Origin: a virus
Length of the DNA stretch: 44,002 nucleotides
Virus genome (UHGV): UHGV-1377823
Direction: 5' to 3' (one strand)
Part shown: positions 1 through 44,002 of the stretch, piece after piece
Position numbering within the stretch: the first letter of the stretch is position 1
Layout of the letters: every line of letters starts with the position of its first letter
Notes under the pieces: model-generated
Databases searched by the model: none
Told to the model about the DNA's origin: nothing
The model's input: the letters and a program-made list of their open reading frames with translations, nothing else
Position numbers and translations under genes: made by a program

Positions 1-124
1 GCTCTGGCCTAACTACGGTATCATCTCACAAGTGCCTTTCCCGGCAGCAGCAGAGCACGGTAAGAGCATGTACGATAAGCAGCATACACCAACAGTGGAG
101 GAGTATTATGCGCAAGGGAATTAA
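1..124 (+). CDS. DNA polymerase, C-terminal fragment (5'-truncated here; continuation of the ORF that runs off the window end at 44002)
   Basis: Joining 44001-44002 (gc) to position 1 (g) keeps the polymerase frame open for 41 more codons, ending at TAA 122-124. The joined peptide ...IAALWPNYGIISQVPFPAAAEHGKSM... resembles the family-A polymerase C-terminal motif (Taq ...VPLEVEVGIGEDW...). This implies the window is a circular permutation of a full genome. Confidence 0.45.
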   Translation, partial: LWPNYGIISQVPFPAAAEHGKSMYDKQHTPTVEEYYAQGN

Positions 125-359
125 ATTGCCCTGGAAGACTTTCTGGTGGCAATCAGGGCGGCCTAAGCGCTGCCCACGCTGTATGAGCAAGGCTATTGTA
201 GAGGATGTAAGAGACTCTCTGGATGTAGGTGTCGGCGTAGGCATACCTATGGAGGTTGAGTACCTTTGCAGTAATTGCGGTAAAAGTTGCGCTTACTGGG
301 CGCACGGGTATTTTGAACCGTTCTACATCATGGATTATGCGGAGATTCCTTATGATTAA
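108..359 (+). CDS. hypothetical protein with zinc-ribbon (CxxC...CxxC)
   Basis: ATG-initiated 83-aa ORF on the coding strand, overlapping the polymerase stop. CPRC ... CSNCGKSC motifs. Confidence 0.5.
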   Translation: MRKGIKLPWKTFWWQSGRPKRCPRCMSKAIVEDVRDSLDVGVGVGIPMEVEYLCSNCGKSCAYWAHGYFEPFYIMDYAEIPYD

Positions 360-558
360 AGTAGGTAGCATCATTGAGATCGTAGACTTCCTGCCGGGCT
401 ATGAGGAACTCTACTCATACCTATACCCTTTAGGCTCTAAGCATGAAGTGCTGCGCTGGCATCCGGAAACTGGGGCGGTTGAGGTGCATTACGACCACAA
501 CCCAGATGAGGGGGAGTGGCACGCCTTCTTCCCCGGCGAGTACAAGCTAGTAGAATAA
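352..558 (+). CDS. hypothetical protein (68 aa)
   Basis: ATG at 352 overlaps the upstream stop (ATGATTAA), indicating translational coupling. The ORF track extends the ORF upstream to 256, but the first in-frame ATG is at 352. Confidence 0.45.
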   Translation: MIKVGSIIEIVDFLPGYEELYSYLYPLGSKHEVLRWHPETGAVEVHYDHNPDEGEWHAFFPGEYKLVE

Positions 559-633
559 TGCTTGACATTGCAGCAGAACTCTGAAACTGCTGCAATAGAA
601 GTAACACGTATAGGACAACACAGGAGAATCCCC

Positions 634-1611
634 TTGGCTAAAGTATCTCTAATTAAGTTATTCACTAAAGAGCAGCATGAGCAGATTCTTAAAGAGTACC
701 CAGATAACTTTGATGCCTCATTAGCCTATACTGAGCGCACAGGTTATCAACACACAGTATCCCGTCAGTTAGTACGGTACTGGCGCAGCATCTTCATTGA
801 GAACGGTGGTAGTAAGAGCAAGGCTAACCATGGGCTACAGGAAGCGCGTAAGATTATCCAACCCTCTCCCACTGATGATATCGGGGATACTTTTGTGCCT
901 GACGTCTGTCGTCGTATTCTGGTTGTTGGGGATTTACATGCTCCTTATACTCATCCCGATGCGATTGCTTTCCTGCGTAGTGTCCGGGATGAGTACTCGC
1001 CGGACATGGTTATTCAGATGGGCGATGAGACTGATGGTCATGCTATTAGTTTTCATGATGCTGACCCAAATTTAGATAGTGCTGGCGTAGAGCTTGAGAA
1101 GGCTAAGCTAGTGCTGGAGGAGGTATATGCGCTGTTCCCGAACCTACTTGTATGCGATTCCAATCACGGGAGTCTTGTGTATCGCCGCGCCAAGGCTCAC
1201 GGTCTACCAGTGCAGTTTATCAAAAAGTACCGCGATATCTTATTCCCTGAGCACGGTGCTCCAGGTTGGTCGTGGGCCGATGCTTGGGTACTCAATACAC
1301 CGCTCGGCTGTGTACGCTTCCAGCATCAGGTCAGCGGTGACTTCATGCTTAATGCATCGCACGAACGCACTTCATTGGTGCTGGGGCATGAGCATGGGCG
1401 CTTCGAGGTCCAGTATGCAGCTAGCAGCACGGCGCTGTACTTCGGCGCGTATGCCGGATGCCTGATTGACCGTAAGAGCATGGCCTTTGCCTACGGGAAG
1501 CTGCATCGCAAGAAGCCAATCCTGGGCTGTATGGTAATCACTGAAGGCTGCCCACAGCTCATCCCGATGCTGATGGATGAAGATGGGCGCTGGGTTGGTC
1601 GTAAGAAATAA
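634..1611 (+). CDS. calcineurin-like metallophosphoesterase
   Basis: Carries motifs GDLHAPYTH, GDETDGH and DSNHGS, matching the metallophosphoesterase motifs GD-x-H, GD-x-x-D and GNH[DE]. There is no in-frame ATG before the conserved region. The likely start is TTG 634, preceded by AGGAGA at 622-627; the track start TTG 562 is an alternative. Confidence 0.75.
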   Translation: MAKVSLIKLFTKEQHEQILKEYPDNFDASLAYTERTGYQHTVSRQLVRYWRSIFIENGGSKSKANHGLQEARKIIQPSPTDDIGDTFVPDVCRRILVVGDLHAPYTHPDAIAFLRSVRDEYSPDMVIQMGDETDGHAISFHDADPNLDSAGVELEKAKLVLEEVYALFPNLLVCDSNHGSLVYRRAKAHGLPVQFIKKYRDILFPEHGAPGWSWADAWVLNTPLGCVRFQHQVSGDFMLNASHERTSLVLGHEHGRFEVQYAASSTALYFGAYAGCLIDRKSMAFAYGKLHRKKPILGCMVITEGCPQLIPMLMDEDGRWVGRKK

Positions 1612-1622
1612 CTGGAGAGATT

Positions 1623-1802
1623 ATGAATAATTTAGATGCTACGCTTACTAAAGTAGGCGAGCCTGTTTGGGATGAAGAGTTCCAGACTTGGCGTGTTCCG
1701 GTAGAGTACAACTGTTGGGGAAGTATTAGCAGTACGGAGAAGTGGTTCAAATCCGAGGAGTCTGCTAACGCCTTAAAGGTTGGAGACACTATTATTGTTT
1801 AA
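1623..1802 (+). CDS. hypothetical small protein (59 aa)
   Basis: ATG ORF MNNLDATLTKVGEPVWDEEF...GDTIIV with a GGAGAG SD 6 nt upstream. It fills the gap between flanking genes and is below the ORF-track length cutoff. Confidence 0.4.
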   Translation: MNNLDATLTKVGEPVWDEEFQTWRVPVEYNCWGSISSTEKWFKSEESANALKVGDTIIV

Positions 1803-1864
1803 CGCAGGCTCGCCCTGCATCTGCACGTAAATAATACATTAATCACACGAGAGAGCTAATCTAT

Positions 1865-2731
1865 ATGACTATTCTTAATAACATCGCTGCACTGGTAAAC
1901 GAAACCGTAGAAACTCAGGGCGTAGACCATAGCATTACACAACAAGGCGGAGGTAACTTTGAGGACGTGCTGCTGCCGCGCGGTACTTACTATGGTCGCA
2001 TGGTTGAGTACATTGAGCTTGGCAAGAAGATTCCAATGAACGCTGGTAAGCCTACGGGTAAGCCAGCGGTGCTGAACGTCCGCACAGGCTTCATCATCTA
2101 CACCCCTGACGGTGGTATCAAGCGTATTAACCCGTTCCCTATGGCTGTGTCCAGCTTCGAGAAAGCTAAGTTCAAGCAGCTGTTCGACAAGATGAACGTA
2201 GATGGCACCATGAAGCACTTAGCGCAGGCACTTGGTAAGCCTATGGCGTTCGAGGTGGAGCAGCACACTACTAAGGCTGGCAAGACCTTGAACGTTATTG
2301 AGTTCTCCAGTACTCGCCCTCTGCCTAAGTTCGACCCTAACACTGGTGCACCTATCGTACTGCCTGAGCTGGACGAGCAGTTCCTGCGACTGTTCCTGTG
2401 GAACAACCCAACTAAAGAAACCTGGGAGAGCCTGTACATTGAGAAGAACAACTTCATCCAAGAGGACATCCTCGCTGCTGTGGACTTCGAAGGCTCCGCG
2501 CTTCAGCAACTACTTATGGGCGGTGTTCCATCGCCAGAAGCTCTTGCACCTGCTGGGGCGGGTGTACAAGCGCCTGCGGGACAGCCGAGTGCAAGCGCTC
2601 CTGCTAATGCCGCAGCACCAGTGGGAGCACAAGCAGCGCAGGCTCCTGCGGCTCCAGTGGCTCCTGTTGCGCCTGTTGCGCCAGTAGCCCCGCAAGCTCC
2701 GGCAGCACCTATCGCTCCTCCGGTAGCCTGA
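1865..2731 (+). CDS. hypothetical protein, possible gp2.5-like ssDNA-binding protein with Pro/Ala-rich C-terminal tail
   Basis: 288-aa ORF with strongly biased (highly-expressed-like) codon usage. Weak resemblance to T7 gp2.5 (GNxxxxxPRGxY...). The C-terminal 70 aa are low complexity (APVAPVAPVAPVAPQAPAAPIAPPVA), encoded by 9-nt tandem repeats around 2640-2720. Confidence 0.6.
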   Translation: MTILNNIAALVNETVETQGVDHSITQQGGGNFEDVLLPRGTYYGRMVEYIELGKKIPMNAGKPTGKPAVLNVRTGFIIYTPDGGIKRINPFPMAVSSFEKAKFKQLFDKMNVDGTMKHLAQALGKPMAFEVEQHTTKAGKTLNVIEFSSTRPLPKFDPNTGAPIVLPELDEQFLRLFLWNNPTKETWESLYIEKNNFIQEDILAAVDFEGSALQQLLMGGVPSPEALAPAGAGVQAPAGQPSASAPANAAAPVGAQAAQAPAAPVAPVAPVAPVAPQAPAAPIAPPVA

Positions 2732-2781
2732 ACGCCAGCGCAGTTAGACTTTGAAACCTACCCAATGCAATAGGAGTTACT

Positions 2782-2979
2782 ATGCGAGAGCTAGATAAAC
2801 GCCCCGAGCCTGCTGTACAACAGTGGGTGGAGGTGTGGGAATACAACGGTAAAGTGTGGTGCAATACGTACCGTCTATCTGGCGGTGTTGAGGAGATGTA
2901 CGACCCGGTTAAGGACTTATGGCGTGAACCGGATATCAAAGGTGACCGCGTAAAAGGCACCCACTACTACACCGTTTAA
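2782..2979 (+). CDS. hypothetical protein (65 aa)
   Basis: ATG ORF with a GGAG SD; Trp-rich. Confidence 0.45.
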   Translation: MRELDKRPEPAVQQWVEVWEYNGKVWCNTYRLSGGVEEMYDPVKDLWREPDIKGDRVKGTHYYTV

Positions 2980-2986
2980 ATTTAAT

Positions 2987-3002
2987 AGGCCCTGCGGGGC
3001 CT
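2987..3002 (+). other. GC-rich hairpin AGGCCC-tgcg-GGGCCT without U-tract
   Basis: Perfect 6-bp stem with a tetraloop directly after the 2979 stop. No T-run follows, so it may be an RNA processing or stability element rather than an intrinsic terminator. Confidence 0.4.
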
Positions 3003-3011
3003 CTAAGGATT

Positions 3012-3401
3012 ATGATGACCGCTACTATGATTCAAGAAGCTACCCCAACCATCCAGTTCCAGAACCTATCCTATGAGGTAAGCCGCTTCATTGTGGACCT
3101 GTACAATGATACAGAGCCAATGGTTGACGGTATTAAGTCAGACTTAGCGCAGCTAGCTAAGCTGTATGGCGCGGACCTGGCTCTGGTGGAGGAGCAGATG
3201 CAACAGCACAACGATATCCCAGCTAAGGCTGAGAAGCTGCTGGAGGACCCGCTGGTGTACCTGCGCATTGTGGGTAGTCTCTCAGCGCACCTTGGGAATA
3301 TCGCTGCGGTGCTGTATGACCCTGAGCAGGGTCTGGTTGCCGTAGAGGTAATGGGGGAGCTGCTGGGTACGTTGCTGGTCCTACAGGAAGCAGGTTACTA
3401 A
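3012..3401 (+). CDS. hypothetical protein (129 aa)
   Basis: ATG ORF with coding-strand codon bias; no recognisable motif. Confidence 0.5.
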   Translation: MMTATMIQEATPTIQFQNLSYEVSRFIVDLYNDTEPMVDGIKSDLAQLAKLYGADLALVEEQMQQHNDIPAKAEKLLEDPLVYLRIVGSLSAHLGNIAAVLYDPEQGLVAVEVMGELLGTLLVLQEAGY

Positions 3402-3402
3402 T

Positions 3403-4362
3403 ATGCAGATACGGGGCATCGACTTATCGGGGCTGCCTGAGCAACTGGTTGCCCCTGCTGTATCAGACAAGGTGCTGCTGCTGGACGGGGATTTCATGGT
3501 CTACAAAGCAGCAGCCACAGTAAAGCGCCTGGACACAGCAATCCGGCGCTTCTACCAGCTAGTGCTGGAGGAGATGTTCTATGCTAACGTCAAAGAGTGT
3601 CTGGTGTATCTTACTCCTTCTAATTGTGCTAAGTGCGGTAGATACCTCTTACCGACTGTACGGCCTTACCAGGCGCAGCGTACTACGCGCCCGGAGCTAC
3701 CTCTCAAGCAACCGCTGAAACAGCATCTGCTGAGCAATCCTAACGAGTACAGTCAGCACGGTATAGAGGTGCTGGGGAGTTATGAGTATGAAGCTGACGA
3801 CCTTATCGTTATGGATTCGTATAAGTTCGGAGTTCGGTGCATCGTCAGCAGCGGGGACAAGGACCTCAGACTATCCCCCGCGTCACGTCTGGAGATGCCC
3901 ACTGGAACTATACTCCCCCCAGTATCTGACAGCTTCGGCTACATCGAGTGGGACGAATCGCACTCATTCCCAATAGTCGGGCAGGGGACAAAGTTCTTCT
4001 TCGCGCAGTTACTGGCTGGAGATGCAGCAGACAACATCAAAGGCATCCTCACGCTCAATGGGAAGCCCTGTGGGGCTACGAAAGCCTTCGAGGTAATCAA
4101 CCCTATTGTCTCAGCAGAGGAAGCCGCAGAGCGCGTTCTAGGAGCTTACGCAGCCATAGGGCAGGATGTACTGGCAGAAGCAGAAGCACTCTGGCTGAGA
4201 AGGCATGAACAGGATTCAGCGTATGAGTACCTAATGTCTTTGGTAACTACTCCAGAATACAGGAGCTGGTTAACCCAGCTCAGGGATTATCATAAGCAGT
4301 ACCGAACCTATATTCTGGAGCAAAGCAATGAAGAAACAATCAATGAAGCAGATGCGCCTTAA
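3403..4362 (+). CDS. 5'-3' exonuclease (T7 gp6-like)
   Basis: VLLLDGDFMVYKAAAT aligns with T7 gp6 ILVMDGDWLVFQAMSA, and SSGDKDLRLSP with ISCDKDFKTIP. Its position in the DNA-metabolism module fits. Confidence 0.85.
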   Translation: MQIRGIDLSGLPEQLVAPAVSDKVLLLDGDFMVYKAAATVKRLDTAIRRFYQLVLEEMFYANVKECLVYLTPSNCAKCGRYLLPTVRPYQAQRTTRPELPLKQPLKQHLLSNPNEYSQHGIEVLGSYEYEADDLIVMDSYKFGVRCIVSSGDKDLRLSPASRLEMPTGTILPPVSDSFGYIEWDESHSFPIVGQGTKFFFAQLLAGDAADNIKGILTLNGKPCGATKAFEVINPIVSAEEAAERVLGAYAAIGQDVLAEAEALWLRRHEQDSAYEYLMSLVTTPEYRSWLTQLRDYHKQYRTYILEQSNEETINEADAP

Positions 4363-4525
4363 GGCCTGGGAGTTATTCTATGCAGACGAATTCACTAAGC
4401 TGGAACTGCTTATGCTTGATATGGCAGAGCAGTACCCAGAGCAGCATCGAGAGCTTACTAAAGCTATGGCTGCTGCGATTCACGAGCAGCATGACCTGGA
4501 TTGCTTAGAGGAGATTGGGCTATGA
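4328..4525 (+). CDS. hypothetical protein
   Basis: 65-aa ORF overlapping the exonuclease 3' end; an alternative start is ATG 4343. Confidence 0.35.
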   Translation: MKKQSMKQMRLKAWELFYADEFTKLELLMLDMAEQYPEQHRELTKAMAAAIHEQHDLDCLEEIGL

Positions 4526-4923
4526 GCACCGTTACCAAAGAACGCATTGCAAACCTCCTCCAGTTCAATTCTGAAGGTAGTGATTGTCAGGCCAATGCAG
4601 AGCAGTGGGAAGTTCACGAGCTGGCGCGTATCGCGCTGGCATCGCTCGAAGCGGAGCCTGTGATTACCGTCGGCGATGATGGTGGTGATGCGCTTGCTTA
4701 TCGCCGTCTTATTCAAACGTTCGCACCAGGAACGAAGCTATACACCGCCCCGCCAGCGCCAGCCAATGCCGAACCCGTAGCATGGTTATGGTCACACAGG
4801 CAGCACCTGAGCGTAGTTACGCTTGTTCGCCCTGAAGATGATGAGCAAGCAGAAGGTGCTCACTGGTCAGGGTGGAGTTGTCAGGCGCTTTATGCAGCAC
4901 CGCCAGCGCCGGAGGTCAAATGA
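4522..4923 (+). CDS. hypothetical protein with internal LY(T/A)APPAP repeat
   Basis: ATG 4522 overlaps the upstream TGA (ATGA). The track gives 4501 as start, via an alternative start codon. Confidence 0.45.
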   Translation: MSTVTKERIANLLQFNSEGSDCQANAEQWEVHELARIALASLEAEPVITVGDDGGDALAYRRLIQTFAPGTKLYTAPPAPANAEPVAWLWSHRQHLSVVTLVRPEDDEQAEGAHWSGWSCQALYAAPPAPEVK

Positions 4924-5360
4924 GTGATTGTATTGACCACGGCTGCAAAGGCTACGGGCTGGGGTATGCTACTGCGCGTCTGAAAGTAGACGGGGTTGTA
5001 GTGAATACGACCAAGCATCGTATCGTATTTTATAAACAGCACGGGTTCTTCCCAGAGGTAGTCGAGCATACCTGTAACAATGCTAGGTGTATTAACATAG
5101 AACACTTACAGGCGGGGACACACAAGAGCAATGCGGCGTATAAGCATGCATGTGGACGCGGCAACGTCGAAGCCTCGAAGCGTGTAGGTTCAGACAATGG
5201 CAGAGCTAAACTGGACGCGGGTATGGTTCGGTACTTGCGGCAAATGCACATCCCCAATGACAGAGATTGGGGAGCATCCGCCATTTCTAAACGGTTAGGT
5301 ATGGGCGTGTCCTGCATCCACCGAATGCTCACGGGGGTTTCATGGTCTCACGTAAAATAA
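4920..5360 (+). CDS. HNH homing endonuclease
   Basis: HTCNNARCINIEHLQAGTHKSNA is an HNH motif. ATG 4920 overlaps the upstream stop. It is a paralogue of the HNH at 41338-41811 (HTCDNPRCINPDHLVPGTRADNN). Confidence 0.8.
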   Translation: MSDCIDHGCKGYGLGYATARLKVDGVVVNTTKHRIVFYKQHGFFPEVVEHTCNNARCINIEHLQAGTHKSNAAYKHACGRGNVEASKRVGSDNGRAKLDAGMVRYLRQMHIPNDRDWGASAISKRLGMGVSCIHRMLTGVSWSHVK

Positions 5361-5770
5361 CTCGCGGGCAGGTGCGTGCAGTTACTATGAAGTTGTTAAA
5401 GGAGCAGGGCGGGTTATGCCCTGTATGTGCCAAGCCTATAAGCCTAGCCCAGAGAAGTACCTCCGGAGACGGCCCCGCGCTTGACCACGACCACCGCACC
5501 GGGCATATTCGAGGCGTGCTGCATCGCTCCTGTAATGGGGGTATTGGCAAGGCTGAGTCTATCGTAGGGCGCTGGATTACAGGCTCTATGCAGGACGAGC
5601 AGGCTATAATCCAGGATATGCAGCGCATGGTTAACTACCTGCTACAACCAAACACTGACCTTATCTATTACTCGCACAAGACCGAGGAAGAAGCTAAGGC
5701 AGCACAGAACGCTAAGCGCCGCAGGGTGCGAGCACAACGTAAGGCTAGAGAGGTGATTAAGAATGGATAA
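5342..5770 (+). CDS. endonuclease VII (Holliday junction resolvase, T4 gp49 family)
   Basis: CPVCAKP...LDHDHRTGHIRGVLHRSCNGGIGKAE matches the endo VII signature C..C...DHDH.TG..RG.LC..CN. An alternative start is ATG 5387 (MKLLKEQ..). Confidence 0.85.
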   Translation: MVSRKITRGQVRAVTMKLLKEQGGLCPVCAKPISLAQRSTSGDGPALDHDHRTGHIRGVLHRSCNGGIGKAESIVGRWITGSMQDEQAIIQDMQRMVNYLLQPNTDLIYYSHKTEEEAKAAQNAKRRRVRAQRKAREVIKNG

Positions 5771-6065
5771 CAGTGTATGTGCTACATGTTTAGGTACTGG
5801 GTGCGAATACTGCAACCCCATCGCTGGCCGCGCAAAAGCAGCAGCCCCAGACCCAGTGAACCAGCCGCAGCACTACGCCTCCGGCGAGATTGAGTGCATC
5901 GACGCTATCCGGGCTAGTATGACCAAGGAAGCGTTCTGCGGTTACTTGAAGGGTTGTGCACAGAAATACTTATGGCGCTACGAGAAGAAGATTAACCCTG
6001 TAGAGGATATCAAGAAGGCTCGCTGGTACTCTGAGCGCTTGATTAAGGAGCTTGAGGATGCCTAA
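5763..6065 (+). CDS. conserved phage protein (DUF3310-like, YLWR motif)
   Basis: GCAQKYLWRYEKK...EDIKKARWYSERLI resembles the widespread DUF3310 phage family. The family assignment is from memory, not from a search. Confidence 0.55.
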   Translation: MDNSVCATCLGTGCEYCNPIAGRAKAAAPDPVNQPQHYASGEIECIDAIRASMTKEAFCGYLKGCAQKYLWRYEKKINPVEDIKKARWYSERLIKELEDA

Positions 6066-6225
6066 GATTGCCGCAGTGATTGAGCTTGATACGGATAACC
6101 TGGACGATGCAGAGGAGTTCATGCAGAACCTTCTGCACGTTGGATACCTTGAGGGTGTCGTTACTAAGGACATCGACTTCTACTTGATTGAGCACTCAGA
6201 GAGTGCCGGGGAGACTTTGCATTAA
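6058..6225 (+). CDS. hypothetical small acidic protein (55 aa)
   Basis: ATG 6058 overlaps the upstream stop (ATGCCTAA). Translation is MPKIAAVIELDTDNLDDAEEFMQNLLHVGYLEGVVTKDIDFYLIEHSESAGETLH. It overlaps the track ORF 6188-6376, and only one of the two can be correct. Confidence 0.35.
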   Translation: MPKIAAVIELDTDNLDDAEEFMQNLLHVGYLEGVVTKDIDFYLIEHSESAGETLH

Positions 6226-6377
6226 GGACGAACAGGAACCTTTAGTACCTAGTGCATGGTGCAGACAGCGTTACGAGGAAGCGCTGGAGCGCGGTGACGC
6301 TGCATCTGCACAGGCTTATTTGAGTATGCACGAGCTTTGGGTAAGACGCGAACAGGAAACTAAGAAAGGTGATTAGC

Positions 6378-6584
6378 ATGACAGGTAAATGCGGAGCAGA
6401 TTGTACTAACCGTTGCAGCATCGGGGCTTGCCCTAAAGCGGAGCCTAAGGATGAGTTTGATGGATTCATCCTGGACTTCGATGAAGAAGCTGTAGCAAAG
6501 CGTAATGCTGAGCGTGAGCAGGCTCAAACAGAGAGCGCCTACAAGCTCAGCGATGACGGTACGTGCGACGGTTGTACTATTTAG
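6378..6584 (+). CDS. hypothetical Cys-rich small protein
   Basis: ATG 6378 with an AAAGGTG SD. N-terminal CGADCTNRCSIGACP and C-terminal CDGCT cysteine clusters; acidic middle. Confidence 0.45.
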   Translation: MTGKCGADCTNRCSIGACPKAEPKDEFDGFILDFDEEAVAKRNAEREQAQTESAYKLSDDGTCDGCTI

Positions 6585-6637
6585 TAGCACTTAGGATTAA
6601 CCTCAGAAACGTCACGATTAACGTAGAGGGCAGCGAA

Positions 6638-9082
6638 TTGAAATTAGAAACCTTAGAAGAACGCACAGAACGTCAGCTCCAGCTTGAGCAGCAGTACCGT
6701 ACACGCAGCTTAGAGCGCAGCAAGAGCCTGGTGCAGAAAGCTCTGGACTCTGGTAGCCTCAGCACCCTGCCACCAGTGCAGCGCATGATTGCTGCCGCGT
6801 ACGACACTGTATGCGCAGGCATCAACAGCACTAAGCAGGAGAAGACTGCTGGTGTAGGCGCTAAGTACCGCGCGTTCCTGCGCTTAATTCCTACGGATGT
6901 ACTGGCTGTGCTGGCGCTGACAAAGTGCTTCGATTCGCTATTCTCTAACGTAGGCACTAACAGTGCCAGCTCGGCACAGGCTGTACTGTCCGGCTTAGGC
7001 CGTCAGGTTCAGGCTGAGCTACTGGCTGTGCAGCTTCAGGCTGTAGCCCCAGCGTACATGAACCGGGTGCATGAGTACCTGAAGGAGCGCAACACCACCA
7101 GCCCATCGCACATCCTCAAGACCCTGCGTGCTTCTGCTGAGAACGTGCATTACCAGCACGAGCCTTGGTCGAACTCGCAGTGCATCTCCGTGGGTAAGCT
7201 CTTGATGCAGGCAGTGTGGGATACAGGGCTGTTCGTATGGAGCAAGCGCGACCGCACGCAGTTGCAGTACCTAACCCCAGCTCCGGCGCTGGAGCAGGTC
7301 CTGTCTGAGCTGGTAGAGCACGCTGATACAGTGCAGCTGAAGCCACCGATGCTTATCCCGCCGCAGCCGCACGATACTATGTTCTCTGGCGGATACCTTA
7401 CGGACATTGATAGACGCGGTACTTACAGCAACTCCCAGATTCAGCGCAGTATGAAGCGCGAAGTAGCTGAGGCGTTCAAGCAAGCACCGGAGCTTCGGAG
7501 CGCTCTGAACCGTGCTCAGGAGGTTCCTTACCGCATTAACAAGACCATGCTGAGGCTGGTGCAGCAGGCCCGCGCCCTTGGCGTAAGCACAGGTATGCCC
7601 AGCAGCAACCCAGCACCTAAACCAGAGTGGCGCTTGGATGGTGTACCGAAGGAAGAGTACACCGAGCGCGAGCTTGAGGAGTTCCAGGAGTGGAAAATGC
7701 ATATGCGCCAGTGGTACGCGGATGAGCGTACTCGCGTAGGGCAGCTGCGTGCTCTGGTTACAACCGTAAGTATGTGCGAGGAGTTCAAAGATGAAACAGA
7801 GCTGTACTTCCCGACTTGTGTGGATTGGCGATACCGCCTGTACTTCAAGTCCAGCCTGCACCCCCAAGGTTCTGATTTGCAGAAAGCTCTGCTTGAATTC
7901 GGTCGCGGCAAGCCGCTTGGGGAGCGTGGGCTGTTCTGGCTTAAGGTGCATGTCGCCACTTGCTTTGGTTATGACAAAGCCTTATTCGAAGACCGTGCAG
8001 CTTGGGCTGATGCGAACTATGACGCAATTAGACGCCTGGTATCTGACCCATTTAATTCGGACGCTTTTAAACAGGCGGATAGCCCGTGGTGCTTCCTGGC
8101 AGCAGCAATCGACCTTGTTAATGCACTTAGCTCTGTGGAGCCGACAGAGTATGTATCGCACGTACCGGTCGCTATGGACGCTACAAACTCAGGCTCTCAA
8201 CATTACAGCGCAATGCTCCGGGACCCAATCGGCGGGCGATTAACGAACCTGTTCTGGGAAGGTAACGCAGAGAAAGCGGATATGTACATGGACGTGAAGG
8301 AGCGTACGGACTCTAAGGTAATCATGGACCTCACTGACCCAGAGCACGTAGTGCAGGCTACGTACTGGAGAGAGAACCAGATTACTCGGAGTATGACCAA
8401 GCGCCCCTGCATGACCTACGTGTACTCCGCTACTGTACGTAGCTGCTCTGAGTACATCCTTCTGGGTGCTAAGGACGAGGGGTATGAACCCACTGAGGAG
8501 TACAGCCTGTTTAAGCTCGCGGGGTACTTAGCTCCGCGTATGCGTGCTGCTGTAGAAGAGGCTAACCCTGCGGCTGCTGAGGCTATGCGCTTTGCTCAGC
8601 AGATTACGGGACGTGTACCGACTAAGCGGCACTTGCAGTGGAAGACTCCGCTGGGGGGTCTGGTAATTAACCGATACACGGAGTCAGATGAATGCCGGGT
8701 TAAAGTTCAGAGTATGAACCTGACGTACCTGCTCAGTTACAACCGTAACTATGAGCAGAACAATCGCCGTAAGGCTAAGTCTGGTATAGCTCCGAACTTC
8801 GTGCATTCACTGGATAGTACGCACCTGATGATGGTACTGAACGCCTTCGACGGTGATATCCTACCTATCCACGACTCTCTGGCTACGCATGCCTGTGATG
8901 TCGATGCAATGCACAAAGTAATCCGGGAGCAGTTCCTGAAGCTGTACACCGAGCACGACCCACTGCAAACGCTGGCTGACGCAGCGGTGGAGTGTGGTGC
9001 TGACCTGGAAGGTTTAGATATGCCTGAGAAAGGTACTCTGGACTTGACGCAAGTACTTGAATCACCTTTCTTTTTCTGCTAG
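6638..9082 (+). CDS. single-subunit DNA-dependent RNA polymerase (T7 RNAP family)
   Basis: Alignable to T7 RNAP along its length, for example C-terminal PEKGTLDLTQVLESPFFFC against T7 PAKGNLNLRDILESDFAFA, and motif DSLATHACD. The likely start is TTG 6638 with a GAGGG SD 7 nt upstream. The track's 6563 start overlaps the upstream gene. Confidence 0.93.
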   Translation: MKLETLEERTERQLQLEQQYRTRSLERSKSLVQKALDSGSLSTLPPVQRMIAAAYDTVCAGINSTKQEKTAGVGAKYRAFLRLIPTDVLAVLALTKCFDSLFSNVGTNSASSAQAVLSGLGRQVQAELLAVQLQAVAPAYMNRVHEYLKERNTTSPSHILKTLRASAENVHYQHEPWSNSQCISVGKLLMQAVWDTGLFVWSKRDRTQLQYLTPAPALEQVLSELVEHADTVQLKPPMLIPPQPHDTMFSGGYLTDIDRRGTYSNSQIQRSMKREVAEAFKQAPELRSALNRAQEVPYRINKTMLRLVQQARALGVSTGMPSSNPAPKPEWRLDGVPKEEYTERELEEFQEWKMHMRQWYADERTRVGQLRALVTTVSMCEEFKDETELYFPTCVDWRYRLYFKSSLHPQGSDLQKALLEFGRGKPLGERGLFWLKVHVATCFGYDKALFEDRAAWADANYDAIRRLVSDPFNSDAFKQADSPWCFLAAAIDLVNALSSVEPTEYVSHVPVAMDATNSGSQHYSAMLRDPIGGRLTNLFWEGNAEKADMYMDVKERTDSKVIMDLTDPEHVVQATYWRENQITRSMTKRPCMTYVYSATVRSCSEYILLGAKDEGYEPTEEYSLFKLAGYLAPRMRAAVEEANPAAAEAMRFAQQITGRVPTKRHLQWKTPLGGLVINRYTESDECRVKVQSMNLTYLLSYNRNYEQNNRRKAKSGIAPNFVHSLDSTHLMMVLNAFDGDILPIHDSLATHACDVDAMHKVIREQFLKLYTEHDPLQTLADAAVECGADLEGLDMPEKGTLDLTQVLESPFFFC

Positions 9083-9469
9083 CAGTTTCATATGAAAGGG
9101 TTTTAGCGGTAGATGATTGACGTATAGAAGAAGACAGATAAGGCGTAAAGCCAATAGGTACTAAGATACCTCAAATAATAAACAGTCTCAGGTAAGCAGT
9201 AAGGGCATAAGATAGCGGTTGGGCTAGCGCAACGCAGTGTATCCAGTTACGGGGATGCTGCGCCATGCTACGCCTGTATCCGCTTGGGGAACCCTAAGCA
9301 AGCGCCTGGGTAGTCACCTTCTTCCGTCTTGCCTGAGTATTGCTAGCAACAAGGTGCAGTGGTAACTACACGGCCTTGTATGCGGTGCTCAGCTAAGATG
9401 CGCTAAGACCCTTTCGAACAAAACATAAACACTAGAGGTTGCACGTATAGAACAAGGGGCAAGCAAAGC

Positions 9470-9895
9470 ATGAGCCAAACAAAGAAAACACTGTATAATA
9501 CTAGACTCTATAACTGGAGTAACTCTAGTGATTATATAATTAGTTTAGCTAAGGAGTTCCATATCTATGGTATAGGTATGAAACTAGGTATGCCCGAGGA
9601 AGAGCACTTCCAGAAGGTAGTGCAGGAACTACAGGGTGATTCTGTATTAGTTGTATTCAGCGAGGATGTACCTGTAGGTGTAGTTTCTCTTGACCCTATA
9701 CTGTTCCAGAACAGCCACTACCCGGGTAAGGCTATGCTTACGGGATTTATAGTGGTCGAGCCTGGCTACACCAAAGCTGGGGCTGTGCTAATGCGCGACG
9801 CTAAACGCATCGCTAAAGAGAACGGTGCGGATTGGCTTATCGTGACTCGCGCTGTAAACGACACGGATTATCTTCAAAGAGGGTGGGAGTTATAA
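9470..9895 (+). CDS. GNAT-like N-acetyltransferase (putative), moron in AT-rich island
   Basis: The C-terminal half fits the GNAT motif A / beta4-alpha3 pattern (VVEPGYTKAGAVLMRDAKRIAKENGADWLIVTRAVNDTD...RGWEL). The gene and its upstream region are markedly AT-rich relative to the ~54% GC genome. Confidence 0.45.
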   Translation: MSQTKKTLYNTRLYNWSNSSDYIISLAKEFHIYGIGMKLGMPEEEHFQKVVQELQGDSVLVVFSEDVPVGVVSLDPILFQNSHYPGKAMLTGFIVVEPGYTKAGAVLMRDAKRIAKENGADWLIVTRAVNDTDYLQRGWEL

Positions 9896-10155
9896 TGGGA
9901 AGCCTCAAAAAAGGTTTAAGCTCTATCACTGACATGGTAGGGTTAACGGATACAGCATCTCTGGAAGCACAGCAGAAGCAGTATGAGGAGCAGCAGAAGC
10001 AGCTTGCAGCGCAAGCACAGTTAGACGCGGATACCTCAGCAGAGAATATCAACACAGTAGACTCAGGCGGTGCAGCGCAGGCTTCGGCTAGCGATATCAC
10101 TGCATCACAGAAAAAGCGTCGTGCGGGGGCGGTATCCACAGCGCTCGGCATTTAA
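9895..10155 (+). CDS. small virion-associated protein (T7 gp6.7-like position)
   Basis: ATG 9895 overlaps the GNAT stop (TAATG). 86 aa, Q/A-rich with a basic C-terminus KKRRAGAVSTALGI. Sits immediately upstream of portal. Confidence 0.5.
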   Translation: MGSLKKGLSSITDMVGLTDTASLEAQQKQYEEQQKQLAAQAQLDADTSAENINTVDSGGAAQASASDITASQKKRRAGAVSTALGI

Positions 10156-10164
10156 GGAGCTAAG

Positions 10165-11733
10165 ATGCGTGGAACCAAAGAACCTTTAGCAGGGCTGTTC
10201 ACGAAGTTACAGGACAGCTCTACTCTTACCGCAGCAGAACAGTTCGCGAAATGGTCGCTCCCGACAGTATTCACCAAGGACTTGTCCGGTATGGACGGTA
10301 AGCGCTCGGCGCTGCACCGGGACTACCAGAGCCTCGGAGCTATCCTGATTAACACCGCCAGTACCAAGGTGGTTAAATCGCTGTTCCCTCAAGGAGCACC
10401 GTTCTTCCGCTTCGTAGACAGTGATGAGCTGGCTGGCGTAGTTGGTGAGCTTGGTATCCAGGGGGAAGTACCAAGTGTACAGGCAGAGATTGAGCTGGCT
10501 GCGTCGGCACAAGTCTACAAGGACGAAGAGTACGCTGCGAAGCTGCACGCTACGAAGCTGCTGATGGTTACAGGGAATGCCCTGGAGTACAGGGATAAGC
10601 AGCGTCAGCGCTCTCATATCTACAGCATCCGAGACTATGCGGTTAAGCGTAATGGCTCTGGCGATGTAATGCTGATCGTCCTAAAGGAGCGTATCTGCGT
10701 TGGTGATTTACCTGATGAGTACCGCATCCAGTACGACAACAAAGCTGACTATGAGGACCTGGAACTCTATACGGGTGTATGCCGTGAGGTGCGGGAAGGT
10801 GGTGCAGTAGTCTACAAGGTGTACCAGGAGGTTGATAATAAACCTGTTGGGGAACCTAGTTACTATCCGGAGAAGCAGTGTCCTTACACAGTGCTGGTCT
10901 GGAACCGCGTTAACTCTGAGCACTACGGGCGTGGTCTGGTTGAGGACTATGCTGGGGAGTTCGCTAAGCTCTCTGAGCTGAGTAAAGCCCTGACGCTGTA
11001 TGAAGTCGAAGCTATGCGCTTTGTGAACATGTCCAACTCTGCATCCGGTGTAGACATTGACGCGTTCAACGATGCTGCTGTAGGCGACATCATCCAGACC
11101 AATGCCCCAGCCGGTACTACTGGGCCTGGTATATGGGCCTACGAAGGCGGTGTCTACCAGAAGATTCAGGTCATGCAGGCTGAGATTGCCAGCATTGAGC
11201 AGCGTCTTGCCAGAGCGTTCATGTACGGAGGCAACACCAGGGATGCAGAGCGTGTCACGGCGTACGAGATTCGTCAGAATGCTCAGGAGGCACAGGAGGC
11301 TCTGGGGGATGCGTACAGTCAGCTAAGCAGCGTATGGCTTACTAAGCTGGCGTACCTGTACTGCCTGGAGCTGTACCCGCAGATGCAGCCGCTGTTGGAC
11401 CTGCAAGCTATGACGCTGAACGTTGTAGTAGGTACAGCAGCTCTGGCTAAAGCAGCTCAGAATGACCGCTTACTGGAAGCTACACAGTCCCTGCAGTTGA
11501 TTGCACCAGTGCTCTCGCAGCTTACTAAGCGCACTAACATGGATGCCTTGATTGATACGGTGTTTGATAGCTTCGGCATCAACAGCAGCAAGTTCTTCTA
11601 CACGGAAGAGCAGTTGAAGCAATTGCAGGAGCAAGAGGATACACGAGCAGCTCAAGCAGCGCAGCAGCAGCAACAGGCGCTCCAGGCAGCAGACCCTAAC
11701 CAAGCGGCTCAGCAACTAGGCTTAATCGCATAA
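10165..11733 (+). CDS. head-tail connector (portal) protein, T7 gp8-like
   Basis: 522 aa with an AAGGAG SD. Size and position are right for portal ahead of scaffold and capsid. Confidence 0.88.
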   Translation: MRGTKEPLAGLFTKLQDSSTLTAAEQFAKWSLPTVFTKDLSGMDGKRSALHRDYQSLGAILINTASTKVVKSLFPQGAPFFRFVDSDELAGVVGELGIQGEVPSVQAEIELAASAQVYKDEEYAAKLHATKLLMVTGNALEYRDKQRQRSHIYSIRDYAVKRNGSGDVMLIVLKERICVGDLPDEYRIQYDNKADYEDLELYTGVCREVREGGAVVYKVYQEVDNKPVGEPSYYPEKQCPYTVLVWNRVNSEHYGRGLVEDYAGEFAKLSELSKALTLYEVEAMRFVNMSNSASGVDIDAFNDAAVGDIIQTNAPAGTTGPGIWAYEGGVYQKIQVMQAEIASIEQRLARAFMYGGNTRDAERVTAYEIRQNAQEAQEALGDAYSQLSSVWLTKLAYLYCLELYPQMQPLLDLQAMTLNVVVGTAALAKAAQNDRLLEATQSLQLIAPVLSQLTKRTNMDALIDTVFDSFGINSSKFFYTEEQLKQLQEQEDTRAAQAAQQQQQALQAADPNQAAQQLGLIA

Positions 11734-11748
11734 TAGAACGAGGTTAAT

Positions 11749-12600
11749 GTGACAGACACTACTACCGCCGCAGCAGCGGCACCAGAGACAACGGTACTAG
11801 AGAACGTAGGCGGCCCTAAGATTCCTGGCGGCCCCGGTCCTAAAGCCCCGAACATGCAGGGCGTACCGCAGGAACAAGCAGCTACGGCAGCAGCCCCAGC
11901 ACCGGGTGCCGAGCCCCCCGCCTTTGATGTGGAGGCGTTAGCTGCGGCTCTGGCTAAGCACGGTAAAGATGCCGCAGCACCTCGAGCTGAAGCAGCAACA
12001 GAACTCGCAGAAACAGGGAACCCGGCTATCGACGCTGGTATCGCCATGTTGAAGCAGGTGTCAAAGCTCAATGATGCGGACATGGTTCGCGCTATTGGGA
12101 AAGCAGTGGAGTATAACGACCCGAATCTCATTGACTCGGCCTTCATCAAAGAGCGCTTTGGTGAGCATGCACAGTACGCTGAGCTGCTTGCAAAGGCATA
12201 CCTCGATGATCAGATAGGCCAGGCTCGGCGGGCGGTTACAGCGGCATATGACCTCGTAGGCGGCAAGGAGAACTGGGAGACAGCATCGCAACTGTTCAAC
12301 GCGAAAGCGCCTGAGCATGTACGTAATGCTGCCCGTGCCCTCGCCAACTCCGGGGACGTAGCTGGCGCTGCTAAACTGGTTGTTGAGACTGTACAAGGTC
12401 TGGGTTTAATCGCTAAGGAAGCTGGTATCCTCAAGGGGGGCGCTGCTCTGGACGGTGCATTGTCCGCAGCAGACTTCTCTAAAGAATACCAGGCACTTCG
12501 CAAAGAGGCAGGGAATCGTAGCTTAGAATCTCCTAAGTTCTCCCAGCGCTATCAGAATCTGTTATCACGCCGTCAAGCTGGAAAGGCTAAAGGCATCTAA
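11749..12600 (+). CDS. capsid assembly scaffolding protein (gp9-like)
   Basis: GTG start after a GAGG SD. 283 aa, Ala-rich and helical, lying between portal and major capsid. Confidence 0.7.
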   Translation: MTDTTTAAAAAPETTVLENVGGPKIPGGPGPKAPNMQGVPQEQAATAAAPAPGAEPPAFDVEALAAALAKHGKDAAAPRAEAATELAETGNPAIDAGIAMLKQVSKLNDADMVRAIGKAVEYNDPNLIDSAFIKERFGEHAQYAELLAKAYLDDQIGQARRAVTAAYDLVGGKENWETASQLFNAKAPEHVRNAARALANSGDVAGAAKLVVETVQGLGLIAKEAGILKGGAALDGALSAADFSKEYQALRKEAGNRSLESPKFSQRYQNLLSRRQAGKAKGI

Positions 12601-12623
12601 ACTTAATACTAAGGATATAAATT

Positions 12624-13619
12624 ATGGCGAATACCGCTTACACTGGCAACCTGACTCGTCCACACTGGGGCGGAGCTGCCTCTGACTCAGATATCCATCT
12701 TGAGGTCTACCAGAACGAGGTCGATACACGTTTCCAGTATCAGGCCATCTTCCTGGGTCTGTCTACCCAGCGCTCTACCGCTGACCGCTCTAACACGTAC
12801 CGTATTGACCGACTGAACACCAGCACCGTCAAGGGCCGTACCTCTGGCGTAGCGCTGGACCCGACCCCAGTACGTAACGACAAGATGATTATTGTTGTCG
12901 ATACCGTGCTGTACATTCGTAACCCTATCGACTACCAGGACGATTGGACTGCGCCGGACTTCCTGACCGAAATGGGTCAGAACAACGGCTCTGAGTTCGC
13001 AGAGACCTTCGACCAGGCGCACCTGATTCAGCTCATCAAGGGCCGTTCTTGGGTTGCCCCTGCGCACCTTAAGCCTGCGTTCAACGACGGTATCGAAATC
13101 CCAGTGACTGTAGATGCTAGTCCAGCCTCTCAGGCGGAGCGCGAAGCTAACGCAGAGGCTATCAACCTCGCGCATAAAGCTGGTATTGATGAGCTGATTA
13201 AGCGTAAGGTTCCGCTGATGGATATGGTTACTCTGGTTGACGTAGACACCTACTCTATGCTGCTGGAGCATCCGAAACTGTTCGACCGTGAGTTCGGTAT
13301 GACCAACGATGACGGTTACAAGAACCGCCGCGTAGTTAAAATGAATGGCGTGCCTGTTGTTGAGTGCACGGAGTTCCCCACTACTGCTGGGGCGCACCCA
13401 CTGGGTTCTGCGTTTACTGTTACCGCAGACGACGCTAACTGCCGTATGGTTACGTTCAGCAAGTCTAAGACCCTGGTAACTGTCGAAGCTAAGCCATTCA
13501 CCTCCCGTATCTGGGATGATGAGCTGAACTTCGCGAACGTACTGGACTGTTACGCTATGTACACCGTTGGTGAGCGTCGTCCTGATACTGCCGCTGTAGT
13601 TAAATTCACCTTCTCTTAA
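12624..13619 (+). CDS. major capsid protein (gp10-like)
   Basis: 331 aa with a strong SD (TAAGGA) and very strong codon bias. Position matches the T7/phiKMV major capsid protein. Confidence 0.9.
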   Translation: MANTAYTGNLTRPHWGGAASDSDIHLEVYQNEVDTRFQYQAIFLGLSTQRSTADRSNTYRIDRLNTSTVKGRTSGVALDPTPVRNDKMIIVVDTVLYIRNPIDYQDDWTAPDFLTEMGQNNGSEFAETFDQAHLIQLIKGRSWVAPAHLKPAFNDGIEIPVTVDASPASQAEREANAEAINLAHKAGIDELIKRKVPLMDMVTLVDVDTYSMLLEHPKLFDREFGMTNDDGYKNRRVVKMNGVPVVECTEFPTTAGAHPLGSAFTVTADDANCRMVTFSKSKTLVTVEAKPFTSRIWDDELNFANVLDCYAMYTVGERRPDTAAVVKFTFS

Positions 13620-13631
13620 TAGGGGGCTTGT

Positions 13632-13850
13632 ATGGCTGTATTAGCCAGCTTCTCCTCTAAGCCGGGTTCTACTAAGGATGCAGCGCTGCGTGCGCTGCGT
13701 CAGCTCCCAGAGGCAATTAAGAAGTTGCCAAAGGATGCTGGTGCAAGCGCAGTACTCTCCACTGTAGAAGAGGCTTTGAGTAAAGCTATGGGCGCAGAGC
13801 TTGCGCCAGTTCAAAAGAAAGCTAAGAAGGCTGCTAAAGCCTCAGAATAA
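13632..13850 (+). CDS. small Lys/Ala-rich protein downstream of capsid
   Basis: 72-aa ORF in the same frame as the capsid gene but separated from it by TAA TAG. Lies before the terminator. Basic C-terminus VQKKAKKAAKASE. Confidence 0.5.
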   Translation: MAVLASFSSKPGSTKDAALRALRQLPEAIKKLPKDAGASAVLSTVEEALSKAMGAELAPVQKKAKKAAKASE

Positions 13851-13857
13851 ACCCGGG

Positions 13858-13896
13858 CCCCGTGCTTCCTTAACTGGAGGTGCGGGGCTTTTTTCG
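13858..13896 (+). terminator. rho-independent terminator after capsid operon
   Basis: GCCCCGTGC ... GTGCGGGGC forms a 9-bp stem (with 2 G.U pairs) followed by TTTTTT. Its position is analogous to T7 Tphi downstream of gene 10. Confidence 0.6.
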
Positions 13897-14146
13897 TTTC
13901 TGGGCCTCGGAGACTACAACAGGTAAGAGCATTGACTACACCAGATAAATCCTCGGATGTAATGGTAAAACCATGCAGTGCTCTTTCCGTTGTGGTGCAT
14001 ACGCAACGTTGTTAAATGGTTCAGGGGTGCAATCTTGTTCAAAGAGGCAAGACACTGTTGGTCCCTGGTAATAGGTCCCCCGGAATGCGGGGAGTAGTAA
14101 AGTAACTTCCAGCCACAACCCTTTTAATCAAACAGGAGATGCCCTA

Positions 14147-14707
14147 ATGAGGGAGATTGATGCTGTAAACGTCACTATCGAAGCCCTCGGGGAATCTCGT
14201 ATAGTTGATATCAATACGAGTAACCCCACCGCTGGGCTTGCCCGTGCGGCCCTGAGCCGTACCCGTAAGGGCTCTATTGCCACTGGTTTCTGGTTCAACA
14301 CTATATTCCGGGAAGCTACCCCAGTGCCCCCGGCTAATCAGATTAAAGTACCCTGGCCTCAGCTAAGTATCTACGATACCTGCACGAACGAGAAGTACGG
14401 GGAGCGGGATGGCGTGCTTTACAACCTCGTAGAGCAGACTAAAGTATTTACGGACACCGTGCATTTAAAGGTTACTCTGGATATTGAGTTCGAGGACTTA
14501 CCAGAGCACTGCGCTATGTGGGTAGCATACGCTACCGCAGCAGAAGTGTACCTGAACGACTTAGGCGCTGATGGGAACTACCAGCAGCTACTTGCTAAGG
14601 CTGCCGAGTATGAGTCCCTGAACTATCGTGAGCACCTGCGTAATCAGAAGTACAGCACTGCTCGTACCCGTACAGCCGGGCGCATCGCCTACGGCTTCCG
14701 CATTTAA
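14147..14707 (+). CDS. tail tubular protein A (gp11-like)
   Basis: 186 aa with a GGAGA SD; order gp11-gp12 as in T7. Confidence 0.85.
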   Translation: MREIDAVNVTIEALGESRIVDINTSNPTAGLARAALSRTRKGSIATGFWFNTIFREATPVPPANQIKVPWPQLSIYDTCTNEKYGERDGVLYNLVEQTKVFTDTVHLKVTLDIEFEDLPEHCAMWVAYATAAEVYLNDLGADGNYQQLLAKAAEYESLNYREHLRNQKYSTARTRTAGRIAYGFRI

Positions 14708-14722
14708 TTAGGAGATACACCC

Positions 14723-17080
14723 TTGGCGAAAACCTTCGAAGGTGTTATGCCCAGTTTGCTACAGGGCGTATCCCAACAGATTCCAAGAGAGCGTCAACCT
14801 GGGCAACTGGGGGCGCAGCAGAACCTGCTCAGTGACCCTGTTACTGGGTTGCGCCGTAGGCCTGGAGCACGCTACGTTAACACTCTGAGTATGCAGGCTC
14901 CTGCCGGGGACGATTATCTGTTCACGGCTTATATTGAGCGTGGTACTGATGGGCGACACCTGCTCATCAACACGGAAACCGGGGCCTGGCGTTTATACAG
15001 TAAAGATGGTTTAACCGCTAAGAACACAGGTCAGAGCAACTACTTTATAGCTAGTGCAGGCGCAACCAGTATTCAAACTGCTAGTATTAACGGCCTGACT
15101 TATATTCTCAACACTGAGAAGGCCCCTAGTACTAGTGTAGATAATACAGGCAAGATAAATCCAACAACCACGGGCTTCTTCCGAGTAAATACTGTAGCCT
15201 TCGGTAAGTCCTGGTCTGTCAAGGTATCGTGGACCGGGGGTAGCGCCACCGCTCAATATGATGTTCCTGTATCTGGTAGTGCTAGTGATGCTGCTGCAGA
15301 TACAGTTATAGGTCGTCTGGTTAACGGGGGTGCTAACACCACGGGGAGTTTAAGCGCGGGGATTACTGCCGCAGGGGGTACTGTTGTATATGATGGCGCA
15401 GCCCTCTTTGTTTATGGACTCCCTAATGTAGCAGTAACCTCTAGCTCCGGGAGTACTTACGGGACTGCCTCTAATCAGATGCGGGTATCTCAGGAGTCAG
15501 ACCTGCCTGCGGCGCTCCCCGGTGCAGCTGACGGTTGTATGTGCGCAGTAGGGCAAGCAGGTTCAGACGCTACGTGGTATCAGTATGATTACCCTAATCG
15601 CACCTGGAACGAGGTAGGCGCTTATGGTAGCATCAGCAGCATTACGAACATGCCACTGGAGCTGGCGGCCGATGATAACATTATTGTACGGGCATTTGAG
15701 GGTCGCTTAGCTGGCGATGATGATACCAATAAGGACCCAGCTTTCGTAGAGAACGGGTACATCACAGGTATCTGCGCATTCCAGGGACGTTTAGTTCTGC
15801 TATCCGGGGCTAGTGTATGCATGAGCGCCAGCGGGTTGTATCAACGCTTCTACCGCAGTACAGTAACATCCTTGCTGGATACAGACCGTATTGATATTGC
15901 GTCTGCGTCGGCTCAGGACTCTGTGTTCCGTACAGCCGCACAGTTCAACCGGGACTTGGTTATCTTCGGGGATAGTATGCAGGCGGTTATTCCAGGAGGG
16001 GCTGCGCTTACTCCTACTAACGCAAGCGTAACCCTAACCTCAGAGTTTAGCTGCGATAGCCGGGTACAGCCTGTTGTAACAGGTCAGACCCTGCTATATC
16101 CTAACAGACGCAACAACTCCTACGCGGGCATCCTGGAGTTTATACCATCTGCGTATACATCCTCACAGTACGTATCACAGGATGCTACGGTGCACTTGCC
16201 GCGTTACATCCCAGGTAGGATTATGCGTATGCACGTATCCTCAGTTACCAACACAGCTTTTATCCGGGCATCCGGGGAGCGCGGGACTTTGTTGGTGTAC
16301 GACTTTATGTGGGGTGCCGACAACCAGAAGGCACAGGCGGCTTACCATAAATGGACACTCCCTCGCAATATCCTGAACATGCACTCAGTATCAGAGATTA
16401 TGTATGTGTTCGTGCGGGAGCCTAGTGGGCTTGTTCAGATACTGAGTATTGACCCACGCGAGGGATTCGTGGCTGGCGGTGTTTACGATTACCCGTACCT
16501 GGATATTCTGCGTACTGTTACAGTAGTCTCTGGGCAGTTCTACCTGCCGAATGAGTTACGGTCTCCTGGTATTTCGCTGGACAATATAGCGTTGGCTTAT
16601 ACTGAGGGTAGTACTGCAGCGGGGTCTGAGCTGGGCTTAGCCAGCATGGACAGCTCGTACCTGGTTAAGACTGTGCGCGGGGTTCCTGACGGTACGTACT
16701 ACATAGGACAGCGTTTCCTCTCTACGGTAACACTAACCCCACCTATGCTGAAGGACCAGAATGACCAGTTGGTAGGTTCAGGACATGTACGCCTACTGCG
16801 TCTGGATACGGCAATCCGTAATAGTGGGGTGTTTGACGTGCGCATACAAGATACTACACGGGATATAGATGCCGCTGACACAAAGTCTGGGGTGCTGATG
16901 AACTCTAAAGAACTGGCCCCCGGGCTTCCGCTCAAGGCAGATTTAGGGAACATTATAATCCCGTGCCGTACTAACTCCGATACAACTGATGTAACCCTGA
17001 GTACATCAGGTACACAAGAAATGAACGTGCTGGATGTATCTTACATCCTGCGCTACAATCAACGCAGACAGAGGGTGTAG
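14723..17080 (+). CDS. tail tubular protein B (gp12-like)
   Basis: The N-terminus MAKTFEGVMPSLLQGVSQQIPRERQPGQ...GLRRRP aligns with T7 gp12 MALISQSIKNLKGGISQQPDILRYPDQG...GLQKRPP. TTG start with an AGGAGA SD. Confidence 0.9.
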   Translation: MAKTFEGVMPSLLQGVSQQIPRERQPGQLGAQQNLLSDPVTGLRRRPGARYVNTLSMQAPAGDDYLFTAYIERGTDGRHLLINTETGAWRLYSKDGLTAKNTGQSNYFIASAGATSIQTASINGLTYILNTEKAPSTSVDNTGKINPTTTGFFRVNTVAFGKSWSVKVSWTGGSATAQYDVPVSGSASDAAADTVIGRLVNGGANTTGSLSAGITAAGGTVVYDGAALFVYGLPNVAVTSSSGSTYGTASNQMRVSQESDLPAALPGAADGCMCAVGQAGSDATWYQYDYPNRTWNEVGAYGSISSITNMPLELAADDNIIVRAFEGRLAGDDDTNKDPAFVENGYITGICAFQGRLVLLSGASVCMSASGLYQRFYRSTVTSLLDTDRIDIASASAQDSVFRTAAQFNRDLVIFGDSMQAVIPGGAALTPTNASVTLTSEFSCDSRVQPVVTGQTLLYPNRRNNSYAGILEFIPSAYTSSQYVSQDATVHLPRYIPGRIMRMHVSSVTNTAFIRASGERGTLLVYDFMWGADNQKAQAAYHKWTLPRNILNMHSVSEIMYVFVREPSGLVQILSIDPREGFVAGGVYDYPYLDILRTVTVVSGQFYLPNELRSPGISLDNIALAYTEGSTAAGSELGLASMDSSYLVKTVRGVPDGTYYIGQRFLSTVTLTPPMLKDQNDQLVGSGHVRLLRLDTAIRNSGVFDVRIQDTTRDIDAADTKSGVLMNSKELAPGLPLKADLGNIIIPCRTNSDTTDVTLSTSGTQEMNVLDVSYILRYNQRRQRV

Positions 17081-17081
17081 C

Positions 17082-17693
17082 ATGTGGGGTTATGTTGCTG
17101 CTGTAGCAGGTAAAGCTCTGCTGGGTGCCTTTGATGCCGGGACTCAGCAGAAGGCTGCTATGAGTCAGAACAAGGCTGCTATGACGCAGCTAGCTAAAGG
17201 CATTACACAGATTAACCTGCAACGCACTGCATCACGCCAGCGTACTGCACAGGCCCTGTATAACACGCAGCTCCAGTCCGAGCAGGCTCAATCCCAGATT
17301 GGGCTGCAAGCTGCGGCTTCTGGTACTATAGGGGCATCCGTACAGGATGCCGTTAGTACTGTGAACGTACAGTCGGATAGACAGGAAGCTAGTATCTGGC
17401 AGCAGCAGATGCAGCAGGAAGAATCTTTTAGATTACAATCAGAGAAGGCTATCGATAGCACTAAGTCCAGTATGGTGTGGCAGAGCGGTGAGGATATGCT
17501 GTTCAATAACATGCTCAGCCTGTTCGGTAGCGAAGTAGGTAGCGTAGCTGCCAAGTACCTGGCTGAGGACGAAGACCCAAACAGCACTACCTCAGATAAG
17601 AACAGCCCGGACAGTAAGAGCTTCGGGTATGACCTGTGGGGTAGCAAAGGCGAGCAAGTGCTCAATTCCTGGAAGAGTTATTTAGGGGGCTAA
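17082..17693 (+). CDS. internal virion protein A (gp13/14-like)
   Basis: ATG 17082 follows the gp12 stop with a GAGGGTG SD. 203 aa, Q-rich. Confidence 0.65.
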   Translation: MWGYVAAVAGKALLGAFDAGTQQKAAMSQNKAAMTQLAKGITQINLQRTASRQRTAQALYNTQLQSEQAQSQIGLQAAASGTIGASVQDAVSTVNVQSDRQEASIWQQQMQQEESFRLQSEKAIDSTKSSMVWQSGEDMLFNNMLSLFGSEVGSVAAKYLAEDEDPNSTTSDKNSPDSKSFGYDLWGSKGEQVLNSWKSYLGG

Positions 17694-17694
17694 C

Positions 17695-20382
17695 ATGCCG
17701 ATTAACCAGAACCCGCAGCGACAGGGTTTGAATATTGGTGCCGCGCAGCTTCAGTCTAGCGACGCCAATTTCATGGTGGGTACTGGACCTATTCAGGCTG
17801 ACCAGTCTAGTACAGCACGCCGTCAGGCTATCCAGAAGTTCCTCGGGGACTTCGGCGTAGGGTTCAAGCAAGAACTAGAAGTACAAGGCGCTAAGGCCGC
17901 CGTGCGCGGCGCTATGGATGCACAGAATACCCTGGATGCTGCCGCTGGTATGAGCGAGCAGGTAGCTAAACAGAAGCTGCTACTGCGTGAATACTACCAG
18001 GATGGGTACGTACAGGCTGCTGCAGGTGGTGAGCTTGCGCAGTGGAAGACGGACTCCCTGGCCCGCGCTAAGAGTGCTGCTGAGTCTGGTATGTCAGACC
18101 AGGAGTTCCAGCAGCAGGAGCAGAAGTACGTACAGCAGATGCAAGACAAGCTCGGGCAGTATCTCCCGCATATGGAGAAGCAGTCCGCTGTTGCTACGCT
18201 GAAGCAGCTTCAGATTACTAGCGCAGGTAACTACGCAGCCTTCCAGAAAGGGCGCGCACAGTTCGCTGTAGTCCAGGCTGACCGTGCCTTGGATAAGAAC
18301 CTGAGTGCTAGCTCTGATGAGTTCTATGCTCGTATTGAGCAGGGGCAAGCAGGGGCTGCTGAAGGCGCTGTGATGGGCGGTATGGAAGCTATCCTGGGTG
18401 CTGCGCACCTGGACAAAGATAAGAAACTGGACCGTGCTAAGAACTACTTGGTCAGCATTGCCCAGAACACCACAGACCCTATGCTCATTGACAAGCTACA
18501 GCAACTTGCTACACGGGAGCTGGGCGTTAACGCGGTTGAGGTTAATAAGGCTCTGTACTCCGAGTTTAAGCGCGCAGGTTCCCAGCTTGAATCTGAAGTC
18601 CGCTTTAATATCTCAGACCAGTTGCAGACTCTGCAAAATGCTTCCCCGGAGGAGCAGGAGCAGGGTATGCAGAGTATTCGTGCAGAACTAATTAAGTACG
18701 GGCAGATGGATGTGCTCAGCCCAGGTACTCAGATGGAAATCTGGGATAGTGCCAATAAGTTGCGTGAGCAGGCGTCTGCTAAGTACGCACTAGAGAATGT
18801 AATCTCTAGCAATGCGCCTACTACGGTACTGGCGGGTATGTTCGGCGGGGATGTTGACAAGGCGCGTAATCAGGTGCTGGGGAAGTTCCCTGACACTGCT
18901 CAGGGTAACGTACTGCTAGCGCAGTATGGTGCGTCCAGTAAGGACCCTTGGGCTATTCAGACTGCGCAGTCCCGTATGTCTAAGAACTTGTCTAACACCT
19001 TAGCTAGTCTGGACCAGCTTGGAGAGGATGGGCAAATCTCCACAGAGAACCAAGCCACCATCGCTACGTGGGTGCAGATGTACCAACAGAGTACGGACGT
19101 AGGTAAGATGGCACTGCTGGATTCTGTACCTGGGGATTGGAAGGGCGTAGTACAGCGTGCGGCTTCTCAGGGACCTAGTAATGCCAGTAACATCATGCTG
19201 GATGATATCCGTAGACTATCTCAGAACAAGGCGTCGGGACGCTACAACAACCTAGCAGTGAATCCTACCGAGGATATGCTGGATGCTAAGGGTACTGCGA
19301 ACTGGTTCAGCTTCGGAGACACTGCGGATATGCAGCGTCAGGAAGGTCGTGCCGCTATGGAGGCGGAGTACCGCTACCTGTATCGCACTAACCCAGAGGC
19401 GCTGGTAGGTAAGAGCGCTGAGGACATCAGTACCATGCTAGCCGGGAACATCCAGGCGCGCAAGCTAGAGATTGACGTAGCAGGTAAGCCTCGGCATGTG
19501 TATCTACCAGCAGGCTCCTCTATGAAGGACCTCATGGGTAGTTATCAGGGCGACACGCAGCAGTACACCACTGCGTTGCAGCAGACTGTGCAAGGTGCTG
19601 TAGATGGTGTAGTTGATCCCAGCAAGGTGCAGAAGGTTATCATTCAGGCAGGTACAGCGGGCTCTCGTGGGCAGAACCTTACAGCCACTGTAATCGATAC
19701 TGACGGGCTTATGCATAACGTTAGCATCAATAACGCACAGGTACAGGAGCTGGCTCAGGAAGGGTATGACAAGGCTCTAGCTGGCGGTGTCAAGATTGGT
19801 AGTACTGCTGTAGGCTCTAGACCAGCAACCTTCTATGACCATGACAATGGGCGCACTGTGCAGATGAACGTGGATGGGAAGAACACTATTGGTGTAGACC
19901 CGAACCTGTTCTCTGAGATTACAGCTAATACTATGCAGTTCGAAGGGTACAGAGCTAAGAAGGGCAATGGCAGCGTAGGCTTTGGCCTGCATGACAAGTC
20001 CGGTATGCCTGTTCCTAAAGAGCTTACGCCAGCCTGGGCTGTGTCAGTGCTGAAGACCAGCATGGAGAAGCAGTACCTTCCGGCTGTGCAGAAGCAGCTT
20101 AAGTCTAACGCTTTACCAGCAACAGACGAAGCCATGAAGGTTATGTTTGACCTGAATTATCATGGTGGTAACGGTAGTTCTGCTCCCGTAGCAGAAGCAG
20201 TAGCGCAGGTTCGTAAGGCGCAGAAGCAACCTGTAGGGGCTTACCAGTACCCGGTCTCCGAAGCCGAAGGTAAGGCCTGGCAGACTCTGCGTGCACAACC
20301 AGCGTACAAGCAGGCGCAGCCATCACGTAAGAAGTACTTGGAAGAGAACTTCCGCAGTTGGCTGTACGGAACCCGCTTCTAA
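17695..20382 (+). CDS. internal virion protein B (gp15-like) with C-terminal lysozyme-like domain
   Basis: 895 aa. The C-terminal EGYRAKKGNGSVGFGLH...DEAMKVMFDLNYHGG resembles the T4 lysozyme-fold motif EGYYTIGIGH...LINMVFQMG. phiKMV gp36 is reported to carry a C-terminal muralytic domain of this kind. Confidence 0.8.
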   Translation: MPINQNPQRQGLNIGAAQLQSSDANFMVGTGPIQADQSSTARRQAIQKFLGDFGVGFKQELEVQGAKAAVRGAMDAQNTLDAAAGMSEQVAKQKLLLREYYQDGYVQAAAGGELAQWKTDSLARAKSAAESGMSDQEFQQQEQKYVQQMQDKLGQYLPHMEKQSAVATLKQLQITSAGNYAAFQKGRAQFAVVQADRALDKNLSASSDEFYARIEQGQAGAAEGAVMGGMEAILGAAHLDKDKKLDRAKNYLVSIAQNTTDPMLIDKLQQLATRELGVNAVEVNKALYSEFKRAGSQLESEVRFNISDQLQTLQNASPEEQEQGMQSIRAELIKYGQMDVLSPGTQMEIWDSANKLREQASAKYALENVISSNAPTTVLAGMFGGDVDKARNQVLGKFPDTAQGNVLLAQYGASSKDPWAIQTAQSRMSKNLSNTLASLDQLGEDGQISTENQATIATWVQMYQQSTDVGKMALLDSVPGDWKGVVQRAASQGPSNASNIMLDDIRRLSQNKASGRYNNLAVNPTEDMLDAKGTANWFSFGDTADMQRQEGRAAMEAEYRYLYRTNPEALVGKSAEDISTMLAGNIQARKLEIDVAGKPRHVYLPAGSSMKDLMGSYQGDTQQYTTALQQTVQGAVDGVVDPSKVQKVIIQAGTAGSRGQNLTATVIDTDGLMHNVSINNAQVQELAQEGYDKALAGGVKIGSTAVGSRPATFYDHDNGRTVQMNVDGKNTIGVDPNLFSEITANTMQFEGYRAKKGNGSVGFGLHDKSGMPVPKELTPAWAVSVLKTSMEKQYLPAVQKQLKSNALPATDEAMKVMFDLNYHGGNGSSAPVAEAVAQVRKAQKQPVGAYQYPVSEAEGKAWQTLRAQPAYKQAQPSRKKYLEENFRSWLYGTRF

Positions 20383-20435
20383 CGGAGGTGGTCCATATCT
20401 TGGCTGCTAGGAACTAGACTAGTTTAATTAAAGCA

Positions 20436-20451
20436 AGGGGCTTCGGCCCCT
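20436..20451 (+). other. GC-rich UUCG-tetraloop hairpin AGGGGC-ttcg-GCCCCT
   Basis: Perfect 6-bp stem in the 100-nt gap between internal virion proteins B and C. Followed by gctcttatcacaattctttt. Confidence 0.4.
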
Positions 20452-20482
20452 GCTCTTATCACAATTCTTTTGAGGGAATACA

Positions 20483-23400
20483 ATGGCTCAGTTCTTGAAT
20501 CCAGAAGCTAATCCACAAGAAAAGGATTCTGCTAAGAGCGTAGCACCAGTACAGGCACCAGAGAAGCTGGACTGGAACAGTGCTACGGACATGGGAGTGA
20601 ACGCCTTAGAGCGTGCCACTATTCAGGCATCAGGCAAGACCCCTGCTGTTACAGCGGGCGAGAGTTTCGCTGCGGGGATGGGTAATAGCATCATCGCTGC
20701 GGCTATCCGTAAAGCTGATGCGCCGAACTTCGAGACAGACTACAACTGGGATGCTCGTAAGGTTATGCCGCAGGACCAGAGTATGCGTCTGCTTGCGCCT
20801 AATCAGGACGAGATTGAGTATCTGCATGACTCTGTGAGTCAGGATGATTATCAGTACCGTATAGAGCAAATGCTAGAACAACGACAGAGGGACCAGGAAG
20901 TTTCCAAGAATATGCTAGCCGGGATAACTGGTAGCGTGCTGGGAGATGCTCCTATCATCATGGCACCTTTTGCGGCTGCTGGTATAGCTGGGCGTACTGG
21001 ATTAGCAGTTCGTACAGCGTTGCGTGCGGCGGACGTAGGTTCTGCTGTATACGCATCTGACCAGCTAGGGCAAAGCAAGGGGGTGGCAGCCTTAATTGCA
21101 GGCATCTCCGGCGTAGACCAACTTTGGGACATGGCACGCGTAGCTAAGGCTGTGGGGCGTGCAGAAGCCGCATCTGGACGTGCAGGAAGGTTCGACCCGG
21201 ATGCTCCTACTATTCGTACTGCCAGGGATTCCGAGTTTGTAGGGCCTGTAGATAATTTGAGTACACGCCCGCTATCGGAACCTATCCCAGTCCGTAAAGG
21301 GCAACAGGCTAAGGTGGTTGTACGTGCTGTAGATGTTAAACAGCACTTAGCTGCTAGTGCACATCTTAACGAAGGCCAGAAAATGCTCCTGCGTACTCTA
21401 GACGGTGTTGCAGATGATATGCCTGTGCATTTAGTTGGTGATACGAACCTGCGTAGCTCCTACTGGAAGATGCCGGACTCCGCTAGTGATTATATTAGCT
21501 TACGGGCAGGGGTTACTTCTAAAGGTAAGACCTGGGCTACTGTAGGGGATGCCTTAAACAGTATGGACTCTAGCACCGCTAAAATAGCTTTGCACGAGCT
21601 TGTGCATGCAGCTACAGTGCGCAGCCTCAGCAGCACTGTGCCGGAAGCGGTCGCTGCACGAGCTAGTTTAGAGGATTTATCTAAGGGTCTACTGGCCCGT
21701 ACTGATATCCCAAGGAACCTACGTTACTATGCTAACTCTCCGGAGGAGATGCTGGCAGGGTTAGCGGATAGTTCAGACTGGGTTAAGTATCTGGATGGTA
21801 TTAAGGTCGGAGATGTCTCTGTACTGCGCCGTATCGGAGAGGCTGTACTTAAAGCCTTCGGATTCAAATCCCAAGACACGGCATTAGCTAAGGTGCTGGA
21901 CGCTTATGAGAGTGTAGTTAAAGTGTCTGCTGAGGATGCAGCTAACCCCATGTTTAAAAGCGGGGCTATGTCCAGCTTCAGCGAGGGTATACGCTTCAAT
22001 GCCCCGGCTGCTAACCAGACCTTACTGGATAATGTCAAGCGCGGCTTCCGTACTAACTTCGCACTGTACGACAACATCGCGCAGGGGAACAAAGACCTGG
22101 CAGACCTTTTAGTGTCTGATGGAGCTGCTGTAGGTGCCCGCAGGCCTTCTGTAGCAGATTATAAGCGTAACCTAACTCTGGAGATGGATGGTGCCGCTAC
22201 GATAGTAGAGGATGCTATTGTATCTGAGCTAAAGAGTCGCGGCGTTGGTATGCTGGACCGATTCTTCCACCGCCAGAACTTTATTGCTGCTAGACGTGAT
22301 TTAGAGGAGCAGGTGGGTAAGTACCTTGATGATGCTTATGAGGCTGAGCTGGCGGGGCGTTCTGTACCTGTCCCGAGCCCGGAGATAGCCCCAATCATTA
22401 AAGCGTACAAGGACTCTGGCTGGGCCGGGCGCTGGTACGACCACATGCAGGCATCCGGACTTACAGACCCCAATGCTATTGCACGTTCAGATTATTACTA
22501 TCCTAGACAGTACAGCTATGACAAGATGCGTCAAGGGTTAGCGGATGGTAAGACCTTGGATTCCTACAGGAACCTGTTCAGACAGGCCTTGAGGGAGACT
22601 TATCCGACTATGGATTCTGCGGTAGTTCAGAGAGTGTCTAAGGAAATCGTAGACGGTATCTATAATGGTCGCTCTGGCTCCGACGGTGCCGCTTGGAAGC
22701 AACTAATCAACGGTATGGATAATACTGAACTAGCTGCCGCTATGAAAGCATCCGGGATTAGCGATGCTGATGTAACCGCCTTCCTTACTGCAAATACACG
22801 TACATCCAGCACTACAAGCCCAGCTAAGAACCTTCGACAGCGAAACCGTTTCAATATGACTAAAGAGTATATTGTAGACGGTCAGCCTATGCGCTTGGTG
22901 GATTTATTAGACACTAACGTAAGTAAGGTTATGCACGGGTATACCAACCGTATGTCGGGACGTGTAGGTATGTCTTACGCAGGTATCTCTGACCTTAAGC
23001 AGCTTGAGACTATGATTAACGAGGGTAAACATAGTCTGGCCGACCCTGGCAAGTGGGAGCAGGCTGTTAATGATACCATCGACTTCATGCTAGGCGGTGT
23101 AGCAGGTGGTGCAGGGGCGCAACTTCCTGAAATCTTCCGTGCAGCAGGGAACCTTGCTAACGCAACCATGCTCAAGAACTCCGCATTGTACCAGATTACC
23201 GACACGGCCCTAGTCATGAAAGAGTTCGGTATGGCTCGAGTACTTAGGAGTATGCGCGAACAGCCTTGGTTCAAAGAGGGTGGTGTTGTTCTCAATAGCA
23301 AGGATATGTCTGCCAGATTAGACGCTATCTTAAGAGGCTCCGTGCAGCGGGATATGAAATTCCGTTGGCTCAATACCTATGCTGACGATAACTTGGATTT

Positions 23401-24187
23401 GACACGCAGTAGCAATTGGTTCAACGTTACACAGAATATAGGCCAGGCTGCTCGGCACGTTAATGGGATGTCCATGGTGCACAGGGCGCAGGTTAACTGG
23501 AACTCTGGTATTGTTATGGACGAATTGCAGAGCATGCTCAACGGGTCTGCCGATGCAGTTAAGCGTCTGGAAAGATGGGGTCTCGACTCCAATCTAGCTA
23601 AGCAGATGCAAGCTGCATACGCCAAGAACCCTGGTAAGATGCTACCACCGGACCTGCAAATGCAAATGGAAGTTGTAGGCTCACGCTTAATGGATTATGT
23701 AGTGCAGCAGGTACGTACAGGCGAAACCAGTCACTTTGCACAGTTCAGCCCGGTAGGGAAAGTTGTTGTAGGCTACCAGAGCTTTGCTATGGCTGCTACG
23801 AACAAGATTCTGCGCCGGGAGATGAATGATGCAGGTTGGATTGGCTTAGCCCATATCGCTGCGTATCAGTTCCCTATGATGCTGCTTATGACGCAGGCTA
23901 AGTACGCTATGGACGGTAAAGCTGGAGAGCATTCAGACAAGAAACTCATTACTGATGCAGTGATGGGTATGTCCGTGCTTGGTGGCCTTACCCTGATTCA
24001 GGGTGTATTCGGGGACCAATCCCCTCGTCATAGCCTGGCTGGTATGGGCTACATCATGGGTATGCTTGGCCTAATGCAGGACGTGGCTAGCGGTAACGTA
24101 GATGCCAAGGGTCTGTCTAAGCAGATGCCTTTGATTCAGGAGTTCGCGCCTACGCGAGCCATCATTAATAACTTTGGAGATGATTAA
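20483..24187 (+). CDS. internal virion protein C (gp16-like ejection protein)
   Basis: 1234 aa, the largest structural ORF, placed before the tail fibre as in T7 and phiKMV. Confidence 0.8.
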   Translation: MAQFLNPEANPQEKDSAKSVAPVQAPEKLDWNSATDMGVNALERATIQASGKTPAVTAGESFAAGMGNSIIAAAIRKADAPNFETDYNWDARKVMPQDQSMRLLAPNQDEIEYLHDSVSQDDYQYRIEQMLEQRQRDQEVSKNMLAGITGSVLGDAPIIMAPFAAAGIAGRTGLAVRTALRAADVGSAVYASDQLGQSKGVAALIAGISGVDQLWDMARVAKAVGRAEAASGRAGRFDPDAPTIRTARDSEFVGPVDNLSTRPLSEPIPVRKGQQAKVVVRAVDVKQHLAASAHLNEGQKMLLRTLDGVADDMPVHLVGDTNLRSSYWKMPDSASDYISLRAGVTSKGKTWATVGDALNSMDSSTAKIALHELVHAATVRSLSSTVPEAVAARASLEDLSKGLLARTDIPRNLRYYANSPEEMLAGLADSSDWVKYLDGIKVGDVSVLRRIGEAVLKAFGFKSQDTALAKVLDAYESVVKVSAEDAANPMFKSGAMSSFSEGIRFNAPAANQTLLDNVKRGFRTNFALYDNIAQGNKDLADLLVSDGAAVGARRPSVADYKRNLTLEMDGAATIVEDAIVSELKSRGVGMLDRFFHRQNFIAARRDLEEQVGKYLDDAYEAELAGRSVPVPSPEIAPIIKAYKDSGWAGRWYDHMQASGLTDPNAIARSDYYYPRQYSYDKMRQGLADGKTLDSYRNLFRQALRETYPTMDSAVVQRVSKEIVDGIYNGRSGSDGAAWKQLINGMDNTELAAAMKASGISDADVTAFLTANTRTSSTTSPAKNLRQRNRFNMTKEYIVDGQPMRLVDLLDTNVSKVMHGYTNRMSGRVGMSYAGISDLKQLETMINEGKHSLADPGKWEQAVNDTIDFMLGGVAGGAGAQLPEIFRAAGNLANATMLKNSALYQITDTALVMKEFGMARVLRSMREQPWFKEGGVVLNSKDMSARLDAILRGSVQRDMKFRWLNTYADDNLDLTRSSNWFNVTQNIGQAARHVNGMSMVHRAQVNWNSGIVMDELQSMLNGSADAVKRLERWGLDSNLAKQMQAAYAKNPGKMLPPDLQMQMEVVGSRLMDYVVQQVRTGETSHFAQFSPVGKVVVGYQSFAMAATNKILRREMNDAGWIGLAHIAAYQFPMMLLMTQAKYAMDGKAGEHSDKKLITDAVMGMSVLGGLTLIQGVFGDQSPRHSLAGMGYIMGMLGLMQDVASGNVDAKGLSKQMPLIQEFAPTRAIINNFGDD

Positions 24188-24189
24188 GC

Positions 24190-25926
24190 ATGGCTTTCAG
24201 TTGGAGTGAGCTTAACTACCCGGCTGGCACAACCTCTGTACCCGTAGATATAGAGTACCTTGACAAGTCCTATATTTACGTGTACCTGGACGGTGTACTT
24301 ACTACGGACTACACCTGGAGCAGTGATACTGTTATTCAGTTTAACACTGCCCTGGCTGCTGCTACGGATGTACTGCTTGTACGCCGCACAGATAAAGAGT
24401 TCTTGTACATTATGTTCGCAGAGGGCGCTGCCTTTATCCGGGAGAACATTGATACTCAGAACAAGCAGTTCCTGCATCTTGCTCAGGAACTAACCGAGGG
24501 GCGCTCTATTGAGGGCTTCTACGGGGACTTGAGCATGAACGGGTTCCGCATCACCAATTTAGGCGCTGGGGTTAACCCTGGGGATGCAGTTAACAAGGGG
24601 CAGTTGGACGTAGTGGACCAGCGCGTAGTGAACCTGGAGCAGGCGTTTATTCAGGACACTACGAGTTATCCTTGGTACACTATTACTTCTACTGTAACAG
24701 ATACCCTGGACCCACCTTTCAACTTCACTAAAGCTGCGCTGTACATTAACGGCGTATGCCAGGTGCCTGGGTATAGTTATGAGGTTGTATCGAACCAGAT
24801 ACTACTGGCTGACCCTGTACCTATTGGCACCTTAATCTTCGCTCGTCTAGGTGAGGATGTTGGTACCGGGGACGAGTACGCTACGGCAGAGCAGTTAGCT
24901 GCTGCTATCAGTGCCGCCGAACTAGCGCACGTGCAGTTACAGAACAACATTGACCTAAAGCTAGACGCTACAGCTAACGCAGTATCAGCTACTAAGTTGC
25001 AGACTGCACGTACAGTGCAGACTAATTTAGCCAGTACTAGCCCATCTAGTTTCGACGGTACAGCTAATATCTCCCCCGGTGTTACAGGGATTCTGCCAAC
25101 CACTAACGGGGGCACGGGTAATGTCAACGGGACTGTAGCGGCATTAACTACTGCGCGTACCTTTCAGACAAACCTTGCCAGTACTAGCTCAGCTAGCTTT
25201 GATGGTTCCGCTAACGTAACTCCAGGGGTGACGGGTACTCTACCTATTGCTAACGGGGGCACAGGTAATACTACTGGGTTAGCTGCTACTGCTACGGCTC
25301 TCGCCACGGCCAGGACCTTCCAGACTAACTTAGCCAGCACTGCAAGCGCTAGCTTCAACGGCACTGCTAACGTTACGCCCGGCGTTACTGGTACACTGCC
25401 GTTGAGTAATGGGGGTACAGGGGGTACTACAGCAGTCTCTGCGCGTGATTCTCTAGGCGCTGCTGCATCTGGTAGTAACTCTGATATCACGGCCTTGACC
25501 GCGCTCACAGGCGGTATTACGGGGCTTGTTGGGGGTACTGCTGCTGCTGCTGGTGTAGTTGGGCAGATTCTGGAAGCCGTCAGCGGCTCCGCTGTAGCGT
25601 TAACTTCCGGAACCACTACTAACCTGACTAGCTTAGCGCTGCCTGCGGGTGAGTGGTTGGTTATGGGTAGCATCCGTATTGACAGTTCCGGGGGGAGTAT
25701 CACATCCCGAACCTTAGCTATTAATGACGTGTCCGCTACTACCCCAAGCGCTTGGTATCATGACTATATATCCCAAGCCAACACCGGGGCGGGGGTTAAC
25801 GTTTATGTCGTACCCCTTAGGTACTTTAGCTTGACAGGCACTACTACTCTCTACGCGGTAGCTAACGTCGAAGGTTCAGGGACTCTGACCGGACGGGGAT
25901 ACATTAGAGCGATACGTATACGTTAA
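24190..25926 (+). CDS. tail fibre protein with T7 gp17-like N-terminal tail-attachment domain
   Basis: N-terminal ~150 aa resemble T7 gp17 (DIEYLDKSYIYVYLDGVL...LLVRRTDKEF...). Central region has three tandem ~46-aa repeats; C-terminal domain is Gly/Thr-rich. Confidence 0.85.
   Translation: MAFSWSELNYPAGTTSVPVDIEYLDKSYIYVYLDGVLTTDYTWSSDTVIQFNTALAAATDVLLVRRTDKEFLYIMFAEGAAFIRENIDTQNKQFLHLAQELTEGRSIEGFYGDLSMNGFRITNLGAGVNPGDAVNKGQLDVVDQRVVNLEQAFIQDTTSYPWYTITSTVTDTLDPPFNFTKAALYINGVCQVPGYSYEVVSNQILLADPVPIGTLIFARLGEDVGTGDEYATAEQLAAAISAAELAHVQLQNNIDLKLDATANAVSATKLQTARTVQTNLASTSPSSFDGTANISPGVTGILPTTNGGTGNVNGTVAALTTARTFQTNLASTSSASFDGSANVTPGVTGTLPIANGGTGNTTGLAATATALATARTFQTNLASTASASFNGTANVTPGVTGTLPLSNGGTGGTTAVSARDSLGAAASGSNSDITALTALTGGITGLVGGTAAAAGVVGQILEAVSGSAVALTSGTTTNLTSLALPAGEWLVMGSIRIDSSGGSITSRTLAINDVSATTPSAWYHDYISQANTGAGVNVYVVPLRYFSLTGTTTLYAVANVEGSGTLTGRGYIRAIRIR
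25004..25430 (+). repeat. three tandem ~140-145 nt coding repeats inside tail fibre gene
   Basis: Repeat units start at 25004, 25149 and 25306 (TARTxQTNLASTSxxSFDGxANxxPGVTGxLPxxNGGTGN). Protein identity is ~80% but DNA identity is lower, through synonymous changes. They produce the spurious minus-strand ORF 25164-25703. Confidence 0.7.
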
Positions 25927-25938
25927 GGTAGGTTAATT

Positions 25939-26238
25939 ATGGCAAAGGCGGCAACTAAAAGCCGCCTCAGCGAACTTCACAGGATGTTTACTGAGGCGCT
26001 AATTAGCGAACTCAAGCAGGCGGGGGAAGAGGAGATTCCTTTACCCGCTGCGGATAAGTCTGTTATCGCCAAGTTCCTCAAGGATAACGAAATCACTGCT
26101 GATGCAGACTCTACGGAGATGCAGGAGCTGCGGGACGAGTTCGAGGATGAGCTGGCAGCTAAGCGTAAAGCACGGGCTGAGGAACTGCTGGCTAAGGCTG
26201 GGGCAGACCCAGAGGATGATTTAGCAGGGATTATTTAA
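25939..26238 (+). CDS. terminase small subunit (DNA maturase A, gp18-like)
   Basis: 99 aa, acidic and helical, immediately upstream of the large terminase subunit. Confidence 0.7.
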   Translation: MAKAATKSRLSELHRMFTEALISELKQAGEEEIPLPAADKSVIAKFLKDNEITADADSTEMQELRDEFEDELAAKRKARAEELLAKAGADPEDDLAGII

Positions 26239-26239
26239 G

Positions 26240-28090
26240 ATGATAAGCCAAACTACACTGAGCAGACTCAAGCTCATCAGTGCTCGTACAACGGTAATGA
26301 ATGATAGCCCGAGGACTATCCCGAAGGACCAGCGTGAGGAAGTAGCGCTGATGATGGCTGTGACTCTGAAGGACTTCCGAGAGTTCGCATACTTAGGTAT
26401 GAAGTTCCTCGGATTCAACCTCACAGAGATGCAGGCTGATATAGCAGAGTTTATGCAGAAAGGCCCGCGCAAGCGCATGGTTGCTGCTCAGCGTGGTGAG
26501 GCTAAGACTACTCTGGCAGCGCTGTACGCTACATGGAGACTCATCCAAGACCAGAGCTGTCGCATCCTGATTGTATCAGCAGGTGAAAAGCAATCCTCAG
26601 ATACAGCGGTACTCATCATCCGTTTAATTGAGACATGGCCCCTGCTCTGCTATTTACGAGCAGACCCAAGCAAGGGCGACCGCACCTCATACGAAGGTTA
26701 TGACGTACACTGCGACCTGAAGCCTCTGGACCGTTCAGCTAGCGTAGCCTGCGTAGGTATCACTGCGTCCCTTCAGGGTAAGCGCGCGGACTTACTAATC
26801 CCGGACGATATTGAGAGTACCAAGAACGGTATGACCCAGACTATGCGTGAGCAGTTACTGGCATTGTCTAAGGACTTCGCCGCTATCTGTACGCACGGGG
26901 ACACGCTGTACCTAGGAACGCCGCAGACTAAGGACAGTATCTACAAGACCCTACCGGGACGTGGCTTTGAAGTGCGCGTATGGCCCGGTCGTATACCAAG
27001 TGAAGATATGGAGGAACGCTATGGCGATACACTTGCTCCTTATATCCGTGAGCTTATTGAGCGCGGGTATAAACGTACAGGATTCGGAATAGATGGAACA
27101 TTAGGAGAGTGCTCAGACAAGGGGCGGTATGATGAGGATGCCCTGCTAGAGAAAGAGCTGGACTTCGGCCCAGAGGGTTTCCAGTTGCAGTATATGCTCG
27201 ACACAACCTTATCTGATGCAATGAGAACAAGGATTAAGCTCAGTGACTGTATGGTCTACTCGGGTTCCCATGATGCAGCCCCAGACCGCCTCAGCTACAT
27301 AGCGGACAAGCGCTACCTCTATACAGAGGAGCACGAGGGTATCCGTGGGCAGTTGCTGTACCAGCCAGCTAGCTATGGTGAGCTGATGCTTCCGTACCAG
27401 CACAAGCTCATGGTCATTGACCCGGCGGGTTGTGGTGGGGACGAGGTGTCCTATGCAGCAGGCGGTGCAGCGAACTCGTACTTGCACCTGTTCTCTGTAG
27501 GTGGGTTCCAGGGCGGTATCAGTACTGAGAACATCGATAAGCTCATTGACCTGGCTATTGAGCTGGGTATCTCGGACTTGTTCATTGAGAGCAACATGGG
27601 GCATGGTACAGTAGAGATGCTGTTCATGAACCGACTGCGTGAGCGTAAGATTCCCGGTATCGGCGTTAGAGGGGGCTACAACACCTCACAGAAGGAGAAG
27701 CGTATCATTGATACCATCTCCCCAGTGACTCGTCGGCATCGCCTTGTAGTGCATTCTAGGGCGCTTACAGATGACATTCAGAGCTGCATGGCCTATAGCC
27801 GCGATAAGCGATGGTTGTACAGTGCATTCCAGCAGCTCCAAAGCATTACCTACGACCGTGGTAGCTTAGCAAAGGACGACCGTGCCGATGCCGTAGCTAT
27901 GCTCGTAGCAGAACTCAACGGCTTCTTGGTTGAGGATGAGAAGGTTTCGGCTGAGAAAGAGCAGCAGAAGCAAGCTCAGAAGTTCATGGATAATCCCATG
28001 GACTGGAAGCAAAGCATGGTTGCTCCGCGCAGCCGTGGTACTCAGGCCCGGATTGACCGGGGTTTAACTAGAAGAAAAGGAAGGTACTAA
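26240..28090 (+). CDS. terminase large subunit (DNA maturase B, gp19-like)
   Basis: 616 aa with an ATPase N-terminal region and a nuclease C-terminal region. Position and size match T7 gp19. Confidence 0.92.
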   Translation: MISQTTLSRLKLISARTTVMNDSPRTIPKDQREEVALMMAVTLKDFREFAYLGMKFLGFNLTEMQADIAEFMQKGPRKRMVAAQRGEAKTTLAALYATWRLIQDQSCRILIVSAGEKQSSDTAVLIIRLIETWPLLCYLRADPSKGDRTSYEGYDVHCDLKPLDRSASVACVGITASLQGKRADLLIPDDIESTKNGMTQTMREQLLALSKDFAAICTHGDTLYLGTPQTKDSIYKTLPGRGFEVRVWPGRIPSEDMEERYGDTLAPYIRELIERGYKRTGFGIDGTLGECSDKGRYDEDALLEKELDFGPEGFQLQYMLDTTLSDAMRTRIKLSDCMVYSGSHDAAPDRLSYIADKRYLYTEEHEGIRGQLLYQPASYGELMLPYQHKLMVIDPAGCGGDEVSYAAGGAANSYLHLFSVGGFQGGISTENIDKLIDLAIELGISDLFIESNMGHGTVEMLFMNRLRERKIPGIGVRGGYNTSQKEKRIIDTISPVTRRHRLVVHSRALTDDIQSCMAYSRDKRWLYSAFQQLQSITYDRGSLAKDDRADAVAMLVAELNGFLVEDEKVSAEKEQQKQAQKFMDNPMDWKQSMVAPRSRGTQARIDRGLTRRKGRY

Positions 28091-28279
28091 ATGGCAATTG
28101 CAGCACAAACTGAAGTAGTACAGCAGGAGCTTCTGCGTCAGCTCAATATCGTAGCCAAGGCTATGTACCAGTTGAAGACGCAGCCACAGTCTATGGCGTC
28201 CAATGGTCCTGCGTTTGATACGCTCATGACCCCAGCCCTGGCTGCTATTAAAGCGGCTGGCTACACTCTGCCTGCATAA
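28091..28279 (+). CDS. hypothetical protein (62 aa)
   Basis: ATG directly after the large terminase stop; no transmembrane segment. Confidence 0.4.
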   Translation: MAIAAQTEVVQQELLRQLNIVAKAMYQLKTQPQSMASNGPAFDTLMTPALAAIKAAGYTLPA

Positions 28280-28692
28280 TGCGTAACCTGGTCGCTGGGT
28301 TACTGCTAGCAGTTATGCTCTCTGGTTGCTCAGCGACCTCTGCACTGACTGGACTCATCGGCTCTAAGCCGGACGTGTCTGCTCAGGTGGGGGCCGAGAA
28401 CACCAAGCAAACTGTTGGCCTCAATAACAAGGTGGACACCAGCACCACCAACAAAACAGACATTCAAGATTCTACCGTAGGTTCTCTGGATACCTCAAGT
28501 AAAAAGCAAGTCCAGACTATCAGCACGGGGACTATTACTGCTGATAAACTACAGGTAGTTAACAATGACAGCAGCAGCTTAATTTTAGCAGCAGCAGTAG
28601 GCGCAGCTATTCCTATCTTGATTCTAGTGATTGTGCTACTGTTCCGCAGATTCTCTCGCGGTAAGGATAAGGTTTATGATTCGACTCTCTGA
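28279..28692 (+). CDS. putative unimolecular spanin (outer-membrane lipoprotein with C-terminal TMD)
   Basis: N-terminal signal with lipobox LSGC (MRNLVAGLLLAVMLSGC), and a Ser/Thr/Asn-rich periplasmic region. A single C-terminal TMD LILAAAVGAAIPILILVIVLLF is followed by RRFSRGKDK. This architecture resembles the T1 gp11 u-spanin. No Rz/Rz1 pair was detected. Confidence 0.55.
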   Translation: MRNLVAGLLLAVMLSGCSATSALTGLIGSKPDVSAQVGAENTKQTVGLNNKVDTSTTNKTDIQDSTVGSLDTSSKKQVQTISTGTITADKLQVVNNDSSSLILAAAVGAAIPILILVIVLLFRRFSRGKDKVYDSTL

Positions 28693-28924
28693 TGTACCTG
28701 CTGACCTGGCTACTCGGGCAGGTGTAATGGCTACAGGGGTAGCTACGAGCGGCGGTTGGTTAGCAGAGATTATGTCCTGGAACTGGAGCGCTATCAGCTT
28801 CATTACAGCAACAATCTGCGCTATCCTTACCGCTGCATGGAATGCTTATATTGGACACAAGCGCCTGAGGCTTCAGGAGGAGGCTGTACGTAAAGGTATC
28901 CCATTCTATGAGATTAAGAAATAA
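28676..28924 (+). CDS. holin (probable pinholin, 2 TMD)
   Basis: 82 aa. TMD1 is weakly hydrophobic and Gly/Ala/Thr-rich (AGVMATGVATSGGWLAEIM, SAR-like); TMD2 is AISFITATICAILTAAWNAYI; the C-terminus is charged. Overlaps spanin end and endolysin start. Confidence 0.55.
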   Translation: MIRLSDVPADLATRAGVMATGVATSGGWLAEIMSWNWSAISFITATICAILTAAWNAYIGHKRLRLQEEAVRKGIPFYEIKK

Positions 28925-29450
28925 GATTATAGGTGCCCTTGCCGGGGCATCTCTCCTGGGCGGAGGCATCACCACCGTAATCCAGAACAATGAAGGGTAT
29001 AGTAGCACTGCTTATCGAGATAGCGCTGGAGTACCTACAATCTGCTACGGTGAGACCAAGGGCGTTCAGATGGGCCAGAAACGCTCTCTAAGCGATTGTC
29101 AGAAGCAATTGATACAGTCAGCAGGGGAACATGCCAAAGCGCTTGTAGGGCTTCCTGAGTCGATTCCTGACGTGGTTCTGCTGGGTAGCCTGGATATGGC
29201 TTATAACGTAGGTGTATCTGGGTTCTCAAATAGTGCAGTGAAGCGTAAGCTGGCACAAGCAGATTACCAGGCAGCAGGCCAAGCTGTGCTGCAATGGAAG
29301 TACATTACCCTGAACGGTAAGGAGTATGATTGCAGCATCAAAGGAAACAAGGTCTGCTATGGCTTGTGGAAGCGCAGGCTCTGGCAGAGCAAGGCAATTG
29401 GTAATGAATTTAAATCAGTGCAGGAAGCTGTAGCAGCCCTGCCAAAGTAA
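28908..29450 (+). CDS. SAR endolysin (T4-type lysozyme, GH24)
   Basis: N-terminal SAR-like segment IIGALAGASLLGGGITTVI followed by the catalytic triad E-8aa-D-5aa-T (EGYSSTAYRDSAGVPT). This is the architecture reported for the phiKMV, P1 and phage 21 SAR endolysins. Confidence 0.85.
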   Translation: MRLRNKIIGALAGASLLGGGITTVIQNNEGYSSTAYRDSAGVPTICYGETKGVQMGQKRSLSDCQKQLIQSAGEHAKALVGLPESIPDVVLLGSLDMAYNVGVSGFSNSAVKRKLAQADYQAAGQAVLQWKYITLNGKEYDCSIKGNKVCYGLWKRRLWQSKAIGNEFKSVQEAVAALPK

Positions 29451-29460
29451 GGAGCAAGTA

Positions 29461-31170
29461 ATGTCTTTAGTAGACTTAACAGTAGCACGGCACCCGGTTG
29501 TAGATACGGGTAGCCAGACGATTACTACGATAGCTGCCTTGCGCACTACCGAGCCTAGCTCAGATAGGCAACGTGTTACGCTTCTGGAGCATACCGCAGG
29601 AACCCGTAAAGGTGGTGGCCAGTTCCGCGCCGTTTTGGCAGGTTCGTCATACACCGACAATAATGGCACCGTCATTAAAACGCCAGGCGGCGCGGCATGG
29701 GTTCGTATAAACGCCGATATCGTGAACCCGTTGATGTTTGGAGCTTTAGGCGATGGAGCGACAAATGACAGTGTTGCACTTAACCGTGCGGGTACATATG
29801 CTACTCGTGTGATTGACCTGTTAGGGCTTACATATGGCGTAGGATCAACATGGTATTTAGAAGCTACAACCCCAAAAGTTGTTAAAAATGGGGGTTTAAA
29901 ATATCTAACAGCTCTGGGCACGGGGCCAATGATGCGTTATAAAAACGCGGCCCATGAGATGTATAATGTGGATTTTGACGGGGGCGGCAGCACTACATCC
30001 ACAGGGCTTATCTGGGAGGGTGGGAACGCCCTTCGCGGGGTTCGCGGCGGTGTAGTTCAGGACTGTAGTTTCCGCTACACAGGTGGTTCGGGTATTGCCG
30101 TTTCTTATGACGGAGCTAATAATACCGTTGGTTCCTTTGGTGTGATTAAAAGAGTTACCTTCAATCATTGTGGCCTTACTGGCGTGGGTAATGGCCGTTG
30201 TTGCCTTCTGCTGGACGGTGTTAGTAACTTCACGGTCTCGGACATTGTGGGTATAGACTGCAACTGGGGTATTTATGTCCGCAACGACTTTAATAATCCT
30301 TTATTGTCTCGTGCGACAAACAATACAATTTCCCGTGTCAATCTTAAAGGGCAGGGACTGAACAGCACGGCATATCCAGATGCTCAGGGTATTTCCTGTT
30401 CTTATCAGGATAACCTACAAATTACTGATGTTACAGTGGATGGCTTCCCAGGTAATGGTATTGATATGCAATACTGCGACGCGAGTATAGTCACGAACTG
30501 GAGAGCTACTGCTTGCGGTGATGGTGTCTTTATGGGTGACAGGGCGTGTCGTAGGCACACTATCAGCAATGGCATTGCTATTGACTGTAACCGCGCTATC
30601 CGTCTTATCACCGACGGCGGCTCCTTCATAATGAACTCTGTGGTGCCAGCTCTTGCGCATATTAAAATTACCAACGTTCATGCGTACAATTCCAGACGCC
30701 AGGCTTTTTACCTTGTTAACTCTGGTAGAGCCGCATATGGGTCTTCTATGACTAATGTGCAATTAGATAACTGCTCGGTGGACGGTACAGGGTCTCTCTC
30801 CCTAACCACTCATACGCATGGATTCCATATAGAGGGTGGCGTTAACGTAACGCTTATGAACTGTAACACCTTCAACATTCGGCAACACGGGGTCTATGTC
30901 AAAGATAGTGAGTTTGTCCGTATATTGGGCGGGGCGCACCAAAACGTAGACCAGGTTGGCGCTGGGAACCAGGGTGTTTATGTATCCTCCGATTGTAACC
31001 GCGTTAGCGTCTCTGATGTGTCTGTCTACGGTTTCGCTACTGCTGGTGCAGTTACTTTAGCTGGTGGGTCTGGACATTCAGCTAAACATATTCGCTGGCG
31101 TAGTATTGCCAGCGGCGTAACATCAAGTGGGGCTTCCTCCCCTTATCTGTTCGATAACCAGTCGTTCTAA
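29461..31170 (+). CDS. tailspike / capsule depolymerase (pectate-lyase-like right-handed beta-helix)
   Basis: FGALGDGATNDSVAL is typical of the pectate lyase/tailspike beta-helix superfamily. Repeated G-x-N/D beta-helix rungs follow. 569 aa, with no T7 gp17-like N-terminal anchor. Located after the lysis genes at the genome right end. Confidence 0.85.
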   Translation: MSLVDLTVARHPVVDTGSQTITTIAALRTTEPSSDRQRVTLLEHTAGTRKGGGQFRAVLAGSSYTDNNGTVIKTPGGAAWVRINADIVNPLMFGALGDGATNDSVALNRAGTYATRVIDLLGLTYGVGSTWYLEATTPKVVKNGGLKYLTALGTGPMMRYKNAAHEMYNVDFDGGGSTTSTGLIWEGGNALRGVRGGVVQDCSFRYTGGSGIAVSYDGANNTVGSFGVIKRVTFNHCGLTGVGNGRCCLLLDGVSNFTVSDIVGIDCNWGIYVRNDFNNPLLSRATNNTISRVNLKGQGLNSTAYPDAQGISCSYQDNLQITDVTVDGFPGNGIDMQYCDASIVTNWRATACGDGVFMGDRACRRHTISNGIAIDCNRAIRLITDGGSFIMNSVVPALAHIKITNVHAYNSRRQAFYLVNSGRAAYGSSMTNVQLDNCSVDGTGSLSLTTHTHGFHIEGGVNVTLMNCNTFNIRQHGVYVKDSEFVRILGGAHQNVDQVGAGNQGVYVSSDCNRVSVSDVSVYGFATAGAVTLAGGSGHSAKHIRWRSIASGVTSSGASSPYLFDNQSF

Positions 31171-31290
31171 CCAGAGCTTCTAACCAGTCGCTCTAAGGAT
31201 AGCCTTGGGGATAGCTTAGGGAGTGCTAGTAGGGGATGCTGGTGTATACTTGCTCCCTAAAAATATTATACTTACTAATTGGAGATATCT

Positions 31291-31740
31291 ATGAACGTTA
31301 AATATGATACAAACTCCGCCAGCGGTCTGACCTGGTTAACTGGTAGACGCGCTGGTGCTGTAGCAGGAACCCTGAACGCTAAGGGCTACTGGGTTGTGCA
31401 GATGCAAGGCAAGAAGATGCAAGTGCATCGTATTATCTGGGAGATGCTGAATGGGCCTATACCAGATGATAAAGTGATTGACCACATAAACCAGAACCCT
31501 GCTGATAACCGCATTGAGAACCTGCGCCTAGCCAGTGTCAGCGATAACAACTGCAATGCTAGACGTGATAGCCGAGAGTATCCTCGTGGGGTATACTATA
31601 CAGGTTCATGCTGGCGCGGAGAGTTCTGGAAGGATGGCAAGCGCTATATGCGAAAGCACAGCTCATACGAAGTAATCTGCCAGTGGGTTCTCAGTGAACG
31701 CGCTAGGCTTCACGGGGAGTTTATCCCTGAGCAGGTGTAA
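31291..31740 (+). CDS. HNH homing endonuclease (HNH_3 + AP2-like)
   Basis: IDHINQNPADNRIENLRLASVSDNNCNA matches the HNH_3 motif. It is a paralogue of the HNH at 40064-40534. ATG 31291 has a GGAGA SD 5 nt upstream. Embedded in the GATAGC repeat array. Confidence 0.8.
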   Translation: MNVKYDTNSASGLTWLTGRRAGAVAGTLNAKGYWVVQMQGKKMQVHRIIWEMLNGPIPDDKVIDHINQNPADNRIENLRLASVSDNNCNARRDSREYPRGVYYTGSCWRGEFWKDGKRYMRKHSSYEVICQWVLSERARLHGEFIPEQV

Positions 31741-31773
31741 ACCTGTTAGTCAAAAATGATATACTTGTGTCAG

Positions 31774-31864
31774 CCTCACCCTCACCCTCACCGCCCCTCG
31801 TTTCCCCCATAGGGGGTGCCTCAGCCAGAACTATGGCCTGGGTGGGGTGGGGGCCTGGGCCTGT
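31774..31864 (+). repeat. (CCTCAC)x3 - CCCCCATAGGGGG palindrome - G-tract run (GGTGGGGTGGGGGCCTGGGCCTG)
   Basis: Three tandem CCTCAC hexamers at 31774-31791. A perfect 5+3+5 palindrome at 31804-31816. A run of five G-tracts at 31836-31864. The C-rich to G-rich strand switch gives G-quadruplex potential on both strands. Confidence 0.6.
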
Positions 31865-32198
31865 TCAGGGATAGCCTGGGGCCTCTACGAGGCTCTGGGA
31901 GCTTCTCTAAGCGCTTCTACCGGATAGCCTATAGGATTGCATAGGGATAGCCCTGTGATAGCCTTAGCGTGGCTCTGGTTGGCTCTGAGTGATAGCTCTG
32001 AGTAGCTCTGTGTGGTAGCGGAGGTGGGCGCAGGCTTACCTCTTTTCGTCCTCTATGTGTGCCTAGAGATAGCTTAGGGATAGCTGTAGAATCCTCACGT
32101 ACAGGCCGGAGATAGCTATTGGATAGCTCCAGTGTTAGCCGGTAATGGGTATAGCTAGAAGCTAGAGGTTGCATGATAAGGTATGCTGACTGTATGCA

Positions 32199-32227
32199 TT
32201 GACTAGGTATGACCATACTGCTACTAT
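32199..32227 (+). promoter_or_regulatory. candidate sigma70 promoter TTGACT-17-TACTAT
   Basis: -35 TTGACT at 32199-32204, a 17-nt spacer, and -10 TACTAT at 32222-32227, in an AT-rich region 170 nt upstream of the 32397 gene. Confidence 0.4.
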
Positions 32228-32396
32228 TGGTCATAGCTACTGTATATACTGAGTGCATACTGAGTATATAGCTATATAGAGTTGGTCACAGCTAATGGTA
32301 GTTGATGGGGTGTAACCATAGGTCACACCTCTGTAAGTACAGGGAATATAAGGAGTTGTTTGATTGAGTATAAATCAGTTAATAGAGGGTTTAAGT

Positions 32397-33095
32397 ATGA
32401 GTGTTCACAGCTACAGTACAGGTTTCGGTACACAGTCTGTTACGCTGAATGTACAGAGCCTGGTGGATACACTGGATAAATCCGGTTCGAGGCAGCAGCT
32501 GGTACAAACAGCGCTTAAGGCTGCCAGGGCACTGAGTAATGAACTGTACGGTGAAAGGAATATACTGAAGTGCATGCAGCTTGTGCTGGCTGCTATAGAT
32601 ACAGAGCGGTATCGTTCCGGTACAGAGGTTATCGATGCTGTACTGGATGCTGATACCGCGAAGTGGTTCAAAGCGTACCGGGTTACTCCGGCTCTGCAAG
32701 CACTGTTACCTGCTGGAGTATCAGCAGGGCGTTGTAAGGCTGCGGTTAACGCAGTGTTTAAGCTACAGGGCGGTACAGTAGCTGGTAGTAAGGCTGGTAA
32801 CGTTGTAGCTGCTGCGGATGGCTCTTACAGCGTTGATACAGTAGACCTCTGCGTAGAGTTATATGACCGAGGGTTAAGTGCCGAGGATATTCGGTTCATG
32901 CTACAGCATTATGGCTACAGTCTCACCGAGTGGGAGGTACTGGAGATACTTAATCGTGAGTGCGGCTACCTGGAGAAGTTTATCTATATAGGTAACGGAG
33001 AGGTAGTGCACGCTCAGTGCAGTAGCCTGGAAGGTCTGGAGCAGTGGCAGGACGTGGTGGTAGCTGCTGAGCAGCGTAAATGGCGGGGGATGTAA
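32397..33095 (+). CDS. hypothetical protein (232 aa)
   Basis: ATG with an AGAGGG SD 7 nt upstream. The track's 32364 start uses an alternative codon. No recognisable domain. Confidence 0.6.
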   Translation: MSVHSYSTGFGTQSVTLNVQSLVDTLDKSGSRQQLVQTALKAARALSNELYGERNILKCMQLVLAAIDTERYRSGTEVIDAVLDADTAKWFKAYRVTPALQALLPAGVSAGRCKAAVNAVFKLQGGTVAGSKAGNVVAAADGSYSVDTVDLCVELYDRGLSAEDIRFMLQHYGYSLTEWEVLEILNRECGYLEKFIYIGNGEVVHAQCSSLEGLEQWQDVVVAAEQRKWRGM

Positions 33096-33277
33096 TGCGA
33101 ACTTATGAGGTAGTAGACTTTGCGGTTGGTGCAGTAGATTATGAGTGGGGCTTGAATCTTTGTGGTAGAGAGTTTGATGAACTGACTGCTGCTGTAGAGC
33201 GTAAAGTCTCAGCGGGGCACACGCTCTGCGAGGATTTGATTCTGGATACATTGATGAAGCTTAGAGAGAGGGTTTAA
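33095..33277 (+). CDS. hypothetical small acidic protein (60 aa)
   Basis: ATG overlaps the upstream TAA (TAATG), so the two genes are translationally coupled. Confidence 0.45.
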   Translation: MRTYEVVDFAVGAVDYEWGLNLCGREFDELTAAVERKVSAGHTLCEDLILDTLMKLRERV

Positions 33278-33290
33278 GCGGTGGGAGAGA

Positions 33291-33323
33291 GGGAAGCGCT
33301 ATACAGCTAGTGCTTCCCTTTTT
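33291..33323 (+). terminator. rho-independent terminator
   Basis: GGGAAGC(GCT)-loop-(AGT)GCTTCCC stem followed by TTTTTG. Lies directly after the 33277 stop and before the early promoters. Confidence 0.65.
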
Positions 33324-33353
33324 GCTTAATAGAGAATTATTTTAAATTAAGTG

Positions 33354-33382
33354 TTGACATTCTGAATCAGGACTAGTAGAGT
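33354..33382 (+). promoter_or_regulatory. strong sigma70 early promoter (TTGACA-17-TAGAGT) with AT-rich UP element
   Basis: Consensus -35 TTGACA at 33354-33359, a 17-nt spacer, and -10 TAGAGT at 33377-33382. Upstream is AATAGAGAATTATTTTAAATTAAGTG (UP-element-like). Analogous to the T7 A1 promoter. Confidence 0.6.
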
Positions 33383-33578
33383 TAGACACATCGAGAGGCA
33401 AGGAGCCGCCCGGTAACGGGGAGTAGCGCCAGGGCATACGAAACCTGGATAATCGATAAGCAGGGTAAGAGATTAAGGTATTACTCCTCCGCGAAACCCT
33501 CGAAAGAGACCAGCTAGCGGGAACCTGGAAGAGGTTCGATAACTGGAAGTGACCGACATCACTGCGAAGAAACAGAGC

Positions 33579-33607
33579 TTGACAAGTACAGCAAAACGCA
33601 GTAACTT
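33579..33607 (+). promoter_or_regulatory. second sigma70 early promoter (TTGACA-17-TAACTT)
   Basis: Consensus -35 TTGACA at 33579-33584, a 17-nt spacer, and -10 TAACTT at 33602-33607. Confidence 0.5.
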
Positions 33608-33851
33608 AGATAGCAAGCAAGACAAGTTCACGAGTACGAAGTAAGTCGGGAGCCGTTACAAGGATTGTAGCAAGCGCGACTATAAATATCTGCGGGCTGG
33701 CGTGCTGAGAGACTGCGCCTTTATAGAAGAGTCTCGAACGTTGTAGAGCGTCCACGGTTATGCAGTGGGAATCTACACTAAGACACGCTGTACAAGGCGT
33801 GACCTTAGTTAAGCACCCTCTCTGTGAGGATGCAGAATTAAGGGGTATATC

Positions 33852-34022
33852 ATGAAGAAGATTAAAATTGGGTCATACGTACTGGTTAAGCACGAGTATA
33901 AATACACATCCCCTGTGAGCTTACATCGTACTCACACAGTAATCGACGTTCGCGGCGCAGAGTTACTTTTAAAGGGGTGCACTGATTATCTCCCGTTGAG
34001 CATGTTCGAACTCCACCGATAG
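33852..34022 (+). CDS. first early ORF, hypothetical (56 aa)
   Basis: ATG with an AAGGGG SD. Translation is MKKIKIGSYVLVKHEYKYTSPVSLHRTHTVIDVRGAELLLKGCTDYLPLSMFELHR. Below the ORF-track size cutoff. Confidence 0.4.
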   Translation: MKKIKIGSYVLVKHEYKYTSPVSLHRTHTVIDVRGAELLLKGCTDYLPLSMFELHR

Positions 34023-34031
34023 GGACGTGTT

Positions 34032-34268
34032 ATGGGCTACTTAAAACTCTGTAAGAAGCGCGAGCAGTCAATCAAAGCACTGGTAGCTGCTGCGCAGACT
34101 CCGGAAGGCTCTGAGGAGCGCAAGCGCCTTAAGAAGCTTCAGACCTTTGAGGCTACTGACCGGGCAAGACCGCAGGGCTTCAGTACGAACGTACGCAGTA
34201 TCGGTAATAAGACCGATAGCAAGATTAACAGCTACTACGCGGCTAAGAGCCGTACACCTAAATTCTAA
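34032..34268 (+). CDS. hypothetical basic early protein (78 aa)
   Basis: ATG ORF; Lys/Arg-rich. Confidence 0.5.
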   Translation: MGYLKLCKKREQSIKALVAAAQTPEGSEERKRLKKLQTFEATDRARPQGFSTNVRSIGNKTDSKINSYYAAKSRTPKF

Positions 34269-34280
34269 GAGGAAACAATC

Positions 34281-34511
34281 ATGGCTAAATATAACGGACA
34301 CAAAAACTGGAATCACTGGAATGTATCTCTGTGGATTAACAACGATGAGGGGCTGTATCGCTTAGCTGTGGAGCAGGTTGAGAAGTGCCGGACCCGTGAG
34401 CGCGCAGCGGAGAATATTGTGCATGAGCTTGCTAGTGCAGGCATTACTCACACCTCAGACGGTGCCCCTTACTCTAAATCAGCAGTTCGCGCTGCTCTGG
34501 TAGGTATGTGA
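34281..34511 (+). CDS. hypothetical early protein (76 aa)
   Basis: ATG with an AGAGGAAA SD. Confidence 0.5.
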   Translation: MAKYNGHKNWNHWNVSLWINNDEGLYRLAVEQVEKCRTRERAAENIVHELASAGITHTSDGAPYSKSAVRAALVGM

Positions 34512-34609
34512 TGGAGTGGTGCACGGAGTTCTACGTATTCTTCTTCCTGGTGTTAATGCCAGCATGGTTCTGGTTAGTATCTCCAACCTCTAAAGGTGGC
34601 AAGAAATGA
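34511..34609 (+). CDS. small hydrophobic membrane peptide (32 aa)
   Basis: MEWCTEFYVFFFLVLMPAWFWLVSPTSKGGKK. Both its start and its stop overlap neighbouring genes in ATGA fashion (TGATG and ATGA). Confidence 0.35.
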   Translation: MEWCTEFYVFFFLVLMPAWFWLVSPTSKGGKK

Positions 34610-34845
34610 TTCAGACAATTACTATCGCGGTTAAGTCCGCTGTGCTGCTGCTTAGCAGCAACGTAGCAGAGCCTATCCTGTATTGCACCGTAGAAGTCAC
34701 AGGGCAGCCCGGCTATGAGCTTTATGAGGCCCCAGAAGGTGGTTGCAAGGGCTTAGGCAAGCGCCTGCTACAGAGCTTCCAGGGCGCTTATCCTGATAAG
34801 CCTGTACTGCTTATCGTTGACGGTAAATCCAACCAGGGGATTTAA
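34606..34845 (+). CDS. hypothetical early protein (79 aa)
   Basis: ATG ORF coupled to the upstream peptide. Confidence 0.5.
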   Translation: MIQTITIAVKSAVLLLSSNVAEPILYCTVEVTGQPGYELYEAPEGGCKGLGKRLLQSFQGAYPDKPVLLIVDGKSNQGI

Positions 34846-34846
34846 T

Positions 34847-34993
34847 ATGTTAACCTACTGCGGGGTGCTAATTCTTTTGGCTGGGTTCTATGCTTTTACG
34901 CGTGGCTGCTGGGTTGGCGGTGGCTGGCTGTTTGCTTGGGTAGGGGTTGCGCTTGTGTATATCCTAACCGCCATGACCATTTTAAATATTTGA
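34847..34993 (+). CDS. small 2-TMD membrane protein (48 aa)
   Basis: MLTYCGVLILLAGFYAFTRGCWVGGGWLFAWVGVALVYILTAMTILNI, starting 2 nt after the upstream stop. Confidence 0.4.
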   Translation: MLTYCGVLILLAGFYAFTRGCWVGGGWLFAWVGVALVYILTAMTILNI

Positions 34994-35001
34994 GGTGCAA
35001 G

Positions 35002-35172
35002 ATGAACAACCAGACAGTTGAGACAGAGTGCAAGCGCGAAGCAGATATGTTCGCGCTGTTCCAGTTCCTGATGAAGCGGCCTGATTTGGCTGCGAACGAG
35101 GACAAGGGCGGCGACGAGGTACGCGCCGCTACTAACGCTAACTTTTACAGAGGGCTTGGTGATGCGATTTAA
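35002..35172 (+). CDS. hypothetical early protein (56 aa)
   Basis: ATG 35002 with a GAGGTG SD. The track ORF starts at 34936 with an alternative codon. Confidence 0.45.
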   Translation: MNNQTVETECKREADMFALFQFLMKRPDLAANEDKGGDEVRAATNANFYRGLGDAI

Positions 35173-35362
35173 GATTAAGGTTAACTATGCAGATACTACT
35201 CAGACGCATTGGTGGTCTGAGCCTGATGGTTCGGTGCCTTGCGAGAGCGATGCTACGGTGTACACCCCTGCGCAGGTAATAGACAAAACCAAGTCTAGCT
35301 GGTTCAACGAGGACCGGGACGCCGGGCGCGATTGCTGGTTATCCCTGAAGCTGGTGCCATAA
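35156..35362 (+). CDS. hypothetical early protein
   Basis: GTG 35156 or ATG 35162 (MRFKIKVNYADTTQTHWW...); Trp-rich. Confidence 0.45.
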   Translation: MVMRFKIKVNYADTTQTHWWSEPDGSVPCESDATVYTPAQVIDKTKSSWFNEDRDAGRDCWLSLKLVP

Positions 35363-35469
35363 TGTTCTGGCTAACGTTCTCCCTGGTCATGGCAGCTATA
35401 GTGCTACTGCCTTATATCTGCGACGGCATAGCGCGGTTGATTCTGTGCTTGCTGGAGCTGTTCCGATAA
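35362..35469 (+). CDS. small hydrophobic membrane peptide (35 aa)
   Basis: MFWLTFSLVMAAIVLLPYICDGIARLILCLLELFR; ATG overlaps the upstream TAA. Confidence 0.3.
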   Translation: MFWLTFSLVMAAIVLLPYICDGIARLILCLLELFR

Positions 35470-35499
35470 CTAAGAACATACAACATGAGGTCGAAGAGA

Positions 35500-35658
35500 A
35501 TGCGTATTCAAGTACACCTTAAAGAATCAGAACTGGCAGAAATGGAGATGACAAAAGAAGAGCTTCGCCAATCTATTATTGCTGATTTGGATAACAGTGA
35601 TGTGGATGGCGAATATGTTGGCTTTACCGTGACTGTGTATGTTACGGAGGGCATTTAA
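35500..35658 (+). CDS. small acidic protein (52 aa), locally AT-rich
   Basis: MRIQVHLKESELAEMEMTKEELRQSIIADLDNSDVDGEYVGFTVTVYVTEGI. An alternative start is ATG 35485. Confidence 0.4.
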   Translation: MRIQVHLKESELAEMEMTKEELRQSIIADLDNSDVDGEYVGFTVTVYVTEGI

Positions 35659-35775
35659 ATGACTATCCAGAGCATCGCATTCCAGTACATGCAGTACCTA
35701 CTCGCTAACGGCTTCAGCGCTGAGTCAGCCTGGGGCCGGGCAATGAAACTTATTGAAGAAGGGGGCAAGAAATGA
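35659..35775 (+). CDS. small hypothetical protein (38 aa)
   Basis: ATG abuts the upstream TAA, and its stop overlaps the next ATG (ATGA). Confidence 0.3.
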   Translation: MTIQSIAFQYMQYLLANGFSAESAWGRAMKLIEEGGKK

Positions 35776-35999
35776 TTAAAGGTCAGCAGATTCGTTACTT
35801 AGGCCGCAAAGGCCGCGCGGTTTTAGACTTAACGGTTGGGCGTGAATACACAGTTACAGCCGGGGCAGGTGATATAGATAGCGCTTGTGGTGGTCTGGTT
35901 GGGGATTACGGCTGTAACATCATAAACGACGTAGGGGATGTGCTGTATGTAACCTTCAGCGGCACATCCCTCTGGGGTGATTGGGAGATTGTATCATGA
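35772..35999 (+). CDS. hypothetical early protein (75 aa)
   Basis: ATG ORF; Gly-rich. Confidence 0.5.
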   Translation: MIKGQQIRYLGRKGRAVLDLTVGREYTVTAGAGDIDSACGGLVGDYGCNIINDVGDVLYVTFSGTSLWGDWEIVS

Positions 36000-36175
36000 C
36001 AGCACAGAATCCAGAGGTTATCCTGATTAAGCAGGAGCAGCCAACTATCGAGGGCTTAGCGCGGGAGCGCGCAGCTAAGCAAGGACTTAAGCATTACTAC
36101 CAGGTACGGGCACGCCAGCTAGGGCTGAGCCTGCGCACGTACTGCGAGCGCTTTAATGTTAAGGGGGTTGTATGA
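35996..36175 (+). CDS. hypothetical early protein (59 aa)
   Basis: ATG 35996 overlaps the upstream TGA (ATGA). Confidence 0.45.
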   Translation: MTAQNPEVILIKQEQPTIEGLARERAAKQGLKHYYQVRARQLGLSLRTYCERFNVKGVV

Positions 36176-36504
36176 GCAACATCGACAAACGCGCATTACG
36201 TGAAGCGGCAGAGAAGGCTATCTCAGAGGAAGGAGAGACTTGGTGGAGTGAAGAGCAACTGGCTAGCGACTATGGTCTTGCGTTGCATAAGGCAGACGCC
36301 AAGTTCATCGCCGCAGCCAATCCCGCCACTGTGCTGGCGCTGCTGGATGAGCTGGAATCCGCAGAGAAGCGGATTGCTGAGCAGCGGGAAACCTTGCTTG
36401 CAGCACGCAGTCACGTAATGCACTGTGCGCACCTTGGTGATGCCCATGCAAGCGGTGTGCTTCAGGCTATCGACCGCGCCGCAGTCGCTAAAGGGGTTAT
36501 CTAA
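36172..36504 (+). CDS. Ead/Ea22-like protein
   Basis: AANPATVLALLDELESAEKRIAEQRE matches the conserved core of the Ead/Ea22-like phage early-protein family. The assignment is from memory, not from a search. Confidence 0.6.
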   Translation: MSNIDKRALREAAEKAISEEGETWWSEEQLASDYGLALHKADAKFIAAANPATVLALLDELESAEKRIAEQRETLLAARSHVMHCAHLGDAHASGVLQAIDRAAVAKGVI

Positions 36505-36830
36505 TGCTCACCCCCGCTGAGACCGCCGCGCTGTACTGGGATATGCTCGAGCAACAGCGCAGTATGGGCCTGAAGTCCCTGCGGGATATCCCGGTGCAGC
36601 TACGGAAGCTAGCGCCCTTGCAGTGGAGAACAGGCTTCGAGTACCGCGAGGGGCTGCGCTTACTGCAAGGCTGGTACGCATATAGCCCTGAGATCGCACA
36701 GGAAGCCCTAGGAGAGCTTAAGTTCGACGTGGTAGGGCAACTACAGCGCTTAGGGTACAAAGGCGCTCAGAGAGCGTTCTACGCAGCCGTACAAGACTAT
36801 TACGATTGGAGAGTGAGTTATGCAGCTTAA
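36504..36830 (+). CDS. hypothetical early protein (108 aa)
   Basis: ATG overlaps the upstream stop; Trp/Tyr-rich. Confidence 0.5.
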   Translation: MLTPAETAALYWDMLEQQRSMGLKSLRDIPVQLRKLAPLQWRTGFEYREGLRLLQGWYAYSPEIAQEALGELKFDVVGQLQRLGYKGAQRAFYAAVQDYYDWRVSYAA

Positions 36831-37008
36831 AGAGACAGACATTTGTTGGCCAGTTAAATTAGAGGTGGATACGTACGGGGGCACAACCTTGGATTTGGTT
36901 GAGGTTGACGACGCGTTCAGAGTCGCCCTGGACCGTGAACAAGCACAGCAGCTACTGCCAATCCTGGAGCATTTCATTAAGACGGGGGAATTACCTGATG
37001 CAAGTTAA
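36820..37008 (+). CDS. small acidic protein (62 aa)
   Basis: ATG ORF with a high Asp/Glu content, a candidate DNA mimic. Confidence 0.45.
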   Translation: MQLKETDICWPVKLEVDTYGGTTLDLVEVDDAFRVALDREQAQQLLPILEHFIKTGELPDAS

Positions 37009-37267
37009 CGCTGAGACGTTGCAAAAGCGTATTAAGAGCCTGCAAGTGCGGGGTAATGCTGAGTATGCCCTGCCTCTGACTCTTAACGAGGAGTATCAGC
37101 TAGAGGCTTACAAGATGCTGCTGGGGTACTTGGTAAAGGAACCCTCTGTCTTTATGGGCGTGTTCCATGACGGGCGCGGTGTTGCTTACTATCACACTGC
37201 AAAAGCAGCGGTTAAGGACGGGGTATATGAGGTTGTACCTTTGTATGAGGACGCCTTAATTGACTAA
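36998..37267 (+). CDS. hypothetical early protein (89 aa)
   Basis: ATG 36998 with a GGGGGAA SD 7 nt upstream. The track start at 36899 sits in an overlap region. Confidence 0.5.
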   Translation: MQVNAETLQKRIKSLQVRGNAEYALPLTLNEEYQLEAYKMLLGYLVKEPSVFMGVFHDGRGVAYYHTAKAAVKDGVYEVVPLYEDALID

Positions 37268-37499
37268 GCAAACACAGCACAGACTGGACATCCAGGTAAT
37301 GCCGCCCCTAGGGCCGCTGGGCAAGAGTATCTACAAGCTCCAGCAAGCCTGGGGGCCTGAGGATAACCCAAATGTAGACACAGTGTGGCTCACAAGCTAC
37401 GATGTAGAAGCACTTTGGGAATTATATCAACGTGAACAAGCTCTGGCTGCTGCTAGCGCTGCCAATGCTGGCTGTTTCAACACTAAATATGAGGGGTAG
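37260..37499 (+). CDS. hypothetical early protein
   Basis: TTG 37260 or ATG 37299. Confidence 0.4.
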   Translation: MTKQTQHRLDIQVMPPLGPLGKSIYKLQQAWGPEDNPNVDTVWLTSYDVEALWELYQREQALAAASAANAGCFNTKYEG

Positions 37500-37502
37500 G
37501 GT

Positions 37503-37979
37503 ATGACTAAGTTTAAAGTTGGTGATATGGTTGTTGGTAATCAAGGTGACGAGCTGAATGATGTTGAGGAGGGACAACTGTACACTGTACTGGAAGTGGA
37601 TGAATTACTTGATGGGTGCTTCTTAAAAGTAGACAACGATAAAAGGTGCTGGGTATGCTCTTGGCGCTTTGACCTGTATAAGGCAGTCCCTTACCAAGAA
37701 GCGCAAGATGACCCGCTCCCGCCAGCGCCGGAGAGTGTACGATACTACACAGTGCCAAGTAAGACACAATACTTAGACATTCTCACTAATGAGTTTGGTG
37801 AGGTTGAGATACGTTCAATACTCCCAGATTTCGCCAGTTACAACTACCTTACACCCGACGCAGCCTTGCAGCTAGCGCATGACCTGAACAGAATGGCTAA
37901 CGAAATCAAGCGTAAGGAGACGCAGCAGGAGCGTAAGACTACGCTAAGCCCCGCCATTGTACACCTTTACGGAGAGTAA
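37503..37979 (+). CDS. hypothetical protein (158 aa)
   Basis: ATG with a GAGGGG SD. The N-terminal KVGDMVVG..G.LYTV is SH3/KOW-like. Confidence 0.55.
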   Translation: MTKFKVGDMVVGNQGDELNDVEEGQLYTVLEVDELLDGCFLKVDNDKRCWVCSWRFDLYKAVPYQEAQDDPLPPAPESVRYYTVPSKTQYLDILTNEFGEVEIRSILPDFASYNYLTPDAALQLAHDLNRMANEIKRKETQQERKTTLSPAIVHLYGE

Positions 37980-37981
37980 CT

Positions 37982-38821
37982 ATGGATGCCCCCTGGCTAC
38001 AAGCATGTAAGCGCCTGGCTGTGGGGCAAACTGCCAGGTTCAGATGCTGCGGTAGAACTCCTGCTGCCGTGCTTTTTAATAAACCCGATACGTGGCAGAT
38101 GTATTGTCACAGGTGTCACACGTCGCTCAGTGAGCGCAAACAATACGTATCCCTGGTGCAGCCGGAAGTGCTGCCTAGGGTGCTGCCTGCGCCTGCACAG
38201 CTAATACAGATTCACCAGACGAGCGCTGAATTGCAGGCACAGCTTTACGGATTCTTAGTATCTAAGGGCATCATGCCAGAGATGGCTGGTGCAGTTTACT
38301 ATTCAGAGCAACTAAAGAGGTTAGTATGGGATTTACAGAATGGGACTTACCTGGCGAGAGCGCTGCATCAGTATCAACAACCAAAGTGGGTAATGCTGGG
38401 GCAGCCCGCTCAGTATGCTATGGTACAGACCCCCTGGCTGAGCACGCCCAAGACTACGCAGAGCTTGAGCGAATCTTCTGCGCAGTCTACGCAGACAGCG
38501 TCGAGCGCCGTAGTACTGACCGAGGACTGGTTGAGCGCCCTAAAAGTCTCCTGGGTAGCTGGGAAATACTCTTCGGAACCAGTTACGGCGGTAGCCTTAC
38601 TTGGGACCAGGTTGTCGCTGCCTCTAAAAGCGAAGCTGATTCAGCTTGGTAAGTCAGTGCTGCTGATGCTGGACGGAGACAGCGCCGGGTACACCGGGCG
38701 GGACACTATACAGCGCACCTTGAAACCGTTCTTGCAGACACGCAGTTACACAATCGACGGGTTAGACCCGAAGGACATGACCTGCCAACAAATCCTGGAG
38801 GGTTTAAATTGGATTACTTAA
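37982..38821 (+). CDS. DNA primase (zinc-ribbon + TOPRIM)
   Basis: N-terminal zinc-binding CC....C..C.H cluster and a TOPRIM DxD motif, MLDGDSAGYTGRD. Encoded separately from the helicase, as in phiKMV. Confidence 0.85.
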   Translation: MDAPWLQACKRLAVGQTARFRCCGRTPAAVLFNKPDTWQMYCHRCHTSLSERKQYVSLVQPEVLPRVLPAPAQLIQIHQTSAELQAQLYGFLVSKGIMPEMAGAVYYSEQLKRLVWDLQNGTYLARALHQYQQPKWVMLGQPAQYAMVQTPWLSTPKTTQSLSESSAQSTQTASSAVVLTEDWLSALKVSWVAGKYSSEPVTAVALLGTRLSLPLKAKLIQLGKSVLLMLDGDSAGYTGRDTIQRTLKPFLQTRSYTIDGLDPKDMTCQQILEGLNWIT

Positions 38822-40080
38822 TCTGCCGCGCTATGTGTGAGCGCAAGGTCTATGACAGGCTGCACGACCAGATACCAAAATCCATGCTTGCGCCCGATAC
38901 TGTAGCTCTTCTGGGTTGGATTCAACTCTACTATGCAACCTACACTGACAGCAACGCTGTGCAGTGGGACGCTATGCAGACGCTCCTTGGGATGCGCGGG
39001 CAGCATCTACAGAAAGAGCAAATGGATATCCTGAAGCACATGCTCAAGCAGGTGCAGCAGGTTCCTGAAGAAGCAGTAGCCGGGGTAGTGCGTACTCTGA
39101 ATGAGATGGCCTACTCCGGCGAGATGGCGTCGCTGGTGCAGCAGTACCAGGACGGTGCAGAGATAGACTTTATCGCAGAGGCCAAGCAGTTAGAGCGCAA
39201 GTACAGCAGCGTAGCGACAGCGCAGGACTCTTTACTTAACTGGGAAGATGGGGGTGTAGATGATATACTTGCAGCGACTGACGAAAGTGGTGGCCTTAAG
39301 CTTAATGTGTTTCCCGAGCTTGCTGATAATGTTCGTGGCTTACGTGGGGGTGATTGTGTCGCTGTTGCTGCCCCTGTCGATGCAGGAAAGACTAGCTTGC
39401 TGGCTGCAACGGTTGTGGGACTTACCGAACAACTTGTTAATCAAGATGCTTACGCAGATAGACCGGTTCTATGGCTCGTGAACGAATCCCTGGCAAAGCG
39501 TACTGTACCGCGCATCTACCAGGCAGCTACCGGGCTGACCCTGCATGAGATTGTAGAGCAGCACAAGCAAGGTAAGTTCGCAGAGAAGTACCTGGCTAAG
39601 GTGGGCAGCTGGGACCGCATCAGAGTTAAGGATGCGCACAGCATCACTATGCCTCAGATAGCTACGCTAATGGAGGAGATGCGCCCGGCTGTGCTGGTTG
39701 TGGATATGGTTTCAAATATACGGGGCGGCACTCTGGAGTCTGAGCATCAGAACCTGGAAGCCAAGTGGCAGGAGCTGCGCGTGCTGGGCTGTGAGTACGA
39801 TTGCATCATCATTGGCACCATGCAGCTATCAGTCGAGGGTTATGATATGCTGTACCCGCCGCTGACAGCGATGAAGCAGAGCAAGATCGGTGTACAGGGG
39901 GCGCTGGACCTGTGCATTATGATGGGCAGGTTAGACCCTAGCACAAGGCCGGACATGCTGAACATCCGGGGGATATCCACCCCGAAATGTAAGTTGGCTA
40001 AATCCGGCAGTCCTAGTTATTTGCAATTTCAAGTGGAGTTTGACGGTGGTAGATGTCAATTTAATGCAGGCCTTGTATAA
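38809..40080 (+). CDS. replicative DNA helicase (DnaB/gp4 helicase-domain family)
   Basis: Walker A motif AAPVDAGKTSL and a RecA-like core. TTG 38809 has a GGAGGG SD 7 nt upstream; ATG 38833 is an alternative start. Confidence 0.88.
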   Translation: MDYLICRAMCERKVYDRLHDQIPKSMLAPDTVALLGWIQLYYATYTDSNAVQWDAMQTLLGMRGQHLQKEQMDILKHMLKQVQQVPEEAVAGVVRTLNEMAYSGEMASLVQQYQDGAEIDFIAEAKQLERKYSSVATAQDSLLNWEDGGVDDILAATDESGGLKLNVFPELADNVRGLRGGDCVAVAAPVDAGKTSLLAATVVGLTEQLVNQDAYADRPVLWLVNESLAKRTVPRIYQAATGLTLHEIVEQHKQGKFAEKYLAKVGSWDRIRVKDAHSITMPQIATLMEEMRPAVLVVDMVSNIRGGTLESEHQNLEAKWQELRVLGCEYDCIIIGTMQLSVEGYDMLYPPLTAMKQSKIGVQGALDLCIMMGRLDPSTRPDMLNIRGISTPKCKLAKSGSPSYLQFQVEFDGGRCQFNAGLV

Positions 40081-40534
40081 CGGTTACACAGTCCGCTCGG
40101 ATGGTGTAGTCCTGAACCCGAAGGGGAAACAGGTGGGGTGGCAGCGTGATGATGGTTATGTGTTTGTGTTCATCAAGAAAGAACGCTGGCGTTTGCATAG
40201 GCTTATGTGGCACACGCTAGTGCAGCCGTTGGAGGAGGATACCGTAATCGACCACGCGGACGGCAACCCCGCTAACAACAATCTCAGTAACCTGCGGGCG
40301 TGCTCTCGCAGTGAGAATCAATACAATCGTAGGGCCAAGAAGGGTAACACTGCGGGAGGTTTAAAGGGTGTATACCGCAGGGATACCAAGAGCGGCCCGC
40401 GTTACGTAGCAAGCTACACAAATAAAGGGGCGGTGATTTATATCGGCACATACCGCACCCCAGAGGAAGCTCATGCGGCGTACCGCTCAGCAACGGCGGC
40501 TATGCACGGGGAGTTCTCAGATTTAAATAGGTAA
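40064..40534 (+). CDS. HNH homing endonuclease (HNH_3 + AP2-like)
   Basis: IDHADGNPANNNLSNLRACSRSENQYN is an HNH_3 motif. It is a paralogue of the HNH at 31291-31740. Its start overlaps the helicase 3' end. Confidence 0.8.
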   Translation: MQALYNGYTVRSDGVVLNPKGKQVGWQRDDGYVFVFIKKERWRLHRLMWHTLVQPLEEDTVIDHADGNPANNNLSNLRACSRSENQYNRRAKKGNTAGGLKGVYRRDTKSGPRYVASYTNKGAVIYIGTYRTPEEAHAAYRSATAAMHGEFSDLNR

Positions 40535-40541
40535 CTACTAA

Positions 40542-40578
40542 GCCAGCTTCCAGCAGAGGCTGGCGTGTTGGTTGTCTC
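40542..40578 (+). terminator. possible intrinsic terminator / hairpin
   Basis: GCCAGC-11nt-GCTGGC stem followed by the U-rich stretch GTGTTGGTTGTCT. Confidence 0.3.
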
Positions 40579-40613
40579 AATTATCCCCTATTATATAGAG
40601 TGTGGAGGTTAGT

Positions 40614-40850
40614 GTGAATATAACTAAACAGCGGTTGCGTGTAGCTTATAACCCAAAGCATAAATACTTCAAGCCTTGGGAAGTGTGGTGTGAGCAGGGT
40701 TACTGCATCCCGGATAGCGGGGACCCTCAGTATGCTCTGGATTATTATGGTGAGCACAGCTTTGTGGTGGATGCTTTCGCAACCAAGCAAGGCGCACAGA
40801 ACCTGATTAGCATGCTCGGGGATTCTATGGTGATTAAAAATGCTAACTAA
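40614..40850 (+). CDS. hypothetical protein (78 aa)
   Basis: GTG 40614 with a GGAGG SD 5 nt upstream. The track's start at GTG 40602 is an alternative. Confidence 0.45.
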   Translation: MNITKQRLRVAYNPKHKYFKPWEVWCEQGYCIPDSGDPQYALDYYGEHSFVVDAFATKQGAQNLISMLGDSMVIKNAN

Positions 40851-40995
40851 AGACGACGTTACGGACCGGGACTACGAGGTCATCAAGGCCTACGCTGCAT
40901 CTGCACGTACTTCCAGTAAAAGCTACGCGCTTGAGTCAAGCCAGCTCATAGTGCATCTAGCAATTAACAAGGCTCGGAGGGCTAAGTGGAAATGA
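40840..40995 (+). CDS. small hypothetical protein (51 aa)
   Basis: ATG ORF MLTKDDVTDRDYEVIKAYAASARTSSKSYALESSQLIVHLAINKARRAKWK filling the 40850-40986 gap. Its stop overlaps the downstream ATG (ATGA). Confidence 0.35.
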   Translation: MLTKDDVTDRDYEVIKAYAASARTSSKSYALESSQLIVHLAINKARRAKWK

Positions 40996-41348
40996 AAGCT
41001 AAGCACATCAAGATTAATGTGCCTATCTATGGTACTGAGGTATTTGTAACCTCTGAGACAGACGAGTGCACTAGGCTGGCTAAGAAGCATTGCGGCATAG
41101 AGATGGACCCCGAGGATTACTATGCTAATGGTATGGTTGTGTATGCACACGATACGCAGATAGTCTGGCTGCCTGAGCAGGCCGGGTTGCGTACGATAGC
41201 CCATGAGTGTACGCACGTAGCAATGAATATGTGCCGTTACAAGGGGTTAGTAATCGACACCAAGAATCAAGAGCCGTTCACCTACCTAATGGGTTATCTG
41301 GTGTACGAAGTAAACAAGGCGCATACGAGGCTAAACAATGACGACTAG
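40986..41348 (+). CDS. small putative zinc-metallopeptidase-like protein (HExxH)
   Basis: Contains IAHECTHVAMNM, an HExxH motif, in a ~120-aa protein. A GGAGGG SD lies 5 nt before GTG 40986; ATG 40992 is an alternative start. Confidence 0.45.
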   Translation: MEMKAKHIKINVPIYGTEVFVTSETDECTRLAKKHCGIEMDPEDYYANGMVVYAHDTQIVWLPEQAGLRTIAHECTHVAMNMCRYKGLVIDTKNQEPFTYLMGYLVYEVNKAHTRLNNDD

Positions 41349-41811
41349 CATAATGCACATCGACTGTATTGACCACGGGCGGGAGACTAGCCTTTCCCCG
41401 GAGGGGTACTTGCTGGTGTGTAGACCTGAGTATCGTAAACGCAAAGCTAAAACCTCTAGCATTAGCAAGCACCGTCTAATCCTGCTGGATAAACTAGGTT
41501 TAAACTGGTGGGATGAGCGGGCCTCTGAAATAGTGGCCCGCCATACTTGTGATAATCCACGTTGTATTAACCCGGACCACTTAGTACCTGGCACCCGAGC
41601 AGATAACAATAAGGACCGTGCAGAGCGTGGGCGTAGTGCTAAGCGTGTACCTAGCCGCCAACGTCTGACCCTTAAAGACTGTGAGGATATCTGCGCCAAG
41701 CATCTACCGAGGGTTTACGGCGTTACCCACCTAGCCCGTGAGTATGGTGTGGATACAAACGTCATATACAAGGTCTTAAGAGGAGAGTACCCTTGTCAAC
41801 TACCAGTATAA
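41338..41811 (+). CDS. HNH homing endonuclease
   Basis: HTCDNPRCINPDHLVPGTRADNN; a paralogue of the HNH at 4920-5360. Its stop overlaps the DNA polymerase start (TAATG). Confidence 0.8.
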   Translation: MTTSIMHIDCIDHGRETSLSPEGYLLVCRPEYRKRKAKTSSISKHRLILLDKLGLNWWDERASEIVARHTCDNPRCINPDHLVPGTRADNNKDRAERGRSAKRVPSRQRLTLKDCEDICAKHLPRVYGVTHLAREYGVDTNVIYKVLRGEYPCQLPV

Positions 41812-44002
41812 TGCATATAGATTTAGAGGTTCAAAATTATGAGTACTACGGCTCAAAAGCAAGCCCGTACTGCCCGGATAACTACGTTGTGGAGTCAGCG
41901 TGGCGGGTTGATACAACGCAAGCAGACGGAACAGTCACTGTTGGAACAACTCAGTCGGTGCGGTACAACTCAAGAGCGGAATTCCTTCGCGGAAACTCTA
42001 GAGTGGGCGGTGGTACATGGTTCAATATCCCAGAAGACTGCTGGCTTATTGTCGCACACAATGCTGCGTATGAAATCAGCTGGTTCCTCAAGTACCAGCG
42101 CCAGCAGTTCGAAGCATTCCTTAAGCGCGGCGGTCGAGTGTTCTGTACAATGCATGGACACTACATCGCCTCAGACTTCCAGGACCTGTATCCATCGCTG
42201 GATGAGACGGCTCCTAAGTATGGTGGTACGCACAAAGTAGACGGGGTGAAGCTGCTGTGGGAGCAGGGGGTGCTAACTTCAGACATCGACCCGATGCTGC
42301 TGCATGACTACCTGGTGAACGGGGATATCCCGAACACGGCCCTGTGCTTCTACGGGGAGTGCGCTGTCTTCGCAGAGCGCGGGCAGATGCAAATGGTCTG
42401 GGAGCGTATGGACGCTATGCTGGCCTGGGCGTACTGTGAATTTTATGGCTTGTTTGTTAACATGCCTGTAGCGCAGCGGAACCAAGCTGAGCAGGAGCAG
42501 CGCATTCAGGAGCTGCGTCAGCAGTTGCAGCAGTACCTGCCGAAGGACCTGCCGAAGGAGTTCGAGTTCAACTACGGCAGCAACTATCATATGTCTGCGC
42601 TGGTCTATGGCGGACCTATCCGTTATGACATGAAGGTTCCGTATGACCCACCTAAGTTCGTGAAGGTGGAAGTACAGGACGGCGTGTACAAGGCAGGGAA
42701 GAACAAGGGCCTGCCTAAGTTCATCAAGGTTGATTCGGATGTACCGCTGCTGAAGTGGGGCAAGGGCATCTACAACTTCCCCGGCATCGTGAGTATCCAG
42801 GAGCTACCTCAGCACTTACAAGAGAAGTACGGTGAGCGCGGGGAGTTCAGAGGTGCTCAAACACTTCCGGATGGTTCCCCGGTGTATAGCACCAGCGGCG
42901 ACGCAATGAACGGCCTGGCTGCGCAGGGCTTCGAGTTCGCTAAGTTAGTGAACGAGCTGGCTGCGTTGGAGAAAGATACGGGAACCTATTATCTTAGAAC
43001 GGAGTACAACAAAGATGGCTCAGTTAAGAAAGTGTCCGGGATGCTCCAGTACGTTATCCCTGAGTCCGCAGATGGAAGCGGCATTATCCATCATAGACTC
43101 AACACTTGCAGCACAGTCACAGGACGCCTGTCGGCTTCAAACCCTAATCTACAGAACCTGCCCAGGGACGGAACTAGCCGAGTTAAACAGATGTTTACAT
43201 CTCGTTTTGGAGAGCAAGGCCGCATTACGGAAATCGACTACTCAGCTCTGGAAGTCGTTATGTCCTGTGTGCACACCGGGGACTTGAAGCTGCTGGAGCT
43301 ACTCCAGAAAGACACGGACATGCACTGCTATCGCCTAGCGTTCAAGGAGGGTAAGAGCTACGAGGAGATGTACCAGCTCTGCCACGACGCAAGCGGCCCG
43401 GATTACAAGTACTGGAAGCAGCAGCGTACAGACATCAAGCCTCCGAGCTTCGCAGCGCAGTACGGCGCTACGGCTAAGGGGATTGCGTTTGCTACAGGCT
43501 GTACCGTGGAGTACGCTCAGAGCTTCCTGGATAATGAGGCTAAGCTGTTCCCTACAACCATCGGCTTCCGTGACGTAGTACGCGCCGAGGTTGAGCGTAC
43601 TGGGATGCTGGAACCTGTGCTGCGTGAGCAGTGCGAGGACGGGCAGTGGCGTTTATATCGCCGAGGGTACTGGACCAGCCCAGCGGGTACACGCTACAGC
43701 TTCCGTCAGAAGCTGCAATGGCAAGTACCAGAGGGAGGCGGTCGTAAGGTTCAGGTCATGGACTACAAGGGGACCGAGATTGCGAACTACTGGAACCAAG
43801 GGGAGGCGTTCTTCCTTATGGCTGTGGCAGCGGGGCAGGTTCTGCGCAGACTCATCCAGAAGGACTGGTACGGCGGTAAGGTTGTGCTGGTAACGAACGT
43901 ACACGACGCGCTGTATCTGGATAGCGCGGACGAGGAGACGGCGGTACTAGCAGGTAACTTAGTGAAGGATGCTATGGAAGAAGCCCCGCGCCGTATAGCA
44001 GC
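41811..44002 (+). CDS. DNA polymerase (family A, T7 gp5-like), 3'-truncated at window end
   Basis: Open frame from ATG 41811 to the window end with no stop, which is why it is absent from the ORF track. Carries exo motifs MHIDLEV and LIVAHNAAYE (T7: DIEAN, LIVFHNGHKYD), polymerase motif KQQRTDIKPPSFAAQYG, and motif C VHDALY. Confidence 0.9.
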   Translation, partial: MHIDLEVQNYEYYGSKASPYCPDNYVVESAWRVDTTQADGTVTVGTTQSVRYNSRAEFLRGNSRVGGGTWFNIPEDCWLIVAHNAAYEISWFLKYQRQQFEAFLKRGGRVFCTMHGHYIASDFQDLYPSLDETAPKYGGTHKVDGVKLLWEQGVLTSDIDPMLLHDYLVNGDIPNTALCFYGECAVFAERGQMQMVWERMDAMLAWAYCEFYGLFVNMPVAQRNQAEQEQRIQELRQQLQQYLPKDLPKEFEFNYGSNYHMSALVYGGPIRYDMKVPYDPPKFVKVEVQDGVYKAGKNKGLPKFIKVDSDVPLLKWGKGIYNFPGIVSIQELPQHLQEKYGERGEFRGAQTLPDGSPVYSTSGDAMNGLAAQGFEFAKLVNELAALEKDTGTYYLRTEYNKDGSVKKVSGMLQYVIPESADGSGIIHHRLNTCSTVTGRLSASNPNLQNLPRDGTSRVKQMFTSRFGEQGRITEIDYSALEVVMSCVHTGDLKLLELLQKDTDMHCYRLAFKEGKSYEEMYQLCHDASGPDYKYWKQQRTDIKPPSFAAQYGATAKGIAFATGCTVEYAQSFLDNEAKLFPTTIGFRDVVRAEVERTGMLEPVLREQCEDGQWRLYRRGYWTSPAGTRYSFRQKLQWQVPEGGGRKVQVMDYKGTEIANYWNQGEAFFLMAVAAGQVLRRLIQKDWYGGKVVLVTNVHDALYLDSADEETAVLAGNLVKDAMEEAPRRIA

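What the first reader, a model, noticed from the sequence alone, without database searches (positions are those of the whole stretch)
31774..31864. (CCTCAC)3 - palindrome - G-tract structured element
Three tandem CCTCAC hexamers are followed by a perfect palindrome CCCCCATAGGGGG and then five consecutive G-tracts (GGTGGGGTGGGGGCCTGGGCCTG). The element could form G-quadruplex or i-motif structures on both strands, or a long imperfect hairpin. It sits in the 2-kb mostly non-coding stretch where the genome ends are expected, immediately after the HNH insertion. It is a candidate packaging / terminase recognition or concatemer-resolution element, or a replication or transcription pause site.
Basis: seen in the sequence. 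Interest (0 to 1): 0.6.

Follow-up and report, generated by a model that had tools for sequence, protein, structure and literature searches.

The report
Left end of phage terminal repeat
The flagged element is the first ~85 bp of the direct terminal repeat of a T7-like (Koutsourovirus-type) phage, that is, the physical left end of its DNA, and it carries a short box also found about 25 bp from the left end of T7, SP6, phiKMV and KP34-type phages; this is an expected feature of such genomes, not a new kind of element.

Summary
The three features are in the sequence as described and are unlikely to be chance. The window is a circularly permuted assembly of a Koutsourovirus-like phage (Autographiviridae, Slopekvirinae), 87-89% identical to Enterobacter phages Entb_48 and phiKDA1.

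By homology to annotated or experimentally mapped direct terminal repeats (DTRs) of phiKDA1, KP34, fHe-Kpn01, KpV41, F19, Dlv622 and AttikonH1, the DTR is window 31780-32033 (254 bp). The left genome end falls between the first and second CCTCAC hexamer (31779|31780).

- **Hexamers:** only copies 2-3 (CCTCACCCT) are conserved.
- **"Palindrome":** it is a 5-bp inverted repeat with an ATA spacer. Its conserved core, CCCC(A/G)TAG, lies 26-31 nt from the left end in 10 of 13 reference genomes from four subfamilies. It matches T7 at 17 of 18 positions although the large terminases are only 34% identical.
- **G tract:** G-richness is specific to Slopekvirinae, and a canonical G4 motif is present in 8 of 31 relatives.
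- **Folding:** the element folds no better than shuffled sequence.

The most likely role is the left-end recognition and cleavage region for the T7-type terminase. That is inferred from position and conservation, not shown.

The parts
31780..32033 (+). Predicted direct terminal repeat (DTR), 254 bp, present once in this collapsed, circularly permuted assembly.
   Evidence: 82.6% identical to the annotated 267-bp right direct repeat of phiKDA1. The start aligns with phiKDA1 nt 1. The end ...GGAGGTGGGCGCAG aligns with the last bases of the phiKDA1 repeat and, within 1-2 nt, with the mapped fHe-Kpn01 repeat end.
31779..31780 (.). Predicted left-end cleavage position (between these two bases) in the replicative concatemer.
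   Evidence: Annotated DTRs of phiKDA1, KP34, fHe-Kpn01, Dlv622, KpV41, F19 and AttikonH1 all begin at or within 1 nt of this homologous base. Conservation rises from 1.17 to 1.9 bits per position at this point in 37 Slopekvirinae sequences (that set was selected for CTCACCC, so the rise is partly built in, but the selection removed only non-Slopekvirinae hits). Not measured for this phage itself.
31774..31779 (+). First CCTCAC hexamer. It lies just outside the DTR, in the variable linker left of the cut.
   Evidence: Relatives read gcccctc, cagggtc, ggctggc or gcctccc at this position.
31780..31791 (+). Second and third CCTCAC hexamers, equal to DTR nt 1-12. CCTCACCCT is the conserved terminal sequence.
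   Evidence: CCTCACCCT starts exactly 24 nt upstream of the box in every Slopekvirinae-type stretch recovered. Compare the T7 left end, TCTCAC.
31804..31821 (+). Left-end box CCCCCATAGGGGGTGCCT (DTR nt 25-42). The conserved core is CCCC(A/G)TAG.
   Evidence: Matches T7 nt 26-43 at 17 of 18 positions. The CCCRTAG core lies 26-31 nt from the left end in 10 of 13 reference genomes of Studiervirinae, Molineuxvirinae, Krylovirinae and Slopekvirinae. It is unique in the window.
31840..31859 (+). G tract GGGTGGGGTGGGGGCCTGGG (DTR nt 61-80), with a canonical G4 motif in this genome.
   Evidence: Highest G4Hunter score in the window. A G-rich tract scoring 1.5 or more lies at DTR +42 to +63 in 30 of 31 Slopekvirinae relatives, often as poly-G of 10-23. 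The canonical motif is present in only 8 of 31.
31869..31997 (+). GGATAGCY short repeats inside the DTR. Further copies lie at 31197-31216 and 32068-32128.
   Evidence: 12 of the 28 + strand GATAGC copies in the window lie in 31150-32360, and none of the 21 - strand copies do (families D1, D2 and D5).
32034..32048 (+). Conserved motif GCTTACCTCTTTTCG immediately right of the DTR.
   Evidence: phiKDA1 has GCTTACCTCTTTTG, fHe-Kpn01 CGTCTTACCTATTTTG, KP34 TGCCTTGCTTATTTTG and phiKMV CCTTGCCTCT at the same position. T7, T3, K1F and SP6 carry ATCTGT(T) there.
31731..31766 (+). Conserved pre-DTR element GCAGGTGTAAACCTGTTAGTCAAAAATGATATACTT, 14-49 nt left of the cut. It overlaps the HNH stop codon.
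   Evidence: Conserved across Koutsourovirus and Drulisvirus at -50 to -10. Its 16-mer core occurs only here and at 31258, with one weak match at 39255.
31238..31273 (+). Second, diverged copy of the pre-DTR element, left of the HNH gene.
   Evidence: 72% identical to 31731-31766 (family D6). The same two-copy arrangement surrounds the HNH gene of Klebsiella phage KpV71.
31291..31740 (+). HNH_3 homing-type endonuclease gene inserted between the tailspike gene and the DTR.
   Evidence: PF13392 E=1.1e-19 and phrog_99 E=2.6e-45. Homologues of 71-74% amino-acid identity occur in 44 phage records; those whose coordinates are interpretable lie at the far right end of the genome, just before the DTR. 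The gene is absent from Salmonella phage KKP 3828.
25939..26238 (+). Small terminase subunit (T7 gp18 family).
   Evidence: PF11123 E=7.7e-19 and phrog_891 E=6.2e-30.
26240..28090 (+). Large terminase subunit with the T7-type RNaseH-like nuclease domain. This is the presumed enzyme that cuts at the DTR edges.
   Evidence: PF22530 E=2.7e-30 and phrog_38 E=1.4e-112. 34% identical to T7 gp19, E=1e-83.

Best explanation
The element is the leftmost ~85 bp of the phage's 254-bp direct terminal repeat (DTR, window 31780-32033) plus 6 bp of the flank outside it.

Shown by homology: the genome is T7-like, and the assembly has collapsed its two terminal repeats into one copy and permuted the map. The virion DNA's left end corresponds to 31779|31780. 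The first CCTCAC therefore lies outside the repeat, and the second and third are its first 12 nt. Next come a box at nt 25-42 that is shared with T7 and a G-rich tract at nt 61-80.

Inferred mechanism: in the replicative concatemer, one DTR copy separates genome units. The T7-type terminase (small subunit TerS 25939-26238, large subunit TerL 26240-28090) must cut at both DTR edges. From the T7 literature as I recall it, packaging starts at a right end and runs leftwards. The left-end cut would then be the terminating cut, and a translocating terminase would meet the G tract, then the box, then the cut site about 24 bp further on. I propose that the CCCC(A/G)TAG box is the sequence cue that positions this cut at a fixed distance. 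It would work like lambda cosQ/cosN or the T7/T3 'pacC-left' signal. The terminal CCTCACCCT would be the cleavage-site sequence itself. The G tract would be a lineage-specific accessory or a slippage-prone spacer.

Sub-confidences: it is the DTR left end, about 0.9; the cut is at 31779|31780 within 2 nt, about 0.75; the box is a terminase cue for left-end formation, about 0.5.
For: 1. Identity of the genome: 87-89% nucleotide identity to Koutsourovirus phages and T7-family terminase genes.
2. Position: the element lies between the last late gene (tailspike, plus an inserted HNH gene) and the first early ORFs.
3. Repeat boundaries: homologous sequence is annotated as the direct repeat in phiKDA1, and eight independently annotated relatives start their repeat at or within 1 nt of the same base.
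4. Experimental mapping: the fHe-Kpn01 ends were mapped by PhageTerm, ligation and Sanger sequencing and are blunt (PMC7291057).
5. Conservation step: conservation rises at the predicted cut, while the 6-9 nt to its left vary.
6. The box: the CCCRTAG core lies 26-31 nt from the left end in 10 of 13 reference genomes of four subfamilies. Its background frequency is 1.25e-4 per position. The box matches T7 at 17 of 18 positions although TerL is only 34% identical and the rest of the repeat does not align.
7. Other T7-like contigs: the box recurs in T7-like metagenomic contigs, downstream of a T7-type TerL (L062) and upstream of small early-type ORFs (L037).
8. Literature: T7 packaging uses PacB (bound by gp18) and PacC (cut by gp19) (PMC9860248). 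The specificity determinants lie within 5% of the termini (PMC3276506).
Against: - No reads or virion-end data exist for this phage, so the terminus is inferred only by homology. How the phiKDA1 ends were determined is not documented in anything I could read.
- No experiment links the box to terminase in any phage I could find. Full-text searches for the motif returned nothing relevant, and the classic T7/T3 pac papers are not in the library.
- LKA1, LIMElight and Syn5 have only C-run variants of the box.
- The direction-of-packaging argument rests on my recollection of the T7 literature, not on a source read here.
- TerS shows no pairwise BLASTP similarity to T7 gp18, so a shared DNA-reading surface is not demonstrated.
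Confidence: 0.75

Rival explanations
1. The C-rich and G-rich blocks form i-motif or G-quadruplex structures that act as a replication, transcription or packaging-motor pause site. Structure, not sequence recognition, would be the function.
For: The two most extreme G4Hunter windows of the whole genome flank the box, and canonical motifs occur on both strands. A G-rich tract scoring 1.5 or more is kept at DTR +42 to +63 in 30 of 31 Slopekvirinae relatives.
Against: The canonical four-run motif is present in only 8 of 31 relatives. The tract varies from G4 to G23 runs, as expected of slippage. T7, SP6, K1F and LIMElight repeats score 1.1 or less. The - strand motif needs the C run that spans the cut, so it exists only in the uncut junction. 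The DNA is duplex in the concatemer. No structural data exist.
Confidence: 0.12
2. The terminal C-rich arm pairs with the G-rich arm around the small CCCCC/GGGGG hairpin. This fold-back structure on single-stranded ends would prime synthesis to duplicate the terminal repeat (a T7 'hairpin intermediate' type model).
For: Minimum-energy folds of the window, phiKDA1, KP34 and fHe-Kpn01 all pair the left C-rich arm with the G tract around the 5-bp hairpin. The SP6 left 90 nt folds better than shuffles, z=-2.2.
Against: z-scores for the window and all Slopekvirinae relatives lie between -0.6 and +0.6, so the folds are no more stable than composition alone gives. Poly-G variants cannot pair in register with CCTCACCCT. 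The box is not an inverted repeat in T3, K1F or phiKMV.
Confidence: 0.08
3. The box is conserved for a role at the leading end of the DNA in the virion or during ejection, for example anchoring the last-packaged, first-ejected end in the portal-tail channel or protecting the entering end. It would not be a terminase cue.
For: The box lies at a fixed distance from the end that, in T7 (my recollection of the literature), enters the cell first. The conservation is family-wide.
Against: The same sequence is also present internally in the right-end repeat copy. No sequence-specific DNA contact in T7-like tails is known to me. Nothing here bears on it directly.
Confidence: 0.08
4. The hexamer triplet and the G tract are neutral by-products of slippage in non-coding terminal DNA and have no function of their own.
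For: The perfect 3x hexamer arises from two substitutions relative to the nearest relatives. G-run length is hypervariable. Variable short repeats and homopolymer tracts are reported in T7-like repeats (PMC5923468).
Against: CCTCACCCT and the box are nearly invariant across the subfamily. This rival can therefore hold only for hexamer copy 1 and for the exact form of the G tract. For those two it is compatible with the main explanation.
Confidence: 0.3

Closest known systems
Left direct repeat of Enterobacter phage phiKDA1 (JQ267518, nt 1-267; Koutsourovirus)
   Same: It is orthologous: 82.6% identity over the repeat, with the same start (CCTCACCCTCA), the same box at nt 25-42, a G tract at about nt 58-75, the same repeat end (GGAGGTGGGCGCAG) and the same following motif (GCTTACCTCTTTT).
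   Different: The window's repeat is 254 bp against 267 bp. The window has a perfect third hexamer outside the repeat and a canonical four-run G4 motif, both lacking in phiKDA1. The window also has an HNH gene inserted just upstream.
Drulisvirus (KP34-like) terminal repeats: KP34, fHe-Kpn01 (ends mapped experimentally), KpV41, F19, Dlv622, AttikonH1
   Same: They share the terminal CCTCACCCT, the same box at the same distance, a G-rich tract after the box, a conserved pre-DTR element and a CTTRCYTATTTTG-type motif after the repeat.
   Different: The sequence between and after these blocks is not alignable. The G tract is often a pure poly-G of 10-23.
Bacteriophage T7 terminal repetition (nt 1-160) and its concatemer-junction packaging signals (PacB/PacC)
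   Same: The left end is TCTCAC against CCTCAC here. The box CCCCCATAGGGGGTACCT lies at nt 26-43 against nt 25-42 here. Short oriented repeats flank and invade the repeat (CCTAAAG in T7, GGATAGCY here). The terminase is homologous.
   Different: There is no tandem hexamer and no high-scoring G tract in T7. T7 has ATCTGTT immediately right of the repeat, where this phage has GCTTACCTCTTTT. Which T7 bases constitute PacB and PacC could not be checked in the held literature.
Lambda cosQ-cosN (termination of packaging). Functional analogy only.
   Same: It is a short sequence cue met by the translocating terminase shortly before the site where it cuts to finish a chromosome. This is inference plus my own knowledge of lambda.
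   Different: Lambda makes staggered nicks that give 12-nt cohesive ends and has no terminal repeat. The mapped relative here has blunt ends and a 222-bp repeat (PMC7291057). There is no sequence similarity.

Membership tests
Short exact direct terminal repeat of Autographiviridae (T7-like) genomes | The genome is a T7-like podovirus with a T7-family terminase. | tested here: met
   87-89% nucleotide identity to Koutsourovirus phages. TerS matches PF11123 and TerL matches PF22530. TerL is 34% identical to T7 gp19.
Short exact direct terminal repeat of Autographiviridae (T7-like) genomes | The sequence is homologous to repeats annotated or mapped in relatives, with matching boundaries. | tested here: met
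   The fHe-Kpn01 ends were mapped experimentally (PMC7291057).
Short exact direct terminal repeat of Autographiviridae (T7-like) genomes | The sequence lies in the non-coding gap between the last late gene and the first early gene. | tested here: met
   The tailspike gene ends at 31170, the HNH gene is 31291-31740, and the first early ORF starts at 32364. ORFs inside the gap have no family hits, and there is no Rfam match.
Short exact direct terminal repeat of Autographiviridae (T7-like) genomes | The same sequence is present at both ends of the virion DNA of this phage. | not testable with these tools
   The window is a single collapsed assembly with no terminal overlap and no reads.
T7/T3-type packaging (pac) signal at the concatemer junction | Left-end terminal sequence of YCTCAC type with a CCCC(A/G)TAG box 26-31 nt inside. 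| tested here: met
T7/T3-type packaging (pac) signal at the concatemer junction | The RNA-polymerase pause signal ATCTGTT lies at the right edge of the repeat. | tested here: not met
   T7, T3, K1F and SP6 have ATCTGT(T) there. The window has GCTTACCTCTTTTCG. A different signal at the same position is possible but untested.
T7/T3-type packaging (pac) signal at the concatemer junction | The sequence is required in cis for cleavage and packaging. | not testable with these tools
   This needs a transduction, packaging or in vitro cleavage assay.
Intramolecular G-quadruplex-forming sequence | Four runs of at least three G with loops of 1-7 nt. | tested here: met
   31840-31859 on the + strand, and the complement of 31779-31808 on the - strand.
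Intramolecular G-quadruplex-forming sequence | The motif is conserved in relatives, as expected if the structure is the selected feature. | tested here: not met
   The canonical motif occurs in 8 of 31 Slopekvirinae relatives and in none of phiKDA1, KP34, fHe-Kpn01, T7, SP6 or K1F. G-richness itself is kept in 30 of 31.
Intramolecular G-quadruplex-forming sequence | The structure forms in vitro or in vivo. | not testable with these tools
   This needs circular dichroism, polymerase-stop assays or chemical probing.
Hairpin or cruciform element | The fold is more stable than composition-matched shuffles. | tested here: not met
   z = +0.55 and +0.02 for the two strands of the element. Relatives give -0.6 to +0.6, and the 31-nt core gives -1.2.
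Hairpin or cruciform element | Inverted-repeat symmetry is conserved across relatives. | tested here: not met
   The box is symmetric in T7 and Slopekvirinae, partly in SP6, K1-5 and gh-1, and not in T3 (CCCCATAGCCCCTC), K1F or phiKMV (CCCC[A/G]TAGGCCCTC).

The most novel reading that the evidence does not exclude
The CCCC(A/G)TAG box, at a fixed 26-31 bp from the left end in at least four Autographiviridae subfamilies, may be the long-sought cis signal that tells the T7-type terminase where to make the terminating (left-end) cut. The pre-DTR element may be a second required cis part of the junction: it is unique in the genome, and the HNH insert is flanked by two copies so that one copy always stays next to the repeat. 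If so, one 8-bp motif would make the poorly understood step of left-end formation and repeat duplication directly testable in T7. It would also allow physical ends to be predicted from sequence alone in collapsed assemblies of T7-like phages.
Probability: 0.35. Interest if true: 0.55.

Novelty: new member of a known kind. Interest (0 to 1): 0.3.

Why it matters
For this genome, the result fixes the true map. The DNA starts at about 31780, the repeat is about 254 bp, and the assembly should be re-opened there. More broadly, the box-to-end distance gives a simple sequence rule for locating the left terminus of T7-like phages in metagenomic or collapsed assemblies. The rule was seen in 10 of 13 references and every Slopekvirinae contig examined. 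The box is also a concrete, mutable candidate for the cis signal of left-end cleavage. A 2012 paper citing the standard T7 review describes completion of the left repeat as 'still not fully understood' (PMC3350473). As a kind of element, a terminal repeat end in a T7-like phage is expected and ordinary.

Tried and rejected
- **Long imperfect hairpin.** I folded both strands of the element and the first 90 nt of six relatives. None was more stable than shuffles except SP6. Rejected for this lineage.
- **Known RNA family.** The only match in 31100-32400 was a chance hit at E=0.92.
- **Hidden coding sequence.** The 109-aa minus-strand and 42-aa plus-strand ORFs have no PHROG hits.
- **Pre-DTR element as a general phage-polymerase promoter.** Drulisvirus copies contain GACTCAC, as the T7 promoter does (my recollection of the T7 consensus). 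However, its core occurs only twice in the window, plus one weak match, so it is not a reiterated promoter. A longer gapped pattern was mis-spaced and found nothing.
- **Assembly overlap.** The window ends do not overlap, so nothing can be learned about the termini from the assembly itself.
- **Literature.** Full-text searches for CCCCCATAGGGGG, CCCCATAGG, CCCATAGG plus bacteriophage, and TCTCACAG plus terminal repeat found no phage paper. The SP6, phiYeO3-12, LKA1 and Syn5 genome papers are not held. The classic T7/T3 pac papers, as subscription-journal articles, were not looked up. I therefore cannot say whether the cross-subfamily box has already been described.
- **The 18-mer is not exclusive to T7-like phages.** Two IMG/VR hits (L021, L031) are ssRNA-phage contigs in which it forms part of an unrelated hairpin.
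Full report

The three features are in the sequence as described:
- CCTCAC x3 lies at 31774-31791.
- CCCCCATAGGGGG lies at 31804-31816.
- G runs of 3, 4, 5 and 3 lie at 31840-31859.

They are more than chance would give.
- TRF reports a period-6 array of 3.8 copies.
- The 18-mer hexamer array with up to 3 mismatches is expected 0.06 times per shuffled window.
- The 13-mer with up to 1 mismatch is expected 0.07 times and occurs once.
- The two most extreme G4Hunter windows in all 44 kb are the C-rich block (-1.96 at 31784) and the G-rich block (+2.0 at 31835). Apart from one motif at 30004, the only canonical four-run G4 motifs in the window are here, one on each strand.

Some details need correcting.
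- The 13-mer is not self-complementary. It is a 5-bp inverted repeat around an ATA spacer.
- There are four G runs of 3 or more, not five.
- The non-coding gap is about 1.2 kb including a 450-bp HNH gene, not 2 kb.

**2. What is the genome?**

- The late-gene half is 87-89% identical to Enterobacter phages Entb_48, phiKDA1, SDFMU_Pec and SDFMU_EhYP and to Salmonella phage KKP 3828. The classified ones are Koutsourovirus (Autographiviridae, Slopekvirinae).
- The window encodes a T7-family small terminase (PF11123) and a large terminase with the T7 RNaseH-like nuclease domain (PF22530). The large subunit is 34% identical to T7 gp19.
- Upstream of the finding lie an endolysin gene, a spanin gene and a beta-helix tailspike gene that ends at 31170, followed by an HNH_3 endonuclease gene at 31291-31740. 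Early-type ORFs start at 32364.
- The window ends do not overlap. It is therefore a permuted, collapsed assembly of a linear genome.

**3. What is the element?**

A 661-bp query around the finding hit the annotated 'left direct repeat' of phiKDA1. Base 1 of that record aligns to window 31780. The phiKDA1 right repeat begins at the same sequence, preceded by ...cccctc.

A more sensitive search found 143 phage records, mostly Klebsiella Drulisvirus. Wherever a terminal repeat is annotated among the listed hits, the match falls in it. In Dlv622, KpV41, F19 and AttikonH1 the annotated right repeat starts 8-9 nt into the match, which is window 31780-31781. KP34 and fHe-Kpn01 start the same way. The fHe-Kpn01 ends were mapped with PhageTerm, ligation and Sanger sequencing, are blunt, and bound a 222-bp repeat (PMC7291057).

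The phiKDA1 repeat ends ...GGAGGTGGGCGCAG, which is window 32020-32033. The predicted repeat is therefore 31780-32033, 254 bp. The left genome end falls between the first and second CCTCAC.

**4. Which sub-features are conserved?**

I scanned IMG/VR for CCCCCATAGGGGGTRCCT and found 48 stretches, 47 of them distinct.
- **Terminal sequence.** In every Slopekvirinae-type stretch, CCTCACCCT starts exactly 24 nt upstream of the box. The 6-9 nt before it vary (gcccctc, cagggtc, ggctggc, gcctccc).
- **Information content.** In 37 distinct sequences it is 1.17 bits per position at -9 to -1 and 1.9 bits at +1 to +9. That set was chosen for CTCACCC, so this number is partly built in. The filter removed only T7, two other T7-like contigs and two ssRNA-phage contigs.
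- **Hexamers.** Hexamer 1 is therefore not conserved. The perfect triplet differs by two substitutions from the nearest relatives, which read CCTCCC|CCTCACCCTCAA.
- **G tract.** It is conserved as a property. G4Hunter is 1.5 or more at repeat position +42 to +63 in 30 of 31 relatives, but the form runs from G4-G5 runs to poly-G of 10-23. A canonical G4 motif occurs in only 8 of 31. T7, SP6, K1F and LIMElight repeats score 1.1 or less.

**5. The box is family-wide.**

The left ends of the reference genomes read as follows:

| Phage | Left-end sequence | Position of CCCRTAG core (nt from left end) |
|---|---|---|
| T7 | TCTCAC...TTCCCCCATAGGGGGTACCT | 28 |
| T3 | ...CCCCCCCCATAGCCCCTC | 31 |
| K1F | ...CTCCCCATAGGCCCTC | 28 |
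| gh-1 | ...TTCCCCCGTAGGGGCCTC | 29 |
| SP6 | ...GTCCCCATAGGGTGCCT | 30 |
| K1-5 | ...GTCCCCATAGGGTGGCCT | 26 |
| phiKMV | ...TTCCCCCGTAGGCCCTC | 28 |
| KP34, fHe-Kpn01, phiKDA1, the window | ...CCCCCATAGGGGGTGCCT | 27-28 |

- Ten of 13 references from four subfamilies have the core within a 6-nt range of positions. Its background frequency in the window is 1.25e-4 per position.
- LKA1, LIMElight and Syn5 have C-run variants at the same place.
- Only the left half of the box is invariant, so the inverted-repeat symmetry seen here and in T7 is not the selected feature.
- The box matches T7 at 17 of 18 positions although the large terminases share only 34% identity and the rest of the repeats cannot be aligned.
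- Tandem hexamers at the extreme left end recur independently in SP6 (CGGCCT), K1-5 (CGCCCT) and phiKMV (TCCGAC).

**6. Structure hypotheses.**

- As single strands, the element folds at -17.1 and -18.7 kcal/mol against shuffle means of -18.4 and -18.7 (z +0.55 and +0.02).
- The first 90 nt of the window repeat and of phiKDA1, KP34 and fHe-Kpn01 give z between -0.6 and +0.6. Only SP6 stands out, at z -2.2.
- The C-arm/G-arm pairing appears in the minimum-energy folds but is what the composition alone would give.
- No Rfam family matches.

**7. Surroundings that belong to the same system.**

- **(a) Right of the repeat.** A motif immediately follows it: GCTTACCTCTTTTCG at 32034-32048. phiKDA1, fHe-Kpn01, KP34 and, more loosely, phiKMV carry related sequences there. 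At the same position T7, T3, K1F and SP6 carry ATCTGT(T). From my own knowledge, that is the class II pause signal of T7 RNA polymerase. [quoted passage not shown] Whether the Slopekvirinae motif is an equivalent signal is speculation.
- **(b) Left of the repeat.** A conserved pre-DTR element lies at 31731-31766, at -50 to -10 relative to the cut. Its core is otherwise found only at 31258.
- **(c) The HNH gene.** It lies between these two copies (family D6). In KpV71 an HNH gene 72% identical at the protein level is flanked in the same way, with the native-type copy upstream and a different allele next to the repeat. KKP 3828 has one copy and no HNH gene. The insert thus sits between two copies, so that one copy always remains adjacent to the repeat. 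This argues that adjacency matters in cis.
- **(d) GGATAGCY repeats.** They are strongly enriched and strand-specific around and inside the repeat: 12 of 28 + strand copies and 0 of 21 - strand copies. They parallel the CCTAAAG repeats visible in and beside the T7 repeat.

**8. Mechanism.**

Shown, by homology: the element is the left end of the terminal repeat, and the cut lies at or within about 2 nt of 31779|31780.

From papers read here:
- Concatemers of T7-like phages carry one repeat per junction. They are cut sequence-specifically, and completion of the left repeat is 'still not fully understood' (PMC3350473).
- In T7, gp18 recognises PacB and gp19 cuts at PacC (PMC9860248).
- The T3/T7 specificity determinants lie within 5% of the ends (PMC3276506).

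From my memory of the T7 literature, not verified here: packaging begins at a right end and proceeds leftwards, and the right end forms before the left.

Inference: a terminase moving leftwards meets the G tract, then the box, then the cut site about 24 bp later. The box would then be the cue that positions the terminating cut, working like lambda cosQ/cosN. CCTCACCCT would be the cut-site sequence. I put about 0.5 on this specific role.

Rivals are given in the Rival explanations section: a G4 or i-motif pause site, fold-back priming, end-anchoring during ejection, and neutral slippage for hexamer 1 and for the exact form of the G tract.

**9. Comparison and novelty.**

The element is orthologous to the annotated phiKDA1 repeat and homologous in its key blocks to the KP34-type and T7 repeats. 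As a kind of element it is known and expected in such a genome.

It meets the testable defining features of an Autographiviridae terminal repeat. Duplication at both virion ends cannot be tested here. It lacks the T7-type ATCTGTT at the right edge.

I could not establish whether the cross-subfamily box has been described before. Four motif searches of the open-access library found nothing, and the relevant older papers are not held.

**10. Verdict.**

Its packaging interpretation is supported in outline. Its structural interpretations are unsupported (hairpin) or untested and only weakly conserved (G4). It is an ordinary feature of a T7-like genome, with one useful by-product: a deeply conserved left-end box at a fixed distance from the terminus.

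Noticed in passing
window 31238-31273 and 31731-31766; L071 (KpV71) 182-226 and 676-722: The HNH_3 endonuclease gene is flanked by two diverged copies of the conserved pre-DTR element, both here and in Klebsiella phage KpV71. The copy next to the repeat is a different allele from the upstream one. The mobile insert therefore appears to carry its own copy, and one copy always stays adjacent to the repeat.
   Followed up: partly
window 31197-31216, 31869-31997, 32068-32128: GGATAGCY short repeats are strand-specific and concentrated around and inside the terminal repeat: 12 of 28 + strand GATAGC copies lie in 1.2 kb, and none of the 21 - strand copies do. They are positionally analogous to the CCTAAAG repeats in and beside the T7 repeat. 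Their function is unknown.
   Followed up: partly
window 32034-32048: GCTTACCTCTTTTCG immediately follows the predicted repeat and is conserved in phiKDA1, fHe-Kpn01, KP34 and, more loosely, phiKMV. T7, T3, K1F and SP6 carry ATCTGT(T) at that same position. It may be an equivalent pause or right-end signal, but this is untested.
   Followed up: partly
window 31155-31196: A 13-nt tandem repeat, TAACCAGTCGTTC, of 3.2 copies overlaps the tailspike stop codon and runs into the intergenic region.
   Followed up: no
L024 13060-13248; L022, L032, L033 (IMG/VR Drulisvirus contigs): Several metagenomic assemblies break, or become chimeric or inverted, exactly in the poly-G tract that follows the box. 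L024 carries two inverted copies of the repeat start joined through G/C homopolymers. This is probably a sequencing or assembly artefact at the homopolymer.
   Followed up: no
L012 (SP6) 1-78: The extreme left end of SP6, TCTCTCGGCCTC..., is complementary to GGAGGCCTGAGAGA at about nt 64-78. The first 90 nt fold better than shuffles (z=-2.2, 4 of 200 shuffles as good). This is unlike the Slopekvirinae ends.
   Followed up: no
L021 2824-2841 and L031 748-765: The same 18-mer, CCCCCATAGGGGGTACCT, occurs inside a larger hairpin (CCAGAG...CTCTCTGG) in two ssRNA-phage contigs that encode an RNA replicase beta subunit. This appears unrelated to the T7-like box.
   Followed up: partly
window 32140-32360: An AT-rich stretch after the repeat holds sigma-70-like sites (for example TTGACT-17-TACTAT with an upstream TG at 32199-32227) and small palindromes (TATATAGCTATATA at 32265-32278). 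It is presumably the early host-polymerase promoter region.
   Followed up: no
window 30004-30024: The only other canonical G4 motif in the window, GGGCTTATCTGGGAGGGTGGG, lies inside the tailspike gene.
   Followed up: no

What the first reader, a model, noticed from the sequence alone, without database searches (positions are those of the whole stretch)
32199..33323. Insulated two-gene cassette with its own sigma70 promoter and terminator ahead of the main early promoters
A good sigma70 promoter (TTGACT-17-TACTAT) drives two translationally coupled genes (232 aa and 60 aa acidic, 32397-33277). A strong intrinsic terminator at 33291-33323 closes the unit immediately before the consensus early promoters. 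If the left genome end lies just upstream, these would be the first genes expressed from entering DNA, the position Ocr occupies in T7. That makes them prime candidates for anti-restriction or anti-defence functions. Neither protein has a recognisable domain.
Basis: partly seen in the sequence, partly recalled or inferred. Interest (0 to 1): 0.6.

Follow-up and report, generated by a model that had tools for sequence, protein, structure and literature searches.

The report
Variable first-entry gene cassette of a podophage
This is a real, self-contained early gene unit sitting about 420 bp from the end of the phage genome inferred to enter the cell first, in a slot where related phages carry unrelated genes; its function is unknown and nothing supports the proposed Ocr-like anti-restriction role.

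Summary
The window is a rotated genome of a Koutsourovirus (phiKDA1-like, phiKMV/KP34-type podophage). By homology to phiKDA1 the left physical end is at about 31780. That places the promoter about 420 bp and the terminator about 1.5 kb from that end.

All the reported features exist:
- promoter-like site TTGACT-17-TACTAT (32199-32227);
- gene 1 (32397, or TTG 32364, to 33095);
- gene 2 (33095-33277, TAATG overlap);
- strong hairpin plus T-run (33290-33324);
- the best sigma70 match of the region 30 nt further on (33354-33382).

Comparison with 9 related genomes shows a recombination hot slot between the terminal repeat and a conserved terminator/early-promoter block. It holds at least 10 unrelated ORFan families.

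Gene 1 and gene 2 are independent modules, not a fixed pair. Gene 1 is a tiny metagenome-only family under purifying selection. It has an HTH_23-like motif and a private, extremely conserved leader with clustered TGGTCAYAGCTA repeats. Gene 2 is a mildly acidic three-helix protein with no Ocr-like features.

Verdict: a genuine pre-early accessory cassette. The positional argument is supported. The anti-restriction function is untested and the DNA-mimic idea is not supported. Moderate interest.

The parts
31780..32035 (.). Left direct terminal repeat, present as a single collapsed copy in this rotated window; 31780 is the inferred left physical end of the genome.
   Evidence: Window 31780-32051 aligns to phiKDA1 nucleotides 1-284 at 84% identity. 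phiKDA1 1-267 is annotated 'left direct repeat'.
32199..32227 (+). Sigma70-type promoter of the cassette: TTGACT, 17-nt spacer, TACTAT, with a TG extension. The inferred transcription start is near 32235.
   Evidence: Consensus scan gives 9 of 12. The hexamer positions are conserved in diverged loci L005, L006, L010 and L012.
32204..32239 (.). Inverted repeat TAGGTATGACCA / TGGTCATAGCTA that brackets the -10 hexamer. It looks like an operator or a PeSL-type stem-loop.
   Evidence: the repeat finder pair I6: 12-nt arms, 92% complementary. The same architecture with changed arm sequence (GTGACCAT...ATGGTCAC) is seen in L010, and near-perfectly in L005 and L012.
32281..32334 (+). 54-nt ultraconserved leader element: GTTGGTCAYAGCT, 25 nt, TAGGTCACACCTC.
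   Evidence: 52 of 54 positions are identical between the window and L005, although synonymous sites of gene 1 are saturated (pS 0.70). It is present upstream of gene 1 in the six homologous loci with enough upstream sequence; its 3' end is visible in the truncated L013. A second copy follows gene 1 in L005, L010 and L012. It occurs once in the window. No consensus RNA structure was found.
32146..32413 (.). Cluster of TGGTCAYAGCTA-like 12-mers at 32146, 32204 (minus strand), 32228, 32283 and 32402, plus the variant AGGTCACACCTC at 32320. The last copy lies in codons 2-6 of gene 1.
   Evidence: 5 of the 11 genome-wide matches with up to 2 mismatches, and all 4 matches with up to 1 mismatch, fall in this 268-bp stretch. 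The copies are conserved in the homologous loci.
32364..33095 (+). Gene 1: 243 aa from TTG 32364 (AAGGAG at 32350-32355), or 232 aa from ATG 32397. It is an ORFan protein with a basic N-terminal half (pI 9.4) and an acidic C-terminal half (pI 4.4).
   Evidence: ORF list. Six homologous clusters, all from metagenomes. No further homologues in a profile search of 1.84 billion representatives. dN/dS 0.07-0.2. Charge values. Start-codon comparison.
32823..32963 (+). HTH_23-like (homeodomain-like) three-helix motif of gene 1, residues 143-189 in the 232-aa numbering.
   Evidence: hhalign gives 91% probability against an alignment of Pfam-verified HTH_23 repeats. AlphaFold places helices at 148-157, 162-171 and 178-189, the only part of the model with pLDDT 64-71. 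Pfam itself gives no hit.
33095..33277 (+). Gene 2: 60-aa acidic protein predicted as a three-helix bundle. Its ATG overlaps the gene 1 stop codon (TAATG).
   Evidence: ORF and sequence. 87-95% identical copies sit behind different upstream genes in Entb_48, KKP 3828, SDFMU_EhYP, L007 and L009. Model pLDDT 76. No fold match.
33290..33324 (+). Intrinsic terminator: 12-bp stem, 6-nt loop and a TTTTT run.
   Evidence: Fold -27.8 kcal/mol, z = -3.9. Inverted repeat I10. Conserved in 9 of 9 related genomes, with one stem position varying as G.T, A-T or G-C (one T.T mismatch).
33354..33382 (+). Conserved main early promoter, TTGACA-17-TAGAGT. It is the downstream boundary of the variable slot.
   Evidence: Best sigma70 match in the region, 10 of 12. 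The TTGACATTCTG block is near-invariant (one substitution in Entb_48) in the 9 genomes.

Best explanation
The region is a host-RNA-polymerase (sigma70) transcription unit. It occupies a hypervariable 'pre-early' slot between the left terminal repeat and the conserved terminator/main-early-promoter block of a Koutsourovirus genome.

Shown:
- The position relative to the genome end.
- The mosaic nature of the slot.
- Both genes being real but separately mobile ORFans.
- The conserved terminator.
- The positional conservation of the promoter.

Inferred:
- In T7-type podophages the left end enters first. On that analogy this unit would be transcribed before, and independently of, the main early operon.
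- The terminator would prevent read-through from occluding the main promoter 30 nt downstream.
- Gene 1 arrives as a self-contained module. It has a promoter whose -10 is bracketed by an inverted repeat, a 54-nt ultraconserved leader, and five or six TGGTCAYAGCTA-type sites from about -30 to just inside the coding region. Its protein carries an HTH_23-like motif. The most likely logic is that the protein binds these sites and represses its own promoter after a short burst of synthesis.
- Gene 2 is an acidic three-helix protein. Here it is translated by coupling to gene 1. It most likely acts by binding a host protein.
- The cargo is best read as accessory host-takeover or counter-defence genes of unknown target, not as an Ocr-type DNA mimic.
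For: Genome identity and end:
- Matches to phiKDA1, Entb_48, SDFMU_Pec and KKP 3828 (Koutsourovirus), with window 31780 aligned to phiKDA1 nucleotide 1.
- The phage RNA polymerase gene lies far downstream in genome order, after the DNA-metabolism block (window 6563-9082). Early genes therefore depend on host RNA polymerase, as in phiKMV-type phages.

Slot variability:
- 32133-33094 has no DNA match in the four GenBank relatives compared by blastn, while both flanks do.
- At least 10 unrelated gene families occupy the slot in 9 genomes. All have no assigned function in Pfam or PHROGs.

Module independence:
- Gene 2 follows five different upstream contexts.
- Gene 1 is followed by other genes in L005, L010, L011, L012 and L013.

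Promoter, terminator and leader:
- Promoter position is conserved.
- The terminator is conserved in all 9 genomes.
- The leader element is 52/54 identical across saturated synonymous divergence.
- The leader occurs only with gene 1.
- The 12-mers are clustered.
- There is no supported RNA structure: consensus -5.4 kcal/mol with negligible covariation.

HTH motif:
- hhalign 91% probability plus matching AlphaFold helices.
Against: - No transcript data exist. The promoter is only a 9/12 match and at chance level on its own.
- The HTH assignment fails Pfam's threshold. It rests on weak repeated matches to proteins that were found through the same profile.
- The putative recognition helix (SLTEWEVLEILNRE) and the whole C-terminal half are acidic (pI 4.4). 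That is unusual for a DNA-binding HTH.
- Binding of the 12-mers by gene 1 is inferred only from co-occurrence.
- Entry polarity and timing are extrapolated from T7 and are not known for this genus.
- The gene 1 structure model is poor (pLDDT 44.8).
Confidence: 0.6

Rival explanations
1. Ocr-like anti-restriction. Gene 2, or both genes, block restriction or BREX as a DNA mimic made first from the entering DNA.
For: - The unit sits in the first-entering position, upstream of the early promoters.
- The slot is hypervariable.
- Gene 2 is acidic, pI 4.6.
Against: - The net charge is only -5 over 60 residues.
- The model is an ordinary three-helix bundle.
- No match in PDB or BFVD reaches E <= 0.001.
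- There is no Pfam, PHROGs or NCBIfam hit.
- Several relatives lack gene 2 altogether (phiKDA1, SDFMU_Pec).
Confidence: 0.1
2. Entry 'winch'. The main role of the unit is its promoter. If only the first several hundred base pairs enter unaided, as in T7, transcription from about 420 bp would pull in the DNA up to the main early promoter at about 1575 bp. The cargo genes would then be exchangeable passengers.
For: - Every slot variant brings an AT-rich leader of its own before the first gene; the consensus scan found a sigma70-like match in 7 of the 9.
- The main early promoter lies roughly 1.4-1.8 kb beyond the repeat in all relatives.
- In T7 the genome is clamped at about 850 bp until transcription proceeds (PMC8954989).
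Against: - A conserved strong terminator sits just before the main promoter. It would release the polymerase about 30 bp short of it.
- No entry data exist for this genus.
- Purifying selection on gene 1 and gene 2 shows that the cargo matters.
Confidence: 0.2
3. The conserved leader and repeats are not an operator. They are cassette-boundary sequences, like the promoter-early stem-loops (PeSLs) of T4-type phages, that mediate recombinational shuffling. Alternatively they act as an RNA leader controlling stability or translation.
For: - The element flanks gene 1 on both sides in L005, L010 and L012. The downstream copy starts right at the stop codon, exactly where gene 2 is joined in the window.
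- A stem-loop overlaps the -10 hexamer, as described for PeSLs (PMC2839356).
- Four of the copies lie in the transcript, and one lies just after the start codon.
Against: - The element is found only with gene 1, not at other slot junctions.
- No hits were found in IMG/VR. JGI metagenomes and GTDB genomes gave one chance hit each, the same Verrucomicrobia MAG contig; the JGI copy was inspected and lies in a GC-rich coding region.
- 54 nt of near-invariance is more than homology-driven recombination requires.
- RNAalifold finds no supported structure, and the hairpins have weak z-scores.
Confidence: 0.25
4. The cassette is not early. It is expressed late by read-through of phage-polymerase transcripts across concatemer junctions from the tailspike/HNH genes.
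For: - In the rotated window the structural genes and an HNH gene lie directly upstream.
- No terminator was detected between 31740 and 32199.
Against: - A sigma70 promoter is conserved in position directly upstream.
- The unit is on the far side of the terminal repeat from the late genes.
- The element resembling a phage-polymerase promoter has no other copy in the genome.
Confidence: 0.08

Closest known systems
T7 gene 0.3 (Ocr) and the class I early region of T7-like phages
   Same: - Left-end location.
- Transcription by host RNA polymerase.
- Small acidic products.
- A region that varies between relatives.
   Different: - The cassette lies upstream of the main early promoters and is terminated before them, rather than being the first gene of the main early transcript.
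- There is no sequence, charge or fold resemblance to Ocr.
PeSL mobile regulatory cassettes and ORFans in hyperplastic regions of T4-type phages (PMC2839356, PMC4122927)
   Same: - Sigma70 promoter with an overlapping stem-loop.
- ORFan cargo.
- Repeated boundary sequence on both sides of the gene in some genomes.
- Replacement by unrelated genes in close relatives.
   Different: - Here there is a single slot at the genome end of a podophage.
- The repeat is a 54-nt element specific to one gene family rather than a genome-wide promoter motif.
- Its stem-loop has no terminator features.
T5 pre-early (first-step-transfer) genes
   Same: A small set of genes on the first-entering DNA segment, next to the terminal repeat. 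They are expressed by host polymerase ahead of the rest of the genome.
   Different: - T5 pre-early genes are conserved and needed for second-step transfer. This slot's content is dispensable, because relatives lack it.
- No two-step transfer is known for this genus.
Lambdoid 'morons' (independent promoter-gene-terminator insertions)
   Same: An autonomous transcription unit with its own promoter and terminator, inserted between conserved blocks, with patchy distribution.
   Different: - Morons are typically expressed from prophages and benefit the lysogen. This is a virulent phage.
- The terminator belongs to the conserved backbone, not to the insert.
HTH_23 / homeodomain-like DNA-binding domains (IS-transposase N-terminal, small-terminase type)
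   Same: The motif 'YS-x-[DE]-x-x-D-x-x-[VI]-E-L-[YF]-x-x-G-[LM]-S-x-x-[DE]-I-...-W' and three helices are in register.
   Different: - It scores below Pfam thresholds.
- The third helix is acidic.
- It is embedded in an otherwise unmatched 232-aa protein.

Membership tests
Ocr / DNA-mimic anti-restriction proteins | Sequence homology to Ocr (the Pfam ocr family) or to another known mimic. | tested here: not met
   No Pfam, PHROGs or NCBIfam hit for either protein at E <= 1.
Ocr / DNA-mimic anti-restriction proteins | Very high density of surface negative charge that imitates the DNA backbone. | tested here: not met
   Gene 2 has 12 acidic and 7 basic residues, net -5, pI 4.6. Gene 1 has net -5 over 232 aa.
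Ocr / DNA-mimic anti-restriction proteins | Fold resemblance to a known mimic. | tested here: not met
   Foldseek of the gene 2 model (pLDDT 76) against PDB and BFVD gave nothing at E <= 0.001.
Ocr / DNA-mimic anti-restriction proteins | Protects phage from type I R-M or BREX. | not testable with these tools
   This needs plating assays.
Intrinsic (Rho-independent) terminator | GC-rich hairpin immediately followed by a U-run. | tested here: met
   12-bp stem, 6-nt loop and TTTTT; -27.8 kcal/mol, z = -3.9.
Intrinsic (Rho-independent) terminator | Conservation of the pairing across relatives. | tested here: met
   Present in 9 of 9 genomes. One stem position varies as G.T, A-T or G-C, with one T.T mismatch in KKP 3828.
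Sigma70 promoter | -35 and -10 hexamers with 16-18 nt spacing. | tested here: met
   TTGACT-17-TACTAT, 9 of 12, TG-extended. This is at chance level on its own.
Sigma70 promoter | Hexamers retained in position in diverged orthologous loci. | tested here: met
   TAGACA-17-TATAAT or CATAAT at the same alignment columns in L005, L010 and L012.
Sigma70 promoter | Mapped, rifampicin-sensitive transcription start. | not testable with these tools
   No transcript data are available.
HTH_23 / homeodomain-like DNA-binding domain | Passes the Pfam gathering score. | tested here: not met
   No Pfam hit for full-length gene 1 (E <= 1) or for the C-terminal 98 residues among HTH families (E <= 10).
HTH_23 / homeodomain-like DNA-binding domain | Profile-profile similarity and a three-helix architecture in register. 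| tested here: inconclusive
   hhalign 91% probability for residues 143-181. AlphaFold helices at 148-157, 162-171 and 178-189 with pLDDT 64-71. However, the comparison set was chosen from hits of the same profile.
HTH_23 / homeodomain-like DNA-binding domain | Sequence-specific DNA binding. | not testable with these tools
   Only co-occurrence with the 12-mer array is available. The acidic third helix argues for caution.
PeSL-type mobile regulatory cassette | Sigma70 promoter combined with a stem-loop between or over the hexamers. | tested here: met
   A 12-nt inverted repeat brackets the -10 hexamer. The same layout is seen in L010, and near-perfectly in L005 and L012.
PeSL-type mobile regulatory cassette | The same motif repeated at many ORFan boundaries in the genome, acting as a recombination substrate. 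| tested here: not met
   The element and the 12-mers occur only in this cassette in the window, and only next to gene 1 in other loci.
Single-subunit (phage) RNA polymerase promoter | Conserved motif of about 20 nt repeated before late or middle genes. | tested here: not met
   TAGGTCACACCTCTG resembles the SP6 promoter core, by my own recall of that sequence. No other copy exists in the window with up to 3 mismatches beyond chance. No matching repeat family was found.

The most novel reading that the evidence does not exclude
Gene 1 and its leader form a self-contained, self-regulating mobile module. A previously unseen DNA-binding protein (HTH_23-like, or acting through its basic N-terminal half) recognises the TGGTCAYAGCTA array around its own promoter. 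The whole unit hops between the first-entry slots of at least two podophage lineages: the Enterobacter Koutsouroviruses, and an E. coli/Salmonella lineage whose early region matches phages S.Kent 1-2-1 and ECO104 4-5-2. The same protein may act on host or rival-phage DNA immediately after entry. The slot promoter may also serve as the entry promoter that hauls the main early promoter into the cell.
Probability: 0.3. Interest if true: 0.55.

Novelty: new member of a known kind. Interest (0 to 1): 0.42.

Why it matters
Slots of this kind are plausible places to look for new counter-defence and host-takeover proteins. Their defining features are first entry, an own promoter, insulation from the backbone, and different ORFans in each close relative.

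This work gives a precise map of the slot:
- It lies between the terminal repeat (and the CTTACCTCTTTTG motif that follows it) and the conserved terminator/promoter block.
- It comes with a catalogue of at least 10 ORFan families across 9 genomes, which gives a compact screening set.
- Its boundaries could be tried as an insertion site for payload genes in Enterobacter phages considered for therapy.

The 54-nt leader is almost invariant while the adjacent gene has saturated synonymous change. It is a clear candidate regulatory element that can be tested directly with a reporter and a purified protein.

Tried and rejected
Protein searches that gave nothing:
- Pfam, PHROGs, NCBIfam and PADLOC gave nothing usable for either protein. 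The only hits were a PHROG tail-fibre match at E = 0.19 and PADLOC PDC-S63 at E = 0.003 and 15 bits; both were dismissed as noise.
- tblastn of gene 1 against 50,697 phage records found no match.
- A profile search of 1.84 billion representatives found only the family itself plus repeat-inflated hits. P0016 and P0017 are low-complexity repeat proteins and were rejected. P0015 and P0018 gave the HTH lead.
- A PDB sequence search found only a chance methyltransferase hit at E = 0.8.

Structure work:
- The gene 1 AlphaFold model was too poor (pLDDT 44.8) to justify a fold search.
- Gene 2 fold searches in PDB and BFVD were empty.

Ideas about the leader element, tested and dropped:
- Rfam on 31700-34100 gave no hit.
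- RNase III site: the stems are only 7-10 bp and the z-scores weak.
- Conserved RNA structure: not supported by RNAalifold.
- Resident phage-polymerase promoter: the element is a single copy.
- Alternative-sigma or CRP-type sites: inspection of the sequence showed that the spacings do not fit (my own reading, no tool).

Collection scans:
- Scans for the element in IMG/VR, JGI metagenomes and GTDB genomes gave either nothing or a chance hit on a Verrucomicrobia MAG contig.
- Gene 2 relatives were not found in IMG/VR.

Slot partner genes in relatives all lack any assigned function.
Full report
**What the window is.**
- The window is a complete, rotated genome of about 44 kb from a Koutsourovirus (Autographiviridae, Slopekvirinae). 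Its closest records are Enterobacter phages Entb_48 and phiKDA1, at about 87-89% identity over 77-82% of a 25-kb query.
- It encodes a single-subunit RNA polymerase at 6563-9082 (Pfam RNA_pol, E = 1e-90). In genome order this lies after the early and DNA-metabolism genes, as in phiKMV-type phages. Early genes must therefore be read by host polymerase.
- Window 31780-32051 aligns to nucleotides 1-284 of phiKDA1, whose first 267 nt are annotated as the left direct repeat.
- The left physical end is therefore about 31780. The finding lies 420-1545 bp from it.

**Checking the observation.**
- The promoter TTGACT-17-TACTAT (32199-32227) is a 9/12 match with a TG extension. Such matches are at chance frequency in this region: 11 found against 7.3 +/- 3.2 expected.
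- What makes the promoter credible is comparison. In the loci that carry diverged homologues of gene 1, the hexamers sit in the same alignment columns but read TAGACA-17-TATAAT (L010, L012) or CATAAT (L005).
- Gene 1 (32397-33095) and gene 2 (33095-33277) overlap as TAATG.
- The hairpin at 33290-33319 plus TTTTT folds at -27.8 kcal/mol, z = -3.9. It is present in all nine related genomes, and one stem position varies as G.T, A-T or G-C, with a T.T mismatch in KKP 3828.
- Thirty nucleotides further on is the best sigma70 match of the region, TTGACA-17-TAGAGT. The TTGACATTCTG block is near-invariant in the nine genomes, with one substitution in Entb_48.

**The slot is a recombination hot spot.**
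- blastn against four GenBank relatives shows conserved DNA up to about 32116-32132 and again from 33288. Nothing matches for 32133-33094.
- I delimited the slot in nine genomes using the terminal-repeat anchor and the terminator/promoter anchor. It is 1.2-1.75 kb long and holds at least ten unrelated gene families.
- The first position is taken by one of three or four unrelated proteins of 180-240 aa. Each has an AT-rich leader of its own, and the consensus scan found a sigma70-like match in 7 of the 9.
- None of these proteins has an assigned function in Pfam or PHROGs.
- The upstream edge of the conserved terminator is exactly where sequence similarity resumes.

**The two genes are independent modules.**
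- Gene 2 is 87-95% identical in Entb_48, KKP 3828, SDFMU_EhYP and several metagenomic genomes. There it follows different genes and often has its own leader and ribosome-binding site.
- In the two GenBank relatives that match at DNA level, Entb_48 and KKP 3828, homology to the window begins precisely at its ATG.
- Gene 1 has only six homologous clusters in 5.8 billion proteins, all from metagenomes. A full HMMER profile search of 1.84 billion representatives adds none.
- Where the context is visible, gene 1 is again in a left-end slot. In L006 this is the same phage type. L005 is a second lineage whose early region resembles E. coli and Salmonella phages only from the main early promoter onward. 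L010 and L012 carry the same leader and slot layout as L005.
- In L005, L010, L011, L012 and L013, gene 1 is followed by other small genes, not by gene 2.

**Gene 1.**
- The family is under purifying selection: dN/dS is 0.07-0.2, and synonymous sites are saturated between the window and L005 (pS 0.70).
- The N-terminal half is basic (pI 9.4) and the C-terminal half acidic (pI 4.4).
- The profile's only non-trivial outside hits were two proteins made of tandem HTH_23 repeats (Pfam E = 2e-83 and 1e-48). They matched repeatedly, in one register, to residues about 143-180.
- hhalign of the family against an alignment of those repeats gives 91% probability.
- The only moderately confident part of the AlphaFold model is three helices at 148-189.
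- I regard an HTH_23-like motif as probable but unproven. Pfam's own threshold is not met, and the third helix is acidic.
- A TTG at 32364, 8 nt after AAGGAG (AAAGGG in L005, L010 and L012), is present in the six loci with full upstream sequence. The 11-codon extension stays open, and three of the five changed codons are synonymous. The protein may therefore be 243 aa.

**The private leader of gene 1.**
- Between promoter and start codon lies a 54-nt element: GTTGGTCAYAGCT, 25 nt, TAGGTCACACCTC (32281-32334).
- It is 52/54 identical between the window and L005, despite the saturated coding divergence.
- It precedes gene 1 in the six homologous loci with enough upstream sequence, and its 3' end is visible in the truncated L013. 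A second copy begins right after the gene 1 stop codon in L005, L010 and L012.
- The -10 hexamer is bracketed by a 12-nt inverted repeat. In L010 the repeat is retained with different arm sequence, and near-perfectly in L005 and L012.
- TGGTCAYAGCTA-like 12-mers occur at 32146, 32204 (minus strand), 32228, 32283 and 32402, plus a variant at 32320. All four genome-wide matches with at most one mismatch lie in this stretch. The last copy encodes the invariant G/V-H-S-Y at the start of the protein.
- The element is not a repeated phage-polymerase promoter.
- It has no Rfam match and no supported consensus RNA fold.
- It was not found elsewhere in IMG/VR. JGI metagenomes and GTDB genomes gave only a chance hit on a Verrucomicrobia MAG contig.
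- Two invariant blocks at fixed spacing, together with an inverted copy upstream of the transcription start, fit protein binding to DNA better than an RNA structure.
- The simplest candidate for the binding protein is the module's own product. This is an inference from co-occurrence, not a demonstrated interaction.

**Gene 2.**
- It is a 60-aa protein with pI 4.6 and net charge -5.
- It is predicted as a three-helix bundle with pLDDT 76.
- Foldseek against PDB and BFVD returns nothing at E <= 0.001.
- It does not look like Ocr or any catalogued mimic.

**How it most likely works.**
- Shown: position, insulation, mosaicism and selection on the genes.
- Inferred from T7 biology: the left end enters first and host polymerase acts on it. 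In T7 the genome is held at about 850 bp until transcription proceeds (PMC8954989). On this analogy the cassette would be transcribed ahead of the main early operon.
- The conserved terminator would stop that transcription from running over the main promoter.
- Gene 1 probably shuts its own promoter after a burst. Gene 2 is made by coupled translation.
- The cargo is best described as accessory early genes of unknown target.
- Rivals are: an Ocr-like function (little support); the promoter acting chiefly as an entry 'winch' (attractive, but the terminator sits awkwardly); a PeSL-like recombination or RNA-leader role for the element (PMC2839356); and late read-through expression.

**Comparison and verdict.**
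- The architecture belongs to a known kind: autonomous promoter-ORFan-terminator units in hyperplastic early regions. Comparable cases are morons, T4-type PeSL cassettes, and the T5 and T7 early genes.
- The proteins themselves are new families. The gene-specific ultraconserved leader with its repeat array is the one unusual feature.
- Interest is moderate.

Noticed in passing
window 31870-32128: There is an array of nine same-strand GATAGCY heptamers in 260 bp, spanning the terminal repeat and the DNA just inside it. About 27 copies occur on both strands in the remaining 43.7 kb. The array is conserved in relatives and is reminiscent, from my own recall, of the short repeat arrays next to the T7 terminal repeat.
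   Followed up: partly
window 32036-32049; also L005 301-314 and 1518-1531, L002, L009: The motif CTTACCTCTTTTG sits immediately after the point where the phiKDA1-defined terminal repeat ends. One or two copies are present in every relative with this region in the record, and in the second phage lineage. Its function is unknown; it may be a processing or packaging boundary.
   Followed up: no
window 33383-33851: An ORF-free leader of about 470 nt, 79-93% conserved in patches among relatives, lies between the main early promoter and the first early ORF. It contains a second TTGACA at 33580 and an internal 29-nt direct repeat (33576/33616). There is no Rfam match. It could hold a processing site or a small RNA.
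   Followed up: partly
window 31279-31740: A free-standing HNH_3 endonuclease gene (E = 1e-19) lies between the tailspike gene and the right genome end. It is absent at the same place in the near-identical metagenomic contig L006.
   Followed up: partly
window 25003-25425: Three diverged repeats of about 120 nt (66-73% identity) lie inside the T7-tail-fibre-like gene 24190-25926. The gene also has a YadA-stalk-like match below the Pfam cut-off.
   Followed up: no
L009 3106-3687, L002 862-1491, L004 131-676 (slot first genes of relatives): The commonest first-position protein family of the slot has chimeric relatives. They share only a basic N-terminal module of about 40 aa (RKQRRVGGKKQNYW) joined to unrelated C-terminal parts, which suggests domain shuffling within the slot.
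   Followed up: partly
window 33066-33095 and all gene 1 homologues: The extreme C-terminus EQRKWRGM of gene 1 is invariant at protein level, with synonymous variation, in all seven sequences. Its codons (TGG-[AC]GG-GG[AG]-ATG) also form the ribosome-binding site used by gene 2 in the window.
   Followed up: no

Follow-up and report, generated by a model that had tools for sequence, protein, structure and literature searches.

On the plus strand, at positions 33852–37979, the window (the whole stretch of 44,002 nt that was analyzed) carried 19 small ORFs arranged back to back. Its closest genome matches were Koutsourovirus genomes (Autographiviridae), and judged by these matches the window is a rotated genome of a phiKDA1-like Koutsourovirus, a phage of the T7 superfamily. 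The left terminal repeat of phiKDA1 mapped to positions 31780–32051, and the small-gene chain began ~2 kb from the left genome end. The primase gene (37982–38821) directly followed the chain, the helicase (38809–40080) was matched by DnaB_C, and the single-subunit RNA polymerase gene (6563–9082) was located far downstream of the chain in genome order. In T7 this polymerase gene lies inside the early region, whereas here it comes after the replication genes.

Ahead of the chain, an intrinsic-terminator-like hairpin (33286–33325, plus strand; GGGAAGCGCTA...TAGTGCTTCCC and then TTTTT) closed the upstream unit at 32364–33277. Its fold energy of −26.1 kcal/mol (z −5.7) was equaled in none of 200 shuffles, and the hairpin was kept in all five aligned relatives. 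The predicted sigma-70-type promoter P1 (33354–33382, plus strand) comprised TTGACA, a 17-nt spacer and TAGAGT, with an A/T-rich upstream stretch. It fitted 10 of 12 consensus positions and was the top-scoring site within 31–38.5 kb; its −35 element was unchanged across the relatives, and the surrounding block was 91% identical to phiKDA1. The candidate promoter P2 (33579–33607, plus strand; TTGACA, a 17-nt spacer and TAACTT), read from the sequence, lay in a block conserved in five of six aligned genomes. P1 and P2 were called as promoters from their consensus match alone. With the terminator and two conserved sigma-70-type promoters ahead and the RNA polymerase gene far downstream, the chain was therefore assigned to an early, host-transcribed operon. 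The original prediction had placed this locus in the early region of a T7-superfamily phage, and the Koutsourovirus matches and the positions of the terminal repeat and the polymerase gene bore it out. After entry of the left genome end into the cell, the host RNA polymerase would start at the promoters at 33354 and 33579, and a single long mRNA would cover the 19 packed small genes and read on into the primase and helicase genes.

There were 11 ORFs of 32–79 aa within 33852–35775, and their junctions included TGATG (ORF3/ORF4), ATGA (ORF4/ORF5 and ORF11/ORF12), TAATG (ORF8/ORF9) and an 11-nt overlap (ORF7/ORF8). The tight packing carried on past 35775 through ORF19, as far as the primase gene. 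Stop/start overlaps made up 11 of the 19 junctions, and the others were gaps of 0–12 nt, except for 30 nt between ORF9 and ORF10. Shine-Dalgarno-like pairing was found at all 19 starts (−4.9 to −11.8 kcal/mol; the background averaged −2.8); it reached −8.4 kcal/mol at ORF1 and −10.0 kcal/mol at ORF11 and was weakest in the chain at ORF9. Same-strand overlaps or near-zero spacing, together with a Shine-Dalgarno site at each start, point to an operon with predicted translational coupling. The two smallest genes, which had the weakest of these sites, would probably be translated largely by re-initiation from the preceding gene. A 19-nt repeat (AAGGKGGCAAGAAATGATT) was located at the ORF4/ORF5 boundary (34593–34611, plus strand) and again at the ORF11/ORF12 boundary (35759–35777); the two copies were identical at 18 of 19 bases, with none expected in 100 shuffles.

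The codon-usage score of the called frame was the best of six in 18 of the 19 ORFs (0.14–0.62 bits/codon), the exception being ORF9, and a score >0.15 was reached by just 1.8% of 223 minus-strand ORFs. The overlaps, codon scores and Shine-Dalgarno pairing thus confirmed the predicted packing of the early region with small coupled ORFs. The accompanying claim that most of them fall below gene-calling cutoffs was wrong: the public gene calls for this same genome include ORF1, ORF6, ORF8, ORF10, ORF11, ORF12, and ORF16, and only ORF4 and ORF9 are missing.

Gene-order maps were compared among seven genomes and then among 16 (this genome and 15 relatives). The chain comprised a backbone of about 10 genes (ORF2, 5, 7, 9, 11, 13, 15, 17, 18, and 19) and at least seven insertion slots, each of them precisely at a junction between genes. 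Unrelated small genes come and go in these slots, and on the evidence of sequence identity some of them (ORF10 and ORF14) come from temperate phages of the same hosts. Three backbone genes were present in all 15 relatives: ORF2 (34032–34268; 78 aa, very basic with a pI of 10.2; phrog_9286; pN/pS 0.21), ORF5 (34606–34845; 79 aa, two Cys, N-terminus moderately hydrophobic; coupled to ORF4 through ATGA; phrog_7036, E 3e-32; pN/pS 0.11) and the soluble, helical micro-protein gene ORF11 (35659–35775; 38 aa; pN/pS 0.20). ORF13 (35996–36175; 59 aa, basic; DUF7267, PF23929, E 3.9e-15) and ORF15 (36504–36830; 108 aa; phrog_6167) were each found in 14 of 15 relatives, with pN/pS values of 0.19 and 0.14, respectively. 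The acidic ORF7 (35002–35172; 56 aa; pN/pS 0.16) was full-length in nine relatives and cut to 31 aa in the other six. ORF17 (36998–37267), ORF18 (37260–37499), and ORF19 (37503–37979) formed the end of the chain up to the primase gene. All ORFs of the chain were on the plus strand.

ORF3 (34281–34511; 76 aa; DUF7249, PF23907, E 2.6e-16) was shared by 11 of the 15 relatives and had a conserved N-terminal and a variable C-terminal half. At the nucleotide level, its N-terminal codons matched many unrelated phages. The basic ORF1 (33852–34022; 56 aa; phrog_15633, E 1.8e-12) was a cassette carried by none of the 15 relatives, and so by this genome alone among the 16. The variable cassette ORF8 (35162–35362; 66 aa) occurred in four relatives with 30–89% identity, and searches of PHROG and Pfam gave no family match for it. 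ORF12 (35772–35999; 75 aa, acidic), another variable cassette, occurred in two relatives with 46–84% identity and had weak PHROG matches only. ORF14 (36172–36504; 110 aa; Ead/Ea22-like, PF13935, E 5e-17) was a cassette common to lambdoid phages, with 90% nucleotide identity over 211 nt to the lambdoid phage mEp390.

The original prediction had singled out three hydrophobic peptides, ORF4 (34511–34609), ORF6 (34847–34993), and ORF9 (35362–35469), and two strongly acidic products, ORF10 (35500–35658) and ORF16 (36820–37008). All five ORFs exist on the plus strand, the lengths of 32, 48, and 35 aa given for the first three were right, and the acidity of the last two was real (pI 4.2 and net charge −8 in each). 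The Kyte-Doolittle maxima over 17 residues were 2.18 for ORF4, 2.14 for ORF6, and 2.29 for ORF9, so that hydropathy supported their description as predicted membrane peptides. Each has a segment of bilayer length with flanking charges, as expected of membrane micro-proteins; the transmembrane (TM) topology was predicted from hydropathy and the positive-inside rule alone. All three would be inner-membrane proteins. ORF4 and ORF9 would cross the membrane once and keep the positively charged tail on the cytoplasmic side, where the two-helix hairpin of ORF6 would also place its conserved FTRGCW loop.

ORF4 combined an acidic N-terminus, a predicted TM segment at about residues 7–24 and a KGGKK tail. 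It was open and full-length in six of 15 relatives (seven of 16 genomes), and by this distribution it is a frequent accessory gene, although it was left without annotation in KKP 3828, Entb_48, and phiKDA1. ORF9 had a predicted TM segment at about residues 2–19, followed by an amphipathic Arg-rich tail. It was present in all 15 relatives and intact in 14, and its distribution marks it as a core gene across the genus. The copy in phiKDA1 carried L15P and a stop, and therefore ORF9 is dispensable at least in that isolate. A search of 1.84e9 representative proteins recovered only its own cluster, and it was annotated in one of five GenBank relatives.

ORF6 was found at the same slot in two of 15 relatives (three of 16 genomes). 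It matched phrog_6693 (E 1.3e-6) over residues 1–48 of 48 and profile positions 1–47 of 47, and this full-length match places it in that family. ORF6 was 62% identical to Orf2 of the Jilinvirus ECO1230-10 (tblastn E 1e-11) and 46–48% identical to a peptide encoded directly upstream of gp47 in several T4-like phages. Phage CIP9 had an ORF6-like copy at the same position upstream of gp47 (36% identity, E 0.4), annotated as “putative membrane protein.” The loop motif Y-x-F-T-R-G-C-W of ORF6 was conserved, and Y15, F17, R19, C21, W22, and G24 were invariant in the family alignment of six sequences. The phrog_6693 peptides of the T4-like phages and ECO1230-10 share the length of ORF6 and the loop motif (Y-x-F-T-R-G/A-C-W) but differ in context, since ORF6 lies in a podovirus early operon and its counterparts in a myovirus replication/recombination cluster. 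No purifying selection on ORF6 was seen among the three close copies (pN/pS 0.80). On these comparisons, ORF6 is a rare cassette, and its family extends to T4-like phages and a Jilinvirus.

The pooled pN/pS values were 0.25 for ORF4, 0.34 for ORF9, 0.20 for ORF11, and 0.12 for ORF10, compared with 0.11–0.24 for the backbone neighbors, which indicated purifying selection on each of these four ORFs in its own frame. Together with the other sequence evidence, this identified the three tiny hydrophobic ORFs and the two acidic ORFs as real protein-coding genes. It is highly improbable that the hydrophobic ORFs are chance frames in spacers, or are translated merely to hand on ribosomes with their sequence irrelevant. 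In favor of that explanation, ORF4 and ORF9 were missed by gene callers and most annotators, the codon score of ORF9 was neutral or negative (−0.07 bits/codon) and not the best of six frames, and ORF4 was absent from nine of 16 genomes, in which ORF5 is coupled straight to ORF3 or ORF2. However, because many genomes lack ORF4, it is not required for coupling, which speaks against a mere ribosome relay. The excess of synonymous change in ORF4 and ORF9 was frame-specific, as would be unexpected for spacers: the called frame had the lowest pN/pS of six in ORF4, where the other five gave 0.38–2.1 and all contained stops, and also in ORF9, where the sole other open frame gave 1.18. Moreover, a 56%-identical ORF4 copy in one relative was unchanged in length and retained both the TM segment and the KK of its charged tail. 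The ORF9 frame was open in 15 of 16 genomes, and the conservation had abrupt edges at its ATG and stop codon. ORF6 had homologs with the conserved motif in unrelated phage families. Alternatively, the ORF9 block (35362–35495) might owe its conservation chiefly to an element at the nucleic-acid level (for example, an internal promoter, a site of RNA processing or an anchor for recombination during cassette exchange), with the frame secondary. The synonymous divergence of ORF9 was unusually low, two to three times below that of its neighbors (pS 0.12 vs. 0.23–0.39), and some constraint at the nucleotide level is possible on this account. The block was flanked by two cassette slots, the 25-nt spacer with a Shine-Dalgarno site downstream of ORF9 was conserved whichever gene followed, and phiKDA1 tolerates the stop. 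Nevertheless, no promoter match was found inside the block, its RNA folding was unremarkable (z −1.7), an Rfam search gave no hit, substitutions favored synonymous sites solely in the ORF9 frame, and the conservation opened exactly at the ATG irrespective of the upstream gene. We therefore regard such an element as improbable.

The acidic ORF10 (52 aa) was absent from all 15 Koutsourovirus relatives. Its product was 96% identical to that of a gene in Enterobacter hormaechei contigs, with 85–88% nucleotide identity over positions 35477–35669. There, the gene stands in small-gene arrays beside DUF2737/NinH, upstream of a P22-type terminase, and this identity indicates a cassette acquired from temperate phages. 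The ORF10 family had a low pN/pS, and 44 of its 69 variable sites were third codon positions. The P22-like and lambdoid prophage arrays (nin/ea-type, DUF2737, NinH, Ead/Ea22) share ORF10 and ORF14 with the chain, hold a 35%-identical relative of ORF17, and likewise consist of coupled genes of 45–100 aa. Unlike those arrays, the chain belongs to a strictly lytic phage, and its genes are transcribed from early promoters of host type.

ORF16 (62 aa) was bipartite in an alignment of 28 clusters, with a hypervariable N-terminal beta-sheet part (pN/pS 0.66 in codons 1–38) and then an invariant C-terminal helix, QQLLPILEHFIKTGELPDAS (pN/pS 0.16 in codons 39–62). This C-terminus was common to 27 homologous clusters. 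The profile matches to phrog_13627/phrog_3849 (full-length E 2.2e-6; E 6e-7 for the last 30 residues) assign ORF16 to these families. ORF16 probably docks on a conserved partner via the invariant helix and exposes its fast-evolving N-terminal surface. The AF2 models had a pLDDT of 78 for ORF10 (beta-alpha-alpha-beta) and 86 for ORF16, and neither had a PDB fold match at E ≤ 0.001. Proteins of the 4-oxalocrotonate tautomerase superfamily contain a beta-alpha-beta unit and use an N-terminal proline in catalysis. Assignment of ORF10 to this superfamily was rejected: the top Foldseek hits were non-significant (E ≥ 1.6, TM 0.4–0.6), and ORF10 and its homologs start with M-R/Y/L-I, without Pro at position 2. 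The models suggest that ORF10 and ORF16 are small folded beta/alpha domains and not DNA mimics of the Ocr type.

In T7, gp0.4 inhibits FtsZ, gp0.6 inhibits MreB and gp2 inhibits RNA polymerase, and gp0.3 (Ocr) is a protein of ~117 aa, mostly helical, which forms an elongated acidic dimer. ORF4, ORF6, ORF9, ORF10, and ORF16 had been proposed as dedicated anti-host or anti-defense effectors, functional counterparts of these four proteins, directed at FtsZ, MreB, RNA polymerase, and restriction or other defense systems. The T7 proteins are small early or middle proteins of Autographiviridae, and three of them (Ocr, gp0.4, and gp2) share the acidity of ORF10 and ORF16. Beyond acidity, the early, host-transcribed position fits the proposal, as does the circulation of ORF10 in prophage accessory arrays, and the cassette turnover of ORF6, ORF10, ORF12, and ORF14, together with the hypervariable N-terminal part of ORF16, would suit an arms race. 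However, the likeness to the four T7 proteins was not found in sequence or, for the acidic pair, in fold. Comparison of the 19 products with 16 small T7 early/middle proteins, including gp0.3, gp0.4, gp0.6, and gp2, gave a best E of 0.06, and blastp of the window ORFs against Ocr gave 0.11 (16-sequence database); membership in the gp0.4, gp0.6, or gp2 families was rejected, as no homology was detectable. PDB sequence searches gave no match for the chain products, and although the PDB holds solved Ocr and gp2 structures, the predicted folds of ORF10 and ORF16 matched nothing significantly. Membership of these two in the Ocr family was rejected, because they had no sequence similarity to it and their beta/alpha models of 52 and 62 aa are unlike the helical Ocr. 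The acidity of ORF16 was also not conserved, with a net charge of −13 to +1 in the family and a basic Pec copy. The chain products matched no model of known function in Pfam, NCBIfam, or PADLOC, and PADLOC defense/exclusion models gave no hits to 10 small ORFs at E ≤ 0.01. ORF9 and ORF11 belong to the conserved core and encode slowly evolving proteins; they are not arms-race cassettes. The claim that these are the most likely anti-host or anti-defense genes was a guess from position; an accessory or arms-race role would fit the exchanged cassettes, and we consider the effector proposal doubtful. The segment holds early accessory genes of an ordinary sort, among them two micro-protein families that have mostly gone unannotated. 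That it is the early accessory operon of a phiKDA1-like Koutsourovirus, transcribed by the host and with the membrane-level roles proposed here, seems to us fairly probable.

The four cited T7 proteins are all soluble and therefore not analogs of ORF4, ORF6, and ORF9. By analogy of size, hydropathy and position, the T7 counterparts of the hydrophobic trio are gp0.5 (47 aa), gp1.4 (51 aa), and gp1.5 (29 aa), which are from the same phage family and have one strongly hydrophobic segment. Their 17-residue maxima were 2.1–2.6, compared with 2.1–2.3 for the trio, and like the trio they hold early or middle positions among coupled small genes, although they share no sequence similarity with ORF4, ORF6, and ORF9. 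The annotation of T7 gp1.4 and gp1.5 does not go beyond “hypothetical protein.” T7 gp0.5 was described as uncharacterized (PMC12798971; PMC11863960), and also as a class I protein of small size that has a putative TM helix and is under selection (PMC12798971).

The preferred reading of the chain as an early accessory operon leads to a membrane-level role for these peptides. ORF4, ORF6, and ORF9 probably act in the first minutes of infection, when they would bind host inner-membrane proteins or block the entry of competing phage DNA; their role would be membrane-level host takeover or superinfection exclusion. T4 Imm is a superinfection exclusion protein. In phage PhiNM1, the small membrane early protein Gp11 blocks cell division and peptidoglycan synthesis (PMC11237401). 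Both are small, membrane-embedded and early and resemble the trio in kind only; they belong to other hosts and phage families and serve as precedents for what peptides of this type are able to do. With low confidence, we further suggest that Autographiviridae may routinely use early membrane micro-proteins (ORF9, ORF4, and ORF6 here; gp0.5, gp1.4, and gp1.5 in T7) as a functional class without a characterized member, and, separately, that ORF16 may be a modular adaptor, with its invariant helix on a conserved partner and its hypervariable sheet tracking variable host proteins such as defense components.

Host-takeover and anti-defense proteins come mainly from small early phage genes, most of which are uncharacterized. 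The result leaves the current understanding of phage biology unchanged. It yields ranked candidates for a little-studied genus, namely ORF9 and ORF4, which are conserved and missed by pipelines, and ORF6, ORF10, and ORF16. Among these, ORF6 would represent a membrane peptide family that crosses phage families, ORF10 appears to have been exchanged recently with Enterobacter prophages, and ORF16 displays an arms-race-like pattern. The backbone-plus-cassette structure tells which early genes are likely core and which are strain-specific. If Autographiviridae do use early membrane micro-proteins as a functional class, ORF9 would be a new core host-takeover or exclusion factor with an inner-membrane target.

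The 19 small ORFs ahead of the primase gene (ORF1–ORF19; + strand, 33852–37979) form an early operon with conserved host-type candidate promoters, in which each ORF has its own ribosome-binding site and stops and starts overlap extensively. The operon is built from a conserved backbone and exchangeable cassettes, and it includes three genuine genes for very hydrophobic micro-proteins (ORF4, ORF6, and ORF9) and two for acidic mini-domains (ORF10 and ORF16). All ORFs named in the original prediction were present, with exactly the boundaries it assigned.

The early region matched five GenBank Koutsourovirus phages (Autographiviridae, Slopekvirinae), namely phiKDA1, SDFMU_Pec, SDFMU_EhYP, Entb_48, and Salmonella phage KKP 3828, with 89–92% identity over about half of its length. 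All long ORFs of the window were on the + strand. The left terminal repeat of phiKDA1 was matched at 31780–32051, which indicated that the window represents a complete genome in rotated form, with its physical left end at ~31.8 kb. The primase gene (from 37982) directly followed the ORF chain, and then came a DnaB-like helicase gene (from 38809), other replication genes and the single-subunit RNA polymerase gene (6563–9082; Pfam RNA_pol, E 1e-90), all on the + strand. This order is the phiKMV-type layout. On the established biology of phiKMV-like phages, the genes from the left end to the primase would therefore be read by the host polymerase.

A strong terminator-like hairpin followed by TTTTT (33286–33325, +; −26.1 kcal/mol, z −5.7) closed the upstream unit. 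Two candidate promoters were recognized on the + strand by consensus match: a sigma-70-type site at 33354–33382 (TTGACA, 17 nt, TAGAGT), which was the best of the region, and a second at 33579–33607 (TTGACA, 17 nt, TAACTT). The relatives kept the hairpin, the −35 boxes and their flanks, and much of the leader between them was not kept. The 570-nt leader (33286–33850) carried a window-specific insertion of ~95 nt at about 33470–33565, and its remaining sequence was patchily conserved. An Rfam search of the whole window, including this leader, gave no match.

Within the chain, stops and starts overlapped at 11 of the 19 junctions (ATGA, TAATG/TGATG, or 8–11 nt), and the other junctions had gaps of 0–12 nt, save for 30 nt ahead of ORF10. 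According to a codon model trained on 17 long genes of the window, the called frame scored best among the six frames for 18 ORFs (0.14–0.62 bits per codon); scores above 0.15 occurred in 1.8% of 223 minus-strand ORFs. The sole exception was ORF9 (−0.07 bits per codon), a negative value that can happen with very hydrophobic peptides. Shine-Dalgarno-like pairing was detected at all 19 starts (−4.9 to −11.8 kcal/mol; background mean −2.8) and was weakest at ORF9. The ORF10 start at 35500 paired clearly more strongly (−6.3) than the alternative at 35485 (−1.3).

The homologous region was compared in 15 other genomes. Five of these were GenBank records and two were IMG/VR contigs; the remaining eight, from Logan or ENA, were retrieved via homologues of ORF6 and ORF16. 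Gene-order maps and per-gene searches identified a backbone in all or nearly all genomes, consisting of ORF2 (34032–34268, 78 aa), ORF5 (34606–34845, 79 aa), ORF7 (35002–35172, 56 aa), ORF9 (35362–35469, 35 aa), ORF11 (35659–35775, 38 aa), ORF13 (35996–36175, 59 aa), ORF15 (36504–36830, 108 aa), ORF17 (36998–37267, 89 aa), ORF18 (37260–37499, 79 aa), and ORF19 (37503–37979, 158 aa). At least seven insertion slots lay exactly at gene junctions and were filled, from genome to genome, by small genes unrelated to one another. ORF1 (33852–34022, 56 aa) and ORF10 (35500–35658, 52 aa) were specific to the window genome, and ORF12 (35772–35999, 75 aa) and ORF14 (36172–36504, 110 aa; Ead/Ea22 domain) were nearly so. 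ORF6 (34847–34993, 48 aa) occupied its slot in three of the 16 genomes, and ORF4 (34511–34609, 32 aa) was found in seven, always with ORF3 (34281–34511, 76 aa; DUF7249) immediately ahead. A 109-member cluster of ORF2 homologues pointed to more than 100 Koutsourovirus-like contigs of 43–45 kb in Logan and ENA. The exact ORF1 sequence was also filed in this cluster, which was judged a spurious clustering artefact because the sequences are unrelated. A metagenome scan with ORF15 as query returned only a 1.1-kb contig.

Two of the cassettes have been exchanged with temperate phages. The first 211 nt of ORF14 (36172–36382) were 90% identical to the temperate lambdoid phage mEp390; such identity between a lytic and a temperate phage points to recent exchange. 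ORF10 together with its ribosome-binding site (35477–35669) shared 85–88% DNA identity and 96% protein identity with a gene on Enterobacter hormaechei contigs, where the homologue lies next to DUF2737 and NinH in arrays of 45–100-aa genes, with a P22-type terminase downstream. A 19-nt repeat, AAGGKGGCAAGAAATGATT, occurred at the ORF4/ORF5 boundary (34593–34611) and at ORF11/ORF12 (35759–35777) with 18 of 19 positions identical, and no such pair was expected by chance. At both copies the upstream micro-ORF ends in GGKK and the downstream gene starts with MI; in KKP 3828, the gene inserted after ORF4 starts with MIQTIT, as ORF5 does. The repeat may be a micro-homology serving cassette exchange.

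The predicted hydrophobicity of ORF4, ORF6, and ORF9 was borne out by 17-residue hydropathy maxima of 2.1–2.3. All six ORF4 homologues were open and 32 aa long, and a copy with just 56% identity retained a hydrophobic core between an acidic N-terminus and a KK tail. The pooled pN/pS of ORF4 (0.25) was the lowest of the six frames. ORF9 was present in all 15 relatives (77–94% identity) and intact in 14; its conserved DNA block began exactly at the ATG, independent of the upstream gene, and ended with a conserved 25-nt spacer carrying a ribosome-binding site for whatever gene comes next. The called frame of ORF9 gave the lowest pN/pS of six (0.34), and the only other frame open in all genomes gave 1.18. 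ORF6 matched phrog_6693 end to end (E 1.3e-6) and shared 62% identity with Orf2 of Jilinvirus ECO1230-10 and 46–48% with a peptide encoded directly ahead of gp47 in several T4-like phages. Phage CIP9 has a more distant copy at that position (36% identity, E 0.4), annotated as "putative membrane protein." The loop motif Y-x-F-T-R-G/A-C-W was conserved across the ORF6 family; among three close copies pN/pS was 0.80, and selection was not evident at that scale.

The phiKDA1 copy of ORF9 (L004:3371–3478) carried an in-frame stop and L15P, and the SDFMU_EhYP copy of ORF5 (L005:2965–3204) also carried an in-frame stop. These stops are either true losses in laboratory isolates or sequencing errors, and they bear on the dispensability of both genes. 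In ORF5, left out of the original hydrophobic list, the N-terminus is moderately hydrophobic (MIQTITIAVKSAVLLLSSNVA) and two Cys are conserved; the ORF5 product could be exported or membrane-anchored. A fourth hydrophobic family of 48–52 aa (MLKSLFF...) adjoined the primase gene upstream in SDFMU_Pec (L003:6322–6480) and SDFMU_EhYP (L005:6459–6605) and was missing from the window.

Other readings of the hydrophobic ORFs were considered. Synonymous divergence in ORF9 fell short of that in neighboring genes by a factor of two to three (0.12 vs. 0.23–0.39), so a further constraint may act at the nucleotide level. ORF9 showed no unusual RNA fold (z −1.7) and matched neither a promoter nor an Rfam family, and its identity as an RNA element or promoter was rejected; the pN/pS values favored the coding reading. 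Lysis proteins (holin or spanin) were set aside on position alone because the ORFs sit in an early operon upstream of the replication genes. A 16-bit match of ORF4 to the transmembrane hairpin of P5A-ATPase was under the cut-off and reflected composition only.

The acidity of ORF10 and of ORF16 (36820–37008, 62 aa) held as predicted, each with pI 4.2 and net charge −8. ORF10 is clearly constrained, with a family pN/pS of 0.12 and third codon positions making up 44 of 69 variable sites. Its AF2 model was strand-helix-helix-strand (pLDDT 78). The only PDB fold matches, to 4-oxalocrotonate tautomerase units, were non-significant, and the likeness was rejected because the catalytic N-terminal Pro is missing. 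The conservation pattern of ORF16 is the most distinctive feature of the chain: across 28 clusters the last 24 residues (EQAQQLLPILEHFIKTGELPDAS) were almost invariant, and the first 38 occurred as many unrelated-looking alleles. The pN/pS was 0.66 in the N-terminal and 0.16 in the C-terminal part, with synonymous changes in both. Net charge in the family ranged from −13 to +1, and the SDFMU_Pec copy had a pI of 9.4; acidity is thus common in the family and not essential. In the AF2 model of ORF16 (pLDDT 86), a C-terminal helix packs against a small sheet. Its PDB fold search gave nothing significant (PUR-repeat and chemokine-like matches fell below significance), and BFVD matches were limited to uncharacterized small phage proteins (TM 0.74–0.78) and weak "T4 y05I-like" ones.

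ORF11, the window's neighbor of ORF10, was present in 15 of 15 relatives (pN/pS 0.20). In prophage arrays (L016:228–368, L018:248–370, and L020:1649–1792), a 41–47-aa protein always adjoined the ORF10 homologue. This protein (MTIH.KDAFEDAQ...AMQALKAAYKG) loosely resembled ORF11 (MTIQSIAFQYMQ...AMKLIEEGGKK) by eye; BLASTP gave no alignment and did not support the resemblance. The start of ORF3 (34267–34372; first ~30 codons MAKYNGHKNWNHWNVSLWINNDEGLY) showed 71–88% nucleotide identity in very different phages, namely Vequintavirus, PBECO4-like jumbo, Vibrio, Ralstonia, Aeromonas, Klebsiella, and Providencia phages. Even inside the genus, the C-terminal half was variable (pN/pS 0.40). This is a widespread phage domain in which the N-terminal part is unusually strongly conserved.

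Most of the ORFs had been thought to escape gene calling, which was true of two only. Public gene calls of this genome (JGI/IMG, Logan, and ENA; contigs ≤44,129 bp) included ORF1, ORF6, ORF8 (35162–35362, 66 aa), ORF10, ORF11, ORF12, and ORF16, and lacked ORF4 and ORF9. ORF4 homologues were unannotated in all three GenBank relatives having one, and one of the five GenBank relatives had its ORF9 homologue annotated. For the flagged ORFs, searches of Pfam, NCBIfam, and PADLOC matched no family of known function; PHROG matches of the chain were all to families of unknown function, and PDB sequence searches with ORF3, 4, 6, 9, 10, 11, and 16 returned no related entry. A HMMER scan of 1.84e9 representative proteins with ORF9 found its own cluster alone. 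The literature search turned up no functional study of early genes in Koutsourovirus, or of DUF7249 or DUF7267. The original comparison with T7 Ocr, gp0.4, gp0.6, and gp2 did not extend to homology, since no alignment better than E 0.06 was obtained when every small T7 protein of the early and middle classes (16 in all, a tiny database) was tested. The true T7 analogues of the hydrophobic ORFs are its own small hydrophobic proteins, gp0.5, gp1.4, and gp1.5. T7 gp0.5, a class I protein, is described as uncharacterized and as having a putative transmembrane helix (PMC12798971; also PMC11863960).

We propose that ORF4 and ORF9 would each cross the membrane once and keep the positively charged tail on the cytoplasmic side, and that ORF6 would form a membrane hairpin with its conserved Arg-containing loop cytoplasmic. 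The three peptides may act early on inner-membrane targets, where they would either modulate host membrane proteins or keep competing phages out. ORF16 would use its invariant helix for docking, and variation would lie on its other face. T4 Imm is one precedent for small membrane early proteins. PhiNM1 Gp11 is another (PMC11237401). This account is probably correct in its structural and genetic part, and a membrane-level role in takeover or exclusion for at least one hydrophobic peptide stands at about even chances. That the five flagged ORFs serve specifically in anti-defence, for which position and turnover are the only evidence, is possible and less likely than not.

Coupled chains of small early genes are standard in T7- and phiKMV-like phages; many of the products are hydrophobic or acidic, and most have no known function. 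ORF6, ORF10, ORF11, and ORF16 were already in databases as hypothetical proteins. What is new here is two conserved families of membrane micro-proteins largely missed by annotation (ORF9 genus-wide and ORF4 in about half of the genomes), the map of backbone and slots, the derivation of ORF10 and ORF14 from temperate phages, and the bipartite conservation seen in ORF16.
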